From Massalongia carnosa (Eukaryota): a stretch of 64,000 nucleotides of DNA. Position numbers and translations under genes: made by a program. Below, one piece after another: positions 1-64,000 of the stretch (positions within the stretch are counted from its first letter, which is position 1; each line of letters starts with the position of its first letter). The notes under the pieces were generated by a model. The model saw only the letters and a list, made by a program, of their open reading frames with translations, searched no databases and was not told where the DNA came from. The stretch covers positions 2,046,001 through 2,110,000 of the forward strand of contig OZ287070.1 in NCBI GenBank assembly GCA_965645245.1, in the 5' to 3' direction.

Positions 1-120
1 CTATGTACTTTTAACCTGCACATCCTTATGTAACCTACCTCTTCAGAAATACTGAAGGACTAAACCATTGTCTATTAAGCAAGTCTGGTTAGAGGAACCT
101 CTTCTCATTGCGGGGCCACT

Positions 121-3100
121 TGGTCGGCATCTCTCAAAGCTTCCATGATCTATGCCTATCTGCATTAAGAGAGCAATCCGATTTTGGGTAAGTAAAGTTC
201 GCAATGATTGGCCGTTGAGTACCTTTAGTGCTGACTTCATAGATAGGATTGGTAAGTTTCAACAAATCTAAATCATTTGTGGTTAATGCCAACTGCTCGG
301 CCTTTACTTACTAGGGGACCTGCTTTCGCTCCAGCAGGTACGAAGCTTTGAATTCCTACCTTACGGAACTGACAGGTTCTAGGAATCTAGCATTCCGCAT
401 ATGTTGTGCAGCTATATTCTTTCTCTGATAATCTATCAGATGTCTATATCAGGAACTCCGATATCGATATCTCTCGAACCGGTCAACTGAACAATTTTCT
501 CCTGACAAAAGTGCGCCCTGGCTAATCAATACAAGCCTAGAACTTCTAGGTGTGGCGCATCAAGGGGTTAGCTTTCAATGTAAGATTTTTAGTTCTTTCT
601 CGAATAGAAAAGTCTCCACAGGTTTTCTCACCAACATCACGTGTATTGCTGATAGTATTACTGGTAACGCTTTCCTGGACGCATCAATGTATGATATATG
701 GTGGCCACGAGGACTTGGCTCGCAAAATCTCTATAACATCACAATAAGCATCATTGACAACAGTGGCAAGGCATTAGCCTCAATCAATAAATAGGTTGGT
801 TTTCAGACTACAACAAGTTGATGTACTCTATTGATAATTTGCGGCTTTCTAAAAAATTGCAGGCTCTCAACATCATTGATGATCAAATAGTAAAAGGGAT
901 CGCGCCAGGAAACAACTGGTAAGGGCTAATAACTCGCTACAATGGCTGGGCTGGCCTAAATAGAAACCAAGCATTTTGAAATTAACGGACATCAGTTTTA
1001 TGCAAAGGGATCAAATTTTATCCCGCCTGATGCTTTCTGGCTACTGAGAAGAAAATGTGACAGTTGTTCCATTCGGTCACTGCAGGCAATCAGAACATGC
1101 TACGAACCTGGGCCAGTGGTGCTTATACCCCGGACTTCATTTATGATATTGCTATGAAGAGAGGGTGTTAATGTGGTCAGAATTCGAGTTTGGTGACGCG
1201 CTTTATCCGGTCAATCCAGAATTCATCGATAACGTTAGAGAACAGGCAACATATAACGTGCGCAGCGTAAATCATCATCCATCGTTGGTGCTTTGGGCAG
1301 ATGGTATGTTGAAATTTTACACTTCTCCCTAGGTTTCTAGATATGATCTATGATCTATGATTATATTTTCTTCACTTCTTTAGCTGCATCAGCTCCTGTT
1401 ATTTCTTTTGTTTCATGTCTTCATTTTGTGTAAAAGGCTTAGGTATATCAAATTCCAAAATTAAATTTACTAGCCATCCACAGGTAATGAGCTTGGATCA
1501 CTTGAACTGTTACTCGTGAACTCTTCGGCCCCTGACGAGTACGAGCGGTACAAGACAGAGTATGAGCAGCTTTTTCTAAACACCCTTCTCCCTGTGGTAT
1601 ACTCAAACTGTAGGAGCATTAGCTATATTCCCAGCAGCACTACCCATGGCTATCTGACACTTAATTTCTCTCTTCCTCAGCCTATGATTGAGCGGCATAA
1701 CAACAAAATGCCTGGCGCGCTTTATGGTGATACTGGTAAGTAGCAGAAAATTTGCTGACTCCTTTACCTAAAACCTCCACACCAAGTGTTTACTACAATC
1801 TCAACAGGAACCTTGAAAGAATTGAGAGTAGCCTGGCTTCTCGAGCATATTACTACAATTATGACTCTTCATAGGCATTCAACTACTCCTCTTACCCTGT
1901 AGGCCGTTTTGCAAACGATTTTGGCTTCCATTCAATCCCTTCTTTACAAAATATGGCAACAAGCTGTTTCGCCATCTGACTTGCGCTTCAATTCTACCAC
2001 CATCCAGCTCCGTAATCACTACCCCCCACCGGGCGAACTTAACATATTCAATTTTGGCAACGCCACGAAAGGCATGGGAGAGATGATGAACGCCGCTCAA
2101 AGATGGTATCCTGTTAAAAATCATCCAATAGATGATATGATCTAATTGATAGGATCATACACGGGAGAAACCTTGCCACTAATATCAAGCCAGGTCCCGA
2201 ATAAAACTGATCCTCTCGCAAACTTTTCCTCCTGGTGTTAAGTCACTCAAAATATTCCAAGCCGACTACTAAAAGTCTGAGATCCAATTTTACCGCTGCG
2301 GCAGCGGATTCCCCAATCGGCAGCTCGGTTTCCTTTACTGGCAACTTGAAGATATATGGCAAGCGCCCACATGGGCAGGTATTGAATATGACGGCAAAGC
2401 CCCCCGATATAACTACGCAGTTCGTCCCTTAAGCTAACAGAAAGCCTTTGCATAGGTCGCTAGAAAGTCTTCCATTACGCTGCGAAGGACATCTATTAGC
2501 CCATCATATCTCCCCATGCCATGACCCCAAAACCGGCATCCTGGAAATCTACATCACCTCTGATCTTTGGTCTTCCGCTACGGGTACCGCAAGCTTTCAG
2601 TGGTACAAATAGGACAGCACGCCCCTCTCCCCCCCTCCACCCCCTCAACCGTCCCCTTGGGCGTCGGTCCCTTGAACACAACCGTCGTCCTCAACACCAC
2701 CCTCCCAGCATTCAACCTCTCAACCGCAATTCTCTAAATGAACATCACCGCTTCCGGCCCCCTCCCCAACAGCTTCGTGAACCAAACCTTCCACCACAAA
2801 AACCACTTCCACCCCGTTCCTCTCCCCCGCGCCAAGCTCGCATGCCCGGGCATCCGCCTCACTCATTCCTTGGAAACGGGCAACTTCACTGTCGAAGCGA
2901 AAACCGGCGTGGCAGTGTGAACCTGGCTGGAGAACCCCGCGGCGACATTATTGCATTTCGACACGAACGCGCTTTTGCTGCTGCCGGGGAGGAAGCGAGA
3001 GGTGGGCTATACGCTATTGGCGAGCGATGGGATAGATTCGGGGGATTGGATGCACGAGGTGACGGTGCAGAGTCTGTGAAATTTGACGCTGGCCGAGTAG
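121..3100 (+). pseudogene. Glycoside hydrolase family 2 beta-mannosidase (mndA-like) pseudogene; 5' part probably begins before the window
   Basis: Recognisable motifs in order: EQSDFG*DWGPAFAPAG (with a 9-nt microexon at 243-251), [84 protein letters not shown]. Interrupted by stops at 244-246, 792-794, 1058-1060, 2239-2241, 2270-2272, 2918-2920 and 3077-3079, plus frameshifts. Confidence 0.9.
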
Positions 3101-5263
3101 ATATGGGGGTCTGTGGGGTGGGTGGGTGAATTCAGAAAGGGGTTTCGAGGAGATTGTGTTCACGGAGGTAGCCTCGCTAAGCTTGTTCCCCCTTGAGAAG
3201 TGAATGCGTCGCTGAAAGCAAACAGCAAACTTATTTTTCGCCGTTTTCGACACCACTGCTAGGTATACGTACATGCATACCAACCATCGATGCCCACCCA
3301 CTCGATAGACGAATGGAGCGCAACCTCGAATGGCTTTTCGGTCTCATCCCCCTTCCTTCTCCCTTCTTTTTCCACCTACTCCACTAATCAATCAGTCAAT
3401 CAATCAAATCAAACAAACCAGTCAAACCACCCGGCCAAAAACCAACCAACCAACCAAAAAACAACGCGGGTAATCGCACCCTTACCTACCTATCTACCTA
3501 GATATAACTGACAGCTCACTTCACTCTCATCTCCCCCCAAAAGGTCTTATCCTCGGCCATTGGGTCATGTCTAGCCTAGTAGTTCACTAGTTACTTACAG
3601 AGTGCATCCGTATTTTCCATGATATCAAACCTTTGGCTATGCCTCGTCGCTTGCCTGATGTGGTTAAACTAGTCATGACACTTCGGACCGTGCTTCGCTG
3701 AGCCGCATCAGCATGTCTTGTGGTCGAGGTGGTAATTAAATAAGATGCTTGATGGTCAGTGCTTTGATGGGTACTCTACAACTACATCGCCTGGCTTGGG
3801 TGAAGACGAAAGATTGAGATCAGTTTTTGACAGCTTCGGAATAAAAAATTCTTGCAGCCGCAAGACGGAAAATTTTCATTTGTGCAATCGACAAGTCGTG
3901 ATATCTTTTATCCACCGCAACATATTCCTTCAGGTTTTGACAATGCATGTCAAAACAAGGACTACATATCTATCCAAAGTGTTAAGGCATGGGTTTCATA
4001 ACCTCAGCCAACAACTATGTGACTTTATGCCTTATTGTCAGTCCGATCAGGCCTCCATGGTGCGCTTATTATCTCTCTCGGTCCGTCGACATGTCCGCTG
4101 TGGGATGTGCCACATCTTACCGTGTATGATTTGCCTGATTTCTTCGTGGGTGCAGGTACTTCAAAAGCGGCAGATCTCCCTGAGAGAATGAGCCATGAAT
4201 CCCCAAACTTTTTACACGGCCCATGCTGCCTGTGATGATGGCTTTTTCTGGCCTGACTACTGCAGACATAGGAGCCTTAGTTAACATGGGCACCGGCATT
4301 CGAGCCGCCTCCTGGAGTGATTCCAAACTTCGACAACCGGAGTAGTTTCAAACCTTACTCAATGCTTCATCGGTCTGACTGCTCTTATCCTTGCCACTCT
4401 CTGTGTCGGCATTCGTATGCATACGAGACATTATGTGTCGAAAAAATTATGGTGGGATGACTATAAGCATTTATCCAACTACTGTCTTTCGTTGTTTTCT
4501 CCAGCTAATCCGTCAAAGACCTCTACCTGCTTGCATGGGTCGGAGTTTACAAGTGATGCCGTTTGCTAACACCGTGCTCACCTTGCTGCGGTGAGAGGTG
4601 GGTAGGACAGCGGTGCAAGGTTCGCCTGGTAAGTGCGATAGAGTTGCTTTTGTTGTCATTGTTCTTCTTTTTATTGTTGCAGCAGCACCAGCAGCAGTAG
4701 CGGCGGAGGAGGGGGGAATCTGCACGAGTCCGAAAGGCAAAGGGTTCTATGTGGGAGGTTTAGGGGATAGGTGGATACCGACCTGTCGGCCTTTCTGTAT
4801 GTCTGTTTGTCTGTCTGCCTTTTTGCTCAACTAACATACGGACGGAGATGGGCTTGGTTTAGAATAGCGCGCTGGAAATGGATGAAAGGAATAGGAAGGG
4901 GAAACGAATCGCAAGTTGGGGAACGGGGCGGCCCGGAGTCTAAGGTACCCATAGCTGCCGAACAGTGCTGATAGCGCTGGCCTTGTTATGCTGGCCAATG
5001 GCGACTCATCGGCAATGCAAGGAGGAAAGAAACACGTGGAATGAATCCATCATAGCGAGCCTTTTCTATTGTCATTCGTACAAAAACGTCAGGAGAACCT
5101 TTCTACATGAATTCCATCCAAACCACCCCAATACCAGGTCCCAATTTCCAGCGCCTAGCAGTCGTGAAGCCTTCTATCCTGTCGTATTGGCTGTTTGATC
5201 TTCTTTGTTCATGAAAACATCGCTTGTGGATAAACCAAACCCCAACCCCCCGGTTCGAGACGC

Positions 5264-8200
5264 TTAAACCACCTTCACAAACCCTACCTCCACCAACTTT
5301 TCCACCTCCAAGTTGAAATTCGAGACCCTTTGGCCTGTGTTTCCCCGTAACCACAAGAAGGCCTCAAGCGCCCATCGACGTGCCCATCTCCGCGGCGAGA
5401 AGCGCCCGCCTCCGGGTGAGTCTCCAACACGCATCTGCTCTTTGCCGACAATGTACACGACTTGTTCCGTGTACGCGGCTTGCAGAGAGGCAAGAAGGTG
5501 GCGAGCGAGCTCTTGATCCTGGATTTGGTGGGTGGGGCTGGCGGGGGGGGCGGGGGTCGATTGGGACGATGTGCTGAAGGAGATGCTGCCTCCTTTTCCT
5601 CCTTCCACGTGGTTGGTTGCCTCTGTGGGCGAGACAGTCGCAGTTGGTGAGGAAGCGCCGGACTCACGAATCACGAAAGCTCTCAATTGCTCGTACAACA
5701 GAAGCCCCAGGTCACGCGTGACGACCTCGTCTGTATAGCCGTGCCTCAACGTGACGCGGAAAAAATCACGCAGGGCTGGCGAGCTGCCCTGACCGCTGGC
5801 CGGAAAGCAGCGCGAGATGGTGAAACGATTTTCGGGTGCGATGGAGGGAGCCGAAAGTGGGCGAATATGAAAGAAGACCACGACGGCGGGGCTGGCGTGA
5901 AACTTCTGAAGGAAATGTATGTAGACGGCGGGAGTTGATTTGGAGCTACCATTTTTGTCGAAGAAAATTCCCATGCCTGGGATAGTGGAGATAGAGGCGT
6001 TACCGAAGGCGGGAGCCAGGTGGAGCTTGTGGGCTGGTAAGGTTGCGGTCTTTTCGTGGCTGTCGTTACCGGTAACGCCGGAGTGGATTGGAGATATTGA
6101 ACGCGCCGAGAGAATATGCGAGGGAGCGATACGATCGGAGGCTTCCGCCCGCCATTGGTTTTCTTTGCCAAAGCGCCAAAGGACGAAGATGCTGGAGAGG
6201 AGGATAGCAAGCACAAGCGTGAACCATGCTCCGTCGGGAACCTTTGTTGCTGCGGAGGAGAGATACAGGCCGTCCAAGCTGCCGAATACGAGGAAAGCAA
6301 TGGCAACAATAGTGACTGGCCGCCGCCAAATAATGATAGCTACCAGGCAAACCATACAAGTTGTGATGAAAGTTACCAAAATGACGCAGACGCCATAGGC
6401 CTGGCCTAGCCTGGTAGTCTGAGGAGAAATTTTAGCAAGGCCACTCACTGAAAACGATTGGCACTAGAAAACCGAAGAAATAAAACCGTACATTACTATA
6501 TGCCACAGTGACGATAACAGTGCCAATCATCAAAAGCCAGTTGGCCCATGGTATATATATCTGGCCGTGGAATATCTTGGAGGTGTGCACTAGTTTAATT
6601 TGCGGAAAGTATGACAGCTTGATGATTTGTGAAAGCAGCTGAGAAAGATTAGTCTGCCACGTTTGTGAATTGCATTGAAACCCTTATACCTGGAAAGTAG
6701 CGGTGATCATGGTCTGGCTTGCGACTATGGCCGCAAGGATGGCACACACTAAACTGGGATAAATCATCCCAGGTGGGACAGTCTTGTAAAAAGGGTTCGA
6801 GTATGCTTCAGGATGCTTGCTAATAAACGCAGCTTGACCAATATACTGTAACTATTAGTGCTTCCGCTCACTAAACGCACGGAAGTCGAAAGAAAAAACC
6901 AGAGCTTACTGCTAAGAGGAGGCAAGGAAAGGCAAAGCAAAGCCATGATAGCTGAATAGCCCTACATAAGAACCAGAATCAGAATCAGGATTGCTGAACG
7001 AGTCAACGGGAAAAGAGCCTCTCTACCTTCGACTGAAAGCGCCAAGGTCAGCAAACAAAGCCTCCACGCCTGTAAAAGCGAGTAAGATGCCACCAAGCGA
7101 TTTCCAGCCCTTAGTCTTGTTTCGAACCAGATACTGGCCGGCAAAGTATGGCGAGAAGGCTTTCAAGACCGAGTGGTCGTAATGTGCAAGGTTCTGTCAC
7201 ATTCGGTCAAATCATGGACTCCTCTGGACATGGACGAGAGAAATACATAAATGCCAAAACAAAAGTTAAGGGTCAGCCAAACAATCACGATTGGAGCGAA
7301 GACACTGGCGATCTTAGTCGTTCCAAGCGGTTGGATCAAGAACAGTAATACCAGAATAGCACATGTAGTTCCAACAATGGTGGCCGTGCTAATGTTTTCT
7401 TTGACAATTTCCAGCCTGATCATCGTCAGATTAGCCCATTATAGCAGGAAAGCCCTTACCCTTGGATAGCGCCAAGAACAGATTGAGCAGGAGTCAAAAC
7501 ACCATCTGTGACCTGTCAGCATTGATGTGATGTCGTTTGATGAGGAATTATACCAGACATGACCAGCGAAACACCAAGTACTCCAATGACTTTCAATAAC
7601 GTCTTCACAAACTTGCTACGTTCAATGAAGGAACGAGCAGATTTGCTGGAGAACTTCAGCTCGGTTGTCTTGACACGCTCCATCCTAATCATCGACTCCT
7701 CTCTTGGGTCACGCCTCACAATATGGGCCTGCAAGGATTGATGTTAGCGATAACGTACAGGACGCACTGATCGGTGGATAATGTACATAGCGAGAAAGTA
7801 GCGAGTAAATGGCAAAGGTGCCACCTTCGCCCTCGTCGTCGGCCCTGAGCACAATCAAGACATACTTGATGCTGACCATCAACGTGAGCGTCCATATTAT
7901 CAGGGAAAGGGCTCCGAGCAAGTCATCGTAGCTGGGGTTGGCGGAAAATGTTGAGGAATACACATATAAAGGACTGGTGCCAATGTCGCCGTAAATGACC
8001 CCAATGGATTGATAGGCCAACCTGGCACGGTTAGCGACCTTAAAGTTTTCCTCGCCACGAACAGAAAGTGCATACCAGACTAAATATCTTCCACGGAACT
8101 CCTGGTTATGGTTTAGCATGTGTGGGGTAGGGAAGCATCAAGGCAGGAACCGAACCTGTCTCTTCTTCAAATCCCTTTCGTCGTTATGATGATTCTCTGG

Positions 8201-8335
8201 ATCCTTTTCGTTGATGGCCGCGCCATCTAGGGGATCTGCAATGGAGGGCCGGCGCCCGTTGGTGTTTCCACTGCCTTCGACTGAGGTTGTACGAAAATTG
8301 ACATCAGCATACTGAATGTCCGCCTCTTTGGACAT
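5264..8335 (-). CDS. HAK1: High-affinity potassium transporter, HAK/KUP/KT family (multi-exon)
   Basis: [68 protein letters not shown]; many hydrophobic segments; GT-AG introns; ATG at 8335 (MSKEADIQ). Confidence 0.92.
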
Positions 8336-10518
8336 GTTAGCCCGAGGGCAAGCTACGGACAGCTGCTGACTGAAAGGAGTTTGAATGCAAGATGGTGAAT
8401 GGATGAAAGGGGATGGGGGATGGGAGATGGGGGAGGATGGAAGGATTACTTTGCAACCGGACAGCCTATGTATATCCATTCCGACGAACAACGGGTCTAG
8501 CAATTCACCCAGGACAAACAAAACGGCCTAACAAAGAGCAAATGACGGGTCTTTTCCCGTAGAATGTCAAAAGGGGGAACCACCCCTCGACGGCTGTGAC
8601 GGAGAAGAGAGAGGCGAAGGCGGTATCGGATCGCCTTGCACGGAATTGGTGCTCTGTAGTTTAAATGCCGTTCCAACGCCATGTGCCACGCCTCGAGGTG
8701 TAAAGAGGAACTGGGACAGTATCCGATTGGATCCGGTGGAGGCTGGAATGTCATTTGATGAATGGACGGTTTTTAAATCCCTCATCCAAGAGCGAGTTGA
8801 TAAGGCTAATCGCAAGTGGACTCGCCACAATGTGTGCGCACATCGTCCAGGATGAACCACGTTGTACAGAGTACACTCACATATTCACACACTTACATAC
8901 TGTGTACTCTGAACACTGCACCTATGCATGCTTCCCATGCTACCCTGCATACCTACCTTTGAGCTTTGGCCAGGGGCGGGCCTGGATGGAACAGGAGATG
9001 GGGCTGTGCAGAGGGAGAAGCTTGGATGACGAAATTCTCCGATCTTTGCGCACTTCGATAACGAGGTTGGGTCGTGGGCTACGTAGGACAGACGTGATCT
9101 CCTAAACGTGATCTCCTACCGAGGTGCCAGATGGCGGTGAGGATGGATGGATGGGGCCAAGCGCGCTCGTGATCAAGACAAGACTCTCATTAACCGCCGC
9201 ATCGGTACGGGAAACATTCTGGACAAGAATGTCCCAACTTGGTTTTCCCGTACCCTGGCGAAGGAGTAAGTCGGAATACACACAGTAGAGTAGGTCAGTG
9301 TAGGTCAGTAGATACGTCGTGGATGTTTTATGCTATGTACGAAGTACATACAACCCATCTGCATGCTCATGTCCTGTGCACAGACCGACCCGATCACACT
9401 TTGCAGGCTCTCAATGCAGGGACCAGGGAACAGAGGCTGAGAACGCAGTCCTGCTACCACCCTACTGCGAATGGGCTTCGCCAACTATAATCGGACCTCC
9501 AGCTTTCGTTGAAAGGTTCAGATTGAAAAGTTCAGACACATGGGAAAAGGCTGGTTTTCATGAGGACTCATCATAAGTGCATACGCTGCCGATAGTTACG
9601 CGGGGACGCCGAGCTAACTACGTTGGCTGTTGTACGAGTACTTAGCTAACTGACCGTCGTATGCGTCTCTCTCCCCCGGACCCACTCCTTATCGAATCCA
9701 GACAAGTAGCAAGAACGAGGTGTGTAGCACAACATGGTAAAGAGTTCACTGGCCGAGGCACGTGCTGTTATCAAGCCAAACGACTTGTCATAATCTAGAA
9801 GGTTAGGTGGATCCAGGAAGTCATAGAGGGTGTAGGGGGAATGGATGGTGATCGTACAACGGCCATGCCGCACCGTACTCCCCTGAATCCTTGAATTGAA
9901 GGGCCATCCACACGCCGATTGACTTCTCCCCTCTGATAGGCGTTCTGGCTTGCGCATCCATCGAGTAACGGAGTGGAAGGACCGTTTTTCCTTGGCGAAA
10001 GGACGGGAATAGCCGGGTCTGCCCAAAAGATCCCGCTAACCCACGGTAGGCGGAGTAGCCGAGAAGCGCATGCCGTCATCATCCCTGCTCAACTGAACCT
10101 TTCGCTGAGATATAGCTGGTCCGTGCGTCTCCTCCAAAACCTTCGCGTCCTCATTTCCAGTTGGACCATTATCGCTTGCCGTGTGGATGACAGATTGTCG
10201 AGCGATTGAATTGAACCTCACTGCCCTGCAATAAAAGAGACAGTTTGAATGATATTGTAGCTGTTATCATTGATTTTGGTGGTGGGTGGGAGGTAGGGGA
10301 AAAAAGAGATGCCTTGGTAAAGCGACTTGGGACGAACAGACATCGCATCCTCGGCGTCACATTGTGGTAGCCTTTATTTCCAGACTCCTGAGTGAAGCAT
10401 CTTACACCTTTCAGTTGTGCTAGCCATCTGGCGAGCCACGTCCACCAGAGCCAAGTTCACCCGCACTTCTACCGTGCCTGCCAGACCCAGCAAACGACCT
10501 CCGACTCACCAGCACCTC

Positions 10519-13500
10519 ATGGCTTCTCAGGCGCGTATGTTACTTGATCCGGCGTCTACTGGGGACAACCTTTCGAAGCAGAAAGCACAGACCATTCGGA
10601 TTGCAAAAGAACAAGAGAAGGCGATTCACGAGAAGCTTGCAAGGAATAACCATCCTATTCCAGAGTATGAGTTCTTGGAGCTAATAGGCAAAGGAGCCTA
10701 TGGTAGGGTTTTTAAAGCGTGAGCGACTTCTTTTCTCGTGTTCTCCGTCGACGGGGTTTGGTATGGTGCTTGTGTTATCGAATCCCTGCGAATCACCAGC
10801 ATGTCGGGTAGGCTGGATGGTCCTGTCAAAACCCCTGCGTAATTTGTCTCCTTTTTAGTCTTGAAGCTTTTTGGCTGATCCTAATCTTTGTGTAGCTGCG
10901 ATTTAAAGAACAGCCGTATCGTTGCGCTTAAAGTTATCGATGTGGACTCCCACGACTATAAAGTGAATGCCCGAGAGAAGGATGATAGTATTGAGGTCAC
11001 AATGCATGAGATCAAGGTCTTGAAGCAGCTAAAGGATAGCAATACCAAGAACGTTAATATCATTTTCGATGCGTTCCAGATACATTCACAACTTTGGATC
11101 GTCAACGAGTATTGTCCAGGGGGGAGTGTACGTACTTTGGTAAGTTAGTGATTCCTGTCTCATTCGTCAGGGTTTCTAAGGTATTGGCTCTCTTGGTTTT
11201 ATTCTACTGTCACTTTTTCTTTTGGTCTACTGCACCCTATCAGAAGAGTGCATCTCGCGGGGTCTGAAGGTCGATGAATGTAAGCAAAGAAGTCTTCAAC
11301 CCTAATGTACTCTACAGTATAGAGAAATTACGACCATTTTGCTGGAACTTCCCGCATCACCAAGCACATATTGATAGTTACACGTCATTTATAGGTATCA
11401 GGCAGGTAGTAAATGGAGTTTGGAGCCAATGGTGTATTAACATACAAAGTAATCATTTTACCTGTCTTTAGTCTGTATCTTGTCGGCGGTTTTTCTCGTT
11501 ATACCTAAACATATGGACTTTGGGAAGCAAAAAGAATGCTAACATATAGTAGATGAGGGGAACAGGCGACAAGCTTGAAGACAAGTACATTGTCCCTATA
11601 GCCCGTGAACTAGCAGTAGCTCTGAAGGCTATACATGATGGAGGTATCATTCATAGAGACGTAAAAGGTAAGCAGCGCTAGCAACATAGATGCAGGGCAC
11701 GAAGCAAACAAATAGGAGATATGAAAACTTAAGACTAACGTAAACTCGTGGGATAGCCGCAAACGTAATGATACACGAGGAAGGGAGGCTTCAAGTAATC
11801 GATTTTGGAGTTGCGGGCGTGTTGCAAACCAGTATCGACAAGCGATCGACTGTTATAGGCACTCCTCATTGGATGGCTCCTGAAATGCACAAGCTTGCAC
11901 CCCCGGAGGGACTAAACTATGGAACAGAGGTCAGTAAAAATACATAGCACGTCTAGACATGCGTCTACTAGGAAAGTTACACCGCTAAGCGGAATAGGTT
12001 GATGTCTGGGCATACGGCTGTACGTTGTATGAAATCGCTACTGGCATGCCCCCGTATCCCAGGACTCAGCCAGGGCGGATGCTTGGTGTGACACTTGGCC
12101 GAAATCCTCCGAGACTCGATAAGACGCAGTATTCAGAGGGATTGAGTGATTTGGTGGCATTCGTATTAGAAACGAAGCCAGCAGATCGTCCCTCGATGCA
12201 AGAAGTTCTGCAGCACCCGTATATCCTAAACACCGAAGAGACCCATCCAACGCAATCGCTTGCCGAACTTGTGAAGGTATATTACCGCTGGGAGCATTCA
12301 GGTGGTCAGCGTCAATCTTTGTTTATCAATGCGGGGGCAGCTGCTGCCGAATTTCCTTCAATTCTCAGCGAAGAGGACGATTGGAACTTTAGTACGACAT
12401 CCAACTTCGAAAAGGAACTAGATCAATTCTCCTTCGAGCCCGATTCAACGGCACTCTTAGAATCTTCAGAGCACGCAGTGGAACTCTCATTTCGGAAGCA
12501 TCCTCATCTTCCCTCCATTGTTATTCCCGGCTATTCTTCAAAGGACCAGGCAGAAATCTCTGATCAGGGTGGTGAAGTTCAGACGCCGACAGGGGATCTC
12601 ACTCCTGCAGAGAAGCTCAACACTGAGGAGCGTGTCAAGCGTGGCGAAAAAGCTTTGAAGGGTTTGTTCAATGAAGGCCAAAGTCCCTACGAGTATAAAG
12701 TCAAAGCAGATTTTGTTGAGCAGAAGTCTGTTCAAAAGCTAGGCCCACTGGGCAAACCGCTTTCTCGTACCCGCTCCGATCTTCCACTTCGAGATGAGTC
12801 GGTGCAGTCGTCGGTTCATCGTAAGGAGCTCGATGCCGATCAACTCCGCTCCGCAAGCTATGATACTACCCCCAACATTGACCTCGCCAACGTTGGCACC
12901 ATTAAGGCGAACCGTATGAACCGTTTTATCGATAACATGGGCCAAGACGACAAGGTCGAGAGCTGCTATTATCGAGACAGTCAAGACGAAGACAAGCGGG
13001 CAACCAAGGAGTGGACCTTCCCGCAGGCCATGTACGACGAAGGTAAAAGTAAGGAAGCAAAATCCTTAACCGTATCTCATGATCCTAAACGGGCAACGAT
13101 TGAGTGGGGGTTCCCACCTGAAATGCAAGCTGGCCGCAATGTTCCGCCGCCAATGTATGAGCGCCCAGCCTTGAAGCATACCGTGACAGCTCCCGTAGGT
13201 GAGATTCGTCACTCAATGGCAGGTATGATCGACCTAGACGCGCTGTATGATAGCGAGCTCTACGACAGTGACATCTTGCGTACTGCACCGGTTTCGGATG
13301 ACGAAGGGGGTACAGGAGCAACTTCCGAGGACGAGGCAATCGATCGTTCCCGCTCAAACAACACGGACGCCCAGGGAGCTAGCGATGGCGATATGATGAC
13401 CCTTCAAGCATCTTCTAGTGCGGGTGAGGATAGCTCTACTTCCCAAACCGCTTCAGCGACGTCCACCGAAGTTCCCTCAGAGATTGGTAACGAGTACGAT

Positions 13501-14262
13501 CCTTTCCTGTTCGACGACTCATCCGACGACGACATCAAAGCGCAGATCAACGCCATGCTGGATGATAGCCAGGTGATGGATGAGATGGATCGTGCGACTC
13601 TCCGCCGTGAATATCTGAAGGCGAGCAAAGCAATGCCAAAGCAACTGAAGGAGGATATGGAAGAGGCAGCCTACCGGCAGTACAAGAAACGACGCTTCGC
13701 CACCGCTGTGGGAAATTATGCGGAGAAGTAAGCGACCCATTTCTCCCATCAAGTCCTCCATTTTCCGAATACTACGATTCATTTAATTTCTCTGCCTTCG
13801 CTTTATACCCGCGCAAGACCTCCACCAGAACACATTTACTAACACCACTCCAGAAATCAAGGCGCGTACCTCTGGGACCAGTACGATCAGGACACCAACC
13901 TAGCCCCGGAAACAAAGCCTTATGCAATGGGTTCGCCCGCCCACCTGGGTGATCCGGACTTCCCTCTAGCCCAGGGCTTTCAAACCGTGTTCGGCCTCGC
14001 CGCTAACGTCAAGCCCGTTGCTTCGGCCGCTGCGCCCTTGTCCTCCGCGATCACGTTTCCACAAATCGTGCCCCCGAGCGCGGAATCTCTGATGGCGGAC
14101 GCCTCGCCCGCGGTTGTGGAAGCGGAGTTGAGGCGCTTGATGGGCGATTGGATCTCTGGGCTAGACGTGTTGGCGGATGTTTTTGATCGGTCACTTGCGA
14201 GTGGAGTTGGGGGACGAGGGGATGGGGATGGGAATGGAGGAGCCTCGGTTGTTGGGGAGTGA
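10519..14262 (+). CDS. STE20/GCK-family serine/threonine kinase (Nak1/Kic1-like), multi-exon
   Basis: LIGKGAYGRVFK, VALKVID, HRDVKAANVMI, DFGVAG, GTPHWMAPE, DVWAYG; long low-complexity C-terminus; introns join ORFs 10417-10722, 10888-11148, 12025-13731 and 13927-14262. Confidence 0.88.
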
Positions 14263-14844
14263 GTAGGGAAGAAGGTCTTGATGCGATGGTGAATGAGGGC
14301 AGATCCTGTGGGTCTGGCGGTGACTTTTTGTTCAAGGAAGCACGGAGTCAGGCTTCGGCATATTTAGGCAAGGTGTTTGCCCCATTTTTTGTCAATTCCA
14401 TGCGTCAACTACTACTGTGCGAGCGTGAATACCCCTGGCTTTTTATCTCTCCAATTTTTTTTTTGCTTTTCTGGATAGCCTTCTAAATAGCAATGGCTAG
14501 AAGCGTCGCCTTCCCCTACTTCAGCCATCCCATTCATCCATCCATCTACCCAAGCCCCACATTCTACTCCTTACAGCCAGCTCCGCCAGCTCCGCTCCCC
14601 AACATCCCCAATATTCCCAACCCCCTTATCGGTACCATACATACGTAACCGATATTGCCCACTTCTCATAGGCCTCGCCTCGCAAAAGATAAGATAAGGC
14701 GACATTGATTCCACGGATAAAGATAAAAACAACCAAGTAGGTAAGCCAGTTAGGTTTTTTTTAATTTTCAACTCAGCCTAGGGGCTTTTCGGTTCGGGGC
14801 TTTTTGCTGGGGAGGTGGGGAAGTGGTTAGTGGGTAGGTGGCTA

Positions 14845-14845
<1 letters not shown>

Positions 14846-14874
<29 letters not shown>
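14846..14874. repeat. (TGA)n microsatellite, about 9 units
   Basis: tgatgatgatgatgatgatgatgatgatg in the kinase/RRN3 intergenic region. Confidence 0.9.
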
Positions 14875-14875
<1 letters not shown>

Positions 14876-15422
14876 GGAGAAGAAGAGTATTAAGGGGGGA
14901 AGAATTGTTTGCAGACGGCGGATATATATATTTTTTTATAATAGAGGGTGGGGGACGGAAGGAAAGAGAGAAAAAGACAAGATCAAAGATCAAAGAGCTG
15001 GCTGGACATATTTCCGGGTCGTTGTCTCTCTTTCTCTCTCTGTATTTCATGCTTTACTCCCAATCCCAGCTTTTACTGGCACAACCATTAAACTCCCGGC
15101 ATTTTCGCTTTCCTTCACTGCGTGGGATCTCAGATAGTACTTTTATTCTTTCAGCCATCTAGATGACTAGTAAGGGGAGGAGGAGCCACCGTATTGAGTG
15201 CCTGCCTCAAACCTTCTTCTGTCTTTCCGCCCATTCGATCGATCGTATCGCCAATGTCATCGCTGATGCTGATACCGATGCTAATGCTGATTCTACCGTT
15301 TCCCTCCTTCCCCTTGTTTATATGATGCTTAGAAGACCCCCTGATAGCGCCGCGCTATAATTACCTGATTGGGAAAGCACCCGGTGCCCCGCTCGGTCCA
15401 TGTTCATAGTCCCGGTCGGAAC

Positions 15423-17507
15423 TCACGACGCATCCGACTCTAATTCCTTCCCATCCTCTTCCTCCTCCTCGTCACTTCCCTCGCTGGCGTCGCTCCCCTC
15501 GCTTCCCTCCTCATCTAGCCCGGGAACCCCAGTCCATTCTCGATAATCCCCGCCAAGCCACCGCTTGCTTAGCGGCAAGTGATATGGATCAAACGGGAAA
15601 AATCCATCAAGCATCTGCAAGCTCTCGCCGTCTCTCCGCGCGCTGAGCGCTGTTTCACGTTCTGGGTGACTATATACTCCCATGGCAGACGACGAAAACG
15701 AAGAGCAGGAAGTGGGTAGGCGTACGCGCTTGTTTGTCTCAATTAAATGGAAGACGAAGATGGCGCCAAGATGGTTAGCGATGCGGGCGAATTCGGTGAC
15801 AATGGCCGGGGCGCAGACACGTAACGGGTTGAGCTTGCTGAAAATATTAGTAGTAAGGATATCCTTAACGCCAGGGCGCCAGCGAGGTTGTTCCTCGTAA
15901 AGGTTTGGTATATCTCCATCGTCTTCGTAATCGGGGGAAGTGGGCGTAGAGGAACGGGAAGAATGAGAGTTGGGGCGGTATTGCAGGTCGCGCCAGCGGA
16001 AGCAGAAGATGTAGAGGAGCGCTTGCACAAGAGAGTAGAAAGTTGCGTAGCGGCGGAGGTCTGGGCCGCGGCAGCCAGGTTCATGGAGGTAGCGAAGACG
16101 TTCTAACTCGGCACCGATATAAGAAAATACGTCACGGACGATGTTAGCAGGCACGTGAGTGCCGCGGGCGACAAAGCTAGCAAGATAGGCGGCCGCGGCT
16201 TGACGGACTATACCGGGCTGGACCGTGTCAAAGGCGATCTGGACGCAGGTACCGACGAAGGTGTCCACGAAGGATGGGGAAAGCTGGGCGAAGTGGAAGA
16301 GTAGGAACTGGGTGTGTCGCGAGCGATAGGTAGGGAGGATGATGGTGACGAACTGGGAAAGGAGGATGTCAAGGGCATTGAAGTGGGTGTCGGTGGATGT
16401 GCCAGTGATGAGTTGGGAGTAGTACGTGAAGAGTAGGTCCAGGATGATATCCATTTTCTCGACATTTCGCATTATGTCTTTAGTGCGCCGAGATTCTTCG
16501 TTCCCTGCATCATCACTAAATACTGATTCATCATCGGTGCTCTCAGAATCATCCATGATATCGGCGAAACCATCGCGTATTTGTGGAATGTCTTGTACAA
16601 GTCCGTCGCCGACGTCTTCGGCAAGATCTTCCAGGTCCACCTGTACCTGCACGTCGATCTTAACAAGGCGCTCCGTGATCAAGGCCAAAACCTCGGCACG
16701 CAACTCAGGGGCGTAAATGAGAATCTTGAGGATATTCTGGACATAGGTGGCATGCGCTCGTTTTGAGTCCGTTTGATGAGGAAAAGTACTGGTAAGAATG
16801 GAGGAAAGGATACTGCTCGCGGAGGGTATCAATTGCAGCAGGTACTGCAATGCTCTATGAACTCGAAGGTACATTTGTGAGCGAGGAACCAACGGACTAT
16901 CGGGGGAACGACCGCTTGAGGGAAAAGCTTGTAAAATATTAGCTTATCCTGTGATTGCAAATTTACCAAACCTACCAGCACTTAGGTTATCCACTAACAT
17001 TCGAAGTACATCTGATAGGAAAGCCCCTTGAGTTGACACTAGATTTGCCAATAAGCGTACGTAGAGCGTAGCATAGTCGTCATTTCGCCCTAGCCATTGA
17101 CTGTTCAAGACCGCATGTACCAAGTCTGCACGAGACCGGTTGAGCAAAGAAACATTTCCCAAAAGCGCCGATGTATGACTTCGCAAAGTAATCGTGCTAG
17201 GCTCATCTTCGAGCTTCCTCTGGACTGCGTAAATCTCCTTAACTTGAGAGTATCCTGAGGTATCCCCAAAAGCTTGCTGCTCCAGAGCACGCCGCACTTC
17301 TTCCTGGATAAGTTTCGGCGCTTTCTCCCAGTCTCCCATTACCCTCACTTCAACATTCGAATCAAAGGTTACCTTTGGTCTTTTTCCTGGGCTTGACGGA
17401 GTGTCATCCTCCGCGTCATTACGTTTTCGAATCAAGGTGGGTTGGCGGAGAAGAGTTTTTGAGACGGGTGTAGGTACAGGCTTTGCGGTTCGCGACAATG
17501 TAGACAT
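15423..17507 (-). CDS. RRN3: RNA polymerase I transcription initiation factor Rrn3 (2 exons)
   Basis: LITERLVKIDVQVQVDLEDL, ILPTYRSRHTQFLLFHFAQ, AAAYLASFVAR, QALLYIFCFRWRDL, LNPLRVC, FPFDPYHLP; one intron near 16927-16976. Confidence 0.93.
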
Positions 17508-17903
17508 TGCGATACTAAATAAGGCAGAACCATATCAAGTGAGGGAACTAGATTCGGGTACGGTTGGGGAGATGGGCTAAAAAACTGTTTTGAATGATAT
17601 GGGGAAATTATTTTATTCGGGTTTGGCAAGGATGGCTAGGGCTAACTAGGTTCAGTGCTAAGCGAAATATCTGTTGATCAAGACTCACCAACGATAACCA
17701 TGCTACGCCAGACACTTACCTTGATGCAAAGTAGATATGCAGTTACACACAGTTATGCGAGCTCCTACATCAATTGAACAATATAGCTACTCGGAGCATC
17801 GACTTATAGCCAAACCATCGTACACAGACCTCGCATCTGAACTTCAAATCACAGCTCTACTAAAAAGTCCTGGTCTTAGCGCTATCGGTATACATGTTAC
17901 ATT

Positions 17904-20900
17904 TCAGAACCCCCTCCCTACCCTAGGTGTCAGTGGTCTCTTGACGGCTCCTTGAGTCGCCATACGCTTGATAGCTGTAGTTGCTGGCCTTGACACCGCC
18001 AGCCTCGGAATGTCTGTAGCCTTGGCAATCCTCTGAGCTTCACGCTCTTTGTCTTCCGCCATCTGAGCCTCAATCTCCATTTTGCGATTGTATTCATGTT
18101 CAGTCACTCGTTTTTCTCGTGCGGAGTACCCCTTCTCTTTGACCGAATAGAAAACGCCACCCAACTCGGCAAGCCACTAAAGATAATGTCAACTAATATG
18201 CAAGGATGAGGAGGGTGAAAGTACATACATGGGGATCAACAGAGGTGACGGTAGACATGTACTCTTTGGAAGTAAGAATGAGCTCATGATATACCACATA
18301 ATCTGGCAGATAGCCGAGTCCGTAGAGCGCGCTTGTCGGATGTAGTTGAATGGTCACACTCGTCCGCAAATTGATGTACTCGCCGATACCTTTGACCTTT
18401 GCAGATTGGTGATAGTAACCTGAACAGATGCACTTTCGAATGACATCCCAGTCGGTGCCACAGCTCGTCAATATCATTTTTTGTACCTTCATAATGTCAT
18501 GCAATTGCTCCCGAATCTCCTTCGCTCGGCGCAGCGCCTTGGGATGAAGGAAGTGTCGAGTGCACCAGCCATCTGAATGGCCATTCGATTTCCATTGAGT
18601 GTATACATGTAAAAGCGTAAGATGATCAGACTCGGGCACAAAGAACTTTTCCCGCGCAGCATCAGATTCTTCTTGTCGTTCCTTTGGTCGATAGAATACG
18701 CTAGGAACGGAGAGCATGGACACAATGGTGAGCATTTCTTCGCTACAGCCATAATCTTCTGAGGTGATAATTAACTTGGCAAGGGACGGGTCCATAGGAA
18801 ATGCGGTCATCTTCTTGCCCATGGGAGTAAGATCTCCGATGTTGTCCAGGGCACCAAGTGCCCAAAGATCAAACAATGAAGTAGTGATTGTATCTTGAGG
18901 CGGTGGGTCCATAAAATCAAAATCTAGTAAATCCCTTACACCCAATGACTTGAGCAGCAGGACAGTGTTCGCAAGATTGGTTCGCTGGATCTCTGGAATG
19001 GTTTGGATATAGAACTCTTCCTTGAAGGCTAGCTCGGTATAGAGGTGAAAGGCTTTGCCCGGACCCGTTCTCCCAGCTCGTCCAGCGCGCTGAGATGCAT
19101 TAGCCTGAGATATAGGAGTGATCTGTAGTGCATCCATTCCCATGCGTGGATTATAGACCTTGAGTTTCGAATAGCCTGCATCAACAACATACATAATTCC
19201 ATCCACTGTCAAACTAGTTTCGGCTATATTTGTGGCTACTATAACTTTGCGAACGCCCGGAGCAGCTTTATCGAATATTTTGGCTTGTAGATCCGCTGGC
19301 ATTTGGCTATAGATGGGAAGAATACTGATCTTAGGTGGATCATTGAGCATCTTCAGTCGTTCTTCAACCAGCTCGCAAGTCACTTCAATATCCTCTTGTC
19401 CCGTCATGAAGACTAAAATATCACCAGCTGGCTGGGAGACATGAATGGCTAATATTTGCTTGACGGCGCTATCCACGTAGTCTTCGCAGGCTGATCGCGA
19501 ATACTGGATGTCAACAGGAAATGTGCGGCCTGGGATTAGAAACTCTGGAGCTCCTCCGTAAAATCTTGAAAATCGCTCAGCATTCATCGTTGCTGAAGTA
19601 ACTATTAGCTTTAAGTCTCGTCTTCGAGCGAGCACCTTCTTGATCAGCCCCATGAGTACATCAGTGTTCAGTGCACGCTCATGAGCTTCGTCCATGATAA
19701 TACATGAGTATTTGTCGAGATCGGGCTCGACAAGCGATTCTCGCAACAATACCCCATCTGTCATATACTTGATAGCTGTTTCCTTGCTGGTGCAGTCTTC
19801 AAACCTGATAGCATAACCCACCAAACCTCCAAGTTTGACTTCCATCTCTTCGCTAACCCGTTTTGCGACGCTCATCGCTGCCACTCGTCGAGGCTGTGTA
19901 CAACCTATTATGCCGTTCTTTGCATAACCATCCTCGTAAAGAAATTGGGTTAACTGGGTAGTTTTACCTGACCCGGTTTGCCCAACAACAATGACCACCT
20001 GGTTGTCACGAATTACTCGTAAAAGTTCTTCCCGAACGGCAAACGCAGGTAGAAATTCTCTTTGCTCGTGTAATGTTTTACTTTTACTGAAAGCACTCTG
20101 CCCTTCATTCTTCTTAAGATGCTCGGCGAACTTGCTACCTGATTTGATCTCATCTTCCCCTGGCGCAGGAGCAGCGCTATCACCATCGTCTTCTTTGACG
20201 CCCATCAGGTTTCCTAATGCCGTTCCTGCCATGTTCGTAGCCTCCTGCGCCTGTTTCTGCCTTTCTTTCTGTTGCCTCCGTTCCTTAACGACTTTGCTAC
20301 CTTTCCGACTGAACACTGCCATGTCACTTTGTGGATCCCGAACGGCAGGGACAGGATCGAGCTGTTTGGTAAATATTTTCCTTCCATCCAAGAATGGTGG
20401 CTTGATATCATGGACCAAAAGATGAACCCGAGTGGCTTCTTCATCGTCGTCAAAATCGGCATCAAAGTCTCTTCGTTGAGCGACACCAGACGTGAGCATC
20501 CTGTTCACTTCCCAAGCGTCCACATCACGCTGTTTCTGTACAGTTTTTGCACTGATCCGCTTGCCATTTTTCTTCTCAGCTAGAGCCACTTCTTTCTGTT
20601 TATCTGCCCAAGATACATCGGTGGAACCAAAGGGATTATGAGACTCATCGCCAAGCGAATATCCAAACTCATCACCAGCATACCAGTCTCGATCTAAGGC
20701 GTTGGATTCCTCCTCACTAACCATTGGTTCAGGCCCTTCGAACTCCTTTTGTTGAGGCATTGATCCATATCGTGATACCTTTGGGGTTGCCGACGCAGAT
20801 AGGCGACCCAAGCTAGTGTTTTGAGGGCGACTATCATGACAAGTCGTGTTGCTTTTGCTATGTAGTGGGGTTTGAGCAGATCGATTAATTCGAGTGGTGG

Positions 20901-20970
20901 AAGGCCTGGAGGGCACCACAAACCGATCTGCTTCGAGCTTTCGTCTCTTGGGACTATCTTCTCGTGCCAT
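17904..20970 (-). CDS. PRP16: Pre-mRNA splicing DEAH-box helicase Prp16 (DHX38)
   Basis: [33 protein letters not shown]-terminal ALDRDWY and [13 protein letters not shown] typical of Prp16; short last intron near 18177-18228. Confidence 0.95.
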
Positions 20971-21206
20971 GGAGGCTTATGTATTGTAAGTGTAATTTAC
21001 TGCACTCAAGGTTTATATGTATAAAAGGATCTTACGCTGATATATTAGATGTGTGTCATTAATAAAACTGACTGTCGCATTACTACATATTATTCATACT
21101 TTGGCTAGAGAAAGAATTATTAAAGCGCCGAAGATTTCCCGGCACTATCTTATTTCGCCAAAACATTGTGCACTCATCCTCTTAAGCTAAAGGTTTTGAT
21201 TTTGCA

Positions 21207-22891
21207 ATGTCTATGATTACAGCATCGACATGGGTGCCTCGAGGTTCGGCAGCCACTTACCCTATCAAATATGAAATTGACGAAATCGAGCTCGCTCGAA
21301 TTTCAAAGCTTGCCAGATTGCAACTTGATGATGCAAAAGCCGATCTCGATAAAGCAAAAGGGTTGCGTGAGTGTACAATAGTATTTGAGAACTCCTCGGA
21401 TGAGGAACAAATTACGGTTCAGCCCTCACGGTCACAAGGGTTTGCAGTCCATGCCCGAGGGCCGTCTAAGTGAAGTTGCTAACTGCGGCGCCCAGAGACA
21501 TCGATGATGATCTTAAGGAGTACGACCTCGAACATTATGATAGTGACGTTGTCGACGAGAATGGAGAGTCAATGCCCATGTTCGGCAATGCACGATCACT
21601 AGCTTATCATGAATCCAACGCTGACGATCCGTATATCACATTGCAGGATGATGACGAAGATGACGATGACAGAGAAGAGCTCCAAGTGTTAGCTACAGAC
21701 AACATGCTGGTCGCTGCTAAAGTAGAGGACGAAGTAGCACATTTAGAAATATATGTGTACGAAGATGAGGCAGATAATCTCTATGTTCACCATGACATCA
21801 TGCTACCGGCGATACCTTTGTGCGTTGAATGGTTGGATTTACCCGTTGGCAGAAATGCGATCGACCCAACCTCAAGAGGCAACTATGTTGCTGTTGGAAC
21901 GTTTGATCCTGATATTGAGATATGGGACCTTGACACAGTTGACTGCATGTACCCAAATGCAATTCTTGGACAGGAAGGTGATGGTAAATCGGAGTCTATC
22001 AACGAATCTCTAGGGAAGAAGACAAAGAAGCGAAAAAAGTCTAGAAAGATCAATGATCATTACCATGTGGACGCTGTTCTATCGCTGGCCGCGAACAGAC
22101 ATCACCGTAATCTTTTAGCTTCGTCCTCCGCGGATAAGACTGTGAAATTGTGGGACTTGAATACCACAAAATGTGCAAAGTCCTATTCCCACCATACGGA
22201 CAAAATTTGCTCAATAGCATGGCACCCAAAGGAATCTACTAACTTACTCAGCGGAAGCTATGATCGGACAGTCTTGGTTGTCGACATGCGAGCACCAGAT
22301 ACCAAGATACCCCGTTGGGGAGTGGAGAGTGATGTTGAAACGGTAGCGTGGAATCCTCATGATACAAATATTTTCTATGTCACCACGGAGAACGGAATAA
22401 TCCACTGCTACGATATCCGAATCGCTCCATCCTCGATAGAGACTTCGAAACCTGTCTGGAAACTTCAAGCTCATGACCAATCTATTTCATCATTCGCTAT
22501 TAACCCCATCATTCCTGGCTTTCTTGTAACAGGATCCACAGACAAAGAAATTAAGTTATGGAACGTGCAGCCCAATGGTCCTAGCATGGTCGTGTCTCGA
22601 AATCTTGGGGTTGGAAAGGTGTTTTCAACCACATTCGCACCTGATTCTGAGGTAGCATTTCGTCTCGCCGTCGCTGGTAGTAAGGGCTTGATGCAAATCT
22701 GGGATACCTCCACAAATGCGGCTGTGCGACGGATATTTGCAAATCGACTAGTTCCAGCGAATGGAGAAATCAAAGAACGAATGGTTGGCGTTGAAGACGA
22801 TAGTAGCGATTCGGAGGAGGAAGGTGGTGCTGAGCCTGGTGGCGAAAATCGAAACAATAACGATGACTGGGAGTCAATGGATGAGGATTGA
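21207..22891 (+). CDS. PWP1: WD40 rRNA-processing protein Pwp1
   Basis: MSMITASTWVPRG start, DDDLKEYDLEHYD, NLYVHHDIMLPAIPLCVEWLD, WD repeats; one intron near 21440-21495. Confidence 0.93.
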
Positions 22892-24421
22892 AAATATGTT
22901 GGCTCTTCTCGCTACGAACTAAAGCAACTAAGTAATGCAAAAAGCTGCTAGCGCACGAGCGAGCATACATCCATGGGTAAGCGATAGGATGTCCGGAGTA
23001 CAGCGCTACATAATCAGAGTCTCAAGAGGAATCATGATATGCGAGGTTGTGCGCTCAGGCACAGGATGCTTCGTACAACCTTATTTAAATACCGCGATTT
23101 GATGCCATTGGAGCCAAAAGAAACTAGTTGGCGCCGGCCATAGGTAATGTTATGTAAGAATACTTAGGGGCGCGTTGATCATAACTTAATGGCCTTTTTC
23201 ATCCCTGTTGCTGGTGATTTGGCAACCACCCGCACATACTTTATGTATGTGGAAGAGCTTTAAGGGTTGCCAATCACCTACGTGAGAGATAGGGCAGACC
23301 CACCAGGCCGTGACTTTCCCCCGAGACCATCATCACGCTCTGCCACGTTAGTAGAATTGCTGTCACTTCTCAAACGAACATATGGCTTAACTGAAGATTG
23401 TTAGCACTGTGATTTTATTCTCGAGTCTTGACCCCGAGAACAATATAATCGACCGGTTAGTGCGGCATTGGTATACTTCCTATTTCTTCGCTGATTGTAG
23501 CATATATGATGTCAGTACGGAGTAAAACCCTCCTTATGAATAAGCCCATTTCTGTTTTGCACGAGTATCGTCAGTTGTTACTAGGCTGCAGGGACGGGCA
23601 GTTATACTCCGGGGTGATGAGTTCCTGAATTTCCGTGTACCAATCGTTTGTGTAATATCGTTTGAGCCGACATTAACACTCCTTGATGCAATCCTGGGAC
23701 CGAGACCTCACTAAAGTCGACGAATGGTAATTAAATATATTTAAGACCTTAGCAAGAAATACATGACATAAGGCCGTTTTCATACCTTGGATCTCAACGA
23801 TGGTTCGTGAATCGAACTTAATTAAACAGTAGTTTCGTAAGATCAAACAGTAATAATTCAAGGGGTATATTTGACTAGAGCTAAGCTCCTCCGTATTATA
23901 TACAAGTTTCAGAATGAAGTCCGACCTTCCCAGTTCTTGGCGGAGTTCCCGCCAGTTCAAAGAAAAAATGGATTATTACTCCCCCTTCGCGTTTGCTGCT
24001 CGTCCTCCGTCTCTTCAAAACATCACACTCCTTCTTTTGCATCTCCACCCTCCCTAAACCTCACCGATCTATTCTCACACTCACTTCTGTGTTGTTTGTA
24101 CACTCCTTTGGACAACGTCACAGCCACATTCACTTTAATCGCATCTCTGGAAGATACAACCACGGTCAGCGTCCGCAGGATTGTTCCAGTTTTCAGTTCT
24201 CTGCTACGCATCGCAGAACACCTTCCCTACCAGACTTTCAAAAATCTTTGTCAACTTTTATCAACCAGACCCCTTTGGTTGCCGCTTGGTCTTAGTAACA
24301 TAGCCGATAACTCAGCTTTCATTACCTCATACTCTTCACCCACGTGAGGTATCAAAGCAGTCATTGGGCCGAGAAATCCACATTGGTCATTTCCATCGCG
24401 CCGGCTCAGAAACTTGACGTA

Positions 24422-25177
24422 ATGGATCTTGCAAGGGCTTTTACGAAGCGTAACAAACGTCCGGAGATATCCATGCCTTCTTCGATACGAGCTGGGAGTC
24501 CCAGAAAGCATGACGGGCAGATTCAGCGGAGCGCAATTTCAGCCCCACTCGAACTGTTGTCAACCACCAATGTTCTTGCGTTAAGCGCGCCTAATATTTA
24601 CGCTTCCTCTTCATCCAGTATCAGCGATGATTCGGACAGCTTTTTGACCTTTTCGCTTTCGTCGCGTGGTACCACACCAGATTCATCATCGATTGAGTCT
24701 GATCCGAGCCCTGTGGAGCCCAATCACTTGTCTAGTTACTTCCAGGCCCCCGGTCGCTCTTCACTATCGGCTGGTTCCCACCGTTTCTCTAGTGATACTG
24801 GGGTTCCCACGATACCATCGCGTGCATTGTCGCACACCAAGAAATCACACGAAGCTATTGCGCGCCAGCGCTCGATGTCCCGATCAATCCCACCTCCAAC
24901 AACAATCCATACAAGTGCAAACGCTCGCGATACTATTGAAATGTTCTCCAATAAAGTTGAGGTTAACCACCCATTTGGCCCAGAGCTTGAACAAGTGAAC
25001 GAACTCGCGGAGGAAATTGGGGCAAGAGATATCATGATTTTAGATGAGGAGGAGCAGTACCTCATGAGCCAAGGATTCTTTAAATTTGGAGTCGAAGAAT
25101 ACATGGAAGAAATCCAAGGTCTATTTGGGGGGAGTCTTGGCAATCCTTTCAGCCCATTTGGTGCGGGATGGATATAG
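24422..25177 (+). CDS. Conserved fungal hypothetical Ser-rich protein
   Basis: Uninterrupted ORF MDLARAFTKR...; ISAPLELLSTTN and HPFGPELEQVNELAEE resemble motifs of a Pezizomycotina hypothetical family (from recollection, not a search). Confidence 0.7.
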   Translation: MDLARAFTKRNKRPEISMPSSIRAGSPRKHDGQIQRSAISAPLELLSTTNVLALSAPNIYASSSSSISDDSDSFLTFSLSSRGTTPDSSSIESDPSPVEPNHLSSYFQAPGRSSLSAGSHRFSSDTGVPTIPSRALSHTKKSHEAIARQRSMSRSIPPPTTIHTSANARDTIEMFSNKVEVNHPFGPELEQVNELAEEIGARDIMILDEEEQYLMSQGFFKFGVEEYMEEIQGLFGGSLGNPFSPFGAGWI

Positions 25178-26018
25178 ACAAAATATTTTCTCTAGAAGAC
25201 GCTTGTGCGCTGTGGGCTGGCCTTCTACTAACGCTCGGCTGCGCTGGATCTTACGTGTTTCCTCTTCGTTGTTATAATATTTTGTCTACTTTTTAGACGT
25301 GGTGGGCTTGTATGGGAATATGGATCTTACTTTATCAAAGATTTCTAAGAAAATATTCATCATGAATGAAATGTGGGGAGCTTGCAGTTTGGTCACTGCT
25401 CCCGTCCAGTCTTTTTGATCCAACTTGTTACGCTCCTTGGTTGCGACAATTTCCTTGGAAAGGATGATGGTTTTGAGCAATGGCTTTGTGCATGAAATAG
25501 CTAGGAATATGTATACTGAAGTATTTCCCCCCTATCTATCATGCTTCTCCATGACTCCATAACCCTCCGGAAGTAAGACTTACAGCTTCAAGCGGCTGGT
25601 TCATAGTTTATACAGACTTGGCATGGACCTTTGTTTCGGCTGATCTGGTTTGCCGTGTGGTTATTCGTTCATGCGTGACCGCATAACATCTTAAATCATG
25701 TTAGGTAAGCTTTTGGCTAGGTTAAATGCATAAGCTGATGGAAGCTGAGCTCTTTCTATTCATAAATGATCTAGCTATGCGCAACTAGTACTCTGTATTC
25801 AAATTCCGTCCGTACGATTACTTAATTCTGTTGCCCTTGTTACAAAATTGCTTTGTGCTATCGCCAGTTCGTCTGTCTATGTTGTTGTTCATGACAATGA
25901 AACTCTCTCCTGTCCCTTGGAGTTCTTAACATGATAAGGACTCCATGCAGACATGCTGTAGCTTGTAAATTGCTTCAACATACTTACCGCCTGTGGCTGA
26001 TCTCTATGGGTGTGCACG

Positions 26019-29000
26019 ATGCCAGCGCAGGAGCCCACAGCAGAAAAGGAGAGTTCTGTATCAACCTCCGATAGTCCTAGGCGCAACGTGAAGGTAGGCG
26101 TCGAGACAACTTGAGAGGGGCACATCTCAAACATGCTACAAATTTCGATGGTATTGACCTCCTTTACAGCTGTCAAAAAAAATTCCTGAATCCTTTAACA
26201 GGGGTCAAACGGAGCTGGAAGATTCTCAATGTGAAGCAGAGAAACCCCAATATAGAGCAGGCGACAGTTCGTTCCTTGTACCGGGTATATCAAATACAGA
26301 TGAATCTAACGATGAGAGCTTGCCAAATGCTCCACCCAAACGCCGTAACCTATCCATAGCCGAGGGATCAAACGGAAACACAGTATTACATACACAGGGT
26401 CCACGGCATAGCGCTGATAATAACGAAGAAAGGGTATCAACCAGTGTGGGGGGGAAACCTAATTCCCATGGTTTGGCGGTCATCGGCGCAGCCGGAGTCT
26501 CGGGCTGGTCACATCAAGTGCTTGCACCTCACAAGGAGGTAGTGGAAGAGATCCCTGAAGATGAATGGCAAGATATGCCTGCGTATGCATCATATGACCT
26601 ATATGATGACGATGGAAAGCTCATAGCCCGAGAAGCACGAGTGTCCGACGATGAAGAAAACGCATATGCCGGTTTGGGTGGTGCGGGTAAAGGATACACG
26701 CGGGTTCAGGTAGATGAAGACGCCAGATCAGCAACCAGTATGGATGATAATACTAGCTATCTGTTCAAGCACAAAGGAACGGATGTGACCGATGAAGACG
26801 AGGAGCACCGAGATCCGTTAGCACAAATGCAAGCAACAAAAAACCTACTTACGGAAGGGCAAAGAATAGCGTATGTGGGCGTCACAAGGCTAGCTTTGGT
26901 TCAGATGGCCCAAGTACTAAATGAAGTTGAAGGCACGAAAAATACAAGGAAAGAGTTCAAGGTTGCAGTGGAATCGATGAAGATGTGGAGTCAACAGATG
27001 ATGTTGAGGCTGTATGCCCATATGGAAATCAATTCCTCGGGTATCTACACACCGTTCTTGGAGGTCAAAAACACCACTGAAATTATACAGAGCAGGTCAT
27101 GATTGAGCAATTAGCAGAGCATGGCGTTCAGCCACAGGACTTGATACCAGCTTTGATGAAAAATTCTCGCGTCACCAATCCTATGGCTGAAAGCTCGAAT
27201 ATCAGTTGTCAAGCATTCTCTTTAGATCTAAACCGTGACGGAGAAAATGAGCTATCAAAACCGTCTACGCCACTTGAGGAGCAGCATTCTCTAGAGGCTG
27301 CTTCCCCTCCGCCTTATACGAAGCATGAGGGCAATGATATGCCCAAGGTTCGCACTCCATCCCAATTACCAACCACTAGGAAAATTGATATAGATATCCG
27401 ATGGACTGTATTATGCGATCTGTTTCTTGTCTTGATTGCTGACTCGATTTATGATTCACGGTCAAGGGTACTACTAGAGCGTGTTGGAACTGCATTACAG
27501 GTATCCTGGCTTGAGATTTGCCGCTTCGAAAAACGGGTAACAGATGCGCTGGAAATGCAGGAGGCAGCAAACAAAGAAACATGGGACGAAGCCGAGCACA
27601 TGGAAAGTCGAAGAAAGTTGGCATTGAAGCACAAATACATGATGATGGGGCTTGCCACTGTTGGAGGCAGCCTCGTGATAGGTCTCTCCGCGGGTCTATT
27701 AGCCCCTGTCATTGGTGCTGGGCTCGCTGCCGGCTTCACGACAATCGGAGTCGCTGGTACTAGCGGGTTTCTTGCCGGTGCTGGAGGCACGGCACTCATT
27801 ACCTCCGGTGCTGTTGTGACAGGCGGCACCATTGCTGTCAGGGCGACTCACAGGAGAACTGGGGCTGTACAGACCTTTGAATACCGGCCACTTCACAACA
27901 ACAAGAGGGTGAACTTAATTGTCACCATTTCTGGCTGGATGAATGGTAAAATCGATGATGTGCGCCTGCCATACAGCACTGTGGATCCTATCATGGGGGA
28001 CATGTATTCGGTATTATGGGAGCCTGAGATGTTGCAAAGTATGGGAGAGACAATTAACATCCTAGCTACGGAGGTAAGATTGAACTCGCTGTTCTCACTC
28101 AGTGCTTTAAGGGACACTCACATACCCATAGGCACTCACTCAAGGCCTTCAACAGGTGCTCGGTAGTACTATTCTAGTAGCTCTGATGGCTTCACTCCAG
28201 CTTCCTATTGTGTTAACAAAACTTTCATACCTGATCGACAATCCTTGGACTGTCTCTCTTGGCCGAGCCAATGCTGCGGGATTAATACTTGCAGATTCGT
28301 TGATAGACAGAAATCTAGGAGTCAGACCAATTACGCTAGTGGGGTTTTCATTGGGATCTCGAGTGATTTTCTCCTGCCTACGCGAGCTCGCTAGGCGAGG
28401 TGCTATTGGGCTTGTCCAGAATGTTTACCTTTTCGGGTCGCCCATTGTAGCCAACAAAGACGAATATCTGCGTGCCCGAATGGTCGTGTCTGGTCGATTC
28501 GTCAATGGTTATGCTTCAAACGATTGGATTCTGGGTACGACTAAGTTAGATTTCTTGTTATTGGAGCATTAGCTAACTTGCGTAGGCTATCTATTTCGTG
28601 CTACTAGCGGTGGAATTATGCGGGTAGCCGGCCTTGCCCAAGTCGAGGGAATTCCTGGACTCGAGAATATTGATGTCACCACATTGGTCAATGGGCATAT
28701 GGCCTATCGAGCAGCAATGCCACGTCTACTTCGAGAAGTTGGCTGGGAGGTGGAGAGCGACGAGTTTACCGAAATCGAAGACCCCGACCCGGAAAACCAT
28801 GAAAAGCGCCAACGGGAACTGATACAAGAACTGGACGAAGCTCGCAAAGACGCGGAGACCAAACCAGAGAAGAGGCGATTCGGTTTCTTCAAGCGTGGGA
28901 AGCTTGCAGAAAAGAGGGGATGGGAAACATACGATGACAAGATGAGGGAAGGGGCTCCACATAACGCGCAGGGCGCCGATCGCGCTTTAAGTAACGTGCT

Positions 29001-29559
29001 GTTTGATATCGAGGCTATTAAAGCGGAGCTGGCCAGCGAGCAGATCGAGGTGAAGCAGCTAGAATCCACATTACCTCCAATGCAGCTTAACCTCATCGGA
29101 ACTGCTGTATCGACCAACACCTCTTTACCGAATTTTCGTCCGTCTCTTCGGGAGACCCAGAGCTACGACGCCAGTACAGCTTTTGGGCCAGACGTTAACG
29201 TACATTCTTCAGAATCATTGCCTGTCGGTCGCCCTCCAAACTCGTTCAATCACCACCTCAGGGAGCATCACGTCTACGGAGAGTCCTATAGTTGCCATAG
29301 TAGCACTCTAAGCTTCAAGTCGTCATTTGACAATCATCGGCGGTCGCCGTCTCCAGCACGTCCCTCTCAATCGCCCAACCGGCTGCTCCAGCAATCATCC
29401 GCAACTACACCTCCATCGTACCCGCCGACGCCAGCTTGGCGCTCGTCACCCACAATGCCAGCCCCAGCCAACAAACCGAGCCTTGAGCACAACGCTTGGC
29501 TCGACGAGGAGGACGAGGACTTTGGGAAGGAGAAGCAAGTTACAATGAGTTTCGCATAA
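26019..29559 (+). CDS. DUF726 (TMCO4/Mil1-like) alpha/beta-hydrolase-fold membrane protein
   Basis: IDIRWTVLCDLFLVLIADSIYDSRSR, Gly-rich hydrophobic stretch, IDNPW, lipase-like RPITLVGFSLGSRVIF, V.GHMAYR; first exon 26019-26093 splices in frame to 26170. Confidence 0.88.
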
Positions 29560-30127
29560 ATGGAAGGGTGTTTGGTTTTTATATGGTCCCGGCATGGTTT
29601 TAGCGTTTGGTTCTTGCGTATTTATTTGTGGGCCTGGCTTGGGTGGCTTGGGGGTTTGAGGGTTTGGGCTAAGGCATCCATCTTATATGCATTCTCTTAT
29701 AAAGGTGGATATTCTTCTCGATTGACGGAAGTTTCACCCATTTTGCAGAATCCTCGATCAGGGATTGCTTGATTTTGATACAGACACTTAGCATGGAAAG
29801 GGATTTACGTCCTACCTAGCTTTGATGCAGTTTATTTTGCTCCAAAACCTTAGGGAGAATTCGATCCCCCGTCATACATAATCCCATATATTAAAGAGCG
29901 ATTTCGCGGGTGTGTAAATGTCTTCTTCCTATATACCGAGCATTCAATCCCAACGCCGCATTCGCGTGCGGGAGCTGCGGCGTACAGGGGTCTGTGGTCG
30001 AGTATGTATCTGCCACCCGAATACATTTCTACACACCTAAGCAATCATAACTTCAAGTAAAAAGTAAATCTCGGAAGAGTGCCTTTCAGGAGGGCTTTTG
30101 GAGCACAGCTTTGAAAGAAGTTGATCA

Positions 30128-32200
30128 ATGGTGTCGCAACAGCAGAGGACTGGGGAAAGGAGGATCGGGTTGCGGCCGCAAGATCATGCTCTCGAACGTC
30201 TGCATCCGAACGCTTCAAAGCTGGCGCAGGAAAAGCCACAACATGAAGAACCACCAGTAGCGACGCCTCGAGAACCTACACCGGACGATACGATCTGCAG
30301 ACCTCCAGATACTCCTAGTGATGAAGCATTCCACTCGCAAGACGAGCAAATATTTCCAGATGGCTCACCACCTCCAACAGCCAGCACTAGCATGCGGTCG
30401 CCCGAACACGGGGAAAATGGGATGAGCGCGTTACCATATCAGAGTAGTTTACTCTCCGCGGAACTTCCCACTACAGCTTCGAATATACGCGCAACAGCCT
30501 TCACCACTTCTGGCAAAACTGCATCATCTTCATCACCTTATCGCCGAAACTCGACAAAGAGAAAGAGCACGATGGATGATGGGGACACTAGTGACGATGT
30601 GTTATGGGGTATAGGTCCTCCGAAGAAGATCAGGACAATTTATAACAAAGGGAAATTGAAAGGATATGGGGCTAGCTCTGTGATAGATAGTAGGAGGGAT
30701 AGGAACAAAGCGGTTGGTAGTTCACCAACAGGCAAAAGAGGGCGTCCGATGTTTAAGAAGGGTATTGCAGAAACAGTACTTGCGCAAGGTAAGATTATTC
30801 TGGCGTTTGTGGGAGTCAGTCATTGACTTCTAGACAGTCGACAAGCAGGAGGCGAAGAGGACGGTGGCTTTCAAGGTCCCAGAGCCATATAGTATCACAT
30901 CACGGGAAACTAGAGCTTTGGAGCGGTCGAAATCATCACACGAAAACCAACCGAGCAATGGACGCAAGGGATTCAAACGTCCGGACCAGGTCCCATCGGC
31001 AATAGGTACATCAATGCCAGAGGAAGCGCCCCAGGTATTCATAGTGCCTCCTGTACTCCCAGATACCAGCCCAAAGCCACGAGCGACAAGATCGAAAAAA
31101 TTCAAAGTTCCAGGCACCATTCTTACAAGAAATGTGCTGCACACCACAGATTTGGAACCTCTGCTAAATTCCGCACCACCCAAGTTCAATCTCCAAGACA
31201 TCCAGCCTCCGCTTCCCAACTCGTCGATCACAGCCTCTTCTCTCCCTTCCAACGACGCCGCTAGTTTCTCGTCCTCATTCAGCTCCGCGCCAGACTCCCC
31301 GGAGATTAATGCCTCGATCCAGGACATAAATTTCGACATCCAACCCGTCCCCTTCGTTCGCGAACTCCACACCACGACCAAATGCCCCGTCTGCAAGGAG
31401 CGCGTTGAGCGCAATTTCCTCGAAGAATTCTGCAGCGGTGAGGCCCTCAACATGCGGGAACAAACACGCTTTTGCAAGGCGCATCGAATCCGATCAGCGG
31501 AGACGGAGTGGGAAGAAAACGGTTATCCTACAATTGATTGGCTACAATTCGATGGACGTATTGCGCGGTTTCATGCAGACTTGGACAACATTTTAAGGGG
31601 GCGGCGGCCGTCGTTTTACCGCAACAAGTTTGAAGAGAGTTTGAAGAGCAACAAGAACCGGACGGTACAAAAGCGTTTTATGGATTCAGGATTAGAGGCC
31701 CCGGAGCTAGGATATTACGGCTCGAGAGGGGCGAAGTTAATGTAGTTACAATTTCCCTCTCTCCCTCGACCATTCAGCCCTCGTTCATAATCACCCCCTT
31801 CCCAATCCCGCTCTCCCTAAACCCCCACCCCCCCCCCCCCCCCCCCGGGGGGGGTTCCTAATCCTCTTTTCCTCTAACTCCCCCTTTCTCCATCTCCCAC
31901 TAACCAGCCTTCCTCCGACTCAATAGGTCCGACAATATCATGACACATTTCACCCCGCGCATCCGCGCCCTCGCCGCCTCCAACAAGCTGCTCCGAGCCG
32001 ACGGCGTCTCGGGCTACGTGCAGGCGGTCCTGGTGCCCGAGCTGGCCGTGCTACTCATTATGGAGGATATGCGCACGGACGAGGAGGGCGCGAGGCAGGT
32101 GCTGGAGCAGAGCACGGAGGTTGGCCGGTTGCTGTGTGAGGAGGAGGATGAGCTCATTATCGAGGCGGGGGAGGGGGGCGAGAGGGCGGACGGGGGATGA
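30128..32200 (+). CDS. RTC4-like domain protein (restriction of telomere capping 4), 3 exons
   Basis: CPVC...FCKAH, GYPTIDW, GYYGSRGAKLM, GYVQAVLVPELAVLLIMEDM at the C-terminus; introns near 30789-30833 and 31742-31927. Confidence 0.8.
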
Positions 32201-32293
32201 GTTGACGGGGAAGGAATGGGAGGAGCGACAATACTCGAGGATTTCTTGATGAATTTTCCGTTCTTTTCGTTTCGTTTCTGGGGCTGTGGCCTA

Positions 32294-32448
32294 GGAAGGG
32301 AGGTGGGTGGAAAGGGAGGTGGGTGGAAAGGGAGGTGGGTGGAAAGGGAGGTGGGTGGAAAGGGAGGTGGGTGGAAAGGGAGGTGGGTGGAAAGGGAGGT
32401 GGGTGGAAAGGGAGGTGGGTGGAAAGGGAGGTGGGTGGAAAGGGGGGG
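32294..32448. repeat. 16-bp G-rich minisatellite (GGAAAGGGAGGTGGGT)
   Basis: Eight perfect copies at 32309-32436 plus partial flanking copies. Confidence 0.95.
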
Positions 32449-33293
32449 AGTCGTCATGTTATCTTGTAAGCGAGCGCCACATGTCCAGGGAATGTTTGAT
32501 TGATTTAGGCCACCGGCGGTGAGGATGAAGAATGTCTATCTATGCATGTATGCATGCATGCATGGCGAATATTTATCCAGTCCAATCCAATCCATTACAC
32601 CATTCATTTACCTAGTTTCTTTCCAACCGTGCTCCCTTGCTATATATTTATGCACGTTTCCTAAACAATCTATCTTTATCCAGTACGTACATACCTTATC
32701 CTCATTGTTTTCCGGCCAGAAGAAAACTCGATCATTCATCCCCCCCTCTCCTTGTCTTGTCTTGTTTTGACTTGCTGTCTGGTATCTAGTGTCTTACTTA
32801 CCTATCTCTTTATTGTCTACCTCTTCGTGAGAGAGAGAGAGAACTAAGTAATATAACTAGACGAAAAAAATAAGAAAAATCCCTAATCAAATAAATCAAA
32901 TCCAGCGAAAAGAAAAGAAGAAAAAGCAACTAGCTAGGTATAGCAAGCAGGCAAGTAAGCAGGCAGAAAAAAAATGAAGGAAGAATTCTCAAGAGATGGG
33001 GAATCCGATCAGATTATTAACTCCAGAAGGCAGGAATAGGGTTGTAGGAAAGGGGGGGGAGGGGGAAGGGGGGAAACGAAAAACGCAGAGGGGGGAAATA
33101 GGGGGTTTGATGATAGTACTCTGCATGGATTCCTGACCGAGAACTATCCAGCTCTTTGGCTTAGCTAGCTAGCTACCTAGTCACCAACAATCGTGACAAA
33201 ACCCAACTCCAATCTCACCCACCTCCCATGGATCTGCCCCTTCCACCGCACTCGTAAATCTACTAATCATCATCGTCATGAGCCATACATCTC

Positions 33294-36200
33294 TCATTCC
33301 AAATCAATATCGCTATCCCCCTCTACCCACTCACTCCAATCCCTCCCCTTATCCCCCTTTCCCACTCCTCGCGTAGCCTTCCCCTCCTCCTCCCTTACCA
33401 AGCCTTCCTTTCTAGAAGAAGATCGTTTTCTCGGCCATGGCAGTAGCTCGTCATCGTCGTCGTCGTCGTCGTCATCATTGTCAGTTCCTTCCTGTAGGTT
33501 CGCGTTGGTGGGGGATCCATGTCTGCTACCGCTGCTAGAGAGACGATAGTCGCTAGTGACAGTTTCGAAATATTTTATATCGAGTCTCGGGTGTACGGGC
33601 GCGGCAGCTCCGCCTGGTCTACGGAATCCTTGTTGGCGGCGGCTTGAACGTTTTGCGCGCGCGCTTCGGCTTCGGCGAGGAGAACGGCAGTTTTGAAGGT
33701 GTTGGAGATTTGCCGAGCGTCCCAGCGGAGACGCTTCTTGAGGCCTACGTGATACGAGGAGGCTGCGAACTCGAGGATTCCTTGTTCATCGCAGCGGATC
33801 TTGTTGTGCGGGTTCGATTGGAGGCGTTTGATCTGCAATTTCCAGATACTTCGAGCCAGCTGCTCCGTTAGGGGTGGGTAATAGAGCTTGAGATGGATGC
33901 GGGACTTGAATGCGGGATCGAGTGCTTTAGGGCGGTTGGTCGTGAGGAATACGATGCCAGGGTAGTACTCCAGCGCTCGAAGGAAGACTGTAAGAGGTTA
34001 GAGATTGCTTGCAGGGCATTCGTTGTACGGTATAGAGGAAGGGGGATGGCTCGCTAAATTGTAACAGCATTGCGTTGCAGATCCAATGTGTTCCTTGCGG
34101 TAAAAAGAACATCGGCTTCGTCCAGTAGAACTATGCAATCCCATAGCTGTGCGATACATAACGTCTCTGTGAGCTCATCCTCCACTCGCATGGGCGAAAC
34201 TCCGAGATAACCTAGGAAATATAATTTATTATAAGGTTTCAAGAGTGCAAGCTGCTCGATTTTCACCGCATGTAATTGCAAGCAGAGGTTTGCCATTGGC
34301 TTTAGCGATACATTCTATGAGAAATCAGTATCTTATAGCCATATATCATAAATTCCCTGGGATTACCGACCTACTGTTGCTGTTTTCCCCACCACTGCAG
34401 CCCCATGAAGAAGTACAACCAACCCTTTCCCTAGAGCATAGATCAGTCAGAAATCTCATAAAGAAAATCGATGGAAATAGTGATGTTTGCGTACTCTTGC
34501 CGCGAACAAAGCTAGAGCCATCGGTGTCATTACTACCTATCAATTTCGAAGCAGAGTGGCTTTGAAATAAGGCTTGGATAATCTCCTTGTGACCGCGTAG
34601 GAGCTTCAAACTACGGAGGTTGACTTCAAGGGGCTTGACTGGTTGCAAATCATCGATCCTCACAAGAGCTCGTAGAGGTCAGCAGCAGAGAACCAAGAAC
34701 CAACAATCGTGATAATTACTAACCAAACTTGTAGTCCCTTAAAGAAAATGCAAAGACACGTTCCGGTAGTAAGATTAGGTCCTTTTCCCACAGCTTACCA
34801 GGATGGTTGGGTTTGTTTTCTTTCATGATAGGGCCGTTATTGATGTAGTCATCGATTAACGTTGAATCAATCCGAGCATCTGCATATACTCGTTCGAACA
34901 CTTTATAATGAAACTTCTTTCGCTCTCGATCTTCAAAAAATTCTACGTGATAATCGTGCATCGTTTCTCTAGTGTCCCATGACTCTGGGATATAATTAAA
35001 TATTTGAAGATGCCATTCAGGAAGCGCCAGAAGCGTTTCTCGGAAGTCGACGATTACTTCGCTGTCAATGAATTGTGATGGCGTTGTACGAGAAGCCTCA
35101 GGCTTTTTAAGCTTGAGCTGAGATCCATCGGGTTGGCAGACAAGGGTCCTTCCCTTACAGTACCTGTGTTGGAAAGCCGTAAACCCCAAGAACCTTTCTC
35201 CTCTTTCTCTTAGTCGATCCCGAATGCTGTTGGAATCGGCGGCAAATTTAAGCGGATAAAAATACTCTATTCTTACCTTGTGGTGAGTATATCTCAACCC
35301 CTGGCTGAAAGATATGCCACAAGTCCTCAAACCGAATGTTTTGGCAGGAGTCATCTCTCAACTCGTCCACAGTTGGTTTCAGATCAAGATTAATAAATCC
35401 AACCAAGCAGCGAAGATCTCTCAGAGCTTCCAGGCTATCCATTATTTCTTCTGGTTTTGGCTCGCACGTGTTTTTAGTGCTACTGTTATCTTCAATCCCC
35501 TCTTCATGCGACGACTCGAATCTTTCTTCGAAGGGCTCCTGCCGATCGATATCGCCCATGTTTTCTCTAATTTTGTAAGTGTCTCGCGAATTTTGCTCTC
35601 ACGATAGACCAAAATTTTGAATAGTCGGATCAATACAAAAGATTCTAACGGGATGTTAGAATCGCTGATGTGGGCAAGTATAGTTGCTAGTGATCACGAA
35701 TTTTTGCGAATCCGGTCGGGCATCCGTGGTCGAGTTTCTGGAGCGGAGGATGAGGAAAGTTTTGGATCTTCAGAGGTTTCTGGCGGTTGGTCTTCAGAAT
35801 CAATGGATGGTAAATGGACTTGATAGTAGTATTTTGGTGGTCCATCCAGAATTTCTATTACATAATTCTCCTTTTCACCAACTTGTTTCCTTTTGAAATC
35901 GATCCATTTTACTCGGCGCAATTTTGGGATGTTCGTACATCATTTTTGATCGAATTCCGTCTCCCTTGCAACCTCAGGGCTTGAGTTTCGCCTTCGAACA
36001 GTTCTCTCAAGCAGAGAAACACGTTGTTCCATCTGCTAAATGTATCCCCTTTCCCAGAAAGAAATCTTTTTCAGCCATTTACGCACCAGCTTGCTGGGGG
36101 GTAGTGAAGTTGTCACCGTGACGGGCGGCACCCGGCGTGTGAGCTGGATAGAGCCGGACGCTAGCAGGGAGGTGAAAACTCTTCATCTCTTTCACCTCTT

Positions 36201-36860
36201 CATCTCTTTCACCTCTTCACCTCTTTCTTTCTCCTCATCAACACTCATCATAGATCGTGTTTCGCTGTTTCTCCCACCCACCCTCTCCTACACAGTCTGT
36301 CGCTTAGATAGATGGAGTATGTCTTGACCCCAGGGTTCGCATCTACAGCGTCCATGGACCTCGTAGCCTACCCGATTCGGCTCCGTACCCTGCGTGGACG
36401 GCGCACGAACGGTGTCATGCCACACCCTAGGGTCAGGACTTTGCATAAACATTAGAATAGCAATATACACAAGGTGGCTGCGTTTCACTAGCCACAGGTT
36501 TATGCCGAGATGGAAATTCTAATTCTAGGCCTTCGTCAATATTCTCCAATGCCAAAGTCGAACATCGGATGTAGGGTTCGCACCATCTTCCAATGTGGGT
36601 TTGCTTGAGTCAGGGCTTCTTACGGTCTGTATGTTTGTCTTCACTGGCTGAGATGGATCGGCCAGGGATATCACTTGGGCGGGGGCAGCTGATTGGGACT
36701 TCGAGGTAGGGGTGTTGGCAGACGAGGAAGATGTACCGTCCTGAGATAATGGGTGTGAATGTTCAAGAGCATCTTACTTTAAGGAGGCATTTGTTGGCAA
36801 TCGAGGATCCACAGATTTTGTCTCTTCTCGTGAAGGGTGGGAGTTTCCAGTGAAACTTCA
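33294..36860 (-). pseudogene. Fungal AAA+ ATPase (DUF7025-type N-terminal region plus AAA core) pseudogene; 5' boundary approximate
   Basis: IRFEDLWHIFQPG, LPERVFAFSLR, FVRGK.KGLVVLLHGAAVVGKTATVECIA (Walker A), CIVLLDEADV (Walker B), VFLRALEYYPGIVFLTTNR, LDPAFKSRIH. Lesions: in-frame TGA at 35694-35696, frameshifts near 35555 and 33600, internal deletion near 35260. Confidence 0.88.
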
Positions 36861-37262
36861 ATGGGCAGTCAACAGCTAATAAATTCATTGCCTGACCAAG
36901 AACCCACCTTTCGGTATTATTGTTGAAACTGATCTTAGGAGTGGTATATGAAAAAGGTTGGACAAAGTGAAATTCTGGGTGGAAAGACCTGCTTCAAATA
37001 GGAAACTGAAAAGGTTGCGACTTGCAGCCTTAGGTGGTGTACTCACAACGAACTAATTAGGTTATATGATTGTACAGTCACATCGCCTTTAACTCAGAAA
37101 ACCGGATCATTTGGATGGGTTGATAGTTACTAATACATGCATGCAACCGACAAGCAAGATCTATCCCTTCAAAGCAAATAGTCACGCCAGCGATGTCAAG
37201 GAGGAGAGACATGCTCTGTACAGATATTCGTGGTTAACCCCACAATACAAACTGCACAACCG

Positions 37263-37633
37263 ACCAGCTCAATGACGTTATGGGCTCAACGTCGTTTTAC
37301 ATAATTGTGCAGCAACGATCGTATCAAATGTGATCATAATTTTTATCTGAAGTCTAACGATAATGACAATGACAATATAAAAATAATCTCGAAAAATCTT
37401 CAAGATGTAACATAGATATTCTGTAAAAACGAAAAAACTCAATTATTTTTGAATAAAATTGATAATAAATCATTATAACTTTTAAAAAAATCTACTCGGA
37501 TCATATTTGATAAAAAGAGACAACTGTACGATCATAACTTTATGTATTTAACATTTACTATTGAGAAGTTGAATTTTAATAAATTGCAAAAATGCGTAAA
37601 ACGACGTTGAGCCCATAATGTCATTGAGCTGGT
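37263..37633. mobile_element. Non-autonomous DNA transposon (MITE), ~370 bp, ~49-bp TIRs
   Basis: Left ACCAGCTCAATGACGTTATGGGCTCAACGTCGTTTTAC... matches the reverse complement of right ...GTAAAACGACGTTGAGCCCATAATGTCATTGAGCTGGT; very AT-rich non-coding interior. Confidence 0.88.
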
Positions 37634-37993
37634 AAGCACTAAGGGATGTCCTTCCATTCCGAAAGTGAGTAGCACGATTATTCTATATTCTATCTTCTTT
37701 ATGTAAATACTTGCCCTTCCTAGGGGCGTCAACTCATGTGATTTCATTATCATTAACCTATTAACTCCAAATGAAAGGGAAACAATTCACCTAAACAAAG
37801 CGCACCAAAGTATAACCCCGAAAATGCCCATTTCCCACACTTTCCCCCTGCCCACCAAAAACTTATAATCCTATATCAATTGATTAAATTTTCTTGCTTG
37901 GTCACCCTTCATTACCCCAAACTCACCTCTTTTTTATCAGCATATCCACTCTGCCCACCCGGCCACCCACCATTTCCTCTCTTTACCTATACC

Positions 37994-38503
37994 TTAAGCC
38001 TGCGCTCTCCAAAGTGTCCCAAATCTCCACAGCCCAAATGCAGCCACAACGCTTAACCCCACCGGTAACGGTTTCCCCGACCTGATCGCCCTCGGCACGC
38101 TGGATCCGGCTAGCACAACGCTCGCTAGTAGCGCAAGCTCAAGGCCGTACGGCTGCCGCTTTTGGATTCGCAGGCCGCCGAGACCATACTGATTTAGGTA
38201 GGACAGTGAGCCAAGTAGATTGAAATTTTAGGGGAGGTGGGGGAAAAGGGATAAACATTGGGAAAGAACCGGGGGGGGGAGGTGCGTTGTGTGGAGTAGA
38301 GCGAGGGAAGAAGAAGTAAGTGTACCAGGGCCCCAACTGTCAGTCCGGCGGCTATGGAGGGAATAGAGCCGGTGCGGATGAAGCCTGTGATGCCTCCGCC
38401 GGCGGTGAGTAGGGCGAGAAGGAAGGCTGATGTTGATGGGTTATCCTGGTGTGATATGAGCGGACATTCCAGCGTTGAGGAGGGTTTGAATAGGGTTTAC
38501 CAT
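37994..38503 (-). CDS. TMEM14-family small membrane protein (3 coding exons; not visible in the ORF track)
   Basis: Spliced product MDNPSTSAFLLALLTAGGGITGFIRTGSIPSIAAGLTVGALYGLGGLRIQKRQPYGLELALLASVVLAGSSVPRAIRSGKPLPVGLS...; the first coding exon is only ATG. Confidence 0.88.
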
Positions 38504-38816
38504 GGTAGATATGGCGACGTCGTGCTATAATGTTTCGTGTACTTTACCGATAGAGGATGTTAGATGGTAAGATGTAGACTAATTGCTCACGGACTAGTTA
38601 GAGCCGGGACCACCCTTCCGGCTCCCGTCCCGCGCCTCCGTAGTTAAAACGCTAATACCCTACTCTGCACTCAGTACAGGATACTTCGTACAGGTGCTTG
38701 AAAAGTGACGTTTTCACTTCCCAATCCGAGCTCACAAAGAAAGCTCCTCCATCGTCATCAGCAAAACCCCCAATATTTAAGATCCCGCCCAGTTCTATCA
38801 TCATCCACAAAAGATA

Positions 38817-39718
38817 ATGCCACCAAAACGCCACCTTTCCTCTCAGTCCACCTCCTCCCGCTCGCAACCCCCTCCCAACAACAACACTATCAGCACCACC
38901 TCCTCCTCCACCGTCGTGAAACCATCGTCTTCATCATCTATCCATGCAAAGAACACCTCCAAGTCCGCCTCCTCCCCACTAGAGATCCTAACGAATGTTT
39001 GGCATACATATAATGCAAGGACGCCCCAGCGTGTAAAGCTGATTGATGCGTTCATGGGGTTTTTGGTGTTAGTGGGGGGATTGCAATTCATTTATTGCGT
39101 TTTAGTGGGGAATTATGTGAGTTTTTCATAATCTAAGGGGGCTTTTATAGGGGGGGCCGGGGGGTTAAGGAAGATGGAAGGTAAATGTATTGTTGTGGCC
39201 GGGGGGATTAGAGCTTCACTGTCTGGCCTAAGATGTTGTTCGGAAGAACTGCCTTTTTGCTTGCATCTTTCATGATCTCTAGGTTGGTTCTGCTATTCCG
39301 AAGCTAATTCCTCCGCCTGCTCTAGCCATTCAACGCCTTTCTCTCCGGCTTCAGCGCTACTGTCGGCCAATTTGTTCTTACAGCAAGTCTTCGCATCCAG
39401 ACCAATCCCGAGAACAAGGAGGAGTTTAAGAGCGTTAGCCATGAACGGTAAGCACTTTCTCTCTATTGTATCTGAATATCCTATTATTGTGAAGAAAGAA
39501 ATGGGGTTTGGGAGCAGAACAAATGAGAAGGCTAGGAAAAGCGGAGGACAATACACCAAGGGCTGAAATGAGGAGGGAACATTCTGATAACTACCACCTT
39601 GAATGCGTCATGAAAGTTTAGTTCTCGCTAACGTGGCATCCAAACGTCTAGGGCATTTGCGGATTTCGTCCTTGGGAGCTTGATACTGCATTTCTTCTGT
39701 GTAAATTTCATTAACTAA
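38817..39718 (+). CDS. OST2: Oligosaccharyltransferase subunit Ost2/DAD1
   Basis: [15 protein letters not shown]...[36 protein letters not shown]...[23 protein letters not shown]. Confidence 0.95.
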
Positions 39719-40719
39719 ACCGCTCCATTTACTGTTCTATAGTTCCCTGCCTGCCTGTATTATATCAGACAAGCCTCTACAGTTAAGGAAATTACTATGG
39801 GGTAGATACTATTTCAGAAAAAGAATGTCAGTGAACTTGTTGGAACTAGTTGTCTTCAAAGCCCAAGTTTCTCACTTCTTCTCTAATAGTTCAGGGACAT
39901 CCCGGAAACCAATTGGGACCGGTGATGTATCAAGACCAAAATTCGACATACACAACTTTATTGCGCTCTCAAATGGTACAGTCATAACACGAGAAGGAAG
40001 CAGCTACGGTCCCAGTCCGCGCCTCTAGGCACAAACGCCGTCAATCATTCGTGCGTAAATAGTTTGTCTGATCGGTCATGACGACTTAACTTTCCGCTCT
40101 GGCTGCACGACGTGGATTGGAAATTCTGCATGCGGCGGTTGAGGCTTGGGATAGCTGACAAGCCATTATTCTTTGTAGAGCTTACAAATTTGCAGGCGAT
40201 GCCTGGGAGTCCGCCTACGCGAGTGGGGTTGCCTTGGATAGTAGCGGGCTGCCAATGGCAGAGAAGGCGTTCAGAAGGGAGAGGAGTGCGGAAAGAGGAA
40301 TCGCATAACGGCAATTGGACAAACTACTACATGGCCAATGTGGCTCCTGATTTTATTATATTATAACTCATGTTGGCCCCAGGCTAATCATGCTCAGCAT
40401 CTGGGAAAGATACCTTCATTTCTATATAGTCAACGCTGGCTATGGTCATGGAGCGACCATATCTCATGTCTCATCCGTCATACTCTGCACGATTTGCCAA
40501 AATGCTGTACAAGGTTGAACTCCAGGTATGATTCTCCTCACCATGTAAAGGTAGAGCCTTCGAGGTGGTAACGTTGCTTTAAGTACAGACATATAGGTAT
40601 ATAGCTACTTCCTCCGTATGTGTATCCGATTCCCACCCTATATATCTCTTAGAAGTGGAAGATTTGTTGAATATAAAGGAATACACAGAACGCCAAACAC
40701 AGGAGGGTTCTTTCCCCCC

Positions 40720-41519
40720 TCAAACCGCTGATCGAATACTTTCCTTCTTCTTCATGACAAATCCAAAATATCTCAACAAATTACCACTATCATGTGGTCC
40801 TTCAAACGTAAAATCCCAGACTTCTGGCCTTATCAAGAATTCCCTCATGAAGCCTGGCTGTTGGAACGTGATGCAGATGAAAACGCCGTTGGGTTTGAGG
40901 ACCCGAGCGACATCATCGAAATATTCTCTAGCATTCTTTCTCGCCTGCTCCGGCAGGTTCCACCGACCCCCCCAGATCATGCTGTCTAGGGTTCCTTTGT
41001 CAATTGCGGCCTCGAACTCTTCATTCTGGATACCGTCCATGTGTCGGACATCCATAATTTTCCACTCGATGCTCGGCTCTGCTTTGCATAGAGACGCCAT
41101 CTGCTCAATCACAACCGCTGAGAAATCGACGCAAGTTTGATTCTTATAACCCAATCGAATGAGATCCATGGGGAGAGTCTACAACATTAGTAGCAAGTAG
41201 CGGTGTCAGCCAGTCATCGTCATGAGAGATGGGTTGTAAAGTCAAAATACTTAAGATTTGATGTCAAAATTCTAGAAGCTCAAGAAAATAAGGTGAAGCA
41301 GAATGAACTCCAACGATATCGCAAAATTTACTTACTTACACTATTTCCACACCCCAGATGTAGAATTTTGGGGTTTGCCTCGTTCTCCGTCGCTGATGGT
41401 AGGTAGTTTAAAAACAGAGGCTCGAGATGATAAGATTCGTAAGACGGCTTTGTCTCGGTGGTGTAATGTACGTCCCAAAATTCGGGAGTTGCGAATTCTT
41501 GCATCTTCGCGACTGCCAT
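40720..41519 (-). CDS. Class I SAM-dependent methyltransferase (EEF1AKMT4/ECE2-N-like)
   Basis: EFWDVHY, ILHLGCGNS (motif I), CVDFS, MDVRHM, AIDKGTLDSM, ARVLKPNGVFICIT; one intron. Confidence 0.85.
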
Positions 41520-44260
41520 GATAACTTTGCTCACTAAAAGGGTCCGGATATCTCCCTCAAACGCACGGTGGATATTACAGATCTCACAGCAAAGAGGAAA
41601 AATTTGAGTGGTGGGCTTGAGGAGTGGGGACTATCAATCTGATGGTAGGAAAGGATATTTATCCTGAGAGTGAAATAAAAATGACCTCTCAAAATCCTCT
41701 AGTGCGAGCAGTTAACTTTCACCAGGTGGAATACTCAAAAAGTTAATTCTTTGGTGGGTGCAGAGGGGGGATATGAAAACGACTAACAAACACCTCAAAT
41801 GCTATACAGGGGACTGTTAAGGAATTAACCAAAAAAGTATTCTGAGACCGAAAACTACCTTCGAACTTGGCATCCTACAGTCTTCTCATAATCATACAAG
41901 CTTTCTTTTCTTCGTACGACTCATTTGCAGATACTGCAAGCGAAGTTGACCTTTTCAGCTTGATGGCTTCATTTAAGATCCAGCCATGGTAACTCAAACC
42001 AATTAAAGGACGCTCCTTAGCAATGTGGCAACCTGATACAAATTTGACGTGCCGAATACGGTGAGATAATCCACACGAGTTGCAATCTGCCGTGTTCTTC
42101 AGCTGCAAGCTCGTTGTCGTTTTGCAGCTCATCCTCACTTGCGATAAAATGCACTCATTTTCTCCTCATGCAAGACCTGGAGGACAGTATCATCTACCTC
42201 GTGAGTAATCCTCTGGGTTAGAAATACCGCCGGTTTTCCGTTAGGTGCCCGAACTTGGCCCCTATCTAGCTCTTGCCTGGGGCCCCTTGCCATCCGATTC
42301 CCCAAACCCCAAATAATTCGATCCAGAATATATGGGAACCTTGTCTAGGGGTGGCAAAGGTCACGGAGGCCTTCACCGGTGATAAAAGGCACCAATCTGC
42401 AAACTTTTTAATACCTTTAGAGTAAGATTAGGGCAGTTCATGTACATCTCAGACAGTGGAAGAATTACCGGATACAACAAGTAGCGCAGACAAAACTAAG
42501 ACCCCCTCAAGGCTATCTGTCGTTGAACATTGAAGCTTCTCGCCCTCTCCTACCATCCACGATCTCGCAGCTGCTACGGCCCTGATCTAGGGTTCACTTG
42601 ATTGGCCGAGACTTCAGGCGTTTCGAAGAATACCACCTCCTCATGCTAGCAATCCTCAACACTCTCTGACCCTCTCCGCTCAATAGCCCACTCGGAAATG
42701 CTGCTCTTGAAGTGAGCGTCCAGGATCATTGCTGCTAAGGGGTTTCTCTCTGAAGTGAGTGATAGCAGGGTTTTAATACGATATGAGTAAGTGAGAACGG
42801 ATGTTTCAGACAATTACATAAATTTTTTGTCTGTTTCCTTCTTTGAGATTTAGCGTGGCGCAAAGAGAAAAGACGATGTACGCAAGTAAAGCGAGTCCTT
42901 AATCGATAACCCTTTTGCTAATCCCTCCGAACAACAACAAGCCAAACCCTATTTTACCCTGGCTATGGGACATTGAAAGGCAGAAAAAACCAACTCAACT
43001 CATCGTACCCCCACGGACTGTACAGACTCCGCTTATCTTGGCGCTAAACAAAACATGGGGAGAAAGCCGGGAAATAACGAAAGGAGAAGGTGTGAGCAGG
43101 GAAAGCGGGAGGGAGCTTGATGTCGAGAGTCGGATATGGGGAATGAGAGGGGAGGGGGAGAGTTTTTCGGAAAAGATATAAAAAGGCAAGCATACTCATA
43201 CCCCCTTTTCTTCACCACCCTTATTTTGGTTTTTCGTTGATGTTGGGAACTCTTGAGACTCGGGTTTTTTGGTTTCACTTTCCTTCAACTTGTTTATACC
43301 TTCTTATCTTCTGTATTACCTCCGTGTTTCATACATCTTCCTATATATAATAGATGATTTGGTTGGAAATAGCCTTTATTTGGTCGTTTAATCAAATTCC
43401 CTCATCCTTTCTTGGGCTTTTGGGGTTTCGGTGTTTGTATCTACCTACATATCTGCCTACGTACATGATTTGGGTTTGACGGAGAAAGAGGGACTGGATG
43501 AGAGTACCATCATCACTATCATCATGCTGCGAACCAAAGATACACATACTTACACAACAATACCACCACAAGCAACCCGGAACCCCCCCCCTCCTAAACC
43601 TACTTACCAGCCAAGTGAGAACGAACGTAGGAGAGTTATGTATTTCTTTATTTATTGATTGGTTGTTTAGAGGAGGAGAGTTTGATGCAGCTTCTTCTTC
43701 TTCCTTCTTTTTCTTTCTTTTAGCTTGGAAAAAAATAAAGAGAGAGAGAAAGGCAAAAACCCGACTCCTACATCGTCAACCAACTGCCTGCCAATCAAGT
43801 CCCGAGAATACGTGATGGGTTCTTCTTTCTTCGGCTCCTCTTCTGTTATTCTAATCCATTCTGGATCCCCCTTCATCTATCTGCTCTTCTCCTGAAAACG
43901 GACCTGAAGAACTTTCTCCTTGGTTTTCTCCACCTCCGCCAAACCTCAACCTCTTACTTCTATGTATGAGGTCAAGGTGGCTGGCGGAAAGAAAAATCAA
44001 AAAAGTCGTGGGTTCTAAGGTTTTTTGAGGAAGGGGAGAGGAAGAAGGTGGAAGTGAAAGAATGATAATGGGAAAAACCCTTTGGCGCCCAAAATACCAA
44101 AATACCAAAATACCAACATATGAACATATTCCAAGTTAAATTAATATGGCCGAAAATCAACACAGATCCATCCGCTTATAGGTGATACCTAGGCAGATAT
44201 TTGCCACTTCCTGAGCCATTCCCTATGCCCTCTACAATATTTTCCCCTCCACTCCCTTCT

Positions 44261-46461
44261 TCAGGCAAGCACAAAAACCTCCCGGACCGCCTCGCCAAAC
44301 CTTCGAATCGCCTCCGTCACCAGCCCTTCCTCCACCGCCGCAAACGTGGCGCGGAAGAACATTTCCTGCTGCTCGGAGCGGTTCTCACAACTCCCTGCCT
44401 TCGGCGCTTGCGCGACGATTCCGTTGCGGTTCCCAGTACCGCTGTTGGCACTATCTTCGCATTTGCCGTTTATCTGGTTGTTGTTGGTTTGCATGCCGAT
44501 ATCGGCGTTCGTTTTACATTGGGCCTCGAGCTTGCATGCAGGATCCGCCTCGTCCTTGACGTTGGCTTCGGCGCGGAACCACGAGCCCGGGGTAGTAAGC
44601 ACTCCGCGATTGATGCCGATCTGGAATATCGCCTCTTCAATGGCCTGCATACCAAGCTCTGCAGCGCGGGGATGGGAGCGCCAATCAATTTTGATCCAAT
44701 GCTATTATGCTCCACATTAGCAGTCAGTCGAATGTCCCTTGCCGCATGCGAAAGCACCATGGATCTTGATGAGAAGTCAAGTCAAAAGAAGAACCCACAA
44801 ACATGCCCGCAGCAGGCGGATTCCAGCTCGTCACCTCCTTAGGCAAGAACTGATTGCAAGCTTCGCAAATGTTATCTCGGCGCCGAGCATACTGCATGCG
44901 CAGATATATCAGCCAGTCCAAGTACCCGGCATGTCCCCACGCCTCTTCCAGCAACTTGTACAGCACGACCTGCGACACGCCGCTAGGATTCTGCGTCGCG
45001 AGTTCGCCGTGCCGGATGTAGCGTTCGACGATCTGCTCCGAGGCCGTGATCCAGCCTATGCGCGTGCCTGGTGCGATGACCTTGGAGAAAGAATCCATGC
45101 GCATCACACGCCCGTCAACGTCCATGCTGAGCAGGGATGGAACGAGGCTGGCGAGGAACTCTTCGTGAGATGAAGGAGCAGGGGGCGTGGGGGCTTCGGG
45201 GCCGGTGTAGGTTTGCATTTGAAGGAAGTAATAGGGTTCGTCTTCAAGAATGAAGAGGTCGTGTTTCTGTGCGCAGCTATAAATGTCGCGTCGGCGCTGC
45301 TCGCCCTGCGTAGCACCTGTAGGGTTCTGACCACTGGGCACGGTGTAGAGAAGCCATGGTTTTGGAGCGCCTTGTCGGCTTGAGGGATCCCAGTTCGTGA
45401 GGATGAAGTCCATGTGCGAGGGAAGAAGACCTTCAGCATCCATTTTGATGCCGATGCATTGGATCCCCATGGGTGCGGCACTCTCGATGGCGGCTGGGAA
45501 GGTGTATTCTTCCATTAGGATGTATTCGCCGCGTGTGGTGAACATGCGGTAAGCTATATCCAGGGCTGACGTGCTACCTATGGTCATGGTGCAGTTCCAG
45601 TCTTGGTATAGCGGGTGATGTACGATCTGAGAGATAATTAGGGGAACCACTTTCAATGTGATTAAACTTACCGACCTCAGTATGCTCGGTCATGAACCGC
45701 AACAATTGCGCTGAACCAGTGGCTTGCCCGTAGTTGAATGCAACATGCATATCTAAGGCCATGCATTAGTGATCTTCAATGCATAAAAGCTAAACTTCTT
45801 ACCAAAAAAGCTTTTGCCTTGGGCAATGTCATACTTTCCAGTTCTCATTACAACGCCAAATTCTCGGGTTTCTTCCTCGGAAAAATGTGGAGGATTAGGC
45901 ACTTTGATATCAATTCGCTCGAATGGAAAATACTCGCTCGATGGTAAACCGCCACCCAGCGAAATTAAGCCTACTATACATTAGAGTAGTCTCCGAGCTC
46001 TTCATACACATGGAGATTTCACCGGGGTTGCCGAGATACCTCGCTGCCATTTTCAACATCGACGGCTTTAGCTTACGTTAGCTGTCCACCTAAACCCCTG
46101 GAACCGCGATATGCTACCTTTCTCGATTTGCTTTCACGATTCAATCGGTCTTTTTAGTGGGTGATTAGTTCCCTCCGAGCGTTTTCATAGTTGCACTAGC
46201 GAAACGTACGGTCCCATCTCTTTGCTTTCGGTTTCCCGTATCCCTAGTGCTATGTTAGTGTAGCTGACGTTCGTGAAGAGACCTAGATGTATCTACTGGG
46301 CTCTTGAACATCTCACTAGTTGCATACGCCGCCACAGCACCACTCATGATTGGGGCTTTTGATCGTCGTGCTGGGACGCCATTGACGCTCAATCGATCCG
46401 AAAAGGTCGAAGCTTGAATGTCGGTAAGAGCGAGTACATTTAGAGCCGATGGGGGAGCCAT
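44261..46461 (-). CDS. ARO8: Aromatic amino acid / 2-aminoadipate aminotransferase (PLP class I)
   Basis: MAPPSA start, LISLGGGLP, YTVPSGQNPTG, ILEDEPYYFLQM, RMDSFSKVIAPGTRIGW (PLP lysine), PAAGMF, FFRATFAA. Confidence 0.93.
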
Positions 46462-46775
46462 GACGCTCGTGGAGTATCCAGAGGCTGAAAAGCAGAGAGC
46501 AACTTGCACGAAAACACAGTTATGGTTTATAGCTTAAGCACATTTCCTTGCTGCTATAACATATTGTGCTATAGTGTGCTATAGTGCAACAAATTCAAGA
46601 GAACGAATGCAAGAGGAAAAGAACAGCAAAGAAAAGAAAAGGAAAAGATGGGAATTATGAACGAATCAAAGAAACTACACGATGTGTCATTCCCTTGTCT
46701 AGCCGTCAGCCTTATCACCGCCCGATAAAATAAAGCCGAAGCTATCCGATCCCTGTGGGCTGCTACTCTGGGTGC

Positions 46776-46811
46776 CTGGCACTCTGGCACTCTGGCACTC
46801 TGGCACTCTGG
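46776..46811. repeat. 8-bp tandem repeat (CTGGCACT) x4.5 upstream of ARO8
   Basis: ctggcactctggcactctggcactctggcactctgg. Confidence 0.85.
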
Positions 46812-47626
46812 AGACCAGCGAAATCAAAGCAAATGCCCAACGCAAGAAGCCATACTCACTGGGACAGAGGGAAGACAAAAAGCAACTCTCCATCCATCAG
46901 TGGAAAGAGCTGATTTCCTGAGATTTGAGATTCTTGACGAGGTGCGGGAAAACGAACGCAAGTCGATCCGATGAACTGCCGATTGGTTGCATGGTTGGGC
47001 CAACAAATTAGGGTAAAGACTTTTGTGAGTTGGGGTGATACCCAAGGTCAGCAACCTGCGGAACGAAATCCGCATCTCGCAGCGGAATGCATCAAGCTGC
47101 AAAGCAACCCAAGTCTTCTCCCCATACCGGGGAAAAGAGATACATGGATGAATGAGAGAATCCAAAGTCCAACCGGCAAAAAGTGAATTGATATCCTACA
47201 TGAAAAAAAGCATCCGCTCCCTGGTATCCCGGTTGAAATAGCTCTGCCCAAACCCCAAGCTCAACTGATCCTGAACACTGAAATCTATGTCTTCGAGACA
47301 AAGCCCTTCAAAAAACATCACCCCTTAACTTTTCTGTATCAGAATCCGATTAAGGCTCTCCTCTGAAGTCCAGATAACCCAGTCATATACAAATACGAGA
47401 GACAGAGCGCTCGGGGCAAACGGGGGTTCCAGCAAAACAAACCCTCTAACTGAAATGACTGTGAATAGAGAAATGAAAGATCACAAAAGAGGACGAGTCG
47501 AACATGGCGATTCATCTGAGGCATAGTGGATGTGGTGGGTGTTTTTGCTCCATCTAATAGTCGGGTCAACGTGGTGGTGAAAACTCAAATGCACGGAGAC
47601 ATCGAAATGGGCAGGATTCGGAACTT

Positions 47627-48761
47627 TTAATAAGGTTCATTGCCCACACTATTGTTGCCGGCGGCCGATGGGTAAACGTTGCCATAAGGACTGCCGTCTT
47701 GTTCCGATGGCTCCAATCCATGTGGGCTGAGAATATTGTTCCCTTCCGTCTGCGCATGATAGGCGGTTGAAGCCGAGGATGCGTTAGGTCCGCTGCTTGC
47801 GCTACCACTGCCTACGCCTGACTGAGCGCCCGGTGGTCCGTATCCGCTACCTGGCCGTTGCTGATTCTCCCCCCTTGCCGATTGAGTCTGGTTGCGTTAG
47901 CTGTGAATGTGCCAATAAGAAGTGGGTAATAGATGGTGCGTGGGCGTGAGCGGTATCTTAGCGAGGCGGTTAGAATTTCATAGGTGGCTTACTTCTCGAT
48001 ATTTGGAAAGGTAGATCTTCAGTGCTTCCGCGTAGTTCTCGAAGCCCAGCGATGTCATGGCGAATAATATGTCTTCGCCGTTCACGGTCTTGCGTTTCTC
48101 TTGCTGGCATTTCTCCGACGCTGGGGTGGAGCGTAGTTAGAGGAGGAATCACGCTGGAAATGCCGGAGCGAACTTGCCTTCACTAGTGATGAATGAAATG
48201 AACTCGCTCACGCACTCTTGCATGCACTCCTTGGCTTCTTTGGCAATTTTGGCATTCTCTGGCAGGGCCGTCTTCATGATGCGAGCAACTGGTGCGAAAT
48301 TACGAATGTTAGCATCTGATCCTAGGCTATGATGTCTAGAACCCCGTGGTGGTGAAATTGACTGCGGGGAATTGCGGGACATTGTGAGCTCCCACTGGCT
48401 GCTCAAATTTGACCATAGAGAGTGAAGAAGAGGATGCTGGCGCAGATCTCGACGACTGATGAATGAGACCCGTCATCGAGACCAGTTATCGCGCGTGCTC
48501 GTTTCAGAAGCGAACCAGAATTCCGGCAATCCATCATTGTGCAGCGTCGGAAGAGTATTACCCGCAACTAATAGGATGACGCTGCATGAAACCCACGGGG
48601 GACCAACCATTTGCTATTGGCAACCACCTGTCCTGCTCCTTCACCTCGAACTCGTACAGTTCCGGCGCTTGTGCTTCGGCGTCGCCTCTATCCATATGAT
48701 CCGAATTTTCTGGCGACGGACCTGCTGCCTCCACGTCCTCTTTAGGAGAGGAAACCGACAT
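47627..48761 (-). CDS. HAP3: CCAAT-binding complex subunit NF-YB (Hap3/HapC)
   Basis: [92 protein letters not shown]. Confidence 0.96.
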
Positions 48762-51368
48762 GATGTATATGTCCGCTGACAATTCGTTGGCTGTCCTGAT
48801 GTGAAGTTGTGCGGGTGACCACGTCACGGGCTGGGCTTCGATCAGGAAGATGGCAGCTCTGCGTCGATGTGCGTCACTCCGGAACCGGTATCGTTCTGCT
48901 TTGGGAAGGATCAAGGCCCAGGTAAGGCTTCTGCGTGACGCACCGAAGCTTCGTTACGGGCAAGCTATTGTGCAGCAATTGACCAGGGGCATTGGCAGTG
49001 ATTCGATGGAAACCCAAGACCCAACGAAGATTTTCCACTACGCGACCCGGCGTTGTTACTGTTTCGAGGCATTAGCATGACCAATTGTTACAATCGCTGG
49101 GGGAGACGATAAACGGGTACCAGCAGTCGTCAGCCGCAACTGGCGTCTAGTGGCACATAGGGTAATTGGGTATCAACGACCTTTGGGATCTGAATCCAAG
49201 GCTTAGTATGTCCCGGAGGACCAGGGCAGCTCTGAGGCACTGAATGCGCTGGAAAATATTAACCAACCTACTGACGTGCAATTATGGACATGTGGCGGGA
49301 AACATAGGTGATGCCCGGGGGCAAAGGTAGTGGGAACAAATGCCGCTTGACCTCTAAGGAAAAAAATATATTGAGGTAAGGTAGTGTTGTGGGCTTGGGA
49401 GTTTGGGGCGGATGCGTTTCAAGAGGCACATTGGCAGCCAAAAAAAAACTAGCTAGGTCGCCCACGGGGGATCCTGCGGGATAGGTAGGTAGGTAGATAC
49501 TAGATTAAGATAGGCTCCCAACGAGGAACGAACGAAAGGCACAGACTTTCCCCGACGTACCTCCCCACAACACACCACAGGCACCCTGGGGGAGGTGGGT
49601 GGCGGTAAACGCGTGTAGAAACGCTTTGAAGTTGAGAGAGAGGTGGTCGAATGCAACGATACAGCGGTACAGCGAAGAAATCACTTTCATTGGAGGAGCG
49701 ACGGTGAGCTACGACGGTGATTTTGAGTTTGGGTAGGCTGGGGAAAGGATCACCATTGCTTGTTGCATTTCTTTTCCCTTGAACGAATCATTGTGCATTT
49801 CTGCTTGGATCGCCAGCGGCTCTCCCTTCTCCCACGCGTTCGTTGCGGCAGCTTGGATCTCTTTCCGATCTTACGGGATTGGATGTGACTATTGACCATC
49901 TACAACACCGACTCGGGTGGTGACATTATGGGTTCTTCCAATAAAGACGCACGTCTCGAGGGATTGCATGACTAATTGAATGATTCATTTCTATGTGTCC
50001 AAATCAAGGCCGGGCAAAGCGGTTGCCCAACTCAGTTACGTCAAAAGCCACTTGGCCATTTCGTCCCATTGGGCAACTATGGGCAACAAGGCTAAATAAG
50101 ACTCATCAAGCGGGATCCGGTACGGGGAAGGCCTGACTGCCTGCCGTGCCAGCCTAATCCAATGTCCAACCTGCGTTAGATAGTTACCCCTTCTCAAACT
50201 TTAATCCATCACTCTGTACGGTATGGAGTGGTAGGTACTCTGTATTGCAGGTTTTTGGGGGGAGATTGAGATCCCCCAAATAGCATGCAGCTCATAGGCA
50301 GGATACATGGCTCGGCATGTCCAAACCGTCCACAATCAGCCCCCAATTCCTCATCAAGGTTTGGCGCAGCGTCAGGCAACCGAGCGCCGATGTGATGTTG
50401 TATGAATGGTTAGGATAAACAAGGGATGGTAAAATTAGACTTGTCAAAACGCTTGCTAGCCAGCGTTCGATGACTTTAAAATTCATTGGAAACAAAATGT
50501 AACGTCCTTTAAACTCTCCGTTGGAGACTCCATGATGTGATGAAAATGAGAGTGGGGTTGGAGTAAAACAGCATGGGCCGTGCGGTGCTGCAACACATGT
50601 CTGATGTCCGCAAAACGTGGTCTTGTTGTAGATGATGTGGGGCATGGGAAATCTGTATGGGACCCTGAAAGTACATACCTAGACCGTACATGCTCAACAG
50701 TGCATGAGCGAGATGTCGAAACCATATATTGACCTCGAGCACGCTTGCTTCCAAGTAGTAAACTGGGAGCCGACGTTGAAATGTCCAATTAAATTGGCTC
50801 TGTGCTGGTGGTACCTTACTTTGGCCCTATGTTGGACCGGTCCTATGATGAAGCTGCCCACACTCAATGGGAAAGTACTGCATTGCAGTGACTAACGTTA
50901 GTCTTAGGCGCCAAACTAGATGCTGCGGATGTATGTCTGGTGGCCTAGCGAAGCAGTGCCAACTCAGTGCAGCCACACCTTCTGCAGCCTCGCACACCAT
51001 GCATGAACAAAGCTTTTGAAACACTTCAATATCAAATCGTCATGTCGAATGGCCGTTTGCGCCGGGTTCGCTGTGGCTGCTCGTATGTAAAAAAGCTCCA
51101 AGCTTGACAATCTAGAATTGATCACGCTATTAGGCATAGTTGCAGGTTAACGATTGATCGCTAGATCCTTTCGATAATAGGTTCATGCTGTCGTACAGGT
51201 TGATTCATTCCGCCAGTGGCAAGCCCGTCACTAATCGAATCTCCCGATCGATTAGGGGCTGCTTTTGTAAGGGCTTTTGTTTGGAATTCTATCATCCTTC
51301 CCCCAGCCCCACGTAAGCCTCGAATTGTGACCCAGCTAGGCGATCAATGTGTGAAACCAGGATGTACG

Positions 51369-52038
51369 TCATTGTTGCACAACTTGAACGTTGTTCTTTT
51401 TCTGGAAAACCCGGGACAAAGTTAGCCATTGATTAGACCAGCGGTGCTTTTACCGGAACAATTCTTTCTCAGTCCACGGTTCCATAAGTAAGCCAACAAC
51501 GTGGGATCACACCAAGACCACAGACCTTCCACTTCTCCATTTCTTCTTGTTGCCGCTTATACTGCTTGACCAGATCATCCAACACCTTCTTCAGCCCTTC
51601 CGAATTGGTTTCTAGCGCTGGCATGACATCCTTCACCGTCCGTTCAGCTAACACTCCATTGATCATTCGAAAGCACTTTCGTTCGTCAGGCAGCGGTATC
51701 AGCGTCTCTAGCACTAATCTGTAATGGCAATATAAGTATTTAACCAGGATTTGTCTAATGTAAGAAGTTCAAAGTTGTAGGCATGGTAACGAGAATGAGT
51801 ATATTTGTTGAAAGACGAAGACTATAAGAGGCCACGCACTTATGCTCCTCGGTCTCCTGCTCGACTTCGCCAATTCGTTGGGCGAGCTGTTGTAGATTGT
51901 TCTTAAAGGTCGTGTATTGTTGCTGTAAATCTAGTTGGAGCCACTTTACCATCAGCAATAGGTTTCCCGAAAGTAAAGACACGTCGTGATGGATAAGGCA
52001 CCTTGTTGCTTCTTCGCGGTGATTTGTGTCTGCGCCAT
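51369..52038 (-). CDS. GIM4: Prefoldin subunit 2
   Basis: MAQTQITAKKQQ|DLQQQY...IGEVEQETEEHK|LVLETL...RKCFRMINGVLAERTVKDVMPAL...KWK|KKNNVQVVQQ*. Confidence 0.93.
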
Positions 52039-52255
52039 TTTGTGGTCTTAGACGCTCCGTTGCATCGTGCTGAGTATGCTTGATATAAGTGGATTGGGCT
52101 TGTAGGACCTGATGGTTCGTGGATGAACAGGGTACGCAAGGCTGGCTGCCGCAGATCGGAATGTTTACGCACAGACCACTAGAAACCACCGAAATCAACG
52201 AAACCGCCGCAACTTCCATCCAGCTCCAGTATTCAAACGCTCTCTCGAAAGAACG

Positions 52256-52614
52256 ATGCATCCACATCTTCATACCAAAAATAACAGAGGTAAGCCCCCT
52301 TCCCTCTCCCCCTTTCTTCTCCCCAGCTCCTCCTTTCCCCCTCAACTGTACACTAAAAAAAACCCCCAACTAACCCTTCCCCTCCAACCTCCGGAGAGAA
52401 AACAGGCTGCGAAGAAGTAATGCAACTCCTCGATGCCTGCCACGCGCGCGGCTTTCTCTACAAAATGACCGGCGGCTGCAACGCTGCCAAGCGGGACGTG
52501 AACCGGTGCCTACGCGCCGAGCGAGTGGAGCGCACAGCGAGGAACCGGGAGGAGGCGCGCAGAAGGCGGGAGAGGGTTGAGGCTGGGTGGAGGGAGATTG
52601 AGGAGAACTCATGA
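52256..52614 (+). CDS. CMC2: Twin CX9C cytochrome c oxidase assembly protein Cmc2
   Basis: MHPHLHT start, CEEVMQLLDACH and CNAAKRDVNRCL (two CX9C motifs); one intron. Confidence 0.9.
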
Positions 52615-52969
52615 TTTCTGGGGCCGAGGACATGGTGGAGGGTGACGGTGGGAAAGGAGAGGAGATAGAAGGGGAGAGTGAAGGGGAAAGTGAAGAGGAG
52701 AGGAGAGAGAGGAGAGGAGGGGTATTGATATTGGAAATGGAAGGAGCGAGTGCGATGGTGTGGCGCAAAGCATGAGCATAGCGCGGTGTTTGGCCGATGG
52801 CATAGGCGTTTCTTGAGGGTCTTTGGGTCTGGAGGTTTAGGGGATGGCATGTTACGCTATAAGATGGGGCACGCGACAGGAATACGGGCTTCATTCATAG
52901 GTCATAGATCCATATACTCGTTATGTTTATACCAAGGGTATATATAACATGCATCGTCGAACAAAAACT

Positions 52970-54064
52970 TCATTCGGTTGCTTCATGATTCTTGCTATCG
53001 TTCTCCATCGCGTCCCGGAAAGACGCCGTTTTGTGCTTTCGTTTTCTCTTTCGCTTTACCAATGGCTTGTGGCTCTCAGTTAAGGGGCCCTCTATTATAT
53101 TTCCTATACTTACTCCAGGTTGAGGCGCCTTACCTTCTATTGCTTTGGGGGGAGCAAGGCCTTCCGGGTTGTCTTCACTTTTGCTGATTCGATCCTCACC
53201 TTCCTTCTCTTTCCGAGATTTCTTGATGCTCAGAGGATTTGGACCCTTTAGGCCACGAGCTCGCTTTTTCTTTGGCAGCTTCTCCTCCCCAACTCCGGCA
53301 TTACCAATCATTTCTTTTGCACCTTGCGTAACGTCCAACTCTTTTTCACTAGAGCCTTCTCTTTTTCGTTTTGCACCAACAGCCTGTGTTCTACCTCTCA
53401 GCCCCGACCTGAATTTCCCCCTTTCTATCCCTTCTCGAACTCCCACGCTGCTATCTGCCATTGGCTCCATAATCATCACACTCCTCTTAACATACACCAG
53501 CGGAACACCTTTGACGCCCCTGCAATATCTTCTGACCTCTTCGTCCTGACTAGCGACTACATAGCAATTCTTATTCGTCTTCGAGTTCTTCGGATCAATC
53601 ACGTTGGATAAGCATTCGAGAGTCGAAAGCGGTTCCTCCAAAGTATGGTGATTGCAGCGCCTCCGTTCCATGCTCCTGGCAACTGCAACAAGGGCATCCT
53701 TCTGAACATGGGAGATTGATGGCATCTTGTAGAGGTGGCGAATGGAGCATTGGGTGATCACTAGTACCAGTATACCTGATCAGCGAATTTCTAGATGTGA
53801 GTTGCAAGTGAAGGCGGGATAGGCGCATACTTGGTTTCACCTTGCCGTGAAGGGTGCGCTCCAGACCGGCCACGAGGCCCATCTTGAAACGATCTGCGTC
53901 TTGTATCATTTGCGCGTCCACTGGGGAAAACAACATAAGCAAGGCGCACAGATTGGATTATCGATAGTAAACCTACCGAGGACCTGATATGGTTCCCGAA
54001 AATTGAAAGTGAGTCCATATTGGCTCATAAGGCGGCGGTACTGTTTTGATCTTTTCCCTCTCAT
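52970..54064 (-). CDS. UTP23: SSU processome PIN-domain protein Utp23
   Basis: MRGKRSKQYRRLM...FREPYQVLVD, MITQCSIRHLY, ERRRCNH, YVVASQD, GVPLVYVKRSVMIMEPM, KGPNPLSIKK. Confidence 0.95.
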
Positions 54065-54257
54065 TTTAAGAATTTAGTGATGGTGATTCCGTACACAATG
54101 ACCTACGTTCAAAGATCAGGTTTAAAGATTCATAAGCTAGAGCTGGGATTTCCTGCTAATTACTCCGTGCCTTGTACTGCGTAGTTAACGCATGTGCTAA
54201 GTGACCGTTTGTAAACAGAGCACTTTGCTTCAGTACCTCGTGGCTCTACGTGCCGTC

Positions 54258-55585
54258 CACGCGGGGGACAAAAAAAAAACTACACCAAAATTTAACCGGG
54301 TTCAACCCCCCACCAAAACACAAGCAATTTCCATACAGTTTTGATGGGATAATCACCATTTCAACAACCAGTCATCCAATTCATTCAATCTATTCAATAA
54401 CCAGTCATTTTACCCTCACCATCCAAAACAGCTCTCAATCTATCTGGCATAGTAGACACCCGTTCATTGATAAATGCCTGGGAAACGTTCGCCCACCCCT
54501 CATAAATTAGCCCCTTGGTCGTATCATCATCCCAATGAGGATATTTTTTTAAATATTGCTTCGGGGCCTGCCAGCAATTTTCTATGGGGGCCAAATCAGG
54601 TGAACATGGACAGTTGAAATAGTGCTTCAGATCGTTGTTCTGCTTCCAAGTGCGTACAATGTTTGATTTGCCTGGTCCATGTCCAGAATCACCGTCTTCT
54701 TCTAAGACGAAATCGTGTTTTGCTTCAATCCAGGGCTTCACAATAGGCTCCAATATAGAGTCGATATAGACTCGTTGACTCATCTTTCCATTGGAGTTTC
54801 CAGGAACTCTGTAAAAGTAGATATCTGACTTGAAGTCATGACCTGCAGCAGCCCAACAGTGATGTCTCTTCTTGACGGCCTCGTCTGGTTCATCTGCTTC
54901 TTGAATACAATCATGACAATAACGTTCACCTAATCTTCGTATGATGCGTAATTTGCCCTGAGGTCCCCATCCAAAGTGCACTTCGTCACTAAATCGAACT
55001 TGTTTCCAGTCTTCTGCATTTGGATATCTAGAAAGCATAGCATCTGACCACTTCATACGAAGCTTTCTTGTCTTCTCGTTCACCCATCCCTTTCTGCACG
55101 CAATGCATTTGTGATAATCCATGGTGCCCATGATTCGTTGAATGGTTTTGCCACTGCAGTCTAGGCCTACTTCGAAGCCCAATTGCTCCCATGTAAGAGC
55201 GCGCGCCTCCATACCTTCTTCTTCCAATAGCCGTTCCATTTCTCTAATCAATTTAGGCGTAACAATTTTGTGACGCCCACGAACTTCAGAAACATCGGAA
55301 TTATTATGATGACGGCGTGATGAGGCTCCTTCACGCAGGTATGCATAGCCCCTCGTACGTTCCACATCAAATGTGCGAATAACATCCTCTTTGTGATAGG
55401 AAATGCCTTGCTTTTCGCAAAATTCAACGGCTCCCTGAATTTTAGCTTTGGTAGGAGTCTCGATATGTTTAGAATTCATAATAATGATAATTATCCCATC
55501 AAAATCGTATGTAAATTGCTTGTGTTTTGGTGGGGAGTTGAGCCCGGTTAAATTTTGGTGTAGTTTTTTTTTTGTCCCCCGCGTG
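54258..55585 (-). mobile_element. Intact Tc1/IS630-like DNA transposon, 1328 bp, ~103-bp TIRs, flanked by 5-bp direct repeat CCGTC
   Basis: TIRs at 54258-54360 and 55483-55585 (first 43 bp identical, 7 mismatches in 103), starting CACGCGGGGGACAAAAAAAAAAC; CCGTC at 54253-54257 and 55586-55590. Confidence 0.95.
54394..55479 (-). CDS. Tc1-like DDE transposase, DD37E, 361 aa, intronless and uninterrupted
   Basis: WKQVRFSDEVHF (D1), LEEDGDSGH (D2), SPDLAPIENCW (E, with 37 residues between D2 and E); N-terminal HTH-like region with a GRHK linker. Confidence 0.93.
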   Translation of the reverse strand: MNSKHIETPTKAKIQGAVEFCEKQGISYHKEDVIRTFDVERTRGYAYLREGASSRRHHNNSDVSEVRGRHKIVTPKLIREMERLLEEEGMEARALTWEQLGFEVGLDCSGKTIQRIMGTMDYHKCIACRKGWVNEKTRKLRMKWSDAMLSRYPNAEDWKQVRFSDEVHFGWGPQGKLRIIRRLGERYCHDCIQEADEPDEAVKKRHHCWAAAGHDFKSDIYFYRVPGNSNGKMSQRVYIDSILEPIVKPWIEAKHDFVLEEDGDSGHGPGKSNIVRTWKQNNDLKHYFNCPCSPDLAPIENCWQAPKQYLKKYPHWDDDTTKGLIYEGWANVSQAFINERVSTMPDRLRAVLDGEGKMTGY

Positions 55586-56966
55586 CCGTCTAAGCTCCTT
55601 CGGATTAGCGTTCTTGCTGACTAACATTGCTGAAATAGCACTAGCTGCGTAGTTAGCCTATTAACCCGAAGGGGCTTAACGTTCTTTAAGGCTAATCCAA
55701 AGGGGGTTAGTTAGGCACGTCTAAGGCAATAGAGCACTCCCTGCATTGTTCGCTACCTCCCCTGACGCAAGGAGATAACTGTAAGGTAGATCAACAAAAG
55801 AGTTGTGCAGATCAAAGTCTATTTCTTTATTTTAGGATGCATACAGAGTAATAAGACGCGAATCCACCACAATCTTTGGCCTTATCTGATTCTGGTAACC
55901 CAGCAAAGTTAAACCCCAAACAGAATATTGAATCTCTGCAATGCCAATCATGAAGGTTAAACTAAATTCGAGATCGATCCATAGCGAGGAAGCGAAAATA
56001 AAGGTATTTGGTACTTTTACTTTCGATGTATCAAAAGTTATTATGAATGGAGTTTTGCTCTCCGAATCTACCCTAGGTTGTTCCTAAAGCTCGAAGATTT
56101 CGGTTAAATTGAGATTTGAGGTATTGCTTGATCGGGGCTCGACGCAATGCTGAAGTAAGTAATTTGTGGAATGGAGTTCTCTATGAATAGAGGCATGATT
56201 GATAATGAGCTGAATAGCTCAACTTAAATTACTGGAGGAATCTCTTTCCCGCGCAAGGTTGCCTTGATAAGCTCGAAGCATCTTCCTAGACAACTCTTAG
56301 AGCCAGCGTGGGCGGACTGCTAATGCCACCACAACTTCCAGTGTTGCTATCCGGCAGATTTTTCACGCAGGTTCCCGTTTGCAGTGTGACAATGATCCGA
56401 TCACACATTATCTCCATGGATAAAGCGTTCTTCTCTTATAGAGCGGCTTACCGAAGATGACTGCAGTTGATTTGTATCTAAGTTTCCAAGGTTTTAGATG
56501 GTGCCTTAATACCGCCAATAAGTATTTGGAGATAAGAATCTCCTTTTCGCTGTTAGAGCGGCTCGGTAGATTAGAGAAAGCATCCACGACTTGTTTCTTC
56601 CTGTGCTGTTGTTCTGGAACCAAAGACGATAGTTTTCTTTCCGGCATGATGTATACTTTTGATTGTCAAAAAATGAGACAGATAGACGCATAATGACCGT
56701 TCCTTCTACATATGCCTTATGTGCATCGGCCGTCGGAAATGAATGGCTATTCGCGCTGATTCCTCTAGTAGTGTGGCTCCTCCGGGCAATGATCCTTTGT
56801 TGTGCATATTCTGTACAACGCAGGCACTAAATTAGGTATAGGCAAAGCAACTTCTCGTTCTCGAAGGCGAGTCTGTAAGATTATCTGTTGCTGAAACCCA
56901 GGAAGCTCTTTGAGGCAGCAGTAGAGAACAGCATGAAAATGTTGCTAGCTGCGTCCCCCAGCCGAT

Positions 56967-58221
56967 TCATCCATTCCTTCGGCGGCAAAGTGCAGCCACA
57001 ACGCTGATATCGTCCAGTTTTCCTGTCTCATACTCAATAAAAAATCGTGAAGAGCGAATATACACACTTACCTCCTTCCATAGCTAGGCCCTCCTCTACA
57101 GCTCTTTCCATGAAAGGACTTTCCGCAAATGGATCTTCTGCGATCACTCTAGCAGCCTTCATTAGCTCTTCAGCCACAAAGACCATTCCGCCTCCTGCTC
57201 CATCTGTGCGATCTCCCCTACTTTCACCGCCTTCTCCAGATTCCCATTTCTTAATACTCTTCACTACTGTCTGTACCACCTCATATTCCCAGAGATTATC
57301 AATGACACCGTCAGACATTGCGAGGACTACATCATTCTCCTTTAGATCGACTTTATCCATCACCGCATCTGAATTCGGGGTATCAGGACTGTTTGTGCCA
57401 AGCTGACGTGGGCAATCAAACCAATGCCACTGTTCGGTGGTCTTGTATATGAGTTTTTCCTCTCGGGGGCGAAGGACTAAGATCTGAGAATCGCCGAGGT
57501 TAGTAACGTATAGCTTCGGTATTGAAGAGAGGTTCGTAGTGTCGTGATGGAGAAGAGCAGCACAGGCAGTGGTAGTCCCATGCCACTCGTTGGGAGACGA
57601 AGTAGCCAAGAGTGTCTGTTCGTATGCTCTTTGTAAGTACCCCACAGGATTAGGCTCCGCCGATGCAGTTGTTGGCGATTTCACAGCAGAATCACGCTCG
57701 GCTTCTAAAGCCCAGAAATGTAAGATCAATCTTGACCACAACCTGCAGGATTCAGCTTCACTCGCGTTTACGCCAAGTGTCCAACCGCTATCTTACGCAG
57801 CATGCCCTTTCTCCCTTGAAGCCCACGCCCCTACTCCGTCGTTGGCCCCAATGAAAGTTTCCCCGACCAGTACTGCATCGTCGCCGTTCGTAATACCTCT
57901 TATTATCTCGCCGTTAATGTACGGGCGACGATCTCTGCTCTGATTATGAGTGCTTAATGGATCGGAAAAGGATCTAGATGGCATAGAGAGGAAAGGCGGT
58001 GGGAAAGGACGGGATGGTCGTTTGGCAAATAGAGCGTACCCGGTATCGAAGTAGAATGGGGAGTTCGAAGGTTCAAGGTTCGTGTTATCTGAAAAAGGTG
58101 TTCTTGTACTGGCGCTGGAAAAGGTCGAGGTGGATACCCATCGTGGCGGAGGGGAAGATTGTGGGCGAAAAAGACTCTTTAAGAGACCCGATGACGATGC
58201 CAATGATTTGAAGATTCGCAT
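56967..58221 (-). CDS. PTC7: PP2C-family phosphatase, Ptc7/Azr1 type, with a probable mitochondrial presequence
   Basis: GDDAVL, GANDGVGAW, GTTTAC, TNLGDS, EQWHWFDCPRQLG, AMSDGVIDNLW, GGKLDDISVV; Arg/Ser-rich N-terminus. Confidence 0.9.
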
Positions 58222-58948
58222 ACCAGCTTCGGCGAGAGTCTTTGATCGGCGAGTAGAGCATGCGACTTCACATAGGAGGTTTAATAAAAGTAAAGAGAAT
58301 GAATTGAGGATAATTCCTCATGGCTGCTGTCCAAAGCATATTCTCCTTATATGCGGAGTAAAGTGGCCGACCTGTAGGTGTGGCGCAGTTATGTACGTGA
58401 GGTTTGTAGTTGGAAGGCGAGGGATCTTTCCTATCGATGACGTTTGTTCCCCGCCAAATGCTGATCTACAAGTTGGTTTTTCTTGTGCTCATCCACTCAA
58501 TTCTCACTCAATCACAACTTTTCAGGAAAGGGGCGGAGATGTATCGCTCAACTAGCCAGTGCCATTGAGCCCTCATAACTACTGCTGCTGCCTCTTTGCA
58601 GGAACATAAAAGCGGGGAAAGATGATTACTCAAAGCCTTCCTTGACGGAAACTGTCTTTATTATCAAATATATCATTCCAGCCTATAATCCAGATATTCT
58701 CCACACACTCCCAAGTTTAAACGCAATCATCCTTGAAGAATTGCGAGGATATAAGATTATTTTTGTTTCATTATACGCTAGCAGTATTGGGATTGCTATG
58801 TTTAGGAAGTACCTAAGGCCACGGGGTGTTTTGCTAATGAAGATGTCCCGCTTTCTACAACATAACATCCTATCTCGAGTACTTAATTACCAAACAGCTT
58901 TGTTGCTGGTTAAGTAAGCTTGAAGAAACAAAAAAGTAAGGAAGCCTC

Positions 58949-59021
58949 TAATCGTGCCACACCACCAGTAATCGTTTTTAGTAAGCGAAAACGATGGTGG
59001 CACAGTGGTGTGGCACGATTA
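58949..59021. repeat. 73-bp fold-back element, possibly a tiny MITE with TA ends
   Basis: 17-bp perfect inverted repeat TAATCGTGCCACACCAC / GTGGTGTGGCACGATTA plus inner stem ATCGTTTT / AAAACGAT. Confidence 0.7.
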
Positions 59022-60179
59022 ACCTATAGAGGAAACTTGATGAAATAAACCAAAAAGTCCCATATTCGATGTAAACATGTAGCTAACATATAGTTTTAGA
59101 ATGAGTCTGTCGTAGTTATGTACAAAGTCAGTTTCTCGATAGCCATATTCTCATTCTAGCGGGTATGTAAATAGATCCTATCATATTCCGAGATATTTTC
59201 CGTAGAACAATGCTTTGATCAAAAATACCACCTGCCCACACGGAGTAACTCGTCCAAAAAACCAACGCAATGAACTGTCAAGCTTGTTGCTTTGACGCAT
59301 GCAGACGTGCCTTTTCATCTGAGGCCGAAAAAGACCTAGGGATTATCTTCCGCCAAGCGTCGTCGTCAGCTTTCGGCTGACGGAGTTGTGCAACATGAGC
59401 GATTAACAAAAAGCTCAAGCAAAGAGACGGAAGTAGAAGTAGTCTGTAACAAAAGGCATGTCTTCCAACCCACTGACGCTCATGTAGTAGCAACCCTAGG
59501 TATGAAAGGAGTATTGAGGTTTAGGAGGTTGAGCCTGATGTGGCACTGACAGGAAGGGTAATGAAGGTTCTCTCTCTGTACAGAGGACAAGGCACAGTGT
59601 ACAACGCATGGAGTACCTTGTACTCTGTAGTAAGAGCGAATCCCCCTGAGGAGTGATGACGTTGCATTAATTAACCCAAACGAGCTAAACGACTCTGAAC
59701 GATTTTCTTGGTTGTGCAGGTCAAGGAACAAATTGTTCATCCAATAGAGCTCTCGGTACTCTGTACAGAATACAGACTACTACTCGGTACTCTCTACCTT
59801 TGAAGGCATGTACCTACCTACTCTGGATGAAGTACTCTGTACATAAATAGCAACTAGGGTCCCCAATCCAATAACCACCTTCCCTTCCCTACATCAGTGT
59901 GTATGCATCGAAACAATTGTTAATATTCATGGCTTATTCACCTTCACCCTCACTTTCACCTTCCCCTTTTCTTTGCCTTTGGAGCACCAAAATCTTTGCT
60001 CTTTAACCCAAACAGCCACTTAAACCTCTGGGAACCTCCTAATAATGAGCCTAGTGTTTAATCCCTTACAGTCCTAGGATAACCTCGCAATTTGAGCCTC
60101 AGCTTACTGACACTCTTGGACTTCGTTGAGAGTTACGCCAGGGTACAATCTTAAGTCGTCTCCGATTCTGCAGTACGAG

Positions 60180-63100
60180 ATGGGACGTTCTAGAGGTAGG
60201 CCATGTAAAACTAGCCGAAGATTTTGCATGCTGATCCCCTTGCATAGTTCTGTCGTTCATGTCGGCTTTTGGGGGACCCCCAAAATCCCCTACAACAACG
60301 TCATCGCCATCAAAACAGCCGCCACCACAGCCTCAAGAAACCATATCTTCATCCTCTCCGCAGCACAATGCTGGGCCGGCGCAAGACTCCCCAACACCGA
60401 TTAAAACCAGAACGGAGCGTTCTACCTCGCGGCCTATATCACTTGTCCAAGCGTATCAACCTCCGCTAATGGAAATCGCTCAAGATACGATCCCAGAACT
60501 ACAGCCGATCTTTACCTTTCTGAACAGCCATTCCAACAAACTATACCAGGAAGGTTATTTTCTAAAGCTTAATGATCTTGATTCGCGTATGTCAGAAAGC
60601 TAGATACTATCGATAATTAGCCATGCTAAATTTTTTCGTAGAGGGGCGACCCAATGCCGATCGGTCGTGGACGGAATGCTTCGCTCAGCTTGTTGGTACA
60701 ATACTGTCTTTATGGGATGCCGCTGCGCTCGATGCTGCAGGGGAGGATGGGGAAGTAGCGCCAAAATTCATCAACCTCGCAGACGCCTCCATAAAGATGG
60801 TACGTTCAAGATAGGATTCTTTGTGAAAAATACGTTGTAACCATTTCTTGCAGATTGAAACCTTGCCTACGCGATCACAAGATGTCCAGCCGCTCCAGAA
60901 CGTTCTAAGCATCTCCACGGCTGGCAAGAATCGATATTTGTTCCATTTTAATTCTTTGCATTCTCTTACGCAATGGACCGCTGGGATCAGATTGGCTATG
61001 TTTGAGCATGCAACCCTTCAAGAAGCATATACAGGTTCTCTCATCGCAGGCAAAGGAAAATCGCTAAACAATATCAAAGTCATTATGGAGAGAACTAGAA
61101 TGAAGACGGGAGACTGGACAAGAGTTCGCTTTGGGGCTGGGACTCCTTGGAGGCGTTGCTGGTGCGTGATATCACCTCCGGATGAGAAAGAAGTCCAGAA
61201 ACAGCAAAAGTCCTTGAAGAAAAAGTCTGCATATGAACGGCCGGCTCAGTCTCTGAAAGGAGATATTAAGTTCTACGATACGAAAAAGACTAAAAAGACT
61301 CAGCCAATTGCCACAATCAACGACGCTTATTCAGCTTACGCAATATATCCACAATCAAAGCCCCTTATAGATCAATCCACTTTGGTAAAGGTTGAAGGAA
61401 GTATCACAATCCATTCTGTTCCAGAAACCACTACTGAGGGGTTTGTTTTTGTGATGCCTGAGGTTCACCCTGCAGTTACTGGTTTTGAGATGATGCTAAG
61501 GTGGCTTTTTCCTCTCTACGATGTTTTTGCATTATATGGACGACCTAATCGTCTTATCGCCGATACGCTGGATGTAAGGAGCTTGATGTTTGCATTGCCT
61601 CAAGAGCGACGATACGGCTACCTTGAGATTCTTGACGTAGCAACTTTAATCCATGAAAGCGGTAGCCAAATGTGGAAGGACCAGGAATGGAGAGCTAGGC
61701 TGAAAGATTTAACCTCTTCTCGAATCGCGAAAATGCAAGCAAATGGAAGCCGACAGAGAAGCAGGGCGAGCAGTTATCGTGGAAATAGAAATAGCCTTCC
61801 TTCCCGTGCCGGAACTCTCCGTTATGAAGATGGTGCATCTATTCGTTCGACGCCATCATTACACAACGATGCGGCTCCACCTCTTCCTATCCATAGACAA
61901 GGATCTGTTCTACTAGGAGAAAACGCAATTCAAACTCCCGAACGCTCTACGTCTCGACATCAAAGATCAGCCTCCGAAGCTGTGCCATTCTCCACCCCCC
62001 GGCAGCAACGTTCGCAGCGAATCATCCCAGATAATCAGGCAATTTATACGCCGTCAAGGTTGTCATATGAAGCTGCTCCGTCGAATCAAGCTTCCGAAGC
62101 TATTCCCCCGTTACCACCAGTACATGGTGTACCGATAGATTTGGTGAACCAAAACCCTCAAATCCAAAGATATGAACCTGAACTAGATGGTACGCAAGAT
62201 CGTAGTAGCTCCGAGAGTGATAGGCGAGTTAGAAGCCTCGGAGAGCGTGATGCGCAAGAGATTCGTCAAGATCTTGGACCTGCTCCACCTCCGGCACCTG
62301 TCGTTGCTCCCCCTGCATTTGCACATGAGGCGGGAGCGAAACCTCACAAGAGACCCCAGGCATCCCCAGAGCTTCGCCGTGCTAATAGCAGAATGTCAAT
62401 GAACACCCTTTCACAATTAGCCGATGCAGGGCAACTCGGCCATAGCGAAAGTGCGGCTACCTCAGGGCCAATGCTGTGGGATACAGATGGACAAGGGAGG
62501 AGTCAAAGTTACTTGCAATCTCATGCTCAACCGGGCGAGGACGGGAGCGGGGCAAGGAACGTGGGATATTCGGAGGATAGGGGGCAACGAGGGGTAATTG
62601 ACGACGCTGGCAAGAGTGGGACAAATGCTGATCATTCTTCTACTCTTGAAGGGATGGCAGTAACAATTCCTGGTCGCTCAGCCCCAAAACGTCGGCAATC
62701 CGCATTTCTTTCAGCTGATACAAGTCAGCATGATCAACACCAAAACTCTTACCTGGATCGGCAGACCATGCCTACGCAAGACTCGCTTCATCCGACCAGT
62801 ACTTGTCTAGAAAATTATATGTCTTCAGCACCGAATTCTACCTACTCTAACACAATCATTTCGTCCCCGTCTAAGGCGGGTCAACCGAGAAACTCCTCTA
62901 CTAATATGTATCAGAATGGCTCTACAACTAACTCCAGAGCCCCGGTAGCGGATGCTACGCCACTTCCACCTATCCCTATCGCAGGTCAGCGCCCCGAACC
63001 CTACCGCTTGAGCACCAGCCATAGCATCACAAGAAAACCGCTCCCCTCAAAGCTACAGTCTCCAGTTTCTGACCCTCCTTCACCTACTTCAAGGTCAAGC

Positions 63101-64000
63101 TTAGAAAGCCTGCGCGAATGTTTCGTAGATGCAGACGCTCTAGACCAGATCATTCCTCGCGAATCGGATCGCTCGTATACCATGGACAGTAAATATGACC
63201 ATCACCTAGGCGAACATGAAAGTGTTTACGACAACGACTCTACAGTCTCCCCGGATTATGCGAGCACACGCAGATCAACTGAGACGAAACGCTCGAAAGC
63301 GTCGGTGGAAAGGCCTCGGGCTGGAGTTCTAAAGACTGTAGGTATTGTTGAACCTGTACGGAGTGAAGTATTGGTTGGTGACACGCGATATGGATCTGGG
63401 GTGGCGGTTCCGCAAACAAAGCCTGCCATACCAAGCGTCGATTTCGGACCTACTCCAATTTATAGACCCGGAACCAGTAGCCGCGCCTCTACTGCTGGAG
63501 TTCTAATGCAACCCACTCATGAGAGGTCAAAATCAGATAGAATGACACCGAGCCCGCGAAATCAGAGTCCACCCAATGTCCCCAGTACTAGCGATAGCTA
63601 TCCTTCAGAACGGTTGATCGAATCATATGAACGATCTCCAAGCCGCAATCTTACTACGCCGGATGGGGGGCGCCGGACTCCTGGTGGAATAGACAACGAA
63701 CATCGAAGGAGTGTTGCTTGGCAGCCTGGCGCAACAATAGGCAGTGGGAGCCCTAGTGGCCGCCAGCCCATAACACCAGAGCAGTTCGTGCAGCAGCGTG
63801 CGGCGGCAAGTCGGATCACCCCGGTTTATGCCCATGGGAGGAAAGCCTCCGGCCAAGGTACTCCACCAACAGTATCGAGAAATTCTTCCGGCGAGTGGCC
63901 TATCCAACCGCATAGCCGGCAAGTTTCGTTATCCAAAGAAGCGCCAGTTCGCCCACAATCCCGCGGGACAACAATCTCTATGAATCCCTCTGGGGACTAC
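60180..64000 (+). CDS. PH-domain protein, Skg3/Caf120-like; 3' end beyond the window
   Basis: MGRSR|VLSF, DTIPELQPIFTFLNSHSNKLYQEGYFLKLNDLD, WTECFAQLVGTILSLWDA, VRFGAGTPWRRCWCVI, AYAIYPQSKPLID; frame open from ~60854 to the window end. Confidence 0.88.

Follow-up and report, generated by a model that had tools for sequence, protein, structure and literature searches.

The window, as we call the whole 64-kb stretch of DNA analysed here, holds one element of 1,328 bp whose transposase is encoded on the minus strand (Table 1), and no second copy was found elsewhere in the 64 kb. The arms of its terminal inverted repeats (TIRs) agree without a mismatch over the outermost 43 nt and at 93% over the whole 103 nt, and they end in the tips CACGCGG...CCGCGTG. 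With a slash marking each junction, the left end reads ...GTGCCGTC/CACGCGGGGGAC(A)10C... and the right end reads ...G(T)10GTCCCCCGCGTG/CCGTCTAAG. The 20-nt tip occurs twice in the window, at the two ends of the element, as against 0.01 occurrences expected from shuffles. Between the right tip and the ATG lies a 106-nt leader that is open in the frame of the ORF. A sequence-only reading of this locus had listed 43-bp perfect TIR ends, CAC...GTG tips, an intact ORF and DD37E spacing, and the window sequence bears out each of these.

Table 1. Coordinates of the element and of the host repeat that it splits (positions in the window).
Feature	Position	Strand	Remarks
Whole element	54258..55585	-	1,328 bp
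Left TSD copy, CCGTC	54253..54257	.	identical to 55586-55590
Right TSD copy, CCGTC	55586..55590	.	identical to 54253-54257
Left TIR, ORF-far end	54258..54360	+	tip CACGCGGGGGAC(A)10; 103 nt at 93%; aligns with the L001 TIR
Right TIR, ORF-near end	55483..55585	-	103 nt at 93%
Transposase ORF	54394..55479	-	361 aa, stop-free
Outer 10 nt of split host MITE-like repeat, starting ACGTGCC	54248..54257	.	inverted-end alignment only after in-silico excision
Rest of host MITE-like repeat, ending GGCACGT	55591..55720	.	summed depth 8,571-18,586 against ~146 for unique flank

The element encodes a Tc1/IS630-type DDE transposase

The protein carries the catalytic residues D165, D262 and E300, with 37 residues between the last two (DD37E), together with the motifs FSDE, EDGDSGH and LAPIE, an RGR motif at residues 67-69 and CxxC pairs at 125/128 and 188/191. 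It matches the Pfam model DDE_3 (E = 8.7e-8; 32.6 bits against a cut-off of 28.6) and the NCBIfam model IS630 (E = 1.1e-8), and its match to HTH_Tnp_Tc3_2 (E = 1.1e-5) falls, at 26.1 bits, below the gathering score of 31.5. The sole sequence match in the PDB was the catalytic domain of Sleeping Beauty (SB100X; E = 3e-16), with whose triad D165, D262 and E300 align. For the AF2 model of the protein (pLDDT 74.5), which is predicted to be helical over residues 10-118, all 15 listed Foldseek matches with E below 1e-3 were Mos1, Sleeping Beauty or SETMAR; the top matches had E values of 8e-10 to 8e-6, with TM scores to the target of 0.74-0.81 for catalytic domains. The protein is a Tc1/IS630-type DDE transposase with an RNase H-like fold like that of Mos1 and Sleeping Beauty, and the earlier description of it as Tc1/IS630-like with DD37E agrees with the DDE_3, IS630, Sleeping Beauty and fold matches alike.

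Among 30 aligned relatives, DDE_3 was matched by all, HTH_Tnp_Tc3_2 by 20 (E up to 1; best 3e-10) and a mariner or pogo model by none. The D, D, E triad is kept in 26 of the 30, and the spacing from the second D to the E is 37 in 20 of them, 38 in eight, and 39 and 40 in one each. Neither the window protein nor the 30 relatives had a Pfam match to RAG1 or Transib, and no RAG1 or Transib chain stood among the Foldseek matches listed.

Relatives of the transposase

Related transposases make up an ascomycete clade with 440 representatives at 50% identity (E up to 1e-30), and the 90% protein cluster of the window transposase has 42 member sequences. The CACGCGG tip accompanies the family in members 50-66% identical to the window protein, where it lies roughly 40-160 nt upstream of the ATG. 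A metagenome scan gave seven loci, of which L001, on an unrelated metagenome contig, is the only complete one; its protein is 54% identical to that of the window, and its TIRs agree at 97% over 63 nt. The window and L001 TIRs align over ~70 nt, having diverged alongside their proteins, and the A-tract begins 3 nt past CACGCGG in the window and 4 nt past it in L001. L002-L004 represent one 5'-truncated copy without a TIR pair, and L005-L007, at 42% identity over 47 residues, were set aside as unrelated. L018 proved to be a chance match (68% GC, no transposase). Viral contigs scanned with the tip, a degenerate tip and a protein profile yielded nothing related, and prokaryote genomes yielded IS630-like genes only, at 25-39% identity. 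No Tc1-type element with a 5-bp duplication was found in the literature searched. The name TcMar-Sagan was met in the literature listing, there only within the annotation tables of six papers.

Exact 5-bp duplications flank two diverged elements

Exact copies of CCGTC flank both ends of the window element, and TA stands at neither junction. A repeat search of the window returned a 9-nt direct repeat, CGTGCCGTC, at 54249-57 and 55582-90; since the first four bases of its right-end copy are the last four of the TIR, the duplicated target is the 5-mer. A 9-bp duplication, which would leave the ends asymmetric by 4 nt, was dropped. The flank repeat of the window element continues for 4 nt (CGTG), which is a coincidence with a chance of 1 in 256 or else points to something that we do not understand. 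In L001, whose tips are the same as those of the window element, exact copies of CTTAT stand on both sides. By chance, an exact 5-mer repeat would be expected at a fixed junction about once in 1,024 cases, and two independent ones together with a probability of about 1e-6.

Both flanks are known for these two elements only, one per diverged family, and six extra junctions are one-sided, five of them deduced from protein with degenerate codon positions. In the truncated copy L003, the tip CCGCGTA is followed by CCTGC. The others came from gene calls that run from the flank through the tip, which is translated HAG+KK, as in the window and L001. The flanks in these calls are TGG (P0053/P0058), GGN (P0066), ACN (P0015) and CAY (P0241), and in P0100 ...TAY-T precedes the tip. 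Gene calls crossing the left end were searched for and none were found. At the ten junctions, which come from eight insertions, TA was never seen directly at the tip. The CTTAT of L001, together with the lack of TA at all ten junctions, makes the 5-bp duplication a trait of the lineage, not a quirk of a single copy; and since exact 5-bp repeats are combined with TA-free junctions, the element is a relative by its transposase and not a canonical Tc1/mariner element. The observation made in the sequence-only reading, a 5-bp duplication without TA, is confirmed, but its description of the duplications as GC-rich fails on CTTAT.

Read contigs provided a further view of the flanks for a minority of the copies, with 14 of 39 loose ends among the matches listed. 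The unique contig on the left in run X4, which has a depth of 144, extends to 54285, so that, at the k-mer length of 31 that we assume for the read contigs, two flank bases at most are common to other copies. Past 55587 at the right end, two contigs of run X7 continue into sequences unlike that of the window and unlike one another (agreement 0.57). The unique right contig of run X4 begins at 55564, exactly where the T10 tract has its first T. At face value and with k = 31, this start would call for another locus sharing eight flank bases, which we cannot explain; heterogeneity in tract length is the only explanation that we can offer. Among the contigs listed for four sequencing runs, no empty-site allele, excision joint or contig joining across the element was seen, though a gap in such contigs is no proof of absence.

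Copy number and insertion site

Two contigs within the element, 54333-54647 (315 nt) and 54618-55531 (914 nt), had depths of 5,968 and 5,811 as against 144-147 for the unique flank, which gives the element a k-mer depth ~40 times that of the flanking contigs and suggests about 40 near-identical copies in one sequencing run. Since it is multi-copy and nearly uniform in a single run, we infer recent amplification, and the element looks young. Residue 34 is I in the window copy, at a position where F is nearly invariant in relatives and is carried by the majority of copies. The earlier suggestion that the element is young or active therefore holds as to youth, given the ~40-fold excess in depth over the flanks, but the step from intact to active needs a qualifier in view of I34.

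A UTP23/Fcf1-like gene has its apparent start exon ~190 bp from the insertion, which splits a host MITE-like repeat; the flank to the left of 54248 is at single-copy depth. Excision in silico of the element and one CCGTC rebuilds a ~34-nt imperfect inverted end of this repeat, in keeping with the statement in the sequence-only reading that the reconstructed empty site restores a MITE terminus.

Comparison with known transposons

The element resembles impala of Fusarium oxysporum in being fungal, ~1.3 kb long and built of one intron-less transposase ORF between TIRs. Impala, however, duplicates TA and has short TIRs of ~27 bp. Compared by description only, the element here differs in its 5-bp non-TA duplication, its TIRs of 63-103 nt and its CACGCGG tips. 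Impala also has DD37E spacing (Dupeyron et al., 2020; PMC7325037), as have the DD37E families TRT, Mosquito and L18, though equal spacing alone shows no kinship. With Tc1 and Sleeping Beauty the element shares a common fold, a DDE_3 domain preceded in the element by a putative paired-like HTH, and tips beginning CA. It differs from Sleeping Beauty, of the DD34E Tc1 family, in having CxxC motifs, located in the loop that follows the first D and in the linker, and in a 5-bp duplication without a TA requirement; rare non-TA insertions have been reported for Sleeping Beauty.

Altered duplication lengths have precedents. Fot and Fot-like pogo elements with TAA or TAAA duplications provide one in fungi, within the IS630-Tc1-mariner group (Gao et al., 2020; PMC7386202), but these variants keep TA and are pogo (DDxD), whereas here a transposase of the DDE_3/Tc1 type goes with the duplications CCGTC and CTTAT. 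A departure of this sort is described for hAT5, hAT6 and hAT7, lineages of one superfamily set apart solely by duplications of 5, 6 or 7 bp as against 8 (PMC12730594), but that transposase superfamily is unrelated.

The 5-bp duplication and the CAC at the start of the tip are also found in Transib/RAG elements. The transposase here, however, has no kinship with the RAG1 core, its duplications are not GC-rich throughout, and the ends have no CACAGTG-type heptamer, no 12- or 23-nt spacer and no nonamer, the A-tract following after 3-4 nt. CA(G/C) tips are ordinary in Tc1 elements. The likeness is superficial, and the case made earlier for convergence on Transib/RAG ends is weak: CAC and a length of 5 are all that is shared, the spacer is absent, and RAG1 and Transib are missing from the fold matches listed. 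Zator elements, which have a TP36-like transposase and a 3-bp duplication, are set apart by description from the element here, with its 5-bp duplication and its DDE_3 and IS630 matches.

Alternative readings of the ends

Were the duplication 4 bp long, one end would carry an extra terminal C and the ends would be asymmetric, CACGCGG...CCGCGTGC. We regard this as unlikely, even though ...CGCGTG is followed directly by C in the window and L001 and at the putative L003 end, as well as in a contig of run X8 ending at 55586 and in both of the X7 contigs that depart at 55587. The two complete copies each have a C upstream of the left 4-mer, which the 4-bp model would have to put down to chance, with a probability of about 1 in 16. 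In the window, moreover, the C adjoining ...CGCGTG belongs to the ORF-near end, whereas L001 has it at the ORF-far end, which argues against an extra terminal base; unequal cleavage distances would be odd for TIR tips that are identical over 43 nt; and at other ORF-near junctions the base beside the tip is T (L001, P0100) or C/T (P0241), and so not always G on that strand. It is very unlikely that the flanking 5-mers are themselves borne by the element, as short terminal direct repeats outside the TIR that vary family by family. One complete copy per family is at hand, and the right contig of run X4 would allow eight shared flank bases, but the left contig of the same run leaves room for two at most, and the X7 contigs part from the window flank and from each other. 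The junctions in related families, too, are all different, and a single 5-mer fits the inverted end of the host repeat after in-silico excision.

Just as improbable is a reading in which the ends and the 5-bp duplication are of CACTA/Transib type and moved in trans, with the Tc1-like gene as a passenger. That group typically shows CAC...GTG tips and 5-bp duplications; 5'-CA..TG-3' termini and TSDs of 2-5 bp are given for it (PMC12730594). The CACGCGG tip, however, stays linked to the Tc1-like family across members 50-66% identical, the window and L001 TIRs have diverged together with the proteins, and the element is 1.3 kb long and carries one ORF; neither Pfam nor the Foldseek matches listed gave a protein or fold resembling RAG1 or Transib. 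We consider it extremely unlikely that the boundaries were misread, in what would then be an ordinary Tc1 element duplicating TA, and that the 5-bp repeats arose by chance. The window does have TA dinucleotides outside the tips, 9 nt beyond the left one and 5 nt beyond the right one, but they were dropped as boundaries because the inverted repeat ends exactly at CACGCGG, short of both, and the joint chance of two independent exact 5-mers and the ten junctions without TA speak against it as well.

Discussion

Given how the element is built, what its transposase matches in sequence and in fold, the duplications of 5 bp that flank two diverged elements, and the TA-free junctions, the element is probably an autonomous cut-and-paste transposon with an IS630/Tc1 (DDE_3) transposase, from a lineage that integrates with a 5-bp stagger at targets that need no TA. 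In such a transposon, the putative N-terminal paired-like HTH region and the AT-hook-like RGR motif would bind two features of the ends, the A-tract beside the CACGCGG tip and a conserved sub-terminal TIR motif, CACCAAAAT(T/C)T. A dimer would bring both ends together, the D165/D262/E300 site would cleave at the CAC...GTG tips, and the 3' ends would be joined to target phosphates 5 bp apart, with gap repair producing the duplication of 5 bp. Half-sites with C first or G last in the duplication may be weakly preferred.

A wider reading, which we put forward only tentatively, is that a widespread ascomycete clade of Tc1/IS630-type transposases (the 440 representatives) abandoned the TA rule, its stagger widening from 2 bp to 5 bp, and that the family is active now in a lichen-associated fungus. 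The change might have come about through the conserved, possibly zinc-binding CxxC...CxxC pair, of which one half lies in the linker and the other in the loop that follows the first catalytic D, a loop that we take to be the counterpart of the Mos1 clamp loop, perhaps by re-spacing the active sites of the dimer.

A TA target with a 2-bp duplication is treated as the hallmark uniting IS630, Tc1, mariner and pogo (PMC7325037). Where annotation pipelines for transposable elements insist on TA, they will set the boundaries of an abundant fungal family wrongly or assign it to the wrong class. On one fold, the TA/2-bp and the 5-bp enzymes form a natural pair in which to ask what fixes target choice and stagger, and, if active, the element would be a compact 1.3-kb transposon tool free of TA sites. 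If the clade-wide reading is true, these fungi would hold a natural Tc1-like system without the TA constraint, and with it a handle on the stagger of DDE transposases.

A Tc1/IS630-like transposase between ends that lack TA

The inverted repeats of the window element span 103 nt with 93% complementarity, their outermost 43 nt are identical, and the tip at one end is CACGCGGGGGAC with ten A after it, whereas at the other end ten T precede GTCCCCCGCGTG. The 64-kb window has the 20-nt tip at the element's two ends and nowhere else (0.01 occurrences expected), and blastn, tblastn and a motif scan of the window returned no further copy or derivative. No TA touches the tip at either end. For the flanks, a repeat finder returned a 9-nt repeat, CGTGCCGTC; since the CGTG on the right represents the terminal bases of the inverted repeat itself, a 5-bp duplication is the sole reading with symmetric ends. 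This 4-nt extension of the flank repeat past the 5-mer in the window (54249-54252 and 55582-55585) is absent from L001, a relative on an unrelated metagenome contig, and the CGTG on the left is either a 1-in-256 coincidence or a hint of a preference for targets resembling the element's tip.

Features of the element and the adjacent gene (window positions)
Feature	Position	Strand	Remark
Whole element	54258-55585	minus (ORF sense)	1,328 bp between inverted repeats
Target-site duplication CCGTC	54253-57 and 55586-90		directly outside both tips
Transposase ORF	54394-55479	minus	intact, single, 361 aa
Fcf1/UTP23-like gene, main exon	52970-53725	minus	Pfam Fcf1 E 5.6e-22 and UTP23 sensor motif
Fcf1/UTP23-like gene, apparent first exon	53906-54064	minus	contains apparent start

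The sequence-only reading had described a Tc1/IS630-like DD37E transposase, and the protein comparisons bore this out. The window protein matched Pfam DDE_3 (E 8.7e-8, 32.6 bits, cut-off 28.6) and, under the 31.5 cut-off, HTH_Tnp_Tc3_2 (E 1.1e-5, 26.1 bits). In an alignment of 30 relatives, DDE_3 was matched by all 30, HTH_Tnp_Tc3_2 by 20, and a mariner or pogo model by none. The NCBIfam IS630 model also matched the window protein (E 1.1e-8), with a score well under the model's cut-off, as expected of a eukaryotic relative. When a profile of the alignment was compared with PDB sequences (E up to 0.01), the one distinct match was the Sleeping Beauty catalytic domain (E 3e-16), with D262 and E300 aligned on Sleeping Beauty residues and three additional residues between them. 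The catalytic residues D165, D262 and E300 give the DD37E spacing; among the relatives the D-to-E spacing is 37 in 20, 38 in eight, and 39 and 40 in one each. With an AlphaFold model of the protein (pLDDT 74.5), all 15 Foldseek rows listed at E below 1e-3 were Mos1, Sleeping Beauty or SETMAR structures, and the ESM Atlas neighbours were DDE_3/HTH_Tnp_Tc3_2 clusters.

Two CxxC pairs (125/128 and 188/191) co-occur in 23 of the 30 relatives and fall within the linker and the loop following the first catalytic D, where the model pLDDT is below 50; they may form a zinc site, and Sleeping Beauty has no such site in the aligned stretch. These pairs and an RGR motif, present in 26 of the 30, are conserved features and candidates for what could underlie a changed stagger.

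Different 5-bp words flank related elements

A scan of metagenomes gave seven loci, with a complete element in L001 only. The L001 protein shares 54% identity with that of the window, and its ORF (1411-2562) has five in-frame stops and no frameshifts; at least three of the stops fall where the window protein has a W or R codon, and the pattern looks like RIP-type C:G to T:A decay. The L001 inverted repeats (63 nt, 97%), which start with CACGCGGGCG and then nine A, and the duplication are still intact. CTTAT lies on both sides, a match of exactly 5 nt and no longer. The window and L001 repeats align over ~70 nt with a common CACCAAAAT(T/C)T motif. Thus, the tips of two diverged elements on unrelated contigs agree while the 5-bp repeats around them, exact in each case, are different; the joint chance of this is ~1e-6. 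Three other loci (L002-L004) represent one 5´-truncated copy without an inverted repeat pair, with a surviving end of CCGCGTA followed by CCTGC.

Additional junctions were read where a gene call begins in the flanking DNA and continues through the tip into the element. Read in one frame, the tip encodes HAG and then K-rich residues, in the window and L001 alike, and the flank bases could be deduced from the residues before this signature in five proteins (counting P0053 and P0058 as one): TGG for P0053/P0058 (...LAW), GGN for P0066 (...RG), ACN for P0015 (...RT), CAY for P0241 (...GH) and, in another frame, TAY-T for P0100 (...KY, then S-R-G). Together with both ends of the window element and of L001 and one end from L003, 10 junctions from eight insertions were available. 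TA adjoined the tip at none of the 10; a canonical Tc1 family would be expected to have it at all 10. The proposal of a Tc1-type element with a 5-bp duplication instead of TA holds, for CCGTC in the window and CTTAT in L001.

We considered whether the duplication could instead be 4 bp plus one extra base, a C, on one end. The base right after ...CGCGTG is indeed C in the window, L001 and L003, as well as in a contig from sequencing run X8 that stops at 55586 and two contigs from run X7 that leave at 55587. However, the C is at the ORF-near end in the window, where the ORF starts near the right end, and at the ORF-far end in L001, where it starts near the left, which argues against a fixed extra base; at other ORF-near junctions the base next to the tip is T (L001, P0100) or C/T (P0241). 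These few sites fit better with a symmetric complex that would have a weak half-site preference, such that the duplicated word begins with C or ends with G.

The contigs also speak against the 5-mers being constant and belonging to the repeat rather than to the target. Contigs from run X4 match the window's flanks with no mismatches, and the left flank is part of a contig of 16.6 kb (depth 144) ending at 54285, which, assuming 31-mers, leaves only the last two flank bases common to other copies. At the right end, where both X7 contigs depart at 55587, their sequences disagree with one another (agreement 0.57) and do not follow the window either. One observation points the other way: the unique X4 right-flank contig starts at 55564, which taken literally (k=31) indicates another locus with eight of the same flank bases. 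This position coincides exactly with the T10 tract's first T, and our guess is tract-length heterogeneity at the locus.

Copy number and sequence variants

In X4, single contigs cover 54333-54647 and 54618-55531 at depths of 5,968 and 5,811, compared to 144-147 for the two flanking contigs, and differ from the window by one and three letters. The ratio suggests ~40 nearly identical copies, though depth does not equal copy number. The window protein's 90% cluster comprises 42 member sequences. Runs X4, X7, X8 and X9, each from a different study and labelled as a different organism, all have the same majority letters at 54338, 55283, 55380 and 55399, making the window copy a minor variant. Relative to the majority, V66 replaces A and I34 replaces F in this copy, and one further change is synonymous (55380 and 55283 are among the variant positions). 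F34 is nearly invariant in the relatives, and by this comparison the window copy's own enzyme may be impaired, its ends being perfect. The suggestion that the element is young is supported by the many near-identical copies; the step from an intact ORF to activity has to be qualified for the enzyme of this copy.

The element was also found at 99% or better, with the same majority letters, in three of the runs, which come from three further studies and carry the names of three other organisms; there the window's left flank is absent and the right flank nearly so (X7 depth 0.4-3.6 over 55612-55850). This distribution may mean that the runs stem from the same species or from sister species, that they share lichen partners, or that the element was transferred horizontally.

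The insertion site

The right flank (55591-55720) is a high-depth repeat, with a summed depth of 8,571-18,586 versus ~146. In silico removal of the element and one 5-mer gave a ~34-nt imperfect inverted end starting ACGTGCC; when both 5-mers were kept, the outer 7 nt were lost from the best inverted-end alignment. The claim that the empty site restores a MITE terminus is partly supported by this inverted end. The host repeat (54248-54257 and 55591-55720) is MITE-like, ~140 bp, with ends ACGTGCC...GGCACGT and high depth in X4. With the ends read as CGTGCC...GGCACG, TCTA is on both sides. Contigs with joints 55611>55671 and 55709>55662 are structural variants of the repeat. The repeat and the transposon are ~190 bp upstream of the apparent start exon of the Fcf1/UTP23-like gene and may influence its promoter.

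Family distribution and relation to known systems

A word-indexed protein database gave 418 matches at E up to 0.001 out of 2,211 candidates, from organisms including Bimuria, Clathrospora, Pyrenophora, Macroventuria, Ophiobolus, Rutstroemia, Botrytis and Colletotrichum. Among 50%-identity representatives there were 440 at E up to 1e-30, 3,774 up to 1e-10 and 13,639 up to 1e-3. One relative, 66% identical to the window protein, is nested in the C-terminal portion of another Tc1-like transposase ORF, one of DD34E type, with one gene call spanning both (P0053, P0058); the clusters of these calls have 9 and 35 member sequences, indicating that the composite itself is multi-copy or widespread. P0241, with a tip-coded leader joined to mid-transposase, looks like an internal-deletion derivative, and P0160 has its N-terminal part duplicated internally.

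The ends had also been likened to those of Transib/RAG transposons. This likeness is superficial and comes down to CAC and the number five; Tc1 elements likewise start with CA, and no RAG1 or Transib entry was among the Foldseek rows listed. Tc4/Tc5 (TNA), the ciliate TBE elements and Zator (3 bp) are exceptions to the TA rule. Another is found in fungal Fot elements, for which the duplication varies to TAA and TAAA according to excerpts of PMC7386202. According to PMC7325037, IS630, Tc1, mariner and pogo have TA in common as their hallmark, and the spacing of impala is DD37E. Altered duplication length has a parallel in hAT5, hAT6 and hAT7, accepted hAT lineages in an excerpt of PMC12730594. 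The literature searched, including passages of PMC9977792, PMC11544213, PMC3017866 and PMC5751038, contained no description of a Tc1-type element whose duplication is 5 bp and sequence-free; such an element could have been catalogued earlier in Repbase or Dfam.

Since TA is missing next to its tips, we class the element as a variant of the Tc1/mariner kind and not among the canonical members. Collectively, we consider it likely that the window element belongs to a widespread ascomycete lineage that has a Tc1/IS630-like transposase and has departed from the TA rule through 5-bp duplications.
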